NCBI GenBank assembly: GCA_051294905.1
Contig: CM119371.1
Coordinates: 9,922,001 to 9,986,000 of the forward strand
DNA length: 64,000 nucleotides
DNA from: Botryllus schlosseri
Taxonomy: Eukaryota
Reading direction: 5' to 3'
In this document: positions 1 through 64,000 of the stretch, in pieces
Layout of the letters: the number at the start of each line of letters is the position of its first letter
Position numbering within the stretch: the first letter of the stretch is position 1
Notes under the pieces: generated by a model
Told to the model about the DNA's origin: nothing
Seen by the model: the letters and a program-made list of their open reading frames with translations, nothing else
Databases searched by the model: none
Position numbers and translations under genes: made by a program

Positions 1-224
1 GTCATAGAGGGTTAATCGTCTACTTTGAACTAAGCTTAAGTCACAATATTACAAGCAAACAGGGAACGTTGCAGTTCTTTCACAAGATACCGAACAATCA
101 ATATGAATTTACTGGTTTTTAACTGAACTTCACCTTGCAGAAACTTCTATAAACCACGTGGGAAAACGTATATTATCATCATCAAAACTGCAGGCATAAA
201 TCTGAATTTTCCAATATTTGGTTT

Positions 225-351
225 AGCGTTGCATAAATATGTCGTAGTTACATTTGGGGGTCAATTTCGATTTTTGGAAAAACACTGGTCAGCAAAGTTT
301 GTTTTGAAACTAATACCGGTCCGCAAGCTTAAAAAAGGTTTAGAACCACTG
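225..351. mobile_element. Right end of hAT MITE (same family as 17730-21899); the rest extends leftward
   Basis: Ends in ...AAGGTTTAGAACCACTG and aligns by eye to 21790-21899. Confidence 0.7.
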
Positions 352-561
352 GTACATATGACTGCTAAACAACAGTAGTGAACCATTGCCGATTTTAAAG
401 TATTTCCCCAGCCCAGACAAGGTTAACAAGAGTGGGAAAAGGGCAAGCATTGGGTCATTTATTTCTTTGTTACGGAAACGCTGGAAATTGGTTGGTAACG
501 AAGTATTTAAATGCGGTGATTCGATTCGATTAGCTCACTCTTAGTTATTTCATCAACATAC

Positions 562-713
562 TTTCGAGTGTGTGAGAGTGCAATTGGCGTCGCATAGTGA
601 AAGATACGTCAAGCCGTCAGCCCCGCAAATAGGATCATAAAGATCTGTGCTACAACCACAACTTCCTTTACAGCTGTATATCGATTCTCCGGGACGGTTG
701 ACACCTGGAACAT
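562..713 (-). CDS. SLCO4-like: SLCO4-like exon 9, Kazal-like extracellular loop (DVPGVN...CKGSCGCSTDLYDPICGADGLTYLSLCDANC)
   Basis: ttacag acceptor, AAA|gtatg donor, CxxxCxC...PxCGxDGxTY pattern. Confidence 0.93.
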
Positions 714-3700
714 CTGTAAGGAAATTTCGTCATTTACAAACCGAAGTGTCACTGAGCAGTAGCGAAATGTCCCCAGTGTTTAATTACACAATGTACGCCA
801 TCATCTCTCCGTCGATCTGACATATTGATGCAACTACTGCGTGAGTAAGGCGAAAGCTGTTTTGTGATCGCCTAGCTCGATGTAGCAGTGCTGCGACCAA
901 GCGGAGAATATCGATTTTGTTATCAGTCACAAGATGACAGTATACCCGCGCATTGGTCCGTAATCAGAAGCAGCGGAATCGAGGTCATAATAATGATGTA
1001 TGTATGTAACCTTGCACCCTCATGCCACTGGACTTGACCGTAACGATTGATTAACTAGCATTTTGTGGAATCACATTCCGAAAACTCAAAAACAATACAT
1101 TTAAGATGACAGTAGCTCGCAGATTAACTTCGAGCACACGTCAGCTCATGTTCGAAATATATTTGGTATAAAGCAAAATGCAAGTTCCATTTCCGGAGTT
1201 GCACTTAAATTCGAACGAAAAATTGATTTGAATTCCTCTGCCATATGTAGTCTGATGACATCTCCGACTCCAAATCTTAATCATAAGCCAGCCAGAATCC
1301 TCATATTTGGTGTTTAAAATGGAAATCAGAAGTTTAAGTGTATTTAGATACTTCAAGATGTCAGAATTCTGATACACCATTACGAGAACCTACCTGGGGT
1401 TTCGCATCTCATCAGAAACACGAATGTGCAGCACAGCGCCATACACGCGCACCCGATAGCGAATTTCAGCATCCAGCGAATTCCCGGCTTTAGCCGAGTC
1501 ACCAAATATCCTCCAACAAGATGGGAAGCGAAGGCAGCAACAATCGCGCCGATTCCTGTGACAGAATATTACCAAAATGTACAAACAGGTATTCAAAGGA
1601 ATGGCATACGCGATGCTTTCATACCGAAGTAAAGTCCGGCTTGAGACGGAGGGAAACGGAATATCGATTCCACAAATTTCGGACCGAACGTGGAAATTGC
1701 AACGATGCTGCCAGAGTCCATTGCTCCCGCTATTGATACGCATACAAGAGTGGGATTTTTAAGAACGGCCTTCAAACACCTCGGAATATCCTTGAACCTG
1801 TCATTAAAGTTATGCCGTTAGCAAAAGCCTGCCAGACAAGTCAGGCATTATCAATTTCGGAAAGATGTTTCACAAATTCACACGGTAAAGTGATCGCCGT
1901 TATAGTCCATCCCGGTTAGGTTAGGAATGAAATTACGTAAGGCAATGGTTCTTAAGCTTTTGGTAATCATCGAAAGCGACAGTCAGCTAAATGCATTCAA
2001 GGAGTCCTATCAGATTTGAAAAACTATAATATACTTCTTTCGGTACTAATACAGGGGTCATTACTAGGGCCAGTTTTTGCAACTTTTGCAACTTATTTTA
2101 CAGCTTCCGACAGCTTCTTCAATACTCGGAAGTTATGTAGCATGGCGTATTAAGCTGTTTGGAGGATTCTTATATTGCAACTTTTTGCAACTTTTTTCCA
2201 TTTTTTTCGCGCAAATTTTATTAACTTTTTTGATTTTCCATGTTTTGCCAAATTTTCCCGATAATTCATGCGACTAACGTTTTACTGGAAATATTTGACA
2301 CTATTTATGTAAATAGATCGCTTGATTATTTCACTGTCGTTTAAATTTGAGGTCCTTTTCGATTTGACGTACGTTCAGGCTAGACCGCCGAAAATTATAT
2401 TTTCACTGGACCAATTGTTTCAGGCTATTGATTTTGTTGAAGACGCCAACATTGAGTTTGCTACAGTACCTTAGATACGGATTGATTCGAGTATCTCATA
2501 CCCTAATAATTTCGAGGAACATTTCCACGAATGCAACTTTTTAGTGCAACGCTGTGCAAAGTTAATGCAACTTTTTACTGCAACTTTCGTAAAAAATAAA
2601 TGGAACTTTCCACGAACTTGACTGGAACAAAAAGTTGCCCTAGTTATTACCCATAAATTAAGAGATCAAAATCGACCTCAAATCAATGATACGCTGTTTT
2701 CGAAAAGGTAAATTATATGCACGCTACTGGAATTCCATATAAATTACCTACATAGATGAAAATTATTATAGTTTCGATCAATTGTTGAGCTGTGGCATCT
2801 CGAGGAATTGACATCTAGTTGCCACTGTCTGGACGAGGTTGCTCAATTATTTGCCTTCAACACGCGTTATCAGGATTGACCGATTTCAAGTCGGTAAATG
2901 GCACAGTCATACCATTATTGCTACAGAGTCCACTGTGTTTGTTCATTTAGATATCCACCATCCCAATGAACACTGATAGCCCAATTACCCCTTAGCAAAC
3001 AAGTATGAGTGTCTCGAAGAGTTAAGCTGGGCCGAAACCCCGAAACTGACTCAGCGAACCCCTGGTGCTCTACTGAACGAATCCAGATTAAGAACCACAC
3101 TGACGTAAGTTCGCGTAAGTTAAAAAACACGATTAGGTTGTGTTCAGTCAGAGAGTTAGGATGGGGTGTATTGGCAAGGGTGGGTTAACGTTGGCGTTTG
3201 CTTTGAGTTTGATTACGACTTAAGTTGCGGCCAGGGAGACCTGCCTGCCATCAGAGGTAAGCGACAAAGCGACACAGCACCGTATTACTGGAAACATTCT
3301 GTACGAAATAGCAACTGTATCCATTTGTCTGCATTAACAGAAATGAAATATCGAATATAATCATCTGCAGCCAGATGACTAAATGAGGTCAGCACCGAGT
3401 AGCAAAACATTTTGCTGTTGATATTTGTAATATTCCTGGTGCTTTGCGAGGACAATGGTCGATATTCTTTAATAATATTCCACATCTGCAGACTAGTAAC
3501 ACAGCTAACTTAGGGGACTTTTCAGTACACTGATTACGCGGAACAGATGGCGAGGAGGGGCCTAGATAAAACTCCAACACTTGTGATGTGATTTTAGAGT
3601 CGACCTCAGTCGGACTCGAACCCGCAACCTATTGGTGTTGCAGCTGTGGGTCATACCATTATTGTATCTCCCCATACAGCGAAACATTTTGCGACCACCG

Positions 3701-6700
3701 GGGAAATGGTCATTGCGAATGGTATGCGGTATGCTAACTGGTTTTCTAATTTGTCTTGGTCTAGTTGGTAGCTATAAGCTAAGGATCAAAAGGCCGGGGA
3801 TATCCTAAAATAATTCAGATATGAATTTGCTGACTTTGCATATGAATGTTTCTGACAAAATTCACCAAGTACGTCAAATATTTTCATGCCCTCGACGTGA
3901 GTTTGTGTACTCGAATTGGTTTTCTTAGCATTGGTGATTTTGAAACCTACCAACCCGTCCAAATTTTCAAAATCACCTTCTTATATGCTCATCGTAGCTA
4001 ATCGTGTTTCTTACCAACGTGGGATAGGACCTGCATGTGCTAATTTCGTTGTTTGTAATCATATATTCAATTCAAGTCCGCCGGTATTGCGTTCGTTTTC
4101 ACGCACCTTTTCCCGAAATTATCGTCACCCCTCGCTTGTAAAGCTTCGGCATTCTGATGGATCTCGTTCTCCCGTCCCACGCGGAATCGCGACGTATTGG
4201 GAAGTTGCTTCGGGAAAAGTATAATCGGCACTGAAATCACGATAACGCAAACGCCGCCAATGAGGAATCCGAGCCACCAATTGCCGATCCAAAATGCTGA
4301 GCTCTCGTCGATATCGATTCTGTTAGCGATAGCGAAAAAAAAAGTTTCAGCTCAGTTCATTACTAATGATACCCTCGGACCATCACATCAAAAGATCGCG
4401 ATACAATGAATGATAGGATGTCGACGCAAATGATTTGATATATTCCAGATCATGCTTGTGCGTAGGTACGTATTGGAAGGTATGAAAGTAGGCACGTAGG
4501 GTTAATGACCGCGTTATAATTCTGAGTTAAAGATTGTTTCCGAGTACCACTAAGGTTGCATTTGAAACAAATATTTTTTCAAAACACTTTGGTTGAAACA
4601 TGTTTTGAACAGTGTTGTAAACAAATGCCTTTCAACATAATTGTGATTTTTTTTCAGTTGTAAAATTATATGCCAAAATAGTGTAAATAATTTTCAAAAA
4701 CATGTTGTATTAGCTTTCGGACAATTACCACCAGGTATAGCCGACGCATATCGATATGGGTTGGCTGGAACCCTCAAAATATTCGGTTCAACAGCTGTAG
4801 TACAGATATTTCGGCAAAGGAGCAATATTTACCCTATATTTTCAATTGTCAATGTCAGTCAACTATGACGTCACAATTGAATGTTTGCGACGGCACGGCT
4901 TAAAATAAAAGAAGATATGAAAATCATGTTTTAAACAAGGGCCTCGATTTTAAAGGTGTTTGTTTTAAATTGATTCTTGTTTTAAATGCAACCCTATGTA
5001 CCACCCTTTATGGCGCTTTGGGTGTGAATACATAGTTTTTCATCCTCTTTTAGTTTTGAAATTGGTTATCAGTTCACTGATTGAATTTGCGGTAAGAAGC
5101 CCCCATACCACGGTAACTGAATACATTTTCGAAGTTAGCACTTATTTATGGTGTGATAAGTCATTCTGTGTTACTTGCTAAGACTTATCTTGTATTTTCG
5201 AGTGTATAGCCACCTGCAATGGACCGCCAAAATCATTTGCACGTCGACCAAATATACTTTTTCACCACTCAATTGAGTATTTTTTCAGGTCTTACCTTTG
5301 TACTTCTACTCCAAGTAGTTGAGATATGTTTCGCAAGTCACTAGAAATTGATGTATTTGACTCGTTTGCAAGCAGTGCAATGTGTATGAAAGCACAGTGA
5401 CGCACCGTATAGTGAAGTTTACTGAATTAGCTTCATGCGCTATTGTGTAAATCGGTAATATACAAGATTTGGATTTGCAGTGTTCACATGGTGTAGAGAT
5501 AGAAGTACTCTGGAACATAACCACGTTAATAAGTATCGCCCGAAGACAAAACCTGATTGACTATCTTGAAGTGACCCTCTTGAAATGTAAGTGTTGCATA
5601 TAGTGTTGCATTTAAAACAAATGGTGTTTTAAAACACACGGATGATTTGCACCCAGTATAGTCCACGTATACGATATGGAGAGGCTGGAACCCTCGAAAT
5701 CGTCGTCGGTTAACAGTTATGGCAAGTAAATATAGATCATTGGCACGGAATAGGTGTTTTGATGATCATGACCACCGACCATAAGAATTCCGCATAACGA
5801 TAGTCCTTGTTAAATATGTTTTTGGTCTGTTTATGCCAGTGATCGGAAGCCCTTTTCGTCATAGGAGCCATATTTACCTTATTTTTTTCAATTTTTAATG
5901 CCAATACACTGTGGCGACACAATCATCGATTCGTGATGTCAGGGCGAAAAATAAATAAAAACATGTTTTAAACAATGTTTTAAATTGATGTTTGTTTTAA
6001 ATGCAACCCATAGTTGCATATTTTCGGCACGGGAACTTGGAATATTCAACTATAACGTCGACACCCTTCGAAATCCCGTTCTTCCTTTTATTTATATAAT
6101 CGGCAGTACTTACTCTTCTCCCAAGTTCGTGTATAAGCGGATAAAGGCACCGCCTGCGATGAATCCGATTCCAGGACCAGCTACGGAAAATGCGAAATAA
6201 ATCCCTGCGAAAAAAGGACACGGCGTCGACTTTAACAGATACTTTGTAAAATTAAATTGGATCGAAATCATATCAGCTAAGTTAACTATCTGTTACCGGA
6301 GACAAGCTGAATGCCACTGGGATAGCGACATGGTAAATCGAGAGGACCGAATTCGACTAGGTAGGTCATTTAGTCACGACGTTGGTTCACTGTGCGAGCA
6401 TTTAATGGTGCGGTATTTCACAATGTATATAGGCTTTATGAGTTTAAATAGCTGGTTCGTGGTACAGAACTTGAATATAGCTTTCAATACAATATCCATT
6501 GTAGAATAATATTTATTAACTCGAAGACTTTTCGGGTGCCTCTTTTCAAGAGTTATCGGCACACTAAAGGGATTTAAACAGATTTAAAAGCAAAACCAAA
6601 AAGGCAAAGTATGACGCAATAATCAAAATCACAAACCATGAAATTCGCATTGTACCAATGGCAACAATAACAAACTATGAAGTAAGTGCCGATAACTCTT

Positions 6701-9700
6701 GAAAAGAGGCACCCGAAAAGTCTTCGAGTTAATAAATATTATTCTACAATGGATATTGTATTGAAACCTTTATGAGTTGGCAGCACATTTTCAGAGTGTT
6801 GACGTATGTTCTCCAAAATATAGAACTCATTCTTCTAGCAAAGTGGATTTAACTTTTTCCTACTAAACGTGATTCTGCTGTCATTCAGCATCACATTTGG
6901 TTCACATTGAGTCGGCGGCTTTAACTCTGGTGCGGAATTAAGCTTAAACGCCAATATCCGTAGCTGTCAGTGAGTAAAATAAAATACAACCTTATGACTA
7001 TCGCATTATTTCGTGGTGAATTATAATTAGGTATGTAAGCACAGGCGCATATCATCTTATGTATGAGTGTAATAGTCTCACCTGATTTCATCAAGTGCGG
7101 AATGGAGTAATCTACTTACCGTGGTACAATGGGGTCTCGTTTTTCTTGACGTTTGCATCTAGATACGTGATCACCAATGTGAAGAGTCCGCAAGCACCGA
7201 TTCCATGCAATATATGCCCGACGATGAAGAAAGCCCTGTGATATTAAACGAAAAATCAGCACTGACATACGACCGACCTTCAACATCGACAAGTTGGGGA
7301 TCGGACTGCAGTTGAAAGAAAGCTGCCGGTTTGTTCAAAGGTGAGATTAGTGTTCTCTTGAGATGAGATCTTCCTGAACACGTGTTTAAGTAAGTTAGAT
7401 GTTGAAAAACCTGTTTTACAAGCTAATACACTTCAAGTGCATAAACGAATGGACCGTATCGGAATGCTTAGGATGGTTAATCAAGTGGAAAGCATCTAAC
7501 ATGAAGTTTATGTCTGTAAAAAATGATATATTGCTTAAAGCTCACCGATAAACTTTAAGATACTCTTTCCCACATTGCGCAAGCGACATGTCGTCGGAAC
7601 ATATATAGGAGTCTGTCTCTGGGATTTTATACGTGGGCGCGACGAAATGCGGGAGCGAAAACGTGATGGATCCCAGCCCCATGATGAAAACGCCCCAGCC
7701 GATCCACTGCGGCTTATGGCCTCTGCCGCCGACGTAGGTTACGAAAAAGACGACTATCAGAAAACCCAAATCGTAGCATCCCGCGATGAATCCCGTTTCT
7801 GAGCTTTGTAGATGAAACCTATAAGGGAATACCGGATCTATTACTCAATAATCAGAATTTATGATTAATCATATTCATTCGACTTTTTCGGAGTACTGAA
7901 GTCAGTCTTTCCTATGCTTACACAACACCGTAAGCCCGCAGGTGAAAATAGGTATATTTAGTAGATTCCCACCATAACGCGAAGTGTCAATCAGGCTCTG
8001 TCTGGTACTAAAATCTGCTTATACACCTTTCCAGAGCGTGGAAACGAGTTAAATAAACCAATCCTGGTTGAGATATATCCCTGGAGTGTATAGTCGGCTA
8101 TGTTCACGTGTATTGTCTTTATGGGATTTATCTCGTGAGTATTGGAGTATCTGACTTCTTTTGAACTGTAGAAAAGGTGTGAAAGTATAACAGGGCAGCT
8201 TAAATTACTGCTCACTTGATTTATATCCCAAGCTAGGGTGACAATCGTTGTTGCTGTTGTTGTTGTTGAATAAGTTTAATATTGGTCCGCGACTTCAAAT
8301 GGTCTTTTGCACCAGATCTATGACGAGAGTATTATATATAGTTTTATGTCTTTATAGCTCTCGACCAGTTAGTAGGGCATATTCTATCAGAGTACCCATG
8401 GCGAGAGGATTGACCTGTAATGTTTCCAAGCGGAAAGGAACGGCGTCTCCTATTCGGTGACAATCGTCGAAACACACGATTGTCATTACAGTGCGTGCAC
8501 ATATGCTCAAGTGGTTATGTTTTTAAACTACTTCCACTTTTACTTGAACAGTTTCGGGGCAAACTACTACTTGGTGTTTAAAATTTGGATTTTTAAGAGT
8601 GAAAAGTAGTTTCGAGAAAAATTTACATCTCTTTTAAAAATTATAGAAACGTGCGTAATAGCCCGTCATTCACGTTACATGAATATAAACGTTCAAACAG
8701 TAAGCGTGCATGCAGCGTAATTTGCGATTTAACGGTAGTCGCGAAGATAGCGTTGTGCTACGTTCCACAGCTGCAAAACCAATGGATTACTAGTTATAGG
8801 GCGGTCCATAATTTATATGCAACCGGTTGAGGTTTATCTCGGCTCTTCCTCGCCATGATATCCGCGTAAGCGGTGTGTTACAATAATCCTAAAACAGGGG
8901 CGGTCAACCCATGGCCCGCGAGAAGGTTTTGTGTGTCACGCGAGGTAATTCTCGAAATTAGTTATGACATTAGGTAAAATTGCAAGGCCAACCAAAATTT
9001 GATTAGCCTGACCGCGAAATTTGATGATGACTAAAACATCCGTTTCGGCGCATTGGCGTAACCAGGGGCCAGCCACATTTACCTCGGATCTTGGTATATA
9101 TCGCCACGAGGCAGAATATTTCGTTGAAGATTTATTTGGCGTGAATTTTTTCTTAACACTTCGCATGATGTATTGTCACTCGATTTCATGCATTTAGTAT
9201 TGGAGCCCCCTCCTGAACATTATAAATACGCGTAATTTACTGAATTGAGTCCAACTATATTCGCAATTAATGGATAACGTGTCGTCCAACATGCGACTTC
9301 GCTGGTGCGCTCGCAGCGACATCGCAGGCGATGAAACATTTGCACAAAATGACAGAGGCATGTTTCCCGAAACCTTCGATATTGCTATGTCTAAACGCCG
9401 ACTATTCCTGTCCTTGCCAAATGAGCTCTATTTATCGAATTCATTCAATACCTTTGAGAAGATTTCGCGCTGCGCGCGACCAGGACATGAATGCGAACTG
9501 CACAGTTACACACAGAGTTTTCATGACATGACTGTTACCAATTTTCAAGTGTGGTAATATAAGTCTTGTTTTCAACGTTACCTAATTCGGTTCGCTCCTA
9601 ACTGACGACTAGAATTAGGTCATCAATATTCCAGGGACACGCGCAATGGTTCGTGAATCTCATGTGGCCCTTAGGCCGAGAAGGTTGGCCACCCCTGGCC

Positions 9701-12700
9701 GAAAACGACAGTGAGCCATGCTGCAAGTAAGCAGATCACAAATCGTAATAATAAATATCGCCAGGTGCAACATCATAGATGATCTTATCAGAGGAAAGAC
9801 CGTATGAATACCATAACACAACATGCATATTGCCATTTAAAAAGTAGACACCTCCGATTGATTGCTAATAGCATTCGAACCATTGACCAAATCTAGATAT
9901 TGAAACTAATCATTGGAGTAACTTTCTGTTCCCACTTCAGGTAATTTTACATGGCTTGGGAATTTGGCGCGGAGATAATAAAGTTAAAGTGATCCGGGAG
10001 AATGCTAATCATGTGTTTAAAAACCGCTAATCGACGCGCATTTTAGGCGGAGATAATAAAGTTAGCTGATCCGGAGAATGCTAATCGTGTGATAAAATAC
10101 CGCTAATCGCGACGCGTAAAGTTGGAAAAGTTTGCGGGCCATGATTAGTCGAGGTGTTCCCGAGTTTTCAATCAAGTGACGTTATCTGTTGCATCATAAT
10201 TCCAAAAGGCGTTATTAGTTGTCAGTTGTCAATTTGTTGAATGAAACAGCATGCTGCTGATAACAACACTGCCACTGTAGTAGAATTATCATCATCATCA
10301 TCGCGAAATGAAAGTAGTGTCCATTTAGTACGGTGCAGCTAAAAAACGATTTATAGAATACTGATATCGCTCAGCAATGGTGAATACATAGTTAGTTCGT
10401 TGATTGTTTAGTGAAGCCTAGGAGACAGTCGGCACGGTCATTAATGGAGATATTTGCGCGTAGGTTTGTTAACTCATGACATCAAAACTAACTTTATGCG
10501 CTGCGATGAACTGGTATCCTTAATCCTGGTTCGATAAATCCTTACGAACGCGATTATCCGTTTAATTGCTAATCCAATTTTATTATCTACGTCCTTATAC
10601 TTCTACTTTTCACATCTCATAAACGCCAACTACTTTGATCACCTCCGTATTCAAGTATCATAAATGTGTATGTGTATGAATCAAAGTCACAGCCATGGAT
10701 AATTCCTAACTTGTCCCGCGCCAATACTTAGCAACGTGACTGCTGGTGTTGCTATTTGCAATAGTGAAGTTATTTTGAAATATATACAAACGTAACAAAC
10801 CACACAACGAGGAAACACCCACAAAATTAAGATTTCCTGCACGCGATTAGTCACGTACAATCCGCTGGATTCTTTCACCAGCTGCCGCTACTATGCGAGC
10901 CCTACGGGCATTGGATTGTTCGGGAATAGGAAACAATGAATTATCCCTATCGCGAACTTATAGCAATATTTTGAGTTGCTGCGTGAGTTCATAAATGAAC
11001 ACTTTTGCGGCAGACAGTAAATGAAATTTATTGTTAAACGATGACAATTTATTTATAACCCAAATGGATTTAATATACCATTCGTAACCTTCAAACGTGT
11101 TATTAGTGCACGAATGTACATGTCACAAATGGCAAGAACAGCGATATAAGCACGAACAATTATTGAAAGGGCTCTTCGTGGTGGCGTGCTTCATTTATAA
11201 TGAGTAGATTGATCTTATCGCAGTTAGTAATTTAGAGATTCGAGTGAATTATTTACGGGCTACTTTCTGTAGCATAAACGTTGGCGCTACTGACATCGAG
11301 ACCGTAGTCTCGCTACCTTCAGTGTAAATAAAACAGCGCCGTTGAGCTAACATCACTTGCAATACTAGAATCAATTTTTCTGTTATACCTAACATGGCTA
11401 TTGGCTATATCTGTTGAAGGAACTTCTGCATAAGGAAAATGCATTGATGAATGCTTATTTGTGTTTTAAGTCACCAAATCGTCATAAAAAAATCATAAAT
11501 AATTACTACTAACAAATTGTCACGTCTCGGTGGGGCAAATGCCTTTACGTGATTTTATACAACGTGAGGTTATTTTATATCGGCCTGGTAACTGAATTAT
11601 GACATCTCGATTTCCGTGAGCGTGTGCTGTCGCGACTATAAATAACACAGCGACATTGAATATCTAAATTTCCTACATCGGGCTATCAAGAGAGTAAGAT
11701 ATCACATGTGGTATGTAGCCTTTCGTGTTGTTTGTGGACAAGCATGCGATATGTGGTATGGCTGAGTTTCAACGCATTTATTCGATGAATAAAGTCCATC
11801 ATTAATCATCGCATACATTGCTTCGATCAGAACTAAATTCCTTGACATTACGTTACGCTCGTGCCTTTGGTGTTTCTGTACCAATGTCACGAAACGGACA
11901 GATTGGCTGCAGAGTGTGGTGACGTCTCAAACGATTCAAACGGTTCACACGCACGTAATATCGAGCGTGATATCCCTGCCAAGGAGGGATGGTAACGTGA
12001 TTTGCAGTAGACCGTGACAAATGCCGCGGTCAAGTAATGGTATGAAAACTCCTGATGGATGTATCGAGTTATACCTCTTTTCGATGGTGCTGATGATGAT
12101 ATTAATCAACCCGTTGACAATCATTCCTTGAAATAATACCGCCAGAGACAGCAGACATAAGAAGCACTTTGCGTTGTTAAGGCAGTCGAGGAAAGGGAAG
12201 CGAATTCTGAAAATAAAACATACCCTTGAAAACACGTTCATAAAATGTTTACCGCAGTGAACTATATTATCTAATGCTATACTATAGCATTCAAATAGTT
12301 GATATTTAGCGGCTACGACTATGGATAATGATTGAAGCTAAATACAATGTCAAATGCTACTTATACTGCATTCCAGTTGTATCAAATTTTTGGCTCAAGT
12401 TAAGTCCAGAACAATAAGGTGCTGTCCGTATCAACAGCACGGTGGGTGTAAATCGTGTGCAGATTTTCAGCCAACCAAGGAGGAAATCTTCCGCAGCATC
12501 AAGCTTTCCGATTCGAGCAGGAATGCAAATATTATTCACGGATACGGCATTATGGTCTATTTCCATTCGCAAGCAATTGCATACAGAAATTATGCGCAAC
12601 TACTCGATTGAAAAAAGTCGCACGTCATTAGTCTAACTATCAACACGAAGCCCACATAGTATTGCCGCTCTATCGGGAATATTTTCTAGAGTCTGCTCGA

Positions 12701-15700
12701 CACCATCCAACAGCATGCAGACATATAAGCTACATGTCATATTTACGACAAAACCAGGGGTTTCCAGTGTCCACTGTTCAGCAATTTTGCTATTCACGAG
12801 CACGCTTAGATTACTCTTATAATGGATCACCTGAAAGAACGATAACGATGTTAAATTGGCTACTGGGGTGTTAGCATCGCGGACAGCCCGTCTGGTTTCT
12901 TTCATTCAGTGTCATCACTGCTTGCTTGTGAAATACCTTGCGCATATAAGTTTCCAAATATAGAAGCAGAATGCCCCATTTGGGCGCCTTTCTAAGTCAT
13001 GAAAAACTTCCGCGGCAACATTATGGCGTCGAAAGCCGTGGGCATCATCATTCGTCTCTTTTCTTGATGTATTTTACGAGGGAGCGTTTCAGTTGATGCC
13101 GCCTTCGAATATTTCCGTACATTTTCGCTGGCTAGTCAAAATTTGGAGTAATTCTCGCATTATCAACGACATCATAGCTTATATACCACTTCACGACAAA
13201 ACGTGACCATAAATTCATCTCAATCCTATCACACCAAAAGATTTCGAATGAACACCCAAAAAATATGAAAGTAACAAAGCTCAGTGTCAACTTTCATCCA
13301 TATATGGTATACCTACGGCGATTGCGGTGACTTACAATCAATCCCGGTTCCAAGTATAGGCATGACCCACACAACACTTCGTCAGCGCCCTAATGAGTGA
13401 TCAAAGAAACATCTGGGGAAAAAGTACCCTCCTTTTCATTTTTCATCTCAATACTTTCTTTCATGAACGCCATTCCAAAAAGACATAATACTATATATTC
13501 GGAGCGAGACAAGTCCGTTACCGATTACGCGATTCTCGAAAGAGCCGGGACAGGTATCGGCGAAATCTTGACTTATCCATTTACTTATATCGGCTTATTA
13601 CATGCGCAACTACATGTCCTCAAAACGAATAAAAGCTTATTTTATGAAACGCATTGATTTCAAATCGGTGTTTCTTGATGGGACGCATCATATTTTTCTC
13701 TTCGATTCACATTTGTATTGTGGTTGGGGTGCAGAATTTACTACATACAGACACTACTATATTAAACTCGAAAAATCAAGTCGCACTTAATCGACCGAGG
13801 CGTGAAGAAATTTTTGAAGTTGAATTAATCTATAAATAATTTCGAATTCGTAAATTCAACTTGCACGTTGATGGCCACTAACTGATGCTACTTGAACTAC
13901 GCGTTAACCGCCACAGTTCGGCCAACGTAGGACGGAACTTCAATGTTCATGTTCCATTCAGCAATATCCTTTTTCGACTACTGCTGATTCCGAAATTGAT
14001 ATCTTCCAATGCCACAGGAAAAAACAGCTACTTTATAGTTCGCCCCGATATGATCCTTTACAAATGAATAAAACTTTACAACTATCTCAATCATAAAGCG
14101 TATGTCGATCGAGCATGCGTGTTAGGCAGGGACGGGCAACTTCTTCAGTAGGCGGGCCGGATATAGGAAAATGAAATACTTCGCGGGCCGGATTCCTAAA
14201 TCGATACCTAGTTGTGTATTCATCAACCCATGAAAGATTTAAGTCAACCTTTCGGCTCACCTCCCGAAATAGCCGCCAGAGCGTTACTTCAGTGCTGATT
14301 TACTGTACCTCGGTCGAATTTTACCCTATATTCAACCAAAATTCTCAAAAAAGAGGACAAAATCTAAAAAAGAGGTAACTTAGGCGTCCTCCGTGGACAC
14401 TTTCGAAAAAGTAGAAAAAAGAGGACAAATCCTCTTAAAACAGGACGATGGTAACCCTAATATAAAGTGAATTGCAAGTTGAAAGCATAAGAGGCCCAAA
14501 TCGGTATTGAATGAATTTATTCCGTAATATAGCCTAGTCTTCAATAGCTGCTGAAGTCAATGAGACCTGTGGTCGTTCAAAGTTGTCGACCAGAAACTCT
14601 CTGCGGGCCGTACAAAATCCGTTCGCGGGCCATATGTTGCCCGCCCCTGTGTTAGAGCGTCAAATGAACCTTTCCAGTTCGGAACTTGTTTTCCCGGCAA
14701 ACGAAACGAGCTATCTAATATGACATGGAAATACGCCCATAAAACGTTTACAAATTATTGTTCGGTCGGTTGAGACAACCACCGAGATCTCGTTACTTCC
14801 ATGAATGCGGAATATACGAAAGTTTATAGTTAGCCTGCATTGTGAAAATAAACAAATCAATCAACTGATGGCAATATTATAAGCATCGGAATAAACATGT
14901 GTTATATTTAGGTATAGTAATAAACAACCCTCCCTTGACTTGGTAGGGGAGCAATCATCCTCATTTTTGATGGAGAGGCTATAAATGAAATATTGATGTG
15001 TTATATTTAGGTATGGTAATAAACAACCCTCTCTATGACTTGGTAGGGGAGCAATCATCCTCCGTTTTGATGGAGAGGCTATAAATGAAATACCGACAGG
15101 AGGATTGCTTATTGCTATAAAACCGAAACACGTAATACAATAAAGTTTCATGTTATCCTAACTCAGATAAATGATGTAGGTATAATATGATGCGACTTAC
15201 AGTGGAAATTGGCGGTGAGTTATAATCTAAACATACTACGTTAACAGGAATACTTTGCGAGTTCATTACAAAGAATAGAAACCAAGTCTAGCTAATTACA
15301 CAGTATGAATGGTCAATTGGAAACTGTACAAAACGTTTAGCAGTTCATGTATTGCGTAAATGCGTTGCGTTCACGTGAAATAAACAATACATGATTGAGC
15401 CCGTGATTCTTACCAAATGTAAGAATACAATTTATCCTGATATTCAAACCAGATCACATCAATATGTGAAATGAAACAAAAAAGAATCAGTATGTACTGT
15501 ACATGTGCAATTGTATAGTGTTAAGGTACAATGCACATTCCTGAACATCCATGTCGTATTCAAGAAGTTAGGAAATTCTTCCTGTGGTCATCTGCAATAA
15601 GCAAACGCTTATTCTATGTATCTTAGTTCTGTCACTGATGCAACATAACATATGATTATCTTATGTTCTTTTTGTCTCCTGTTTTCTTTTGCCCTTTTTT

Positions 15701-18700
15701 TTTTATTTTATCTAATTGAAAAGTCGATATATATATACTGATGCAAATCATTGGTTGCATTTTTGAGGTTATTAAATTGTGATAATAAATTTATTCATGG
15801 TGTTGTGCAACGAACCATGTCGAGGAGCACACCATGCTCAGGTCAGTGACGGAAAAAAACGTACGACCATCGATCACATTTTGAGGTTATGAATATGATA
15901 GTACTGAATCTTAAGAATCGTGAGAGATATCAATTCGCAAGTCCTTCCCTCCTTCGCTATGCGTGCTTGGTGTGAGAAATAGATGTTCCAATTTTACCGC
16001 GTAATAGAAACCTTTATATCAGATAAAGAGGAAAACCATGGACCTGCCTTCGCAATCACGATGGTGAGTTGATGACTGTATTCAAATTGGAAACCGTCAT
16101 ACCGATATTTCAGTTAATCTAAATCGTAATTTTTCCGAAGAACAGATTAAGTTACCAGCATGGAATGCAATTATTATAATTAGATCTCGCCATGCAATTT
16201 CATTTTCCTCGGTATTTGATCTAGTGTGCGACGATCGAAAGTTCAAAAATTCGCAATTTCACACACGCGCCAGTCTGGAAATATGATGACGCTCGAGTAT
16301 TCGTGACTTCCAGACGCTTATTCGTATGGCATTGTTTAATGTTCATACACCGTTTCCTGATTGAATAAGCCGTAGATCAGATTACTGGAGTATTCATCAC
16401 TTCAGTATACAAAGGATTACTGCTCTGTGCAGCCATCTCACATAGTAGCATTAGTTACCACATCCTTCATCATGCACATCCTTCATCATGCAACTGCAAC
16501 AGCCATGCGTGTTACATGTCATAAACTTTACGACAGAAAGGATTTCAGACAATATAAAATCGTGTCTGAAGGAATGGCATGCCACCATATGGAAACAATG
16601 ACTACACGATGAACTCGACAACATTGTTTATACTTTGCAAGACCTCCGTATGAACGCGGGTCGAACTTGTAACAGTGTACCTGGATATCATGGCAATCTC
16701 AAATCTTTTTCTTGCGTTGTCACAAAAGTTTGCTCGGAAGATCCAGCTTTCTGTTTGTGAATATATAGTGACTCTCTGCTGTGAGCTTGACCCGCAATCA
16801 CACAACATCAAGAGCGAAACACACTACATGTAAGTTTGTTTGTGTAAGTTTGTTTGTTTTGTTTTATTGAGACATATAATTGGCGCTTTCAGCAACTTGG
16901 TCATTTGCGCCCGCACAGTAAATTTCATAATGTCTTTGACTTTGACTTGAGTCTTTTTCCGGCTCATTCGCTGCCTCCTTTCAAGAGTTCGGCTCTCTCT
17001 TCGTCTGAGCTTTTCAATGCGCTGTATTACAGCGGGATCGGCGATGAGGAGCCCAGATAAACCTCCGACACATAGAAACATGATAGAGCCGAGGCTCGAA
17101 CCTCAACCATCGATGTCGTGACTGCAGTGTTTAACCAACTGCGCCACTCGCTTCCCCACTACGTGTAGGTAGTCAGCGAATGATACTTATTCAACCAACC
17201 AATGAAATTGATATCGATGTCTGATGTGCAAAAATCTAACATGTGTTTATTGAATCATAAAAACCAAATCCGTGCGATTGGGGTGTTGGCTACTGCTGTA
17301 TAACTTTGTCCGGTCTGGCCTAGACCGTTAAGGAGTAAGCTTATATTGTCTTGCAAGTCCTCGAGGTAAACGTTGGCAAAGCGACGAATAATATTGATCA
17401 TATAGCATTATTATATCATTTCATTGACCCGGTTGATACGTTTGGCGACGTCTAAAACGTCAATATGTACTTCGGCATTGTGGCATTATGTGGCCCGAGT
17501 CGCCGCTGGGTATCGTGTACATTAATATAGGCTATCACTTCACTGAAATATAGGGTTGGAATTAGCAATATGACGTTACGTGACGTCACGAGGTTCACGT
17601 TCGCGTTTAAACAGAACCTTTCAAAAAGGTTCGGGTTCACACGAACCTGAACCTTTCAGAGGTTCACACCATCCCTCATTTACACCCATGTACCAGCCCT
17701 GATATACGGGTTGAATATACGATATGCAGCAGTGGTTCTCAACCGCCGGTTCGCGGACCGGTGCCGGTCCACGACGACATTCCCGCCGGTCCGCCAGGTA
17801 AATTACAATTTTATACCTTAAATTCAAGATGCAATGTAAAAGGCTTGTCCATTGATCAAATGAATAAAACATCAAATTTTAAACTCATTCAGAACTTCTT
17901 GAGGTAACACTAGGGCTGAAAACATGTTCGATTTGACTAAAGGTACAAGACGTGTCATTTGACGACATGCGAGCGACAAGTACAGAACAGGTACGAGCTG
18001 ACTCATCGCTAAACAGCGCAGTTCGCGCGAACATTCGTCTTTCGATTCATTCATTTTATGCAGGACCGTAACCGGAGCACCCGAAACCGCCTAGTTGGAG
18101 AAGGGCTGAGCTTGAAAAGAACCCGAAATTATTTTGCAAATGAACATCAGGGCTGTAACCAAGTCACAAGGTGGCGAGTCACAAGTTAATCTCACTTTTT
18201 TAGCTTTGACTCGAGTCAAGTCGAGTCATTTTCAATTCACCACCGAGTCAAGTACGAGTCCAAGTCACTGAGTAGACTGCCGAGTCCGAGTCATGGTTTT
18301 TTGACTCGAGGCCGAGTCCAAGTCATTGTGTGGACTTTTCAGTTTCGAGTTAATGTCATGTGAGACCCACTTTTCGCAACTCTACTCTGTGATATCGAAT
18401 GCTTCTCATTCATAATATCCTCATTTTCGTCACTTTCAACAGTTTCAGATAGCATTTTCAAGAACCAGTATTGATAGACGAAATAATATCAGCGTGATAA
18501 CTTTACTACTCTTCGAAATTGCAATGAAATGCCTGTCTTGGTAGACCAAGTTTCGATTACTTGGTCCGAGTCATGTGCAATGACTCGAGTACAAGTGGAG
18601 TCAATACACAAATTGACTCGAGTCATTACAACCATGATGAACATAAATCATAGCGTATTTATTTGAAACTTTTTCCAACATTTTTCAATTTCTTTTCGCT

Positions 18701-21700
18701 CTTTGCGCGATTTCGTGTCACTAAATGTCTTGCATATTAGGTGCCTTTCTCCGTGAAATACGCATGATTTATAGAAATAGGCATTTGGGCGTCAGCCATT
18801 AGCGCGCCGTGACGTACCAACACATAATAATGAAGATTAGGCTAACAAGGGGCTCCGAAAGGCGTGTCAAAAATACGACAGCGAGAAAACCAATTCAGTC
18901 ATGAATGGTGGAAAATTTTCGCTATTGACGCGGTTAAGCTACTTTAACTCTTTGCTTATACTGAGTAGTATGAATGTGCTCACAAGCAGGGCTTTGGAGC
19001 AGCCGTAAATCTGCATTGCTCCAGCTCCGGCTCCGGAGCTTTCTTCTATCATATATTAGCTCCGGCTCCAGCTCCGGAGCCGCATTATTACCACTGCTCC
19101 GGTTCCAGCTCCGGCTCCGGCTCTGAAAACTATCGAAGGTGTCTGTCTATATCGGGGGTGGGCAACCCGCGAGAAGGTTTTGAGTAGCCCGCGAGCTAAT
19201 TTACCACTATATTATCGAAATCCTGTTATATTATCGAAATTGAATTGCTCAGATTATGAACTTGCAATGCCAACCAAAACTACGATTAGTCTGACCGCGA
19301 CACTTGGGATGTTGATGACTAAAATATCAGTTTCGACGCATTGGCAGATCCAAGGTCCAGTCACATTTTTAGTAAATCGTCGTACATTACAATACTAAAA
19401 AAGTATTCACGCTTGGCGTGTTTAATTGTCATACGATTTCTTGCTTTGTCGCCTACCGCTACCTGTAGATGATAAAACGCCTGATTTAGCCGATTGAGTC
19501 TAACTATATTCGCAATCACGAGAGAAAGTAGTTTCGCGTTTGCGCTCGCAGAAAGATCGTCGACGATGTAATGTAGGCACAAAATTATTGTCGCATATTA
19601 GCGGAAACCTTCGATATCGATATGTCCAGATGCCGAATAGTCCTGTCCTAGCAAACTGAGCCCATCGGGCGGTATACAGTAGACCCGCAATATACCCAAG
19701 GGATAATAATATTAAATTTGAAAATTTTACGCGCCGGGTGCGGCTAGTGGGCAGCGCACTCGTTCGTCAATTCAATGTGGCCCTTTAGCCGAAAAGGTTG
19801 GCCACCCCGGGTCTATATAGATTAATAATTTACCCGTAGGTTGGTTATCTATAGTAATCTAGAGTCTCTCAGCCTTCAGTAACATCGGACGCAGCAACGA
19901 AGACATAGGTGATACCGTGCCGGCTTGTGATGTCATAATGAATACTTGTCAATTGTCGATAACATCATAGTTGCACTAGAACGCACTTTACTCCGTGCCA
20001 TTGCTGTGTACTGTGTACAGCATTAGAATTCTGATGAGGCGTTTTAACACTGGCACTGTACTCGTTAACATAAGCCATACTGCTCAATTCAATCTTTAAA
20101 TGTGCGATTATTACTCAACTGTAACTGTAGTAAGAGCAATATGGGCGGATATCACGACGTTTTCAATATAAATTCGAGTTGTACCAAATGGCCAATGGTT
20201 TGACGTTCGATATTGGTACACTCGTTACCAGTCCATCCGGTGTCGATCAAGTTTATCGAAATAAATATTTTCCCATTGAAACGAATCGAATAATCGAATT
20301 GAACACCATGCCATGCACATTACGCCATGCCCATAACGAATTAAACTATGCAGTATGCACATTGCACATTTACAATAAGTCACAGTGCGCGATAATCCGG
20401 GAATACTAGAGTATCAAGCAGACATCAAGAATGAATTTACGAAACAGATGATTACAAATTGGAAATCGCGTATCAAATCAGTAATTTGACTCTAACATAA
20501 AATACCATGGGGTCATGAGATCGCATTGAGTAGCTCGCACCGCGACAATTGTTTGCTGAGTCAAACGGCGTTTTGGGCTACTCTTCTGTCATCCCCTATT
20601 TACGCTCAAAAAATCCTTACTGGAGTGAATTAACGATCATGGGCAGTAATGAATTCCAATCAGCATGTTTGATTGCATACTCAATAACACTGTCCAATTT
20701 CGCGGCTCGATTAAAGAACTATCACGAAAGAACGAGTATTTGCTCATTCGATTCATAGCAACGATGAGATGGAATTTCTAGGCTCGTGCTCGTCATATCG
20801 ACATGTGCAACGAAATCATGTTTTTATCCTGTCTTCGATTTCGCGTAATTCATAGTGATCATTATTTTCGAACCGTACAATTGGCCAACAAGGTTATGCT
20901 GATGATGAAATTGCGGGTATGCCGAATACCCACAATATTCTCAGGCATATTTCGCATACCTCGGCACTCATGTACGAAAATTGAACATTGAACATATGAC
21001 TGCTCTGCTGTTAAATCCCCAGGAATATGGTTGGTCGGAAAACGTAGCGCCAAAGAGGAAAAGATTCTTAATTTCGCGAAGGCCTGCTGTTGAATTATGT
21101 GAACTCAGCAGATATGGTAGTTGCATATATAATAGCATCTTATGAAATACGTCGGAGCCGGAGCTACCCCTCAAATAACTGGCTCCAGCTCCGGCTCTGG
21201 CTGAATTTTATGTAGAGCTCCGGCTCCGGCTCCAGCTCCGGTAAAAATGCACGGCTCCGGGGCTTCAAGTCCGGGCTCCGGCTCCAAAGCCATGCTCACA
21301 AGTACAGGTGAAAACATCCGCCCAACTGTGGCTTTATCGACCTGTGGGGCACAAGATCAACGCTTTTGGGGGTGGTCTGACGAAGTGCCTTTTCGGCACG
21401 GATTGCCGGTATAGTTGCTGTAAGGTGTTTTCTTGCGTCACGCATTGTATTCGTAGGTCCCAGAGTAGCCTATGCGTCCGGTGGCAGTGGGCAATGAGCA
21501 AGGTAGCACGACAAGGTGCTTGGTTCGACTCCGAAACGCTTCTTGTATCGATAGTGTCAAAGAGAAGAATATTATTCGAGTTGGCGTAGTCGGTTAAACC
21601 CACGGCTTTCGGCACGAAAGACTGTAATCGACTCTCGGCAGTAGCACGTTTAGCTGGATAAGGCAATTTTACAGCGACTCAGCAGACTGACTACCATAAA

Positions 21701-24700
21701 ATCACATGGATGCCATCGTTAAGATAATTAATTACCATCAAAACCCTCTAAATGTCACTCTCTAGCATCATATAACTGCAAAAAACGGCTGCATACTTTA
21801 CATTTTGGCTTAATTTCAATTTTGAAAGTTCACTGGTCCGCCAGTCATTTTTTTTGAAATTTTACCGGTCCACGAGGTGAAAAAGGTTGAGAACCACTGA
21901 TATACAGTATACACCCATGGCACACAAAACTAGAACCTGTGTTGATTAACATATGTATGGCGTAACTTTTATATATATGAACACATTTATACTACCAAGT
22001 CAAAGTTTAGCCAATAATTCTGATGTGAACAAAAACAGATTCATGCAATGAATAACTACTTACGCAAAATGTCAAGCACTTTGCCGCTAACTTTATAACA
22101 CGTTACAAAACATACCACTGTCTTACATCAGCGTATGATAAATGAGTTATGTTGCGGTAGTTACGCCTTGGATCGACGTTCATGGACAAAATTACATCGT
22201 TTCATGATTATGATTTCGATGCCGTCCAAATTAAACTGAATATACACGCAATTTCCAAAAGATGACTGTACACTACAGAAGATATTCACGTCACGCTAGA
22301 CAAGTCTGATATATTTGCCCGGTATGGATGTGACACACGTCACTCACCCCGAGCATAGCGTACTCCATTACCGTTCAGAAATTCTCGACGTGGTACAAAA
22401 TTACATGGGATATTCGACCAAGTCAGTCATGATTCCATCACAGTGCACAGAACTGGCTAATGTTAGAAAACCAAGTTTAGTCAACGCATTGAATATGAAC
22501 ATTCGGCAACTCATTTCTAATGTTTATGATTCGTACACAGTGCCGGGATAAGTGTTAAATGTATGGGGCCATAGCGTAGGAGAACATATATTTACGCTTA
22601 CATTAGACGGGAATATCAGGTAGATACACGCGTGTGTCACACCATCAAGAAATTAATTCAGGTATTTGGTAATTACATGCTCTTGCATAGCGCATATTGA
22701 GAGATGGATAGCGCGAAAATAGCTTGCTTACCATACAAGACGCTGAATCCCTCACAGGAAGGAAACGCCTGAAGCAGCATTCTTAACATCAGAAACTGAA
22801 CTGCGATGAGGTCTCAAATAAAAGCTTATCAGACTAAACAATCGATACCATAAGCCTTTTCTTGCGTGCTATGTGTAAACAAATAATCATCAGTTACCAT
22901 GGTACTTTTGGCGATTGTGGGATTGCTTTGAAGACCGTCTCTATAAAACTTACAAAACTTGACTCCAAATCGTGGCATATCCAATTGTTGGGATTCCCGT
23001 TACTTCGATTTTTAGTATTGGTTGTTACTGGTATATCACACGGATCGCCTACCATTCGTAACAATTGCATCAACTGGTAACATGAATGAAGACGTTGAAT
23101 TGCTAATAGATTTATAGTAAGATGATATGTCATATGTGGCATCAGTCAAGGACATGCTGCTGTTGGCGTTATCTGATATCAACTTATTCAAGAGGAAAAT
23201 GACGAAACACAGAACCTACAGCTGAGTCATGAAATGGCTTCCAGATCTTGTGATAAGCATAGTGTCAGCTAGCCTAATGGCAGAACAAAATCCTCATCGT
23301 ATCCAGATAAATTGATACTGAAGCGCCGGCGAACCAGCCATACACTTCACGTAAAGAATTGCAATGCATTTCATGACCCGATGCAAAGTATATTTTAAGT
23401 TAGCAGATGCGATATATCATATTAACTTATATATATGCTATGAATCGTCGACTGTCATTGTAATGAAGATGTAACCATGTAGGTGTCCCGCGTATGTGAT
23501 ATAGCCTTCCTATTTTACCTTCATCTTCTTCGCGGTGATTCAACAATTCGTTTGTTCACGAGCACACAATGTCCGCTGTGTACCAGTCGTAATACTTTAT
23601 AATGGTGTAGGAATGTGATTTTTGCAAAGAACATATCGCTCGGTTACTTGGTGGTGCAATGTCTGTGCTTACTGTTCGCTATCACTCATATTTTATGATG
23701 CTATAAACATTATAAAGTGATTCGGCGTGTCCGAGCTAAATCCGGAATTGCAACTGTCTCCTGAAATGGACGCTTTTTAGCGTAGCGATGTCACCGGACA
23801 ATGTAATCGGTTAGAGAAATCATATTCAACTCATATTGCCACTTATATGAAAATTATTTCCACAATTCTTTGAGGCAAGGCGATCCAGAAGGTCAAAAAC
23901 AGATGTCATCGGCAATTAGCATACATGCTTTCTTTGCTGTCATGTCTTCAAGACGTACAAGTCGGTAGACTTGGTTTCAAACAACCAAAAATCCACTCAC
24001 AGATAATTTCTGTATACTTTACTTTGTATCGTCCCAAAGTGTGTTGAGGGGCATCATGTAATTCAACAAACCTATATCAGTTACAGCTAGGGTAGCATTT
24101 AAAACAAATGGCTGTATAAAACACTTTGTTTAAAACATGTTTTAAACAGTGTTTTAAATGAGGGCCATCTAAAAAAATGAGTTTTTTTCAAGTTGTAGAA
24201 TTATGCCATAATTGTGTAAATACATTCCAAAAACATGTTGTATGAGACTACGGACGACGATTACCACCCAATATAGCCGACGTATACGATATGGGATGGT
24301 TGGAACCCTCGAAATAGCCGGTGCAACAGCTATAGTACGTAGATACAGATCTTTGGTACGGAATGAATGTTCTGATGATGATGACCGCCGACCGTAAAAA
24401 TGCCGCAAAACGATGCAATCCAGGTTGAAAATATTTTCGGTCCGATATGACAGAGGTTGGAAGCTTCTTTCGTCAAAGGAGCTATATTTACGCTATATTT
24501 TCAATTGTGAATATCGATCTACTATGATGCCACGATTGAACATGGGTGACGTAATGACTTTAAAAAAAAAACCAATAAAAACCATGTTTTAAACGAGGGC
24601 CTTGTTCAAAGCATGCTTGTTTTAAATTAATTTTTGTTTTAAACACAACCCTAGTTACAGCGCAACATTCTGTCTGGTTTACACTTTTTGGTGCACATTT

Positions 24701-27700
24701 GACAGCCCATCACAGAAATATTGTCGCGCTTTGTTTCGTGGAAATTGCTGTGAAACTGAATTTTATCCGTGCAATCTAATGCGTTGTGCTATCATTGACA
24801 ATTTGAATATCCAGATTCGCATAAAATGCTTGCATGAATTGGGTGCTGAATACTGAACTAAGTTCATCATTACATGAGTTAATACTTTAGCAACTAGCAT
24901 GCACGGGGTGGCGTGATTGCATTACGTGATCCTTGGTAGCAAATTAGTCTGCCGAATAGTTTATCTCAAATCATGGTGCGTGATCCGAATCATCCGATGA
25001 TCGCATTACGATCTGAATCGAATTGACCCGCCAAAGATGCAGCCTATATACACGATTCTGAATCGCAGCGTTTTTTCGGGGATTTTACGATAGAATAAAT
25101 TGGATCACCGTAATCTATTTCATAATCGTGTGACTAACACGAAGTAATATTTCATCGGCGTGAAGCCGCGAATGTTTGAGTAGATAACGTCCGTAAATCA
25201 TTTTCATTTCAAGTATTTCAGTTGTGAAAAACACATTTAGTCCGATATCGGAAGGGTAATTTGTGCGTGGATCCCGCGAATTACACCAGATATTGTCCAA
25301 TTTCCTCGACAAACAAGACCTTTACGGCCGAAAGCAAAGGATGACGTCGCGCGACATTCCCAAAATGAAAACATTCACAGCGCGTCAATACAGTGTTGCA
25401 AAACGGCGTCACAGCCAATGTTCCCTCTAATTCTTCACGAGTCTGCGCAAATACGCCAACTCACTGCGCAGGCCCTTGGACAACAGTGCGCAACCAGGCC
25501 CCCCCATAGGGTGATAAACCGAACTTCTGGGGGGCTTGGCCCCCCAGACCCCCCTCAGGCTGCACGCTTTTCACCGCTACTAATCATCTATATCTGGTCT
25601 TCGTTTAGTAGCAGTTTCGCCTTAACGCGCGAGGCGCGAAGATTTTCTATAATTCATGATCAAATCGGTCAATTTCATCGGGAATTGCATATATTGCTAT
25701 CAATTTTAATCCTGTCTCTGCTCACGTAATCACAGTTACAGGTAAAGCTGATCTAGTGAGATGTGTTGGAAAAGGTAGGACCCCTAAATATAATTAAACA
25801 TTTTCGGGCGTACCCGTTGGTATAATGACTTCATTGCATCATGCTATTTCGTGACCTCCTATCTGCTATGCCAAAAGATATTGAAATCTGGACATAAGTC
25901 ACTTTGATTCCACTGCGACGATATGGTCACATACTATGGATTACTAGAAGACAGACATACTCGCACGACAACGCACTTGAAATCAATACATGCGATCGAT
26001 GTATACGCCTATCGTGTTAAAACACTGATGTGACGTCATAATACCGGCAATGCACTCATTACTATTAAGACATACAGTCAGATATAATGATACGAATATT
26101 CAAGTCCGATTAAAGCAAGAACAAGATCAGCGTATGACCTTATCGACAGAAGATACGCGTTCAAACGAATCGAATAAAATCACAAATTTGTGCTGCTGAA
26201 AAGCTGATCTAATGCAACGCCCTACAGTGGATATAGTTGCTGCACTTCCCGTTCAACGTTTGCAAAGGGATGGATTTTTTCAACAATATTGGTGCTTCTA
26301 CTTGCATATTCTGCATATTATCCTAGCCTATATCACCATACGTGATCAGATTCTCCTGATGGAAGTGATGACTTCGAAAATTCGCGGCATGTAATTGTAC
26401 AGTGAATCTTAAACAATATTCATGACACGCGGAGAAGACTATTCGTTAGATTCTCGCAGTTAACTTCTAGCTGACCCATTGTTATTTATAATTTTGTTAA
26501 ACCATGTTATTTCGCCATTCCCACAAAGGATTGCGCTATTGATATGGTATCCCCGATACCATAGTAAAAGAAAAATCTCTTTCGTGAGTCGCACACGATT
26601 GCAAATTTTCATTGCTTCGCGGAGCGCAATATTTGCCTTTTCGGGCCGCACTTGTAGGCCTACCTGAGTTTCAGACTTCAGCAATAGCACTATTTACCCC
26701 TGGCAATGTTCCCTCTCATTTCTCTCGAGTCAGAGCGCCTGCGCGGTGCCTTGGACAAGAGTGCGCAACGATTTTTAAAAAAGTCATCACTTCGGATTTT
26801 TTGTGCGCAGCCTAGATTTTCTGTGCGCAGAGACCGTTTCAGCACTGCGCATTTGCGCACGTGCGCAGCTTGGAGGGAACATTGGTCACAGCCCCACAAA
26901 TACGACGCCAAAACTCTGAAAGCAATCACGCGCTTTTGCTACTGCAAGAATCGCATTTAACGCTGAGCTTAACGACTGGTCGAGGTTAACGCTATCGGCC
27001 GGGTCAACCCTGGGCTTGACTTCAGAAAGCGTTCCTGAAGTCAATCGGAAATTACGGGGACTCAACTGATAGACTGTAAAATTGTGTACCAGTTTTTCAA
27101 GTTTAAATATCGGTATTATCTAACATTCTGGTGCTGGCTTCTTTGTCCTTAATTTGGCTGGTTTTAGGCATAAAATATGAACGGACCAACTCTATTTTTT
27201 CAACGGATATTCCAATATCCAAAGCGCGCATATTCGCGTTGGCGCGAACTAAAATGTTCGATTTAATGCAAACACGAACTTTTATGAATGGTTCTTCATA
27301 AACGCGAACGTAAACACGAAGACATGACGTCGCGCGATATCACGATGATAATACAAACACAACCCATTTTTGTTTTCCTGTCTTTGCCCCCGTTTATTTC
27401 GGAAGTTTTAGTCGCTTGGTGTGTGAGAATGGAGCGAATTGCCCCATCTTCATTTTATCTTCTTAACTTCTTGTTCATAAAATTTTAATAGTTGGGTAAG
27501 ATTTAGACACGCAAGGGGCTCTCATATGCACCCAGTTTTGTTGGACTGCGCATGGATCTTATGAGTCCATAGAAACGAATTCGCAACACAGGATGTGCTT
27601 ATCATTTGCGGTTGCGTGGGAAACTTGCGAGTTTATGATTCATAACCCCAATATCAGGATATCACGTGTTGAATTCTCGAGAATCAGCATTGTTGTGGCG

Positions 27701-29150
27701 ATACAAGGGGGCCCCGTTCGTCTTTGTTGCAGTTGAATTTACGCCGTGCAGAGAGTGATGGGAATAATAAATTGAAAGAGTTTTGTTCAAAATATGTTAT
27801 GAGTAGGGCGTTTTTTTGACATGTCAAAATTTGTCAAGATTTTGTCAAAATTGTAGCGTTACGTCAAAATTTTTCAAAAAGTCAACATATTTTTTGACGT
27901 CTGCATTTCGTTTGTATCGTGGATTTTGCACTGTCGGTGAGCTTATCATTTGATATTTTACAGCTTGTAGCCTATTTTATAGGCCTACCGTTGTAAACGG
28001 CTAATTGTCTGCTCATTATGAATCATAAACGGTCAAATAAAACAAATAGGTAGACATGGTGTTATGGTAAACCTACCGCAATATCCTAACTGAAAAAAGA
28101 CTTCTTGGGCATTGCATCATTCTTATATTAAGAAGCGCACGATGACAAATTGCGATGTAGACAACATCGTCAGAACGAAGTAACACGGTGTGTCTCCAGC
28201 ACCAGCATTGTACGCACAACTTGGGTGTTGTCAGCCAACAACTGCTGCTGTTGAACGTTCTTGGCAAGCTTCTTAGTAAGGACATGCACTTTCTACCGAA
28301 GAATGTTGGAAAGTATATCTCGTTGTACTACAATTTTCGACCATAATACATATTGTAACCAGTGGAATTCTTCATAGGGCCAGAGTTCGTTAAAATATTG
28401 TTTGTTTATTTTTTCATGTAAAAAGTTGCCCGTTTCTAAGCCAAAAACGTTTTTTCAGGCCAAACTACTTCGTTAGGACAGTCAGTTACAACCAGAAATA
28501 AAGATATGTGGTACAATTTTGACATTATGTGGGAAAACACCTAATTTGCATACGTTACGTCACAATTTGGTAAAAATTCAGTTTGTATAGGTAAAAAAAG
28601 TCAAAATTTTGATTGTTTAGGTCAATATTTTCTTTTTTTAGGTAAAAAAAAACGAAATCTGGTGTTTAAAAATCGTTACCGATTACACATGGTTGAACCG
28701 ACTACGGTTCGAACGTCTAAATTATCACGGTTCGCACGACCGGACACGAACGCAAACATTAAGTTCATCCCAACCATCTCGAACACGTAACATATGCAGC
28801 TCATACAGGCACAGTATACCAACGCCGAAAAAGGTGATAATACCTGCCAAAGGCTCGCGTAAATTAGTAACAAAAATATTGCAAACACTCCCAATTCCTT
28901 CCTAAATTCCAGCATCCAGTCGCAATACTGTTGATAACGACAATTGTGCACCTCGGGCGCATGCAAAAATGTCGGCATATCGCCATTTAGCATAACATCA
29001 AGGCGGCTATTAGCAAAGTATGCGCTACCTCTGTGACCGACAGGATCCGCATCCGATTTGGATACCGCACGATTCGTCATCTTCCCGGTTCAGATTGTCG
29101 TCGCTAGCTTCGCTTGCAGACACGGACGGACGCACTTTCTCAATCCCCAT
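562..29150 (-). CDS. SLCO4-like: SLCO/OATP4-like organic anion transporting polypeptide, spliced gene; join(29029-29150,12075-12206,7546-7818,7120-7235,6114-6204,4107-4319,1625-1797,1394-1555,562-713); 3' exons lie beyond the left edge
   Basis: Nine GT-AG bounded exons splice in frame to 1434 nt (478 aa) without stops. The product has OATP hallmarks: STIEKRF, GHKPQWIGWG, YLDANV..PLY.G, GPGIGF, WIGNWWLGFL, FGPKFVE and a Kazal-like Cys cluster. Confidence 0.93.
1394..1555 (-). CDS. SLCO4-like: SLCO4-like exon 8 (GIGAIVAAFASHLVGGYLVTRLK...FVFLMRCETP)
   Basis: Follows a 69-bp intron (1556-1624); cacag acceptor, G|gtagg donor; TM8-TM9. Confidence 0.93.
1625..1797 (-). CDS. SLCO4-like: SLCO4-like exon 7 (FKDIPRCLKAVLKNPT...FGPKFVESIF...AGLYF)
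   Basis: gacag acceptor, G|gtatg donor, TM7 and PK.E motif. Confidence 0.95.
2065..2642. mobile_element. hAT MITE with TAGGGC termini and GCAACTTTT subterminal repeats
   Basis: TIR TAGGGCCAGTTTTTG / CAAAAAGTTGCCCTA; TSD GTCATTAC/GTTATTAC. Confidence 0.85.
3360..3673 (-). mobile_element. tRNA-derived SINE (GCA-anticodon-like head), family S1
   Basis: B-box GGTTCGAGTCC; core GTGTTGGAG.TTTATC...CCTCGCCATC shared with 35855-36106 and 61330-61950; 3' boundary approximate. Confidence 0.7.
4107..4319 (-). CDS. SLCO4-like: SLCO4-like exon 6 (IDIDESSAFWIGNWWLGFL...FPKQLP...NFGK)
   Basis: aacag acceptor, AG|gtgcg donor, variant of the OATP superfamily signature. Confidence 0.95.
4551..4996 (+). mobile_element. 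hAT MITE family T (TAGGGTTGCATTTAAAACAAA)
   Basis: TIRs at both ends; TSD AGTACCAC/TGTACCAC. Confidence 0.9.
5601..6012 (+). mobile_element. hAT MITE family T
   Basis: TIRs; perfect TSD GTTGCATA. Confidence 0.9.
6114..6204 (-). CDS. SLCO4-like: SLCO4-like exon 5 (GIYFAFSVAGPGIGFIAGGAFIRLYTNLGE)
   Basis: ttttcgcag acceptor, GA|gtaag donor, OATP TM5 GP..GF..GG. Confidence 0.95.
6517..6555 (-). ncRNA. Minimal type-I hammerhead ribozyme motif, mirror copy
   Basis: Exact reverse complement of 6693-6731. Confidence 0.7.
6693..6731 (+). ncRNA. Minimal type-I hammerhead ribozyme motif (U3-A8 variant)
   Basis: TAACTC-TTGAAAA-GAGGCACCC-GAAA-AGTCT-TC-GAGTTA: 6-bp stem I, near-palindromic stem III, predicted cleavage after 6725. 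Confidence 0.7.
7120..7235 (-). CDS. SLCO4-like: SLCO4-like exon 4 (AFFIVGHILHGIGACGLFTLVITYLDANVKKNETPLYH)
   Basis: cacag acceptor, G|gtaag donor, OATP TM4 and YLD.NV motif. Confidence 0.95.
7546..7818 (-). CDS. SLCO4-like: SLCO4-like exon 3 (FHLQSSETGFIAGCYDLG...GHKPQWIGWG...SLPHF...YLKVY)
   Basis: ttatag acceptor, CG|gtgag donor, OATP TM2-TM3. Confidence 0.95.
8249..8455 (-). mobile_element. 5'-truncated LINE 3' end (I/Nimb-like) with (CAA)n tail
   Basis: Perfect 12-bp TSD GGTGACAATCGT; ORF remnant ending ...LIEYALLTGREL*; 3' motif GGTGCAAAAGACC; CAA microsatellite tail. Confidence 0.75.
8895..9697 (+). mobile_element. hAT (Buster-type) MITE family D
   Basis: TIR CAGGGGCGGTCAACC / GGTTGGCCACCCCTG; degenerate TSD TCCTAAAA/GCCGAAAA; body homologous to 19153-19810 and 39165-39989. 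Confidence 0.85.
9966..10116. repeat. Imperfect tandem duplication of a ~75-bp unit
   Basis: GCGGAGATAATAAAGTTA...GAGAATGCTAATC...ACCGCTAATCG occurs twice. Confidence 0.8.
12075..12206 (-). CDS. SLCO4-like: SLCO4-like exon 2 (IRFPFLDCLNNAKCFLCLLSLAVLFQGMIVNGLINIIISTIEKR)
   Basis: ttttcag acceptor, AG|gtataa donor, OATP TM1 and STIEKR motif. Confidence 0.93.
14127..14649 (-). mobile_element. hAT MITE family E containing a fragment of a TAGGGTTACCA-ended element (~14340-14459)
   Basis: TIR CAGGGACGGGCAAC / GTTGCCCGCCCCTG; TGTTAG flanks both ends; inverse homolog at 29434-30003. Confidence 0.8.
14897..15092. repeat. Tandem duplication of a ~97-bp unit
   Basis: 14897-14992 and 14996-15092 are nearly identical. 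Confidence 0.9.
16836..17157 (-). mobile_element. tRNA-derived SINE family S2, full length
   Basis: A-box TGGCGCAGTTGG, B-box GGTTCGAGCC, AATAAA plus (ACAA)n tail, TSD-like ACTAC(A/G)TGTA(A/G)GT. Confidence 0.85.
18148..18636. mobile_element. hAT MITE with GACTCGAGTC subterminal repeats
   Basis: TIR CAGGGCTGTAA / TTACAACCATG; perfect TSD ATGAACAT. Confidence 0.9.
18987..21294. mobile_element. hAT non-autonomous element with (GCTCCG)n subterminal repeats
   Basis: TIR CAGGGCTTTGGAGC / GCTCCAAAGCCATG; perfect TSD CTCACAAG. Confidence 0.9.
19153..19810 (+). mobile_element. hAT MITE family D nested in 18987-21294
   Basis: TIR CGGGGGTGGGCAACC / GGTTGGCCACCCCGG; perfect TSD GTCTATAT. Confidence 0.9.
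24088..24653 (+). mobile_element. hAT MITE family T
   Basis: TIRs; perfect TSD GTTACAGC. Confidence 0.9.
25416..26884 (+). mobile_element. hAT non-autonomous element (CAATGTTCCCTCTAA) with an internal second left end at 26704
   Basis: TIR CAATGTTCCCTCTAA / TTGGAGGGAACATTG; perfect TSD GTCACAGC. Confidence 0.88.
29029..29150 (-). CDS. SLCO4-like: SLCO4-like coding exon 1 (MGIEKVRPSVSASEASDDNLNREDDESCGIQIGCGSCRSQ)
   Basis: ATG at 29150 with an upstream in-frame TAG. The acidic N-terminus and CG motif precede TM1 as in OATPs. The phase-2 donor AG|gtagcg matches the phase of the 12206 acceptor. Confidence 0.72.
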
Positions 29151-29433
29151 CAGTATGGCTGCTTGCAAGCGTATACTCTATCCAGATTAAGCCAAGTGTT
29201 CAAACTTCAATCTGCCCAGAAAGACGCTCCTTGTGAAAGAAATGGAATTGATCGACCGCGTCGAAAGTGCGGATTGCGACGCAATTGAATAACTACCAGG
29301 TGAATCCATAATGATGATAATACTGCTGCTTGGAAAAGGCGTTACGCTAACTGAATACTAGGGCTTAGTAAAATCGAGTGCCCAAGTAGAAGACACCGAG
29401 TCGAGTCGAGTATTAAAATATCACTTTCTATGA

Positions 29434-30003
29434 CAGGGGCGGGCAACATACGGCACAAGACGGGATTTTGAGCGGCCCGCAGAGTTTCTGCACTTAACGT
29501 GAAATTCTAATCTGGAAGTATTGACAAATTTTATGCATCACAAAATTATCAGAATGAATCCAAGTTTGCCAACCTGAAAAAGATGGTCATGAAACTACTA
29601 GTTCTATTCGGGTCTACATACAAGCAAGCATTTTCGACCATAAACATTACGAAGACAAGGACGCGTTCCAATATAAATATAACTGGTGTTCACGTTCAGT
29701 CTTTACTAAAGGTTCCTACACTCAATAGGGAGCAAGAGTCCAAAGAAGTTATTGTTGAAAACTATATGATAGACCAAAAATGTATGATTGACTTCAACAG
29801 CTATTGAAGTACATTCGGTTATTATATTCATTAAATACTGTTCTTGGATCTCTATGCTTTAAGCTTAAAGTTTACATTAAATACGATTTATTCCTTGTAG
29901 AGGTAGATAAATACGCCCTTAATGTATCGATTCTGTAATCCAGCCCGCCAAGTACTTCATTTTGCCATGCCAGGCCCGCCGACCGGAGAGGTTGCCCGCC
30001 CTG
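29434..30003 (+). mobile_element. hAT MITE family E, probably inside an older TAGGG-ended element (~29359-30164)
   Basis: TIR CAGGGGCGGGCAAC / GTTGCCCGCCCTG; no clean TSD. Confidence 0.7.
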
Positions 30004-30869
30004 CTCGTCGCGATGGTGTGAAATGTACAGCTTTTGACTGTAAAGTCCGTTCTTACTATATATGACGTCATGTTAATGGTACTCGCCTACTTGGATGTTC
30101 GTGTCGACGCTCAATACTAGATGCAGAATCGAATCAGTCAGATACGCGATATTGCACAACCCTACTGATCGCAATTGTAATTGATATCTTGATGAACACA
30201 GCTAGAAAATGGTCACCTTTTTATCTGTCATATCGAGCATTTTTAAAGCTTCGGCTCAAGCCATGGTACGACTTCTCTTCGCATCACATGGGAATGGTGC
30301 GATTAAAGGTTTGCTTCCTGGTACAGAACACGGACGTATGTAACTATGTATAGTATATAATTTATAATATCAAATAGCTTCTAAATAAATCGGGGCCATA
30401 TTCTCCGATTTATGAGGATGCCGTTATGGTAGCACGTTGCGGCAAACTATTGATAAAATCCCTTACGGATTGAAATGCCCTTCGGCGGCTGTTCTTGACA
30501 TTTAGCCAATCGCTTTACAATCATAGTTCCGCTACAATTAACACAATACCTTCGGAAACAATAGTCTTGAGTTCTAATACTCAATTCTAATACTTGATAA
30601 TAACACTGCTAATTGTATAAACATAGCAACTTATCACAACACTGTCCGCGCCAAATTTTATATTTTGCTAACACGGCACGCCGCGAATAAATTGATCCTC
30701 ACCGCTCACGTGAACAGTGAACACGACACATGTAAATGCATGCTTTTTTACTAGCGTCGTCACTCGATACATCAATGAGATAGCCTTTTTTGAATGGATT
30801 CTCTCATTCTAATAGGATCTTGAATTCGCATAAAACTACGACCAGAATAACAGTCAGGTGTTACTTTAA

Positions 30870-32076
30870 AGGCCTCTGCACACTGAGCTCGCGACCCGAT
30901 AAAACGAGAGAATCGCGCCTGTCTGCGACTGGACCATGCAGACCGGAGTCGCCGGCAACTCGCAACATGCCGTCTGCGACAGGGTTGCGCAACTCCACGA
31001 CAAAGTTAAAAATTTTCAACTTTGTCGCGAGTTGCGAGCGACTGGTCAGCAGTTACTGATCGTTAGCTCTATGTCACCGCAATAGTTTGTCCGGGTATTG
31101 CGTGTTTTGGCATCTATAATTGTTTCCTCATTGAATTTAGACTGATTTGAGGCCATTTTAAAACTTGAAGCTTAACTGCAAGACCGCATTCTACTGTAAG
31201 CAGTACCGGTACTTGGTAATTAGTTACCAAAGGCCAACCAGCTCCGGCAGTACCGATACCGCGAAACTCTCAGTCATTGTATGTCTACAGGTGGATTTAT
31301 TATATATATACCTTGTCTGGTTCATTTTAACCTGTACAGTGTACATTGGCTGGAAACTGGGTTAAGCAAGTACATATAATCGTGGTATGTCATGGGTTCA
31401 CTGATGTATATTTCAGATACCGGTACATCTCAGTACACGACGTCTGAAAATCTTTTTGTTGACTAGGTAGCAGCAGTGTAACTCTTGATGTTAGATTTCG
31501 TCTATTCTCCTCTTTATCAGACTTCGGTACGAATTGTAGTGGCTAATATTGTAAGTCAGAAATGGACAATGCATCATTATGGAGAATGAATCAACCAGGC
31601 CTACGGATCAGTTTCCATGCTTGATACTTGAGGGCGAATCGAAGATTGAAAAGGAAAGAATCCCAGAGTTATATTTGAATATTGTTAAGACTTAATTCAT
31701 TTACAATAAAATTATAATGCATTTGAATGTTGTTCTCTATCATATCGAGAAATTAATGTATGAGTGCTTGACAGTTGATGCAGTCACTGAGGCAGTGGAA
31801 TACAGAAAGGCTTGGTGTCTGTAGCATAATAGGCTACCGCTAGAACTCCAGAAATTTGGATCGGCAACCGGAAATAGCGCGTTTAACTGGGTCCCCCAGA
31901 TTATGCGTTATGTGCAATGTGTATCCATTGCGAGACTTCGGACAGAACGCGCAAGAGCTGTAGTTGCCGCTTGTGGGCACTGCCGGGACCAGTGTGCATT
32001 GCTTCGCGACTTACGACTCGCAACTCGCAACGCGCAACTCGCGATGTTGCGTCGCGAGGTCAGTGTGCAGAGGCCT
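30870..32076 (+). mobile_element. PIF/Harbinger-type non-autonomous element, copy 1
   Basis: Perfect 17-bp TIR AGGCCTCTGCACACTGA; TAA on both sides. Confidence 0.85.
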
Positions 32077-32079
32077 TAA

Positions 32080-33366
32080 AGCCCGCTGCACACTGAGCTC
32101 GCGACCCGATAAAACGAGAGAATCGCGCCTGTCTACGACAGGACCATGCAGAACGGAGTCGCCGGCAACTCGCAACATGCCGTCTGCGACAGGGTTGCGC
32201 AACTCCGCGACAAAGTTGAGCGACTGGTCAGCAGTTACTGATCGTTAGCTCTATGTCACCGCAATAGTTTGTACGGGTATTACGTGTTTTGGCATCTATA
32301 ATTGTTTCCTCATTGAATTTAGACTGATTTGAGGCCATTTTGAAACTTGAAGCTTAACTGCAAGAACGCATCCTACTGTAAGCAGTATCGGTACTTGGTA
32401 ATTACCAAAGGCAAACCATTATCGGCAGCACCTATACCGCGAAACTCTTAGTCATTGTATGTCACCAAGTGGATTAATTAGATATATACCTTGTCTGATG
32501 CATTTTAACCTGTACAGTGTACATTGGTTGGAAACTGGGTTTAGCAGGTACATATAATCGTGGTATGTCATGGGTTCACTGATGTATATTTCAGATACCG
32601 GTACATCTCGGTACACGACGTCTGAAAATCTTTTTGTTGACTAGGTAGCAGCAGTGTAATTCTTGATGTTAGATTTCGTCCATTCTCTTTATCAGACTTC
32701 GGTACGAAATGTAGTGGCTATTATTATAAAAGTCATATATAGACTATGCATCATGATGGAGAATGAATCAACCAGACCCACGGATCAATTTCAATGCTTG
32801 ATACCTGATGGCGAATCGAAGATTAAAAAGGAAATAATCCCATAGTCATATTTGAATATTGTGAAGACTTAATTCATTTACAATAAAATTATAATGCATT
32901 TGAATGTTGTTCTCTATCATATCGAGAAATTAATGTATGAGTGCTTGACAGTTGATGCAGTCACTGAGGCAATGGAATACAGTACGGCTTGGTGTGTGTA
33001 GCATAGTAGGCTACAGCTAGAACTCTAGAATTTGGATCGGCTACCGGAAATAGCGCATTTAACTTGGTCACCAAGATTATGCGTTTTAGTATTGAAATAT
33101 GATATTGGTTCGTTAATGGAAAAGTGTGTGCATACAAGACGTCATCTTATCCAATGACAAACCCATGTATACCCATCGAAATATTCATTTTGCGATCTAT
33201 CAGGAGCTGTGCAATGTGTATCCATTTCGAGACTTCGGACAGAACGCGCTAGAGCTGTAGTTGCCGCTTGTGGGCACCGCTGGGACCAGTGTGCATTGCT
33301 TCACGAATAACGACTCGCAACGCGCAACTCGCGATTTTGCGTCGCGAGGTCAGTGTGCAGCGGTCT
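32080..33366 (+). mobile_element. PIF/Harbinger-type non-autonomous element, copy 2 (head-to-tail with copy 1)
   Basis: TIR AGCCCGCTGCACACTGA / TCAGTGTGCAGCGGTCT; TAA on both sides; body homologous to copy 1. Confidence 0.85.
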
Positions 33367-34050
33367 TAATTTGATGGTTCAATAGGTAAAGCTAGTGTGC
33401 TTGCGTCGGCATTGCCTGTTGATAGAATACACATACCAAACTGCGTGAAAGTGATGGGTCATATTGGACGATTTTCGTTCTGCGTGTGAAGTCATGTACA
33501 GCGATTACCGGCGTATTTGTGTCCTACATTATGTAAAAACGACTCTTAGTCAGCATGTCAGTTGCCAACACCAATAAACAGACATCGCGAAATTGCAAGG
33601 CCTATATTTCCTATTCTATTTACAGGTACTTCTAAATGAAATAGATGTCAACATCCTGATTCCTGGTCCTGGTTAGAGGCTGCTGCTATCTTACTAAGAG
33701 CAACTAACTCGTACGTCAGAACTACCTCAAGAGAAGTCATTTAATCATTAGCCACTGACATCATAATGAGTGATTGTTCTTTCAAACATCTAAGTTAATA
33801 ACGTCAATTAAAAATTACGGGAATGCGATTTCGTCACTGAACCTAATTTGGAGCGTTTGCCGCATAAATCGTGTTTCAACGTGATCGCCACCATCGTGAT
33901 TAGCAACCGAAATAAATCTGTCCATTTCATATCCGTTCTGTGCAATGAAAATATGTAAGTGATATACAATTTCGATATCTCGTATGTCAGCATACTACTG
34001 TTCGTAGATGAAAGGATACCGAACAGTCGTCTGTTATAATCTATCATAGA

Positions 34051-35295
34051 CAGGCCTGTTTATTTTTGGATTTCTCCAAAAATAACAAAAAAAGCTTATT
34101 TTTGGATGTTTTCAAATTTTATGTTTGGAGAATCTCCAAAAATAAGAATTGAAGGTGTTTTGAGCCCTATTACTACTGAAAAAATCCACCAAGAGTATGT
34201 TATTATCATGTATTCAAGTCCTCCAACACATAGATATCATCAGTGATCTTGATATAACTTTCCAATACATTCTTCACAAATTTAGTGTTTGGCCTGGAGG
34301 ATGCCTTCTAAAGAATATTAATCACTGCGAGACGCCCCCCCCCCTTGATTTTCGAGATTTCGGCCTCGAACGTCGCAATTGTGGGAAACATCGAGGTTAG
34401 GGGTCCAATAATGGAGGGCGTCCAACTCTTCAAACTTTCCAATCTTCCAAGCCTTTGCTCCTGAAAAGCGCTCGTCAGTAATGCGCTTGAAACCTCATCC
34501 CATGCGTGCCTCATTGAACTTGACAGCCCAACACCCCAACACCCTCTGACCTTCCTTGTGGCGGTCCTCGTACAAGTCCTCACCTGGACACAGGCGTTCG
34601 ATCAGGCGCACGAGCTCCTGCGGCTCCATGATCAGAACGTCAAGACCATGAAGCTTTGTGACGACGGTGCTCAGCTATGTGCGAGCGTGACCATGCGATC
34701 GAGAACGATCAGATGGACCACAGCAGCGAAGTTGCACACGCCGGACCGTTTTCGTCCATAACATCAAGGAGTTTGGTACGGTTTCCAGTCAACCAAGAGG
34801 CCACCCTCTTCATTGACAATAAACGAGCGTCAACAAACTTGGGGCGCACGCTTTCCATCTACTCTGGATAATGTTGTGTTGCCGTCTGAAGGATCAGCAG
34901 ATGAGTCCCGTCATCGTGTGGACGAAGTGATTGTGACAGAGGTGGATGTATATGATTTCGCCGTTCCCTTTGCCTCACTCAAGCTGCCTTCCCGTCTTCT
35001 CTACATGTCGCACTGTGAAACTTATAGGAGTACAAAGGCGGAAGGGCGGGCAGGCAGGCAAGGTCAGCAGAAACGTGAAGTGGATTGAGTGGAAGTAGTT
35101 TTAGCGTTTCGGTGACCCCTTCCCTCACATAGATGCTGTTTCGTGTGTTTTTATGAGTTTTCTGGTCGTTTACAGCGCTCTGACTGTTTATTTCACTGAA
35201 AAACATCATCAAAAAAATCTTATTTTTGGATGTTTTCAAATCTCATTTGGAGAATCTCCAAAAATAAAATCCAATATCCAAAATAAACAGGCCTG
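34051..35295 (-). mobile_element. hAT-like internal-deletion element carrying a decayed transposase fragment
   Basis: 21-bp perfect TIR CAGGCCTGTTTATTTTTGGAT; TSD ATCATAGA/ATCAGAGA; GC-rich coding-like interior. Confidence 0.85.
34500..34975 (-). pseudogene. Decayed hAT-like transposase fragment
   Basis: Frameshifted peptides HFVHTMTGLI, RRQHNIIQ, MESVRPKFVDARLLSMKRVASWLTGNR, KLHGLDVLIMEPQELVRLIERL correspond to the (T)RW.S and LQ motifs of hAT insertion domains. Confidence 0.6.
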
Positions 35296-35854
35296 ATCAG
35301 AGATGAATATCTCTAAGAATACCACATATGAGAGGGCCAACCGTACTAGCTGTATCAGTAATTCGGTTCACCTGTCAGTCTGTCACTATATGGTCACGGA
35401 AGTAAGTAGGCACAGTTTTGGCAGGGTGATTAGCTACATGCTATGATAGTTATGAAAGTATACAGCAACACAGTGTTGATTGAACAAATGAGTACCGGAG
35501 CCTACGATATCGTAGGCCCCGTGAGTACTGTGTAAATTGCTGTGATGATAATCTCCTGTTACGCCTATGTAGTGAAGAGACTAGCCCCATTCGACTTTAT
35601 ACGACATTAGCCGCGGCCATGCATCCATGTCTCCAGATGACAAACGGTCAAAATCGCCATCATCTTCTCTCTATAGCTTAAAATTGAAGTCGTAGTCTGA
35701 AATTTGTGCTCTCTGCGGTCTGCCGTTATAATTCTCAGCGACGTATGCATAATTACATACAAATTCGGCCCATGTAACGAATACAGAAATTACAATAGTA
35801 CAGGAGTCCTAATAAAATTACATTGCGTCATGCTTCGCAGGTGATGTAGAAACA

Positions 35855-36106
35855 TGTAGTTGTTGGTACGTGGTATTCATGGTGTCTGTCGACTACAATG
35901 GTCATTCACACGAGGCCGATTTTCTTAATTTTCATTCTGTAGCTGCAAACATGTAGCACGGCCCACTTCTAGGCTTTTTAAGACATCGCTTAAGCGGATG
36001 AGATGGCGAGGAGGAATTCCGGAGTCGACGTCGGTCGGACTCGAACCCGCAAGGCCGCAACCTACTGGTGTTGCAGCTGTGGATTATATCACTACGCCAT
36101 CCCGCC
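35855..36106 (-). mobile_element. tRNA-derived SINE family S1 (internal deletion)
   Basis: A-box TGGCGTAGTG, B-box GGTTCGAGTCC; homologous to 3360-3673 and 61330-61950. Confidence 0.75.
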
Positions 36107-38210
36107 ACTTATAGAAACATGTGATACTAGAAATCTTGTCAAAAAGTGAGATGAATCAATCAATGAGGTCTCGCAACGTAACAGAATTTACATGGTATGT
36201 AGCTTTATGTATTAATGAACCGACGCTCTGAACCAGTAGAAACACTGGTGATATCATCTGTTCGAACGATTTGTTCTATACGGATTACACGATTTGTGTT
36301 ATCTAATCCTTAGAATCACAATCGGTCGGCGGTATCTGTCACGTGTTAAGTTGATAAGTGGAAAGAATTTTCTACACATTGCATCTACAATAGATGATAT
36401 TCCAACTGCAAGCAGCTGGATAATTCTGTTATGAGATCTGTTTCTGTGATTCACCGATATACAATGTACAATGTACATGTACAAGTCGCAGTCGATATCG
36501 CGATACAATAGTTGACCGAATAACGCTGTCGATAAGATACAGGACAACAGATGAATAAATGTCTATACTTTACAATGGGTACAATTGTAGCATGTATTAC
36601 TACGAACATAGCACGATAAGATTTGCTTTGAACGCTATGGCGTCTATGAATCATCATGTATCGACAATAGTGATTGACAGTACACAAACTAGCATTAACC
36701 AGTATAACGGTCGATTCATAACTGATTTCAATATCCAAGTCTGAATTATATCAAAACCATGATGTGTAATAGGACCTAAATGCCAGTAGTAGTGTGTAGC
36801 CAATCAAAATCACAAAACAAGTGACACCGTACTCATTGGCGTGGCCGGAAAGAAAATTTGGCACGGGTGATAGAATAGTTTCTTCTGGGGCGAATTTCCT
36901 GTAACATTGAAGGGATGTCACCCATCCACTGTGACGCGGTATAAGCGCATGACGTCATAATGTACAGGGGGTCTTGCTATGCTATTCTATCTACGTTTAT
37001 GTCCGTACCCAAGCCAGTAGTGACCTTGAACTAACTATTGGTTCATCTACGTACGATGTACCTAATCCACTTCCGTACTATTACTGTATCTCCTTTGATT
37101 TGAAAGTAACCTAAGTTCCAACGTCGAAGCCAACAAGACCTGACAATGATAATTACAAACACCGCCTAAACAAGAACGCAGTATAAGATGAGACACCATC
37201 GACCCATTCCTAGTCAACCGCCGCCGCCGAAGCGCCGATTAAATCTTGACGCTCTCGTTCTACCGACATACTACACGCTCGAAACACTGTATCTCACGAA
37301 ATAAGACTTCACGTTTCTGAATTACGCACATACACCTAGTAGGGATGTCTGCAATTTTTTTACACCGCGAAGTTTGTCCTCGAAATTACCGATTATACAT
37401 AGATCAGACAACCTTGAACATCAATGTATCATTAGTTGATCACTGACCAGTGATTATCTTCGAGTCGAAAAGCCAGCGGCTTGCACATATATATACTATA
37501 GCGTGAGTATTGAGTTGAGATTGTCATCGCTACTTCGCCTGCACCAAGTTATGTATCATGGCTCTTCATCGCATCCAAATTGCAAATGAAAATCATACAG
37601 ATAGGGATAACGACTTGAGAATGTGAGCACGAGACTATGTTTACGTATCGCATAACAAAAACACGCGTTGCTGTATCACTGAGAGAGGTGATTCTGTCTG
37701 AACACGATGTATCATTTCCTGGTAGTGATGCTATAAAGATTGCAGGTAATGCTGTTGCATACCGACCGCAATGATATACAATCCGACACAATCTATATAA
37801 AACGGACTGTGACTCAAACAATTCGATAAATACGGAATGCAAAACCCTAGGATACAACAAAATGCACACTTAACAGTGCACGCGACTGGTACCTACGGCC
37901 CTACGCATTCAGCTACCATCTGCATACTGATTGTTGAAGTAATGTCAAAGCAATCCCGTCTTGATAAACCGGACTACGAAATGCCAGCTCTAGTGGATCG
38001 CTCGTATATTTTGGACAAACGACAACCTTCTTAGACCAAAACGCTGTCGGCTTGTGGATCCATGTTTCTGCTGATTCAGAACCGGCCGAATACAGCGTAT
38101 TACCATCTATCAACCTTGCAAGATTATCACTAGATCGGAAAACAGCACAATCGCGTTACCGGCGTGTGATCGCTTGAGTGATCAGGGATATACAATACCT
38201 CAGCTACAAC

Positions 38211-40288
38211 CAGGGCTGTGGAGTCGGTAGATTTTACCACCGACTCCGGCTCCGACTCCGACTCCACACATTTTCAATATACCGACTCCGACTCCGACTC
38301 CGACTCCTGAGTCTTCGAACGTACCGACTCCAACTCCGACTCCGACTCCTGGGTCTTTAAACGTACCGACTCCGACTCCCGACTCCGACTCCGACTCCAG
38401 TAATATTACCAATTTACTTCGAAAATTATATGCCACCTTGTCGGTTGAATGACTATCATACAACCATTAAACATATTCAAACATATGAATAACGGTGGCA
38501 TGCTAAATCGTTTCATTGTGGAACAGCTCGAATTATCCACTATGCAATTAACATGAAAGAAAGATTTGCTAAATATCCTTCCTATTTCAAGTTTTTATAA
38601 CGTGGACTCTCTAATATCCTGAAATGTATGAATCATTCAAATATGGCAGATATCCAATAATGTATGATAAAATGTAGATAAAAAATCCAAGTGTAGCTCT
38701 TGTGTATGAGGTAGCAACTAATAAAAGAGATTGAACTTACTATTTTTGTCATTGCACACTACCCTGATTACAAGCACACACACTCGAACTACTAATATAC
38801 ATTGGTCATAAACGGAATTTAGTTAAGTAGTCAAAGACCATAGCCTATGTCTAGTCTACATGTACTTAATCAAGTATTCAAGGATTGGGACTTTCAGTCT
38901 TTCTTAATCACTTGTTCGACCCAAACAGCTAAGCTACACTACAAATATTTTTCATTTCGTCAAGCGGGAAGCATCGTTTGGTCATATTTACATCATTTTT
39001 ACAATTTTACAAAACCAGCCGATGCATTTGCTCTGTCACAATATCATGGTATAATTCCAAGAATTGCATCAATTTCGACTGCATCGCGAAAACGCATTTT
39101 GCAATTTTCTTCCCCTGTGCAACTGAGCTGTAATGTAGTAAGTAATGTCTAATTTTATCTATATCAGGGGTGGGCAACTTTGTCGGCCAAAGGGACACAT
39201 GAGATTTACGAACCATTGCGCGGGCAACTGGAATATTAATAACCTTGTCCTAGTCGTCCGATAGGAGCAAACCGAATTAGGTAACATTGCAAACAAGACT
39301 TACGCTCTAAAATTGATACTATGTCATGCAACTGTGCAGTGCACAATCAGGCCCTTGTCGCGCGAAGCGCGAAATTTTTTTGCAATATAATGTCTGAATT
39401 ATATCAATAAATATGTTGCTAACATACATTGGGGGTCGCATTTGTATACCACTGGGCTCATTTGGCAAGGACAGGATTATTCGATGTTTAGACATAGCAA
39501 AATCGACGGTATCAGTGAACATGCCTCAATCATTTTGTGCAAATGTTTTGTCGACGATCTCGCTGCGAGTGCACAAGCGAAGCCGTATCTCCTTATTGCG
39601 AATATAGTTGGACTCAATTCTGTGAAAAATATGTATTTATAATTTTCAGAAGGGGGCTGAAATAGGCCTACTGAATGCAAGAAATCTAGTGACAATGAAT
39701 CACGCGAAGTACCGAGAAAAATTTCAAGTCAAATAAATCTGCTATGAAACAATCTACTTTATGGTCATATACGAAGATCTGGGATAAATGTGGCTGGGCC
39801 CTGGATACGTCAATGCGTCAAAACTGTTGTTTTAATCATCATCAAATTTCGCGGTCATGCTAATCAAATTTTGGTTGGCCTTGCAATTGTACCTGATGTC
39901 ATAAATAATTTCGAGAATTACCTCACAGGCCACCCCCAACCTTCTCGTGTGCCAAATTTGGCATGCGTGCCATAGGCTTGCCGCACGTGATCTGTATGGT
40001 TATTAATAACATTGATTGGTGGTACATGAAAATTATATTGAAAATTCTTCGAAAGCAAATGTTTTCATGATAGAGAAGTTGGAGTCGGAGTCGGAGTCGA
40101 AGTCAGGGTCATTCTCACAAACTCCGACTCCGACTCCAGTCAGTATTTTCCTACCGACTCCGACTCCGACTCCGACTCCAGCTATTATAGTTTTCACGAC
40201 TCCGACTCCGACTCCGACTCCATCAACCGAAAATTACCCAGACTCCGACTCCGACTCCACCGACTCCGACTCCGACTCCACAGCCCTG
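38211..40288. mobile_element. hAT non-autonomous element with (CCGACT)n subterminal arrays
   Basis: TIR CAGGGCTGTGGAGTCGG / CCGACTCCACAGCCCTG; perfect TSD GCTACAAC. Confidence 0.92.
39165..39989 (-). mobile_element. hAT MITE family D nested in 38211-40288
   Basis: Left end CAGGGGTGGGCAAC; TSD ATCTATAT/ATCTGTAT; reverse homolog of 8895-9697. Confidence 0.85.
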
Positions 40289-41119
40289 GCTACAACACTT
40301 GGTTAATGTTACCGATTTCGCATGACTTCTGGTGAAAGTGATGATACTTAACTAGTTATCTGTATAGAGTCAGTTCTCGAGCAAATATTATCTCCAATAA
40401 CCACTATCAATATATGCAATCTTGAGACAGGAGATGCATGATTTTACAGGCCATAAACTACAACATATACCAGCACAATGTATCCTATCCTCATACGGAA
40501 CAGGTTCTATACAATATATGAGCATGAGATTCAGTTACTGTACTATGCGACAATTGCAATTGCTCGTTTTCATCGGAAAAATTGATGTCATATCTTTAAA
40601 GAATACTCTTTCCTCGTGTCGAAGACAACGCTAAATAATGAGATTTAGTGCCAAAACGTGCTGCTTTCTGCGCAACATGACCTGCTGGTCACCTACTATG
40701 ACCACCGAAACCGAACCGCGGAGTGCATTTGATTTTGTCAGATCTCGAAATTTATTCATATCTCCATTTTAAAGCGTCCCAGTTGAATTCAGCATGATCA
40801 TGGTCATATCTAGGATATCTCGCGTATGCATGGCGGTCGCAATAAAGAGCGCATATTTCGTCACTCTTAAGATTTATGACTTTCCCCTTGTCGGTTGCAT
40901 AACCATATATTTAAGAAAAATCATAGCTGAATTCCGTGCATCATATGTGCTGAATTACAACGGACAATTATCTTTGTCCAGTAAATGGTAGTGAAATTCT
41001 TGGTCTAATTTTGTGGTATACGTATGTCAATCATTCGAATAATGGTAATATACGCGCAAGCTTGCGAAATGTGCAATGAAGCTCGCCAGGAAAATGTTTA
41101 ACAAGCATTTACAGCTATG

Positions 41120-41276
41120 TGGTTAGGATTGGGATTTGGAAAATCCGGATTTGTGAAAATTGAGTCGGGTTAGAATCAGGATTTGGATTTAAATATACAA
41201 AAGTTATGGATTAGGCTTTGAAGTTTCGGATTTGGATTGGATTAGGAAATAGAAATTTCAAATCCGCTCATCTCTG
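41120..41276. mobile_element. Solo hAT MITE end with GGATT repeats
   Basis: Ends ...AATCCGCTCATCTCTG; partner TIR not found. Confidence 0.5.
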
Positions 41277-42884
41277 GTGTTTAATCCAATCATTTTCATC
41301 GAGGTGACGTATTGTTCGAAATCAATGATTCATTTAATTTAGAACACGTTAGACGCGTTGTCGGGTTGAAGATTTGTATCCAGTGCGTATGGTGCTGCGT
41401 GTAATCCGGATGACGGCCAAGGATTTTTGGCTACGACCACGGTAATGTTCGCCATACATGTCAAATGTCATACGTCCGCTTCAGGTGATTGATTGCAATT
41501 CAAAGTTCAAAAAATTGCACAGCACAACAACTGTTGCATACAGTGGAAATCGCGTGCTACGAATTCAAATGTTTGAGAAAAAGCCATTTCTGTAAAATAG
41601 GACTATGAACACCACACTCTTCACTTTACACCAGCTGCCAGATTTCTCTTTATCTAGCAATTGTATTAATCCATTGAATCGACGACAGCAACCAAGATAA
41701 TTTCCAAACACTTCGCGTGGCACACTTTCAAGGTGGAGATTATAGCCCAATTAGCGGTTACCTCTTTATCGTTACTATCATATCGTACGGAGCCTATTTA
41801 TAAATAACTGCTTCATTGTCTGCCATACTTGATATATATCTATTTTACGTCAACGCACATTTCAACCCACATTCATATATAGTGGAATTAGATAGCAACA
41901 CGAAGGTATAGATTACCAAGGAATCAGTCGATATAATGACGCATATACAAGTGACGACGTTTTGCTATCGTCTCACAAATGCTGATATATTAATTAGTTA
42001 TTGCATTTATTGCTATTTCATAGCATGTTCTTTGCCACAGTCGATTTAATCCAACTTCGCTGTGCGTGTGCGTTGTTTGTGTGGGCGAGCGTCTGTCTGT
42101 CTGTCTGTCTGTTAAAAGCGAGATAATGATGGGGCGGGAGTGCTTGAAAGTATCTTCGGTATCATTAATTTGCCACAAATATACTAATCAATTCTCAAAT
42201 CAAAATGAGAAGGAGAATCATGACAGACATATAGAGATGCCTACTGCTGTCAAGTCCAACAATATCGTGATATTAAAATGAACTCATGTTAATAAGCATG
42301 CCACAGCATTTATTGATTTTAATGTATAATAAAATATCACTGCTCTATATATCGCTCTTTTACGACTGCAACCATGCAGTTTGTTTTCTGACTAACCCTG
42401 TTGCTACCGAGATCTAACACGACTAATGTCGACATATGGAATTCCGTTAAGTCAACAATTGACGGTTTCCCATTGTTAATGCAATAGTGGATTAAAAAAT
42501 CTACATAACCTGTAACCAACTATACGGTATAGCATTTGTTTTCGAAAGCAGTATTAGTTTATGAATTGCGTTTGCTAGATAGTACTGCGGGTCGATCATC
42601 AACAGAAAAATCATCGTCCATGAATGATGTACTAATCACACGAAAGATTCAGTTCCAATTCAGTCACAGATGACGCAACGACACATATGCGAAGTAATGA
42701 CAATTGTCCACATCAACTCCTTCGTAGTTACGGAAGCTACTTCTTCAAAGTGAAGAAATCAATATTAAAAGTATATATGCTCTGATTATATGCGATTACT
42801 GCTGTTAGGACATTTCGCAACTGAATTAATATTGGCCCGGATCAGGTTTATGACTTTATTTCCCATTTTCCCGAGGAATAAGAC

Positions 42885-43358
42885 GATGATTATTATTGTC
42901 CTTGATGTCTTTGCGGTATATAACACCGACTCATGACCTCCATACACACAATTTGTGAATATGAATATGCATACCATGAGCGCATGATGAGCAGACGCCG
43001 CAGAACAAGGAAGACGCAGATATAGCCTTGTAAGGCTTTCTAATTCTTATACCACCCCTCCATGATATCTCAGTAATGCTGAGCGCTCAGTGGGGAAGCC
43101 ATGGATACCAGCGTTTCTAATAGGATATTTGGTCTGACCTTGCCGGGGATTGAATCCACGACAAATGTTCCCACTAATTTTTCACGAGTCTGCGCAAACT
43201 CACCTACATAGGATTGCGTATAACATAGGATTGCCACGGCTAGACTCCCAATATTTTGTGCGCGGCACACATTTTCCTTCCGCGCAGAAGTTGTCAGCGC
43301 TGCCCACGATCTACCGATCAAGAAACCGGACGCTTCACCATTACGCTATCTTACCGGT
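42885..43358 (-). mobile_element. MetaSINE-like tRNA SINE interrupted by a 140-bp hAT insert (43163-43302)
   Basis: A-box TAGCGTAATGG, GGTCAGACCAAA, GGTATCCATGGCTTCCC..GCGCTCAGCATT; collinear with 61501-61819. Confidence 0.8.
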
Positions 43359-44042
43359 GCCGGAATCAGACATTTGGCATAATGAATCATAAAGAACAGT
43401 ATCGATGTTGCACCGATTCCTGACTCTACACGGAGGCGGAAATAGATGTTTGAAAGTATAAAAATAGAACAGCTTATGACTATGATTCTTGTCGATATTT
43501 TCACGCCCGCTCGCGCTTGAGATTATAAGACCACGGTATGTCATATCGATTTCGCCTGCCAACACATTCCACCTCTTTTCATTGCTTGTCATTTTTATGT
43601 TATCTTCCGTTACTTTTCATTCAATGTGCTGTATAGAATTTAAACACCTTTTATGTACGTCTTTAGTTCATTACCAACGTCCAACAAAGGACCCACGATA
43701 GTTAAGATCAGCGACCCTACTTCATGTTGTGGAATGCAAAACGTGATAATTGGTCAATGCTTACGAAATGTATATTTTTCAAACGGTCGAATAAGATCAA
43801 AATAATATATTCTGCAAACGTCACTACTTTTTACTGCACAACGCCGCCGCGTGGTTTCTATGTCCCAGCAGTGCCGGATAATCAAACGACAATTGGCCTG
43901 TATCGCGCATTCCTATATCACGTTCTATTGCATGAGATTTTAGAAAATGTATGCCCGGACGAGAAGATAAGCTGTTTCTGAGATATGGAAGATATTTGTT
44001 AGGGATGCAATGTCTAACTTTACGATTATAAATGCCCTATTG

Positions 44043-47000
44043 CAGTGCTTTTCAACCTGTGTGACGGTTCGCACTGGTGCGAACGAAAAAAATTGCGGTG
44101 CGAATGACGGAGGTGGTGCGAACGGTGCGAACGAAAAATCCGGATGAGTGCGAACGAAAATCGTGACTGATAATTCGTTCATTTTTCTGACGTGGAATAT
44201 TTCAAATAAATCTAATGGGAAATTCAAGAGCAGTGCAACTTTTGTAGTTGCGACGCATTTGTAACTTGTTTAACTTACGACACACCACTAATCGTAGGTC
44301 TCACAAACCGTAGTGAATTAATATTTTGGACTATAATTATTACGTAACGAAAAGCCTAGTTTGGAAGCTAGTTTAGCGGCAGACATACAGTATATCAGCC
44401 CGTCTGAGCCTGTGACAGGCTGGAAAAATGACGTTAAACTAACTTTCTGCTTTCTTTCGCTAGCTGTAATAGCTGTTCGATTAGCGCGAGGCACGTGGAT
44501 AGAATACCATCATTATAGATTCACATTTGCAAGTTCACATTTGCAAGTGTAACGCAAATTTCAACCCCTTCATGGGGTTATTGAAGTATGGACCGCAAAG
44601 GGTACAAGTTTAGGTCAACATGGTGCCAAAGCTATCTTTAATATGTATATGTAATATTTGTTGAAATCATTGCAAAAAATCCTGCGATAGTTTATACATA
44701 TCCACGGTCACTGTGTTGGGTGATGTAGCCAATAAGCGAGACACGCAGAAAGATGACTTGATCATGAGAATCTTCCGACCTTTGCTTTAAATTCATGATA
44801 AGATCTGTCCGAATGGTTTTCCTAGAAAACACGGACGAAGACCGTTGGGATGAACTATAGAGTAGGGGTGTGCAATGAGAGGTTTCCAGCATATGAGACT
44901 TTATTCAATACCAGGACAACCCCTTCTGCGTCGGGGCGCCTGAAGACGCAAAGTTTTGGTCATCAAACCGCTGATAAAATGCGGTGCCAAAACATGAGCG
45001 GTAACAAAACCTTCTACAAAATGACCGACGCTGGATAACCAAACCTTTCGATATGGTTATGCTCCGTTGTCGGCACGGAATAGTCCCGTTCTTGCAAGCA
45101 TAGACAGTAGTAGGCTACAAATGCGACACGCAGAGGAATTTATTGATCCTAATTTGAAATCACGTGCGTCAGACATGTTTTGAGAGCTGTAATGGGTAGC
45201 ATTTTGGCGTGTGCGTTCTGTATGTCATACTTTACATGCCCGCAATATCGTAGCATACAACTGTAATATTAAAAATGAATTCCTTTTCATGGGTGAGGCT
45301 CGGGTTGCGAGATGCCACTAAAAATCAGATTTTGGTGGCAGTCTAAAAAGCTGCTTGGAGGTTATGAAACTGTTATGAATTCTCAAGTAAGATTGATCTA
45401 AAGAGCCGAATACACAGTTTCGTGAGTCTATTCGCTCATATTTACTCGCACAGAAGAGATTTTAAGACCTCGCCATCCAAGCACTAGTGGACGTTCTTGT
45501 ACAAAACTCAACAACTTGTTTGGTTTAAGTGTGAAGTAGTTGAAATCAAATCGAGCGAAAAAAGTAGCCATTTCAATGAGACAATTGATAGCTTAAGCTA
45601 CATAGTAGCCAATTTGTTGGACATCTGAACAAAATGCTGTTAAGTATCTTCATCTTTTTGTATAACAATTTTCGGTTAGTGCGAATGAAATTTATTTTAC
45701 AGAAAAAGTGCGAATGGAGCTCAAAAAGGTTGAAAAGCACTGGTGTCAGACATACAGTATATCAGCCCATCTGAGCCTGCGACAGGCTGAAAAAATGACG
45801 TCAAATTGACTTTCTGCTTTCTTTCGCTAAACAATCATCAGATTTTCGTAATAACTGTTCGATTAGCGCGAGGCACGAGAATAGTAGTAAATAACATCAT
45901 TATGGACTCACATTTGCAAGTTTACTGTAACCCAACTTTTTACCCCTTCAAGGACCGCAAAGGGTATGATTTCGGGTCGACACGGTGCCAGATCTGTCTG
46001 TTAATGTAATATTTATTGAATTTATTGCAAAAAATCCTACGATCGTTTTTACATATCCTAGGTCACTGTGTTGGGCACTGTAGCCAATAAGCGAGACAAG
46101 CAGTAAATATGGCTTCATCATGAGAATTTATGATCAGATATGTCCGACTGTTTTTTTTTCTGGAAAACATGGTCGAAGACCGTTGGGATGAACTATAGTG
46201 TAGAGGTGAGCAACGAGCGAGTTCATGCCTATGATATTCACTCATTTCGAGGCCAACCCCGTCTGCGTCGGGGCACAAGAAACCGCTGATAAAATGTGGT
46301 GTCAAAAACATAAGCGTCGAGAAAACCTCGGTCTGAAAATGACCGATGCTGGATAGCCAAACCTTTCGAGATGGATTGGACATGATCCGTTGTCGGCCCG
46401 GAATAGTCCCGTTCTTGCAATCTGAGTAGACAGTAGTACAACTGCGATACGCAGAGGAATTTAATTCGCCGTAATTTGAAATCGCGTGCTTCAGTCATGT
46501 TTTGTAGAGCTGTGTTGGATAGAATTGTGATGTGCGCGTTCTGTATGTCATACATGTCCGTAAAATCGCAGCATGCTACTGTACTATTGAAAACAAATTC
46601 CTTTTCATGGGTGAGGCTCGGGTCGCGAGACGCCACAAAACTCAAATTTTGGTGGTAGTCTAACTGCTTTACCGTTATTAAATAGTTATGAATTCTCAAG
46701 TTATATTGGGCTAAAGAGTAGAACACACAGTAGGCTACCGTGAGTTATGCGCTCTTCTCATAAACTTGTGAGATAGAAGTTGGAGCAACGTATCATCAGG
46801 TATCGAGCTCTGATGTGCCTACTCTCCTTGATCGTTTTGCACCTTATGCCCCAAAGACATAAGGCAAAAGCCTCAACGCAAACATGTGGTTTATTCATCC
46901 TTTCGACTAACTGGAGCCTCGCGGGACCTTTGTGTCAGCTCTCAAAAACGATTTCTGCCAGCAAGCATTTTTCACTCGCAAAAAAATACGCTGTATTTTG

Positions 47001-47327
47001 GATAGGAGTGCAGAACAGATTTTAAGACCAGGTCATTCAAGCACTAGTAGACGTTCTTGTACAAATTCTCAACAACATTGTTCGGCCGAGAAGGGTTTTA
47101 GTGAAATAATTTAAAGCAAAACGAGCGAAAAAGTTGCCTTTTTAATGAGACACTCGAAAGCTTAAGCTACATATTAGCCAATTTGCTGCACATCTGAAAC
47201 AAAATGTTGTTAAGTATAGACCTATCTTCATCTTCTTTTTGTATAACAATTTTCGATTAGTTTGTGCGAATGAAATTTATTTCACAAAAAAAGTGCGAAT
47301 GGGGCTCAAAAAGGTTGAAAAGCACTG
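44043..47327 (+). mobile_element. hAT (Buster-type) composite element with duplicated body and two right TIRs (45742, 47327)
   Basis: TIR CAGTGCTTTTCAACC / GGTTGAAAAGCACTG; perfect TSD CCCTATTG; 44377-45742 is homologous to 45743-47327. Confidence 0.9.
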
Positions 47328-48654
47328 CCCTATTGCTTGAAACATGTATCTCCAAATAGATGTGCCTTTATCACACCTAAAAAACTACTGCGATACCGAG
47401 TCGGCAGGCATACTCCTGTAGCGATTCATTTCAAGCCTAAGCATTTTAACTTTGCAACAGGCACAATGATAGCTTTTATCAATTACCGAATATTTACGTC
47501 TGCAATCTAACTCCTGTATGTATTCCATAATGATACCCCATGTCAAAGTAACTCATTCCGATATGAAATTCGCTATCATTTATGACATCACACAATCGTG
47601 AACGCATCCATTTCTGCCAATTTCTATTATCTTTTTGTGAGTTGCAAGCACGCGACAACTATAACCCTTTCGACTGAAGCTCATATACATTTTAGCTCAA
47701 CCGGCAGACCATTGGCTTATGTCAATCGTCTGCGTCTACCAGTCTTGAAAACGTCGTGAGCGCTATCTCTCATCCCGACGTTATCCGAGTGGACTGTAAT
47801 GACATAATGAGCTCACGTTGATATGTCTCGCAGGTATGAAATATGAAAGTGTCACCTCCGTGTAACTTACGGCTCTAATTGATTCTCTCAATGAATGTCA
47901 CAAAATTATCTTCGTGTATGCGAAACCAAGTACATGTATCCAGCTCAATTCCAAAGTCTTCCGTAGGCTCATTATCGCACGACACCACAAATTATACGCT
48001 ATTATATCGATTCATATGTTCTTTCGCGGAATTCCAAGTATCATACAAATGTGTGAATCGGAATGATCTTCTTCGGCAGGGCAGTGTTGTTGCCAGGTCC
48101 AGTTCCTATAACATAGAGTCGTAGCACTCAATTCATATTTTAGAGCGGAGATAACGATCCGTGCAAATCATTACAATGGTATTATGTTCCCTTCGAGTTA
48201 CACGGCCGATTTCTTTTCCTTCACCATTGTTAGGTTCGACGGTTAACGAAGTACGATCACGAAATCGCGTTTTGATGTAATAGTAGGGATCCTGACGCCG
48301 TTTTGCGAGCTACGCGCTCTATCGTATAGCGTAGATTTTGGGTTCTATGTATTGCTGTAGGTTTCACCACCGCATATTGTTTAGTAGTTGTCTCTACCTA
48401 TTACAGTGGCTCTCAGCATTGGTTTTCATGGGTTTCGCTGGATTTCAAGACACACAATTGTGTTGGCTGTTGTGGTGGTACGCTGTGGACAGTAGCCTAA
48501 GCCGGGGAGTTTAGGGTTCGAAATGGAAACCCTGTCCTTTTGAATACTGATTTTATCTTCATAATTTATTACATTTTTTAAAATTACGCAATCGCTAGCG
48601 CGCTGTTCCGATTCGGGAGAACAATACGATTCGAATTGCCTGGGTATTAGAACT

Positions 48655-49345
48655 TACAAGGCCAACCAAATATTTGATTCACCTGACCGCGAAATTTGGT
48701 ATGATTATGATAATAATAAAATATCCGTTCCGTCGCATTGGCTAGCCAGGGACCAGCCGCATTTTTCATAGATCTTCGTATAATATTAGGCGGTATGTTT
48801 ATTTCACTTGTAATTTTTCTTCGCGCTTCGCGTGCTTTATTGTCACGGATTTTCTTGATTTTGAAATTGATTTCCCTACCGTAAATTAAAAATACGCCTC
48901 ATTTACAGAATTGAATCAAACTATATTGAGGGAAAACGTGTCTTCCAACTTGCGAATTCACGTGTGCGCACGCAGAACTATTGCCGGCGATGACACTTTG
49001 GCGAAAATGATAAATGCATGTTGGCCGAAAACTTCGGTATTGACATTTCCAGGCGCAGAATAGTCCTGTCCTTGCAAACCGAGCTCAACGATACACAGCG
49101 GCGACCAGCAATATATGCAAATAACAATATTATTGACCGTACTTCACGTGGCAAAGGTATAACTGCACAGTTGCACAATGAAATGTCATGTTGTCCATTT
49201 TGATGCTTAGTGAGATAAAAAATGTTTTCGCCGTTACCTAATCCGGCTTGATCCTATAGATAGGGCGTATAAAAAGATCATCAACAGTCAAGTGACCCTC
49301 ACAATGGTTCGTAAATTGCATGTGGAGTGTGGACCTTTGGCCGAA
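48655..49345 (+). mobile_element. Degenerate family D body without intact TIRs
   Basis: CAAGGCCAACCAAA, CTGACCGCGAAATTTG, TCCTGTCCTTGC, CAATGGTTCGT blocks shared with 8895-9697. Confidence 0.7.
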
Positions 49346-51419
49346 ACAATGATGGTGTGAACGCGAGGTTCACGTTCGCGTTGTGTATGTGAACCTTATT
49401 TGGAGTTTCGCGTTCACAAATGAACCTTGGTAGGTTCTGCGCCGTGAACCATTTACATCTATTACAATTGTAGCGTGATTATAAAATCTTTGGTTGACAT
49501 TCCATTCAATTCAACACCGGACCACTCTTCGCACTTTCCGCTTATGAATATTTAGGGACTCTGCTGAGCGTATTGCCCGCAATTATACACAATGACAAGA
49601 ACGAAATATACTACGGTAGTGAGCAAACTGTGCTTATTTAACCAAGGAGGATTTTGAGGTGGGCCACAGAGCTATTTGGAAAATTGTAGAATTAGTGAAC
49701 GTCTGGTTATGTTTTTTATGTTATTCGCTCAAAAATATATTCATATTAACGAATTATACGTAGGCTACATAAAGCTTTTCATCCAACTCTGATGAGACGT
49801 AGTGACACGTATGGAGTCACAATGCACAAGTCGAAAATGGGTGGGCGAAACGGCGGCTTAAATCCCCCCGGCTATGACAACCTACAGCAAACAGCAACGA
49901 AATTAAGTTCGATTGTACATTAACTGTAAGTATTATATCATTGGGTTTCGCGACGTGAGCGAAACAGCAGACGATCATAATATACACCAGAGTTATACGA
50001 TCTACAAGGACCGTAAGTTCCTCACCCCACAGCCCCAATTGGGGAGCTGGATGGGGCTTAAAACTATTTCGTTGGTCATTTGTTGGAGGAGATTTATGCA
50101 ACTCGAAAGTTTTCGTCGCGCTTCGCGCGGTTCCATGTCCCCACACTCCCCAGTGGTCTCGGTTTAAATATGAACAATAGCCATCGAAATATGCATACCG
50201 TCGCAGGCGATCGCCACGCACAGGACTAAGGCTCTAGTCCCGGTCTAGGTGTCGACCTCAAGGATAGGAGGTGGGTCACAGAGCATTTACAAACAAGAAA
50301 ATGGGCCACGGCCAAAGTAAGATTGAGTACCCCTGGCCTAGGCGATGTAAAGAGAAGGCATGCACACTGAATGAAAAGTACGTGAGAAGATAGTATAATA
50401 AAAAGCAAGCGATAAAAAATGCGGTGGCAAGTCACGGAAGGCGAGATCGATAGGTCAGGTCGTGGTCAGGTGATCTTGAGCGGTGCCTATAGTATTTATT
50501 TGGTGAAAATTTCATTACAAAAGTTACTTCAAACTTGATAATACGCTACACCCTGTCTTTACATCTCTTAATACTGATTGCCATAACGGTAGTACAATGC
50601 AATTGTATATAAGACCGACGAATGGATTTCTTTCATCCAATTGCAACAGACGGCATGTTCAATTGTCCCTGTTCTGTTCATGCTCATAACAATAAAACAT
50701 TCAACGACATTACTGTGGTAAGACAACTAATCTTACAATTATTCCAAGACACGAGCGCCATCGTGCGTATTGTAAGTTTTAACAGATAAATCGACGCATA
50801 TCAAACTACGCCAGAATCCTACACAGGCATAGCTGATATACGGGTGGGTGGGGGGGGGGGTGCTGTTACTGTGGGCATTTCATGTTAATTTCAGGGGGGT
50901 CAATAATTTCGGAGCCATACTTTTATTCGCTAGATGGCGTATGCTTGACGACACTTCCTGGTCTGGTCTAAGGTAATATTCTGGATATAGCTGTGTTTAG
51001 GGTACAATTTGTCAATAGTGATCGGCCCACTGGACGTTCCCCACTGTATCTACCGATCCTGTTGGGACAATACTATTCGTGCTACTAGCGTGTCTTATAA
51101 TTTGGATATAAGGAAATTCGATCAATAGGAACTTCAAGCAATATACTGTTTTACCGTAGCCTACTTCAAGATCGCGTATGTTTATATCGCAAAACTTATA
51201 GGGCTGTGCGGCGCTGTAAGTTGAAGGGAAGACAGCTTACACAGAATCATATAGACCAGCAGTTCTCAACCTTTTTTGACACGCACCCCCCTTGGCGATG
51301 GTCAAAAATATCGCGACCCCCCCCCCCCTTGGCGATGGTCAAAAATTTCCATCATTTATGTAGCCTAAGGCCGCATTCCAGGGCATCGTCGCAATGAAGG
51401 ATCTGGACGCAAAATACCT

Positions 51420-51711
51420 ATGGTAAACTGTCCTAGTGTCCATATCCATTCCCGGTCAGAGAGAGAGACACACACAGAGAGAGATGGTATCCTTTTTCGC
51501 CTGCACCATCGAGATGCTTTGACGACGGAGTTGCGATACGGCCCCATGAGGTCATCTAGTCTGCGCCCCCGTATTTTCCCCCCTCCATTCTATCCGGGAT
51601 TGCTGAGCGGATACCAATTATCGAGTCTTTGGTATGACCCGGCCGGGGATCGAACCCACGACCTACCCGTCGAGAAGCCGGACGCATAACCATTACAATA
51701 TCTCGCTTGGT
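51420..51711 (-). mobile_element. MetaSINE-like tRNA SINE, variant body
   Basis: GGTTCGATCCCCGGCCGGGTCATACCAAAGAC head; 3' boundary approximate. Confidence 0.75.
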
Positions 51712-51787
51712 GAACTCGTGACTATTATACTTTTCACAACGGCCTATTGTACGCACCGAAGTCGCGAGTGGCAATGTTATGAATAGT

Positions 51788-52129
51788 CACTATTAATATT
51801 ATTATAATCACACAACAACGACAGTGGCGCTTATCGCCTTGTGCGCCACGACAATGCATTCGGTAAGTTAAGTTTCTTTGCTTATTGGATACTCTGGACG
51901 ACTTTCATGCTCGCGCACATCCACTCCTCTTGCTGGTCTCTGCTGCCGACTTCGTAGCTCGGCTCACTCTTCCTCTGGGCTTTTTCAAGGCGCTGCGTTA
52001 ACAGCGGGATCGGCGATGAGGAGCCCAGATAAACCTCCGACACGTAAAACACGGCAGAGCCGAGACTCGAACCACCAACCATTGGTGTCGTGACGGTGTC
52101 GCTTAGCACACTGCGCCACTCAGTTCCCC
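51788..52129 (-). mobile_element. tRNA-derived SINE family S2
   Basis: A/B boxes; core matches 16836-17157; TSD G(T/C)TATGAATAGT; 3' hairpin GTGGCGC...GCGCCAC. Confidence 0.85.
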
Positions 52130-53798
52130 GCTATGAATAGTTGCTGGGAGTGCATATTGTCGCGCGGAGCGTGAAAATTTTTTACAGCCGCGAATGAATT
52201 GTTATTTCTTGAGGATTCCCATTCCTTCTCCAATTAAGAAGGGCGTTACTGCATTAAAATCGAAAAATGAAATCTTGTTGAATTGCACGGAGCGAGAAGA
52301 GAATTTAACGATTAAATAAAATCTCTCGAAAATTCGGGAGTGAATTCGTAATTGCAATCTGTATGTCTACGGCTGCCAACACATACTAATTGAATTAGGC
52401 GTCGACGGCCGCACTAAATCCCTTCTACGACCGCATGCAGCCGGACGGGCTGCCCACACCTGATATAATAGTAGGCTATAAATAAGGTATATCTTACGCC
52501 AATTTTGAATCCACATTAGAGTTGTTTAGTCTTTTATATTGCTGACGAACTTCCCCAAACTTGTTTGAAAATAACAAAAAATCATTGAAAAGGACATCAA
52601 TTAATTTCAAGGTAGGTTGCATTGAGACTAATCCTGATGCTGGTAGTGACTACAGAGAGCACGGCGTCATTCTGTCCTGCCATGCTAAATTTGATCAGTT
52701 TTGGAAATGAATTAAATTGTGTTGTTTTACAGCTAAAATGAGGGCGAAACCGGGCAACCTATATTGCATCTAAGTCTGTCTTAGGCAGTGCAGTTCTACA
52801 GCTATAAATAACAGCTACCTAGCGCACAGAGATTTAGGCTACTGCCAAAGCTATAAAGTAATGAATGACTTGCACGTAGGAATTTCTCTAAATCTTCAAA
52901 GAATATCAAAAATTTGCTCAAATGAAGTTGAAGTCAGCCTATACTCCGTTGAGCGCGACTGCTGGAATTTGAGTTTGTCAAGCTTTCTAGAATACGAATT
53001 ATGTTTAATCTATCTACAAGAATCGTATCTTCAGAATGGTTGTGAAACACATGTTTAGTGACGGTTTATACAGACATTGACAAAATTGACAAAAATTTCT
53101 CGCGCCCCCCTGAGAGCCTACCGCGCCCCCCAAGGGGAGCGCGCCCCCAGGTTAAGAACCCCTGATAGAGACAGTTCAGCGACCGCAACAGGTGCTATGA
53201 GTTGAGATTTTTCGATTCGAATAAATATTAATGGATGTCGGCACTATGGAGTGAGCTTTTAAACAATCACCAAGTCCCATGACTAGATCTTCACTGATAA
53301 TTAATTCGAATTCAGTAGCACTTCACAGATTCCCCAGAATATAGCTAGATCGCAAATCATTACTGCTTCTTCAGTTAGTAGGCTACCGGATAGTATATTT
53401 GTTTTCAATCAATTTCCATGGTGGTGGACTCAGGGGGCCAAAAAATTCTTTCGTGAATTACTAAAAATGATTTAATAATAATTGGATATTCATATCACTG
53501 TTTTCTTCGCGCATTGCGCGATTAATTGTCGTTAGATCTCTTGATATTACCAAAGTTACCCTTGCCCAAAGCAAACAAACGCATAATTTATAGAGATATG
53601 CATCTGCGCGTCGGCCATTACAGCGTCACGACACACTCAGACGTTTAAAATGACGTGTCGGCTAACATGCGACTCAGCGAAATGTGCCGCCAAACAAGCT
53701 CAGCGTCGTGGTAATGCTAGCCGAAACGGACTGTCTAATGCTGGCAAAACCCGATGTATTTAATGTCGAATTTTACCTTTGTTTATATGCGTCCTAAT

Positions 53799-54234
53799 TA
53801 CGGTTGCATTTAAAACAAACCGTGTTTTAAAACAAATTGTTTAGAGCATGTTTTGTACAAAGACCTTTAAAAACATTGTGTTTTTTTTCTAGTTGTAAAA
53901 TTATACCATAATTATGTAAATACTTTCCAAAAACCTATTGTATGAGCCTACGGGCAATTAGGCCTACTACCGGATATAGCCGAAATATATCGATGTGGTA
54001 TGGTTGAAACCCTCAGAATAGTCAGTTCAACAGCAATAGTACATTTATTTCGTCAAAGAAGCTATATTTACCCTATAATGTCAATTGTCAATATCAATCC
54101 ACTATGACGGCACAATTTAATATTCGTGACGTGTATGGCTTATAAACAAAAATAAACAAACAAAAAACTGACAATAAAAACATGTTTTAAGCAAGGGGCT
54201 TTTTTTAGACATGTTTGTTTTAAATGCAACCTTA
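53799..54234 (+). mobile_element. hAT MITE family T
   Basis: TIRs; degenerate TSD GTCCTAAT/ATCCTTAT. Confidence 0.85.
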
Positions 54235-54594
54235 ATCCTTATATTTTTGTCCTGGCAATCTGAGCTGAGCTCTACATTACAAATAGCACCCCCATGAAAA
54301 TCTGTGGGCCCCGTGAAGAAATACCACATACCGTTGGCACCCCATGGATGCGAGCACTGGTGGTTACGAAACGCTGGTCTAGAAAAAACCATATAAATTA
54401 GGAAATAACAGCAATGATCTCATATTCTCAAGATATTTTAATCGTGGCTCAGTCTTGACCTGCTTAGATAATATCGACTACTTGTCGTCGCCGGTGTAGT
54501 TACAGGCATTCATTTCAACTTATGCACCGCATTATAGTAAGAATAAAGTTGAATTAAACAATAATTGCTAACCGGACACACGTACTAAAAAGTG

Positions 54595-56019
54595 TTAAAC
54601 TTGTTTAGCATCTTGTAAATATCTCCATAGAAACAAAACAGCCATAAGAAAGCACAACAAAAAGGGCACCGGAAACAAGACACCGAACGCGGAGCTGAAA
54701 TTATCTATCAAAGCACGCGCGCAAGGTGTGCTAAATGTCAAGAACACAACTCCACCTGCCGTCAGAATGCTGTACGATTTTAGGCGAATGGAACTCGAAA
54801 AGTTGGCAGTTATTCCCGATCCGCGGTGTTTCAGACAAATCATCAACGCAGAACGGGTGGATGATAACGTGAGATACGACACATAAACACCAGCAATGTT
54901 GTTATAATGGAAGCTCATTGCTGAACCAATGAAGGCTAGGATGAGCAGTGAAGCAACGGAAATTATTGTCAGTCTCGGTTTCGAGAATTTATCAAGTATT
55001 TGTCCAACTATAGGTCCCGCAGCAGTTGCTGTTACGATTCCAATGATAAACAGCAACCCAACAAACTGATCATTCAAATAGGGGAATTGTTTCAAAATCA
55101 AAGAAGATATAAGGGTGGCACCGAACACTTTGTCTGTCATCGTGAAAGCGTACAGAATAAAAAATATCGCGTATGGGCGATAGGTGAATAGAAATGCGAC
55201 ATCTTTCAGCTCTCTTTTCAGACTGTAAGTCGGTGATGTCTGCACTAAAGGCGTTCTTTCGGTTAGTTCTGGATCATCAATCAGTTCGCCATGCTCGCAA
55301 ACAGGCGGTCTGTCAGACACAAAGCATTGTACTAAAACGCAACAAAATAAGCACATTACCGACAATGAACCAAATGTCGAAGCAAAAACAATCTTAAATC
55401 TGCGATCAATCTTTTCGGACGTCGCCGAGAATATCGATGTTTGCTGAAGCTCTTGATGGCTATACGGAATCCCCATTGCTCTTGTAGCTACCAAGTTACA
55501 CATCAAATATGCTAGTCGCCTTGTAGCAAATGACATTGCTGTCGCTTTTCCTCTCTCATGCAAAGGAAACCAATTCACGGACACCAACTGTGCTATCGGT
55601 ATTATAACCCCGCCAGCGGAACCGGAGAGAAACATCCCAGCAACTGAAAGTACGAATACTTTAAACAAAACTCCATTCGTAACAAGGAGAGTACCGAATC
55701 CGTTAAAGATGCAGGCTAGCAAAGTGATTTGACGAAGGCTAATCCAACCACCGCTCACGCAAATCAACACAACACTAGCCACACCACCGAGAAGATTGGC
55801 GATTACTAGCAAGTCGGTCGTGGCTGGTTCGGTTCCGTAATATCTCGACGTGATATCGTTGACGAATGAGAATGATCCGAAACTGAAGACATCCAATACA
55901 ATGATGAAACAGACTAGCGATGACATGCCCCATCTTTTCCACACGACACGGTACCTTTTACCCTCCAACAGGAACGTCTTGTCGGATTCTGAATCACAGC
56001 CACTGTCATTCGACTCCAT
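54595..56019 (-). CDS. Intronless MFS transporter, SLC49/FLVCR-like (474 aa)
   Basis: Only long ORF in the window, with about 12 hydrophobic segments. YRVVWKRW N-terminal motif, NDITSRYYG, WFPLHERGKATA and G..LDKF motifs are typical of the FLVCR/SLC49 family. Confidence 0.88.
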   Translation of the reverse strand: MESNDSGCDSESDKTFLLEGKRYRVVWKRWGMSSLVCFIIVLDVFSFGSFSFVNDITSRYYGTEPATTDLLVIANLLGGVASVVLICVSGGWISLRQITLLACIFNGFGTLLVTNGVLFKVFVLSVAGMFLSGSAGGVIIPIAQLVSVNWFPLHERGKATAMSFATRRLAYLMCNLVATRAMGIPYSHQELQQTSIFSATSEKIDRRFKIVFASTFGSLSVMCLFCCVLVQCFVSDRPPVCEHGELIDDPELTERTPLVQTSPTYSLKRELKDVAFLFTYRPYAIFFILYAFTMTDKVFGATLISSLILKQFPYLNDQFVGLLFIIGIVTATAAGPIVGQILDKFSKPRLTIISVASLLILAFIGSAMSFHYNNIAGVYVSYLTLSSTRSALMICLKHRGSGITANFSSSIRLKSYSILTAGGVVFLTFSTPCARALIDNFSSAFGVLFPVPFLLCFLMAVLFLWRYLQDAKQV

Positions 56020-56545
56020 AGCGAAAACTCGACCTGCCGTCTCTAACTCGGTTCGGTTTCAATGTATTTTCCGTAATGGATTATCAATGCAGGAAACGAA
56101 ATACACCAGTTACACCAGCGATTACTAAAAGTAACGAGCACGAGAAGGATCATTCGTGCTCATACGGAAGGAAGAAACACAGAGAGCGATATGCTGTGAG
56201 TACCTATTTCTGAGAATATAGGGATAACAATAATGCTACAAATCCTATTTATTTACTGAATGATTAGCATAAAGCTCACTGCTATCATCAATTACCAATC
56301 GTTGTACGTATTTTAAACAGCTGCCACTAGGGTTGCATTTACAACAAATGGGTGTTTAGAACACTTTGTTTGAAACATGTTTTGTTTTTTAAATTGTGTT
56401 TTTAAAGCTGTATAATTATGATATAATTGTGTATATACTTTCCAAAAAACATGTCGTATGAGCCTACGAACGATTACCAGTCGTTATAGCCGGCATATAT
56501 GATATCAGATGGTTCAAACCCTCAAAATAGTCGGTTCAACAGCTA

Positions 56546-59208
56546 CACACACAAAAAAATTTACCTCGATTTACCGCGAAATGTCTGGAAGCAGGGTGGC
56601 CAGCCACTTGGCAGTAATATAACATTACCGTCACTCAATGTAAATTCAACTTACACCCGTCCGGTAATCTAGCTCTACACGCCAGACTGTAATGTTACAG
56701 TCACCTCTGGTATATTCAATCTACATTCTCTCCTGTACATTTACGAGGAGACTGTAATTTTACCTCCTACCTACAACCCTACATGCTGTCCTTTGTAAAT
56801 CAGATTACATGCCAGCTTCTAAATTCACGTACATCCATACCTATCCCAAAGCAACGCGATGCCAAAATACAGCAAGTTTCTTCACGCTCTAAAAACGACA
56901 TTGGGACAACTGTATATTCATTCATGATTCACGATGAAAAAGTATTGCTGCTGGAGGTCTAATTCTTCTGTAGGAGGAATGCAAATATAGCGCAAGTGGT
57001 CCCAAGAAAAGGTGAATTAATTCCACCGCCGGATAAACTTCCAATTGTTTCTTTTTCTCGTCTTCATTCCTTCTGTGTGACTAGTATCTTGCAGTTCCAC
57101 TAAAAAGAACTCATGCGTAAGTCGCTATATTAAGCAAAGTTCCTAATCTAGACATGACATTACAATAACTACTAAGACAAATAGGCTAACAAAAATATAA
57201 CAATTTTTGAAGTACCGTTACTGGTACATTTTGTGACGACGGCTCCGCCTTTTACATGATATAGCAGAGATTCATGACTTACTTTATCTAATGCAGCGGT
57301 TCTCAACCTTTTTGGACATGCGCCACCCTCGGCGATGGCCAAAAAGTTTACGCCCCCGATGCACTTATCGTCACGTAAAAAGAGCACATCATCTAATACA
57401 GAGATAGGCAACCTTTTTGCTAATCACGGTCACATTTCAATTACTTAGGTACCGGTAGCCTAAGGCCGCATTCCAGGGCATAGCCGCCGCATAGCAACCT
57501 ATATTGCATCTAAGTCTGTCTTAAGTAGTGCAGTTCGCCAGCTATTACCAACAGCTACCCAGTGCACTGAGCTTTAGGCTACTGCCCAATCTATGAAGTA
57601 ATGAATGACTTACACGTGGGAATTGCTCTAAATCTTCAAAGAATATCAAAAATCTGCTCAAATGAAGTTGAATGCGACTGCTGGAGTTTGAATTTGGCGA
57701 GCTTTCTTGAATACGAAATAAGTTTCTTCTTCAACAATCGTCTTCTGAAAATGGTTGTGAAACACGTTTAGTCAGAATTCAGACAGACTTAGTCAATTTC
57801 TCGCGCCCCGCAGGTTGAGAACCACTGATCTAATGTATTGAAGCAAAAGGTTCCTCATTTGAGGAGGCATGTGTGCCAAACAAATCCAGCAGTGGATGGA
57901 AACATCTCTATGCTATGGCCCGAAAATTACATGAACAAACCAACAGTTTCAACTCCTCTGTGGCGGAGTATGTGGTGTCACAGGTCACTATGTAAGTCGA
58001 CTAATATCCCAAAATAGAACAGAGAATGCGGCGAATGAAATATTTCAATAATGAAATCAAAGTCATCCCGATGGTGTGCACAGTCGTAGATATTCACGGT
58101 AACAAATACTATGTAGTACTGTACCTTTTACGATGCGTATCCCATTCAGCATTCCTAGGAATCTTCAAGGATCCACTTTCTTCACGCACAACAAGCTTCG
58201 CTCCAGCCGGGTTGGAATACCGGTACGTTTAGCGAGACACCTATGACCGATTCCATAATGGCGCTCCACCCTTTGCTCAAATCTCAATAATGGCCAGACG
58301 ACGATACGACACTCGAACGATTTCAAATCGAGTGGTATTCATCCGCTGACATGCCACCAATAATATTTACCGGCCACGTTATAATGTTTGATTTAGGTCG
58401 TATTTTTTCATACAGAAACAATTATCATTACATATAGTCCCTTTCTTTTCCATCTAATCTCGTATAAATTGATATATATTCCACGTGATGTTCACTACTT
58501 ACTATACATATACTTACCCAGACGCTGCTTGTGATGTCACAGTTGTGCGTTGGTTGTTTACTACGAAACTCAGAAAAAGCAGTAACGCGTAACCCTAACC
58601 TACTGTAACCTATGACAGATCGCGATGTCCGCCATTAACAAATGGTCAACTTAGCATGCGGTGCTGATATTTCCAGTTTCCCGAACAATATTATACATCC
58701 TAAACTGATATTTTAACTTATCAGTCCTATCCCTGGTAACCAACAAAACCGGCCGTATAGCCATAGCCTTATAATATAATATAGTGGCTATGGTGTACCA
58801 CATTAGCTACGATTGTCAGTTGTTTCTTTTACCCCAGTATGTACTTTAATGAAATTGGTACTAGGGCCAACAATTTCCGTATGATAGACCCCAGTCTCGC
58901 GAACGTGGTTGAATCAGGTCAAATCACCACAAAAAATGATATCAGTAACATTCAGTTCCACGTATAACATTGGCCGCAGCGATTTTCAAGCTAATCAATT
59001 TTGCCAATAGCCTGATATACTGCAGGAACGATTAACTGCCAGTAATTTTGCGAATAAATTCCGGTAACTTGACTTTACAGCTAAATTAAGGTAATATTAC
59101 ACATCAAAATGTAAAATTACAAGCTACTCACAGCTATGGGCTGCGACTAGTAATTCGTTGCAAAATTTACAGAGATTTCCCAGTAAATCTACCAGATTTT
59201 TTTGTGTG
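56546..59208. mobile_element. CACAC-ended DNA transposon with TA duplication (CMC/EnSpm-like, non-autonomous)
   Basis: TIR CACAC(AC)AAAAAAAT / ATTTTTTTGTGTG; TA duplicated relative to the empty site in other family T copies. Confidence 0.8.
57294..57827 (+). mobile_element. hAT MITE family F (short form)
   Basis: TIR CAGCGGTTCTCAACC / GGTTGAGAACCACTG; perfect TSD ATCTAATG. Confidence 0.9.
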
Positions 59209-59667
59209 TATAGTACGTAGATATTTCGTCAAAAGGAGCTATGACTACCCTACATTTTCGAATGACAATGTCAATCCACATGAAGTCACAAGTGAATATT
59301 CGTGACGTCATGGCTTTAAAAAAACGAAAAAATAGAAAGACATGTTTTAAATAAGGGCCTTGTTTTGAACATCATTGTTTTCAAATTAATATTAGTTTTA
59401 GATGCAACCCTAGCTACCACATTATCAGTACGATGCATCTCCGAGTATTGGTAGTTGTTTTCTTTCATTTTCAGTTTGGCTCTTGCTCAAAGGCACGATC
59501 TTGGTTAGTATAATGGTGGGATGATAAGTTGCATGACTTAACTATTAGATTTCTAGGTTATTGCATCTATTTTACCCACAAGTAGCCGGCGTACTGCATG
59601 TCTTCATTGCCTACGTCTCCTAATGTTCATGAAATACAACATCAGCAATATACTTGTCATAATATAT

Positions 59668-60505
59668 CTGTGGTTCCCAAACTGTGGTATGGTATTGTTC
59701 GTATCACCAGTGGTTCGAGAAATTCTCTCAGGTGGTACGCGATAACCTTCAGCGGATCGAGAATTTAAATATTCGATGAATCGATATTTGTACTTCGTAA
59801 TCAGCCACAACTAAGCTTACTTGTCGATGTCGATGTAAAATCGGCCAACGCCATATGTCCCCAGTTTCTATGGCCCTTGCATTGATCTATGGCTGTGATT
59901 TTGCAAGACACTACTTGTTACTTTGCGTGAGCAGTGGATATCTAATTTAGAATCCTCCTAATATCGATATCAAATATGCACATGCTGTATGCAGCCGAGT
60001 GTCATGCATCAGAACAGCAATTGTGAGGCACGTTAAAAAGCTATAATAGCGGTATAATCTTACATATCCTATTTTCATAAATCTTATAATACGACCGATT
60101 CGAGGATACTTCAGACTCGATCCCGCAAATCCGAAAAAAAATTCTCGCTTGACACAATTCACGTCACAGGTAACTAACTACTTGTTTGGATGGTGGTATA
60201 ACGGTCATTCTAAGTATAAAAGATTTGAATATTTTGTATGCAAAATATTGGGCGGTATGAACGTACCAATACTCATTCACTGAATTAATCTTGCATTCTT
60301 GACAAACCGCGTATGGAGGACAGTGACGACTTTTATGCTTTAATCTCGAGGAATGCAATATCTAGCATGGCGAAGATATTTAGGCCTACCTTTCATTGTT
60401 GTCGAGTTTGAAATCCTGTTATAGTTAGATACAAGCTAGGTGGTACGCGAACACTGTATAAAACATAAAAAGGTTATACGTGCAACTAATGTTTGGTAAG
60501 AACTG
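59668..60505. mobile_element. Degenerate hAT MITE with GGTACGCG subterminal motifs
   Basis: CTGTGGTTCCCAAAC left end, GTTTGGTAAGAACTG right end; no clean TSD. Confidence 0.55.
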
Positions 60506-60509
60506 TATT

Positions 60510-61157
60510 TAGGGTTGCATCAAAACAAAAATAAATTCATGATCCTTGTTTAAAACATTTTTTAGTGTTTTATGTTTTAATATGACGTCACAAACCCTTA
60601 ATTTTGACCTCAGCCAGTTCAGTTCCGTTTATTAGCAATTTTATCAGTTCTATACAGCACAAAAATGCGATACAATGAAAAGATAGGAAGGTGTTGAAAC
60701 GACTTGGGGGAGTCATAGGAATAAGACACCCACCTTGTCCTAGGGCCTAGGCGATGTAAAGAGGAGGCATGCTCACCGAATGCAAAGCGATTGTGCATTG
60801 AGATTGACAATTGAAAATGTAGGGTACATATGGCTTCTTCGACAAGAAAGGCTTCCGACCAGTGTCACAGAAAATATGTTTAACCGAGACCACATCGTCT
60901 GCGGTCATCGTCATCAGAACGCTTCACTTCTTGCGTACCAATGATCCATATTTGCATGCTATATAACTGTTGAACCGAAGACGATTTCGAGAATTCCGGC
61001 CACTCCTTTGTCGTATGATTTTCGAAAGTATTTACGCAAGTATGGCATAATTATACAACGTTTGCTAGAAGAAGAAAAAAAATGTCGTTTAAATGAATTT
61101 TCTTAAACTCAGCTCAAAACATGTTTTAAAACACCATTTGTTTTAAATGCATCCCTA
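60510..61157 (-). mobile_element. hAT MITE family T, reverse orientation, with foreign insert (~60600-60800)
   Basis: TAGGGTTGCAT / TTTAAATGCATCCCTA; TSD ACTGTATT/ACTGATATT (one indel). Confidence 0.8.
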
Positions 61158-61329
61158 ACTGATATTATGCGAATATGAATCATTCTTAATTTTCATAACT
61201 CTTATGATCTTGGAATCTACGTGTTAAATGGTCCATGCAGTCATGGTAGTCCACGGGCCAGTCCAAGTTCACGAGGAGTTCGTTACTGCTACGGTAAACA
61301 CTTGATTACTACAAAAGTGCAGTGAAGAT

Positions 61330-61950
61330 TCGGAATTATAGTGGTCGCGATCCCCGAGATTAATTTTGAAAAAATAAAACGGGTGAAGCTCGGTTATTAC
61401 TTGTAGTGTCCATGGTATTCATCATTTTTTATCCGTTGCTGCCGACTTGTTGCGTGGCCCACTTCTAGGTTCTTATAAGACACTGCTTAGGAAAGGACAT
61501 AGTTTATTTTGGTCCCTGGTGTTTTTGCGGTATACACACTGACTCATGATACACATACACACGATCTGTGCATATGCATACCATGAGTGCATGATGTGCA
61601 TATGCCGCTGGACAAGGAAGCGCAGAGATAGCCTTTACGGCTTTCTAAGTCATGCACCCCCCCCCCCCATGCTATCCCAGTAATGCATGAGCGCCAAGCA
61701 GTGAAGTCATGGATACCCAGTGTTACTAATCAGGTCTTTGGTCTGACCCGGCCGGGGATCGAACTAACTACCTACCGATCAAGAAGCCGGACGCTTCACC
61801 ATTACGCTATCTTGTCGGTACACGGATGAGATGGCGAAGAGGAGCCTGGATAAACCTCCAACACTTGAGTAGGAATTCTGGAGTCGACCTCGGTCAGACT
61901 CGAGCCCGCAAGCCATTGTTCTGTAGATTATAACACTGCGCTATCTCGCC
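61330..61950 (-). mobile_element. tRNA SINE family S1 interrupted by a MetaSINE-like copy
   Basis: Flanks rejoin to match 35960-36106 (GGCCCACTTCTAGG...GCTTA / CGGATGAGATGGCGA); 3' boundary approximate. Confidence 0.75.
61501..61819 (-). mobile_element. MetaSINE-like tRNA SINE, full length
   Basis: A-box TAGCGTAATGG, B-box GTTCGATCCCC, GGGTCAGACCAAAGAC, CTTCACTGCTTGGCGCTCA(T)GCATT. Confidence 0.82.
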
Positions 61951-63799
61951 ACCTGGCGGTAAATCTCGGTAATCGTGTGTTACCACTGAACACGCATTCT
62001 TTCGATTAAAAGTGCATGAGCCGTAACATATTTTCCACATTTTTGTTTTTGACGACCATTGCTCAAGAAAAAACAAGATTTCGAAACCATTCCGCAGAGT
62101 CCAAAGTTGCCCACTCCAAATTTAAACAATTCGCCAGACCTATGAGCTCTTACTGATTCGTTTTGTATTAAAAGCCTTGATAACTTTTGCAGTAGGCTAG
62201 ATGCGATATCCTATATATTCAACAGTTTTTTGCTGTTCGTGTACTGACTATTTTAATTTCGTCGTGTTTTTCCGGTGTCTGTGTAAGTATTCGAATCGAT
62301 TGGAGCATGCAGGATTGTGGTTGTCGACTTGTTAGCAGGAGATAACAGGTGGTACATATCAATCAGTGAAGCTCAGTAAAAGATGATCAGGGTAAAATTC
62401 GAGATTCTGAGTCTGATAAGACGTCAGTAATAATGGTGAAGTCAGTAATAACGTCAGTTATAATGGCTGTGCTTAGTATCCTTCTGCTTTTTCGAAGTCC
62501 TTGGAGATGACTTCTGGAAGAATGCAAAAACGTGGTATTCTCATGTAATAATGCCTATATTTAGATTTTTGTGAGGAAGGCCTTGGGAAACAGGTAATCG
62601 CAAAAGGTTTGCAACTGAGAAAGTCTAACTGCCGTGACTGATGATGAAATACTTAAAATACTGCTTTGGCATTTGCATCTTATACAGCTACCTATTCCGA
62701 AAGTACAATGGTAAGCGCACCGAACATAGTCGAAACTTTATTATCGCTGTTTCAGCTTGAAATAGACTAGCTATACGATTTTTTAGAACAGCTTAGCAGA
62801 AGTATAGTGTCGAGCGCAGATACGGAGCCGGATTGATGTAGATATATACGGTTCCGAAAAATATATTTAATCAAGATATTGATTCAAGATATCGACATTA
62901 TTGAAACATTATCTCGATTCAATTGTTTATATATGACCTAAACCGCTGATGCAAATGCAGTGAATGTTTAAATAGTACCATGATTAAGAAAGAATTATTG
63001 GAATTAATGTAAATCAAGTTCTGCAATGAAAGTTAAAAAAAATCAGATATTGCAATTGTAGACGAATTTCTCATTTCAGAGTCATCCCAATATTCAATGA
63101 AAGGCGAGTGTTTCTTAATCATCTTCCCATCGTATACCACCAATTTGTTTCTATTGCACTGCGTACCATCTGGTATGATAATGACTTATTTTAGTGAAAT
63201 GCATTTAATAAATTTAGCGTTATTACTATGCCATAACAACGATGAATGGCAAGAAAACAGACTTTTAATGTGATAAAAAAACTGTTTCGTGTCCACAAGC
63301 TTGTCTGCACATCTAGTTGAATGATTTCTTACAAGAACAAACTGCAAATGTAAACTAAAATAATCTAAAAATCGCCTAATTATTCGCGCCACCTCTTAAA
63401 ATGCTCTCGCGTACCCCTAATAGTGTTAGCCTACGTGTACCACAGTGTGAGAACCACCGAAATAAGGGTGGGTTTCAAATAGTCAACCTAATCCCGTCGT
63501 CGGGCTTAAGCTACACCCCTCAGCCCTAAGTCAATTTCAAAACTGTGACTTAAGGGGATTTCCCTCCCAGCGTGGTCTTTGTTAAGACAGATATCCAAGC
63601 CTGGTAGGGGGTAGGCTGAAGTCTCCTGTGCTGGTAACTGTTGTGCTGTTTTTTGGAGGAGGTAGGCCATTTTTCTGATGAACAGCTAGTCAAATCAGAT
63701 GATATTATTGTTTAGTGCTGTCAGGCAGTTTGGAGCAATGTTTTATCACATAACGTGATCCATCTTGTCATGAACGTGACAATCTGATATGATATACCG

Positions 63800-63930
63800 T
63801 TATATAATGGGATTTACAGTGAACAAATGCTGCAGGGTTCTTCATAAGCAGATCTCATTTGAAATGGATAGCCAGAGCCCTGAGCACTGGACACCTCAGC
63901 ACTTCTCCCATAACCGCACCATATTGTATC
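63800..63930 (-). pseudogene. hAT transposase remnant (CxxH region)
   Basis: YGAVMG, frameshifted GVQ, then MKNPAAFVHCKSH (63845-63807), matching the hAT A..M.G...GV and P.A..VHC..H motifs. Confidence 0.5.
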
Positions 63931-64000
63931 AAGTAATGTTCCCTATGACCACCGTAACCCTCGTCATCTGACTCCAATCAATTTGGTTACGAATATGATA

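Follow-up and report, generated by a model that had tools for sequence, protein, structure and literature searches.

The closest described systems are Penelope-like elements (PLEs) and the hammerhead ribozymes that they carry. Canonical endonuclease-bearing PLEs of the Penelope/Poseidon, Neptune and Nematis type have a single ORF, in which the reverse transcriptase (RT) is followed by a C-terminal GIY-YIG-type motif, and lie in tandem arrays that form pseudo-LTRs (pLTRs). Their copies show strong 5' truncation, variable target duplications and a hammerhead near the ORF start; the portions of PMC8557442 at hand also describe an adjacent inverted 5'-truncated copy and a tail of 30-40 bp at one end, a tail that is reported in PMC11167929 as well. 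The latter study reported two-strand cleavage and extension by the anole PLE protein in vitro, and two internal RT start sites. The minimal hammerheads of PLE pLTRs have U3-A8 cores and occur as opposite-strand pairs 100-700 bp apart (PMC4209133). Loop 2 forms a Watson-Crick pseudoknot of up to 6 bp with the stem I side in about 40% of hammerheads, all three types being represented, and this pseudoknot is required for fast cleavage, according to the available part of Perreault et al. 2011 (PMC3088659). Finally, the hammerhead of the anole element PAc is protein-assisted and dispensable for in vitro insertion, and RNA-seq ends are absent at its cut (Frangieh et al. 2024, PMC11167929).

The window, that is, the whole stretch of 64,000 nucleotides of Botryllus schlosseri DNA that was analysed, contains an insertion (Table 1) that differs in no respect of kind from the canonical endonuclease-bearing PLEs, the copy in the window having no ORF beyond its first 18 codons. 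Judged from its sequence, the insertion consists of two pieces placed head-to-head, namely the 240 nt from the 3' end of a high-copy PLE, lying on the minus strand, and an 81-nt inverted copy. We propose that it is very probably the product of a recent dead-on-arrival retrotransposition of an endonuclease-bearing PLE into an intron of a minus-strand OATP/SLCO gene, and that each copy carries the hammerhead of the family. A single unmatched base (6685) separates the two PLE copies and another (6767) separates the right arm from the exact 11-nt direct repeat. On the right side the 37 bp next to the left direct repeat are without any partner; they are the known PLE tail. In the 88-nt repeat the outermost 7 nt represent microhomology between element and target site and contain no element sequence. 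Each arm comprises the end of the 3'UTR, the hammerhead, a 23-nt leader with AAUAAA and the beginning of the ORF, of which the plus arm holds six codons and the minus copy 18.

Table 1. Positions in the window of the parts of the insertion and of the neighbouring host exons.
Feature	Position	Strand	Basis or remark
Target-site duplication, left copy, 11 bp	6434-6444		Identical to 6768-6778; abuts the fixed 3' end common to the copies
Target-site duplication, right copy	6768-6778		Repeat search
Inverted arms, 88 nt	6475-6562 / 6686-6773		98% identity, separation 123 nt; repeat search
Perfect part of the inverted repeat, 81 nt	6482-6562 / 6686-6766
5'-truncated PLE copy, last 240 nt of the element	6445-6684	-	98-100% identity over 1-240 to 29 other loci continuing into the ORF; holds part of the 3'UTR, the hammerhead, the leader and the 18 initial codons, tail included
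37-bp tail, corresponding to ORF codons 7-18 of the next unit	6445-6481	-	Minus copy only; runs on into the ORF in tandem arrays
Element ORF start codon, minus copy	6497-6499	-	N-terminus conserved among families A, B and C
AAUAAA between predicted cut and start codon	6512-6517	-	Sequence; sense to the host gene
Type-I hammerhead motif, U3-A8 core	6517-6555	-	Predicted cut between 6523 and 6522
Pseudoknot 5' strand, predicted	6558-6562	-	Pairs with loop 2 at 6536-6540; covariation in 4/6 pairs across families
Candidate CRE-like box, 3'UTR/pLTR	6612-6619	-	By eye; conserved in all PLE families examined
Second copy, inverted, tail-less, 5'-truncated, 81 nt	6686-6766	+	Repeat and motif searches
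Pseudoknot strand, second copy	6686-6690	+
Hammerhead motif, second copy	6693-6731	+	C17 = 6725
AAUAAA, second copy	6731-6736	+
ATG, second copy	6749-6751	+
Upstream host exon (open frame containing it)	7112-7243	-	Pfam PF03137 positions 135-172, 35.1 bits, E 6.3e-9
Downstream host exon (open frame containing it)	6110-6292	-	PF03137 positions 163-200, weak: 23.5 bits, below the 25.8 cut-off, E 2.1e-5
Stronger OATP exons	7542-7844, 4067-4351	-	Pfam PF03137

A first look at the genome gave 1747 candidate copies, and all 40 that were scored were 89-100% identical. At 30 loci that we followed, the 3' end is fixed and the truncation point at the 5' end is variable: the end corresponding to 6445 is common to all 29 other loci, and the sequence extends the opposite way for 240 to more than 1740 nt. 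These loci were chosen with a query that holds the tail, so that the presence of a tail on the main copy at all 30 follows from the selection. An inverted partner is present in 10 of the 30 and absent in the other 20, and flanking direct repeats, found in 13, vary from 7 to 13 bp. In all nine simple pairs the partner is tail-less and falls 18-42 nt short at its 3' end. One longer copy (L031) continues into ORFs that carry RT motifs and a GIY-YIG-like motif, the ORF stop lying about 70 nt past the truncation point of the 240-nt copy of the window. The RT was matched by RVT_1 (36.7 bits, cut-off 29.6) in an 846-aa ORF of sister family B; the RT motifs of the window's own family (P0002) were read by eye, and its ORF fragments taken alone had no Pfam match. 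For the endonuclease, PF01541 matched all four homologues tested (26-28.6 bits, cut-off 22.6; identity 54-55% over 99% of P0001) in the region aligned to the motif of P0001, the corresponding fragment of the window's family, for which Pfam, NCBIfam and PDB sequences gave no direct GIY-YIG match. Several loci of this family (L077-L080) have the 3'UTR and hammerhead directly upstream of the ORF start, and the N-terminus of the ORF is kept at the protein level among families A, B and C, the changes being synonymous and conservative. Tandem arrays are many in the other families of the genome; those of family C have a 2825-bp unit with 856-aa open frames. About eight related PLE families are present in the genome, and in many of them intact ORFs occur in tandem arrays.

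An earlier note, made from the sequence of the window, had described a perfect 81-bp inverted repeat with a 123-bp spacer, 37 bp on one side only and an 11-bp direct repeat, and the repeat search recovered every one of these. It had read the locus as a recent PLE insertion without ORF in the form of a partial inverted pLTR. The linkage to PLEs, the fixed end and the variable truncation bear out this reading for the most part; the arms, which do contain the 3'UTR end and the hammerhead, are not pLTR alone and also include the leader and the first 6 or 18 codons of the ORF. The note expected genomic copies next to RT and GIY-YIG ORFs, and the longer copies do run into such an ORF. It would have given up the PLE reading for symmetric terminal inverted repeat (TIR) copies with target duplications of fixed length and no PLE linkage; the single fixed end and the repeats of 7-13 bp contradict that picture.

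The hammerhead predicted for the family is of type I. Its core is U3-A8 and its helix I has 6 bp; stem II is vestigial, with a loop that enters a pseudoknot, and helix III is a near-palindrome that would lend itself to dimer formation. The 39-nt motif occurs exactly twice in the window, where none is expected from 100 shuffles, and is followed by AATAAA in both arms, as the earlier note had it. Its core (C3/U4/G5/A6/N7/G8/A9, G12/A13/A14, A15.1-U16.1 and H17) is complete in both, U3 and A8 replacing C3 and G8. We must consider that such a block is merely hammerhead-like and has been kept for protein binding, RT control, 3'-end formation through AAUAAA, translation start or as a promoter, which we regard as rather unlikely. 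In favour of this possibility, the Rfam hammerhead models, by which the earlier note would have checked the motif, gave no match in 6200-7000 at E values up to 10 and none at gathering score in the whole window. In addition, two related motifs have C at the normally invariant position 4, and the monomer hammerhead fold is unfavourable (+5.9 kcal/mol, as against an MFE of -5.7). Against it stands the pattern of conservation: the core is kept in all families, and variation is confined to N7, the sole free core position, which may be A, U, G or C. Position 3 varies in step with position 8: of the 20 rows in the alignment, 11 have U-A, nine have C-G and none is mixed, which a C3-G8 tertiary pair explains and a plain binding site does not. 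A covariance model (R1) built from families D-G only, the window's family being left out, matches both arms, at 6514-6564 on the minus strand (34.1 bits, E 3.1e-7) and at 6683-6734 on the plus strand (35.4 bits, E 1.3e-7), the next match within the 64 kb reaching only E 0.05.

The covariation test covered 20 distinct rows out of 63 matches from about eight PLE families, and as these families are related, the independent events behind it are few; paired cells amounted to 95.6%, against 78.8% in shuffles, and both sides change in 10 of 16 pairs. In helix I, 91% of cells are paired and four of the five counted pairs have changes on both sides. Stem II is reduced to local pairing of G10.1-C11.1 (G-C in 18 of 20 rows) and one more pair across a mismatch; in the window it is only G-C, mismatch, G-C. 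Covariation is strongest in the pseudoknot that joins loop 2 to the 5' flank (four of six pairs compensatory, 98.3% of cells paired), in an alignment (A4) that was fitted to the pseudoknot and in which the rows of the window's family are gapped there. That the best-covarying helix is a pseudoknot, in itself silent on catalysis, and that stem II is vestigial could both be cited for a role other than cleavage. Helix III is a perfect 6-nt palindrome in four families (D-G), which again argues for a ribozyme. In the window's family it is a 7-nt near-palindrome with a central U.U, and its self-duplex is computed at -1.5 kcal/mol, versus -4.3 for the AAGCUU type of the sister families. The predicted hammerhead is thus supported by covariation at three places, namely U3-A8 versus C3-G8, helix I and the pseudoknot, and the comparison of families indicates that the pseudoknot is what stands in for the nearly absent stem II. 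The earlier note had seen a minimal type-I hammerhead with U3 and A8, and the conserved and covarying core agrees with this; it missed the vestigial stem II and the pseudoknot, and the stem III that it called palindromic, although suited to a dimer, is only near-palindromic here. The non-conserved core that the note named as fatal to its view is contradicted among the sister families.

This hammerhead resembles the min-HHRs of PMC4209133 in its type-I topology, short helix I, minimal palindromic helix III, G10.1-C11.1 pair, U3-A8 core and opposite-strand pairing of copies. However, the published local helix II has 6-8 bp, whereas here about 2 bp are accompanied by 5-6 bp of pairing between loop and 5' flank, and the extra central U in helix III of the window's family leaves a U.U mismatch in the dimer. 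In the available part of PMC3088659, loop 2 likewise pairs with sequence beside stem I, but the cases published there retain a proper stem II. In PAc the hammerhead overlaps the ORF start in the pLTR, with the start codon inside the ribozyme and the cut 26 nt downstream, whereas here the predicted cut is 23 nt upstream of the start codon.

The fate of element transcripts bears on the same question. On tandem transcripts of the element we would expect the ribozyme to cleave 23 nt before the start codon, and then probably only when it dimerises or is assisted by the protein of the element. Reads of four RNA runs (three of them single-cell libraries; low depth, about 4-55, on the L078 reference) cross the predicted cut with no pile-up of ends reported, and four bulk RNA reads on L078 carry poly(A) 15 nt past the AAUAAA hexamer. 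These data would also suit a block kept for a role other than cleavage, as would the anole PLE, in which hammerhead mutants leave in vitro insertion unaffected and no RNA-seq ends appear at the cut (PMC11167929). We speculate that stem II was cut down to one or two pairs, its role being taken over by a pseudoknot of 5-6 bp, that one fold, with the cut site, AAUAAA and start codon packed within 25 nt, decides for a tandem transcript between cleavage to a short-leader mRNA, polyadenylation and a read-through template, and that the intronic 81-bp duplex could feed small-RNA silencing of a still-active family; taken together this scenario is improbable.

How did the head-to-head arrangement arise? 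We suggest, from the anatomy and the published in vitro work, that the element endonuclease made cuts 11 bp apart in the two strands of an AT-rich target, and that both 3' ends primed reverse transcription of the element RNA. The first cDNA would have begun at the distal start site, hence its 37-nt tail, and come to an end 240 nt on (minus strand, from 6684 to 6445); the second would have begun at the proximal start site, helped by target microhomology, and stopped after 81 nt. Head-to-head joining of the two cDNAs would give the inverted repeat. A single priming event, after which the RT switched from the RNA to its own nascent cDNA and snapped back, would equally yield inverted copies joined at their 5' ends, and the one unmatched base at their junction suits such a switch; nevertheless, we consider it a clearly improbable origin. 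The right arm stops at the tail-less start site, with microhomology to the target at 6 of 7 positions, and is followed by the duplicated target, an arrangement that counts against snap-back because it is what independent priming on the other strand predicts. Moreover, the partner ends at the proximal site in nine of nine simple pairs, and the anole protein processes both strands in vitro. Finally, the unit can hardly be a fold-back or MITE-type TIR DNA transposon or a non-autonomous hammerhead retrozyme instead of a truncated autonomous PLE: its inverted-repeat shape, flanking direct repeat and lack of an ORF would suit either, and animal retrozymes are thought to derive from PLE pLTRs (bioRxiv 10.64898/2026.07.22.740005, in the part available), but the repeat stops short of the left end with 37 bp unpaired, two thirds of the loci lack the partner, copies vary in length from one fixed end with flanking repeats of varying length, the unit is collinear with the 3' end of copies that carry the ORF, and the hammerhead motifs lie on opposite strands with no tandem direct repeat of the unit in the window.

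Two-strand priming of a PLE thus being the preferred origin, we turn to the host gene. The insertion is flanked on either side by matching minus-strand exons of the OATP/SLCO gene, so that the minus copy is sense to the pre-mRNA of this gene, as had been claimed. In the host pre-mRNA the arms are predicted to form an 81-bp duplex of -164 kcal/mol (z -18.7), in line with the earlier suggestion that the antisense arm could pair as dsRNA. The host transcript, with one sense motif and its perfect complement, would accordingly fold into this duplex, and we expect no function at the insertion locus. Much of this is already in print (the hammerheads of PLE pLTRs, the U3-A8 core, inverted 5'-truncated partners and the one-sided tail), and there is little new biology. 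For annotation, the analysis accounts for a perfect inverted repeat of 81 bp in an intron, together with its ribozyme motif, as debris of a transposon. The hammerheads of the roughly eight families differ by compensatory changes, including C3-G8 versus U3-A8, and therefore form a natural mutant series for dimer-dependent or protein-assisted cleavage. As for the gene itself, the nearest matched downstream exon, the one with the weak OATP match, is now preceded at about 210 nt (6233-6444) by a sense AAUAAA and a long duplex.

We conclude that the unit at 6434-6778 of the window was left by a young tail-end insertion, lacking an ORF, from a Penelope-like element (PLE) family that looks active. 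Such insertions are ordinary for PLEs, and the kind has already been described. The architecture given in the earlier note, an inverted repeat with its spacer, 37 bp present on one side only and an 11-bp flanking repeat, was recovered in full by a repeat search of the window. The inverted arms are separated by 123 nt and match perfectly over 81 nt (6482-6562 and 6686-6766), no counterpart exists on the other side for the 37 bp at 6445-6481, and the exact direct repeat flanks the whole unit. Moreover, a 39-nt motif taken from that note occurs exactly twice in the window, once per strand, with no occurrence expected from shuffles.

Features at and around the PLE unit in the window
Feature	Position	Strand	Details
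Inverted-repeat arms	6475-6562 / 6686-6773	inverted	88 nt at 98%
Direct repeat	6434-6444 / 6768-6778		11 nt, exact
Minus copy	6445-6684	-	part of 3'UTR, hammerhead, 23-nt leader with AAUAAA, 18 codons
Plus arm	6686-6766	+	hammerhead, leader, 6 codons
OATP (PF03137) frame	7542-7844	-	profile 30-106, 91 bits
OATP (PF03137) frame	7112-7243	-	profile 135-172, 35 bits
OATP (PF03137) frame	6110-6292	-	profile 163-200, 23.5 bits (weak)
OATP (PF03137) frame	4067-4351	-	profile 197-262, 52 bits

The family to which the unit belongs is large. A search of the genome (495 Mb, 219 contigs) returned 1747 first-look candidates; identity is 89-100% in all 40 scored. The end at window position 6445 is common to all 29 other loci fetched, and the extension in the opposite direction ranges from 240 to more than 1740 nt. 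A fixed 3' end together with variable 5' truncation is the pattern of a retroelement, and the sense of the element is therefore that of the window's minus strand. One genomic copy, L031, runs on into two open frames in which RT motifs and a GIY-YIG-like motif were recognized by eye, a combination typical of PLEs. Direct domain searches were empty: the two ORF fragments of L031 had no Pfam match, and P0001, the fragment with the GIY-YIG-like motif, had none among NCBIfam and PDB sequences. Domain evidence was therefore sought in homologues and in one full-length ORF of a sister family. The intact ORF of a sister family (846 aa, 87% identical) matches RVT_1 at 36.7 bits, and Pfam GIY-YIG scores above its cut-off in all four P0001 homologues tested (54-55% identical over 99% of the length of P0001), on the stretch aligned with the motif. 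An Atlas look-up by features led to eukaryotic RT proteins with HTH_animal and RVT_1, one RT cluster having GIY-YIG in 27% of its members. The assignment to PLEs proposed from the sequence is thus borne out by ORF-linked copies with RT and a GIY-YIG-type motif and by the common 3' end.

Related PLE families are numerous in this genome, with tandem arrays and intact ORFs of 850-880 aa; two extra PLE regions that we examined belong to families D and F. On many contigs the families form tandem and head-to-head arrays with unbroken frames of 850-880 aa, which suggests that several PLE lineages may be recently or still active at once. Eight or more long copies from the window's family (among L036-L056, e.g. 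L055:1340-4427) share one identical junction, at which a sense copy of about 2376 nt meets an inverted copy of 655 nt or more (715 nt as measured in L055); it seems that the composite was multiplied as a unit, or that these loci are segmental duplicates. In three loci (L058, L066 and L069) the PLE 3'UTR is broken by another repeat, followed in L058 and L066 by CCTAA-type (TTAGG-like) short repeats.

How these elements insert can be read from 30 loci. An inverted partial copy adjoins the 5' end in 10 of them, and direct repeats of 7-13 bp flank 13. In all nine simple pairs the inverted partner ends 18-42 nt before the full 3' end; the loci were picked with a tail-containing query, so that the tail of the main copy is selected but its absence from the partner is not. 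Among five head-to-head pairs found through their ORFs, four (L055, L056, L073, L074) combine one tailed and one tail-less end, L071 being the exception. In the window, the right arm stops at the end point of tail-less copies, where element and target are identical at 6 of 7 bases. An inverted 5'-truncated copy alongside the insertion, and a tail of 30-40 bp that is often at one end only, are described for PLEs (PMC8557442). The tail corresponds to the sequence lying between two internal sites at which reverse transcription starts; in vitro, a PLE protein cleaves and extends both target strands (PMC11167929). Insertions of the window's family have the same anatomy as the marks published in these two sources.

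Comparison of tandem arrays and full-length copies places the predicted hammerhead cut 23 nt upstream of the start of the element ORF. At the protein level, the N-terminus of this ORF is conserved across three families, the codon changes being synonymous and conservative. Consequently, both arms include the first codons of the ORF, and the tail is codons 7-18 of the ORF of the next unit.

The earlier note had read a hammerhead ribozyme in each arm. Here the outcome is divided: the motif is supported by a covariance model and by covariation between families, but not by a match to an Rfam hammerhead family. Rfam gave no hammerhead in the whole window at gathering score and no hammerhead family in 6200-7000 at E up to 10. 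RF00163 run across the genome, with 73 of about 70,000 first-look candidates scored, gave one match (E 0.99), an uninformative result. The monomer hammerhead fold is unfavourable, at +5.9 versus an MFE of -5.7 kcal/mol. By comparison of the regions upstream of the start codon in 40 PLE copies, the motif lies at the same position in 37, in about eight sequence types if family B (L074) and a stray fragment (L075:3225-3275), both from other loci, are counted. Core positions are kept across families, and all four bases occur at the free position N7. Families A, B, C, C' and D have U at position 3 with A at position 8, families E, F and G have C with G, and there is no mixed case; helix I varies between families through compensatory changes. 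Families D-G have a perfectly palindromic helix III centre, whereas that of A-C is nearly palindromic, with one or two central U; the self-duplex of helix III is weak in the window's family (-1.5 kcal/mol). Stem II consists of G10.1-C11.1 and one further pair only, and loop 2 is complementary, in four sequence versions, to the 5-6 nt directly upstream of helix I.

In the model-fitted alignment A4, whose 63 matches give 20 distinct rows, the paired share of cells is 95.6%, versus 78.8% after shuffling and 26-42% in slid controls. Both sides change in 10 of 16 pairs, a count reached by none of 500 shuffles; the families are related, so that these changes represent few independent events, and A4 was fitted to the pseudoknot. 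Rows from the window's family are gapped at this pseudoknot, its outermost pair there being really a U.C mismatch. Families D-G alone have 95.6% of cells paired versus 87.1%, with eight pairs changing on both sides. R1, a covariance model built from D-G without the window's family, picked out precisely the two arms when run on the 64-kb window, scoring them at 35.4 and 34.1 bits (E 1.3e-7 and 3.1e-7, respectively). Its next-best match (48981-49043, E 0.05) was rejected on inspection, as it has no core box.

One alternative, in which the upstream pairing strand is the 3' strand of helix II, was dropped because GAA never follows that strand in any family. The pseudoknot and the G10.1-C11.1 pair might be sterically incompatible, though kissing complexes do contain fully paired loops. 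Hammerheads with a pseudoknot between stems I and II are already known (PMC3088659). PLE pLTRs are also known to carry U3-A8 cores and minimal dimeric hammerheads (PMC4209133). The form of the hammerhead, with its vestigial stem II and covarying pseudoknot, appears to be the only point of the case that is mildly unusual. Two hammerhead types (L083:109-176 (-)/L084 and L075:3225-3275 (+)) have C instead of the normally invariant U at core position 4; one of these types sits in copies with open frames of 875-876 aa.

RNA reads of several loci break at 321-324 of L078, the family reference, just 5' of the pseudoknot strand. Three of the nine inverted partners (L001, L007, L015) end 112-121 nt from the 3' end, like the plus arm of the window. 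Reverse transcription may preferentially halt at the border of the ribozyme fold.

As for the host gene, minus-strand OATP frames lie on either side of the unit and no OATP match overlaps 6434-6778, which places the insertion in an intron of roughly 880 nt, an estimate based on the OATP matches. The OATP gene being on the minus strand, the minus copy is sense to it; the flanking matches thus agree with the SLCO-intron location and orientation proposed initially. The host-sense RNA of 6434-6790 is predicted to fold into a long hairpin (-164 kcal/mol, z -18.7), which would bury the sense hammerhead motif within its complement, in keeping with the earlier suggestion that the antisense arm could sequester it. 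A dimeric hammerhead is impossible from one sense and one antisense copy, and therefore no self-cleavage of the host transcript would be expected at this unit.

Transcription was followed with four RNA runs carrying the same species label, one bulk and three single-cell, aligned to L078, which covers the 3'UTR, the hammerhead and the ORF start. This region is transcribed, and in the single-cell runs most of the signal is in the element-sense direction. Reads span the predicted cut site, and no pile-up of molecule starts or ends was reported in the four runs, at low depth for a many-copy family; neither cleavage nor non-cleavage follows from these data, which concern the family rather than the window's own copy. 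A search of sequencing runs with the 240-nt stretch listed no RNA run as containing it. Poly(A) begins 15 nt beyond AAUAAA in four bulk reads on L078.

A CRE-like box lies at 6612-6619 of the window (sense on the minus strand) and about 95-110 nt upstream of the hammerhead core in L077-L116. Its core is CGTCA, often as the full palindrome TGACGTCA, and it is present in the 3'UTR/pLTR of every PLE family examined, within sequence that diverges between families. This box may be part of the pLTR promoter.
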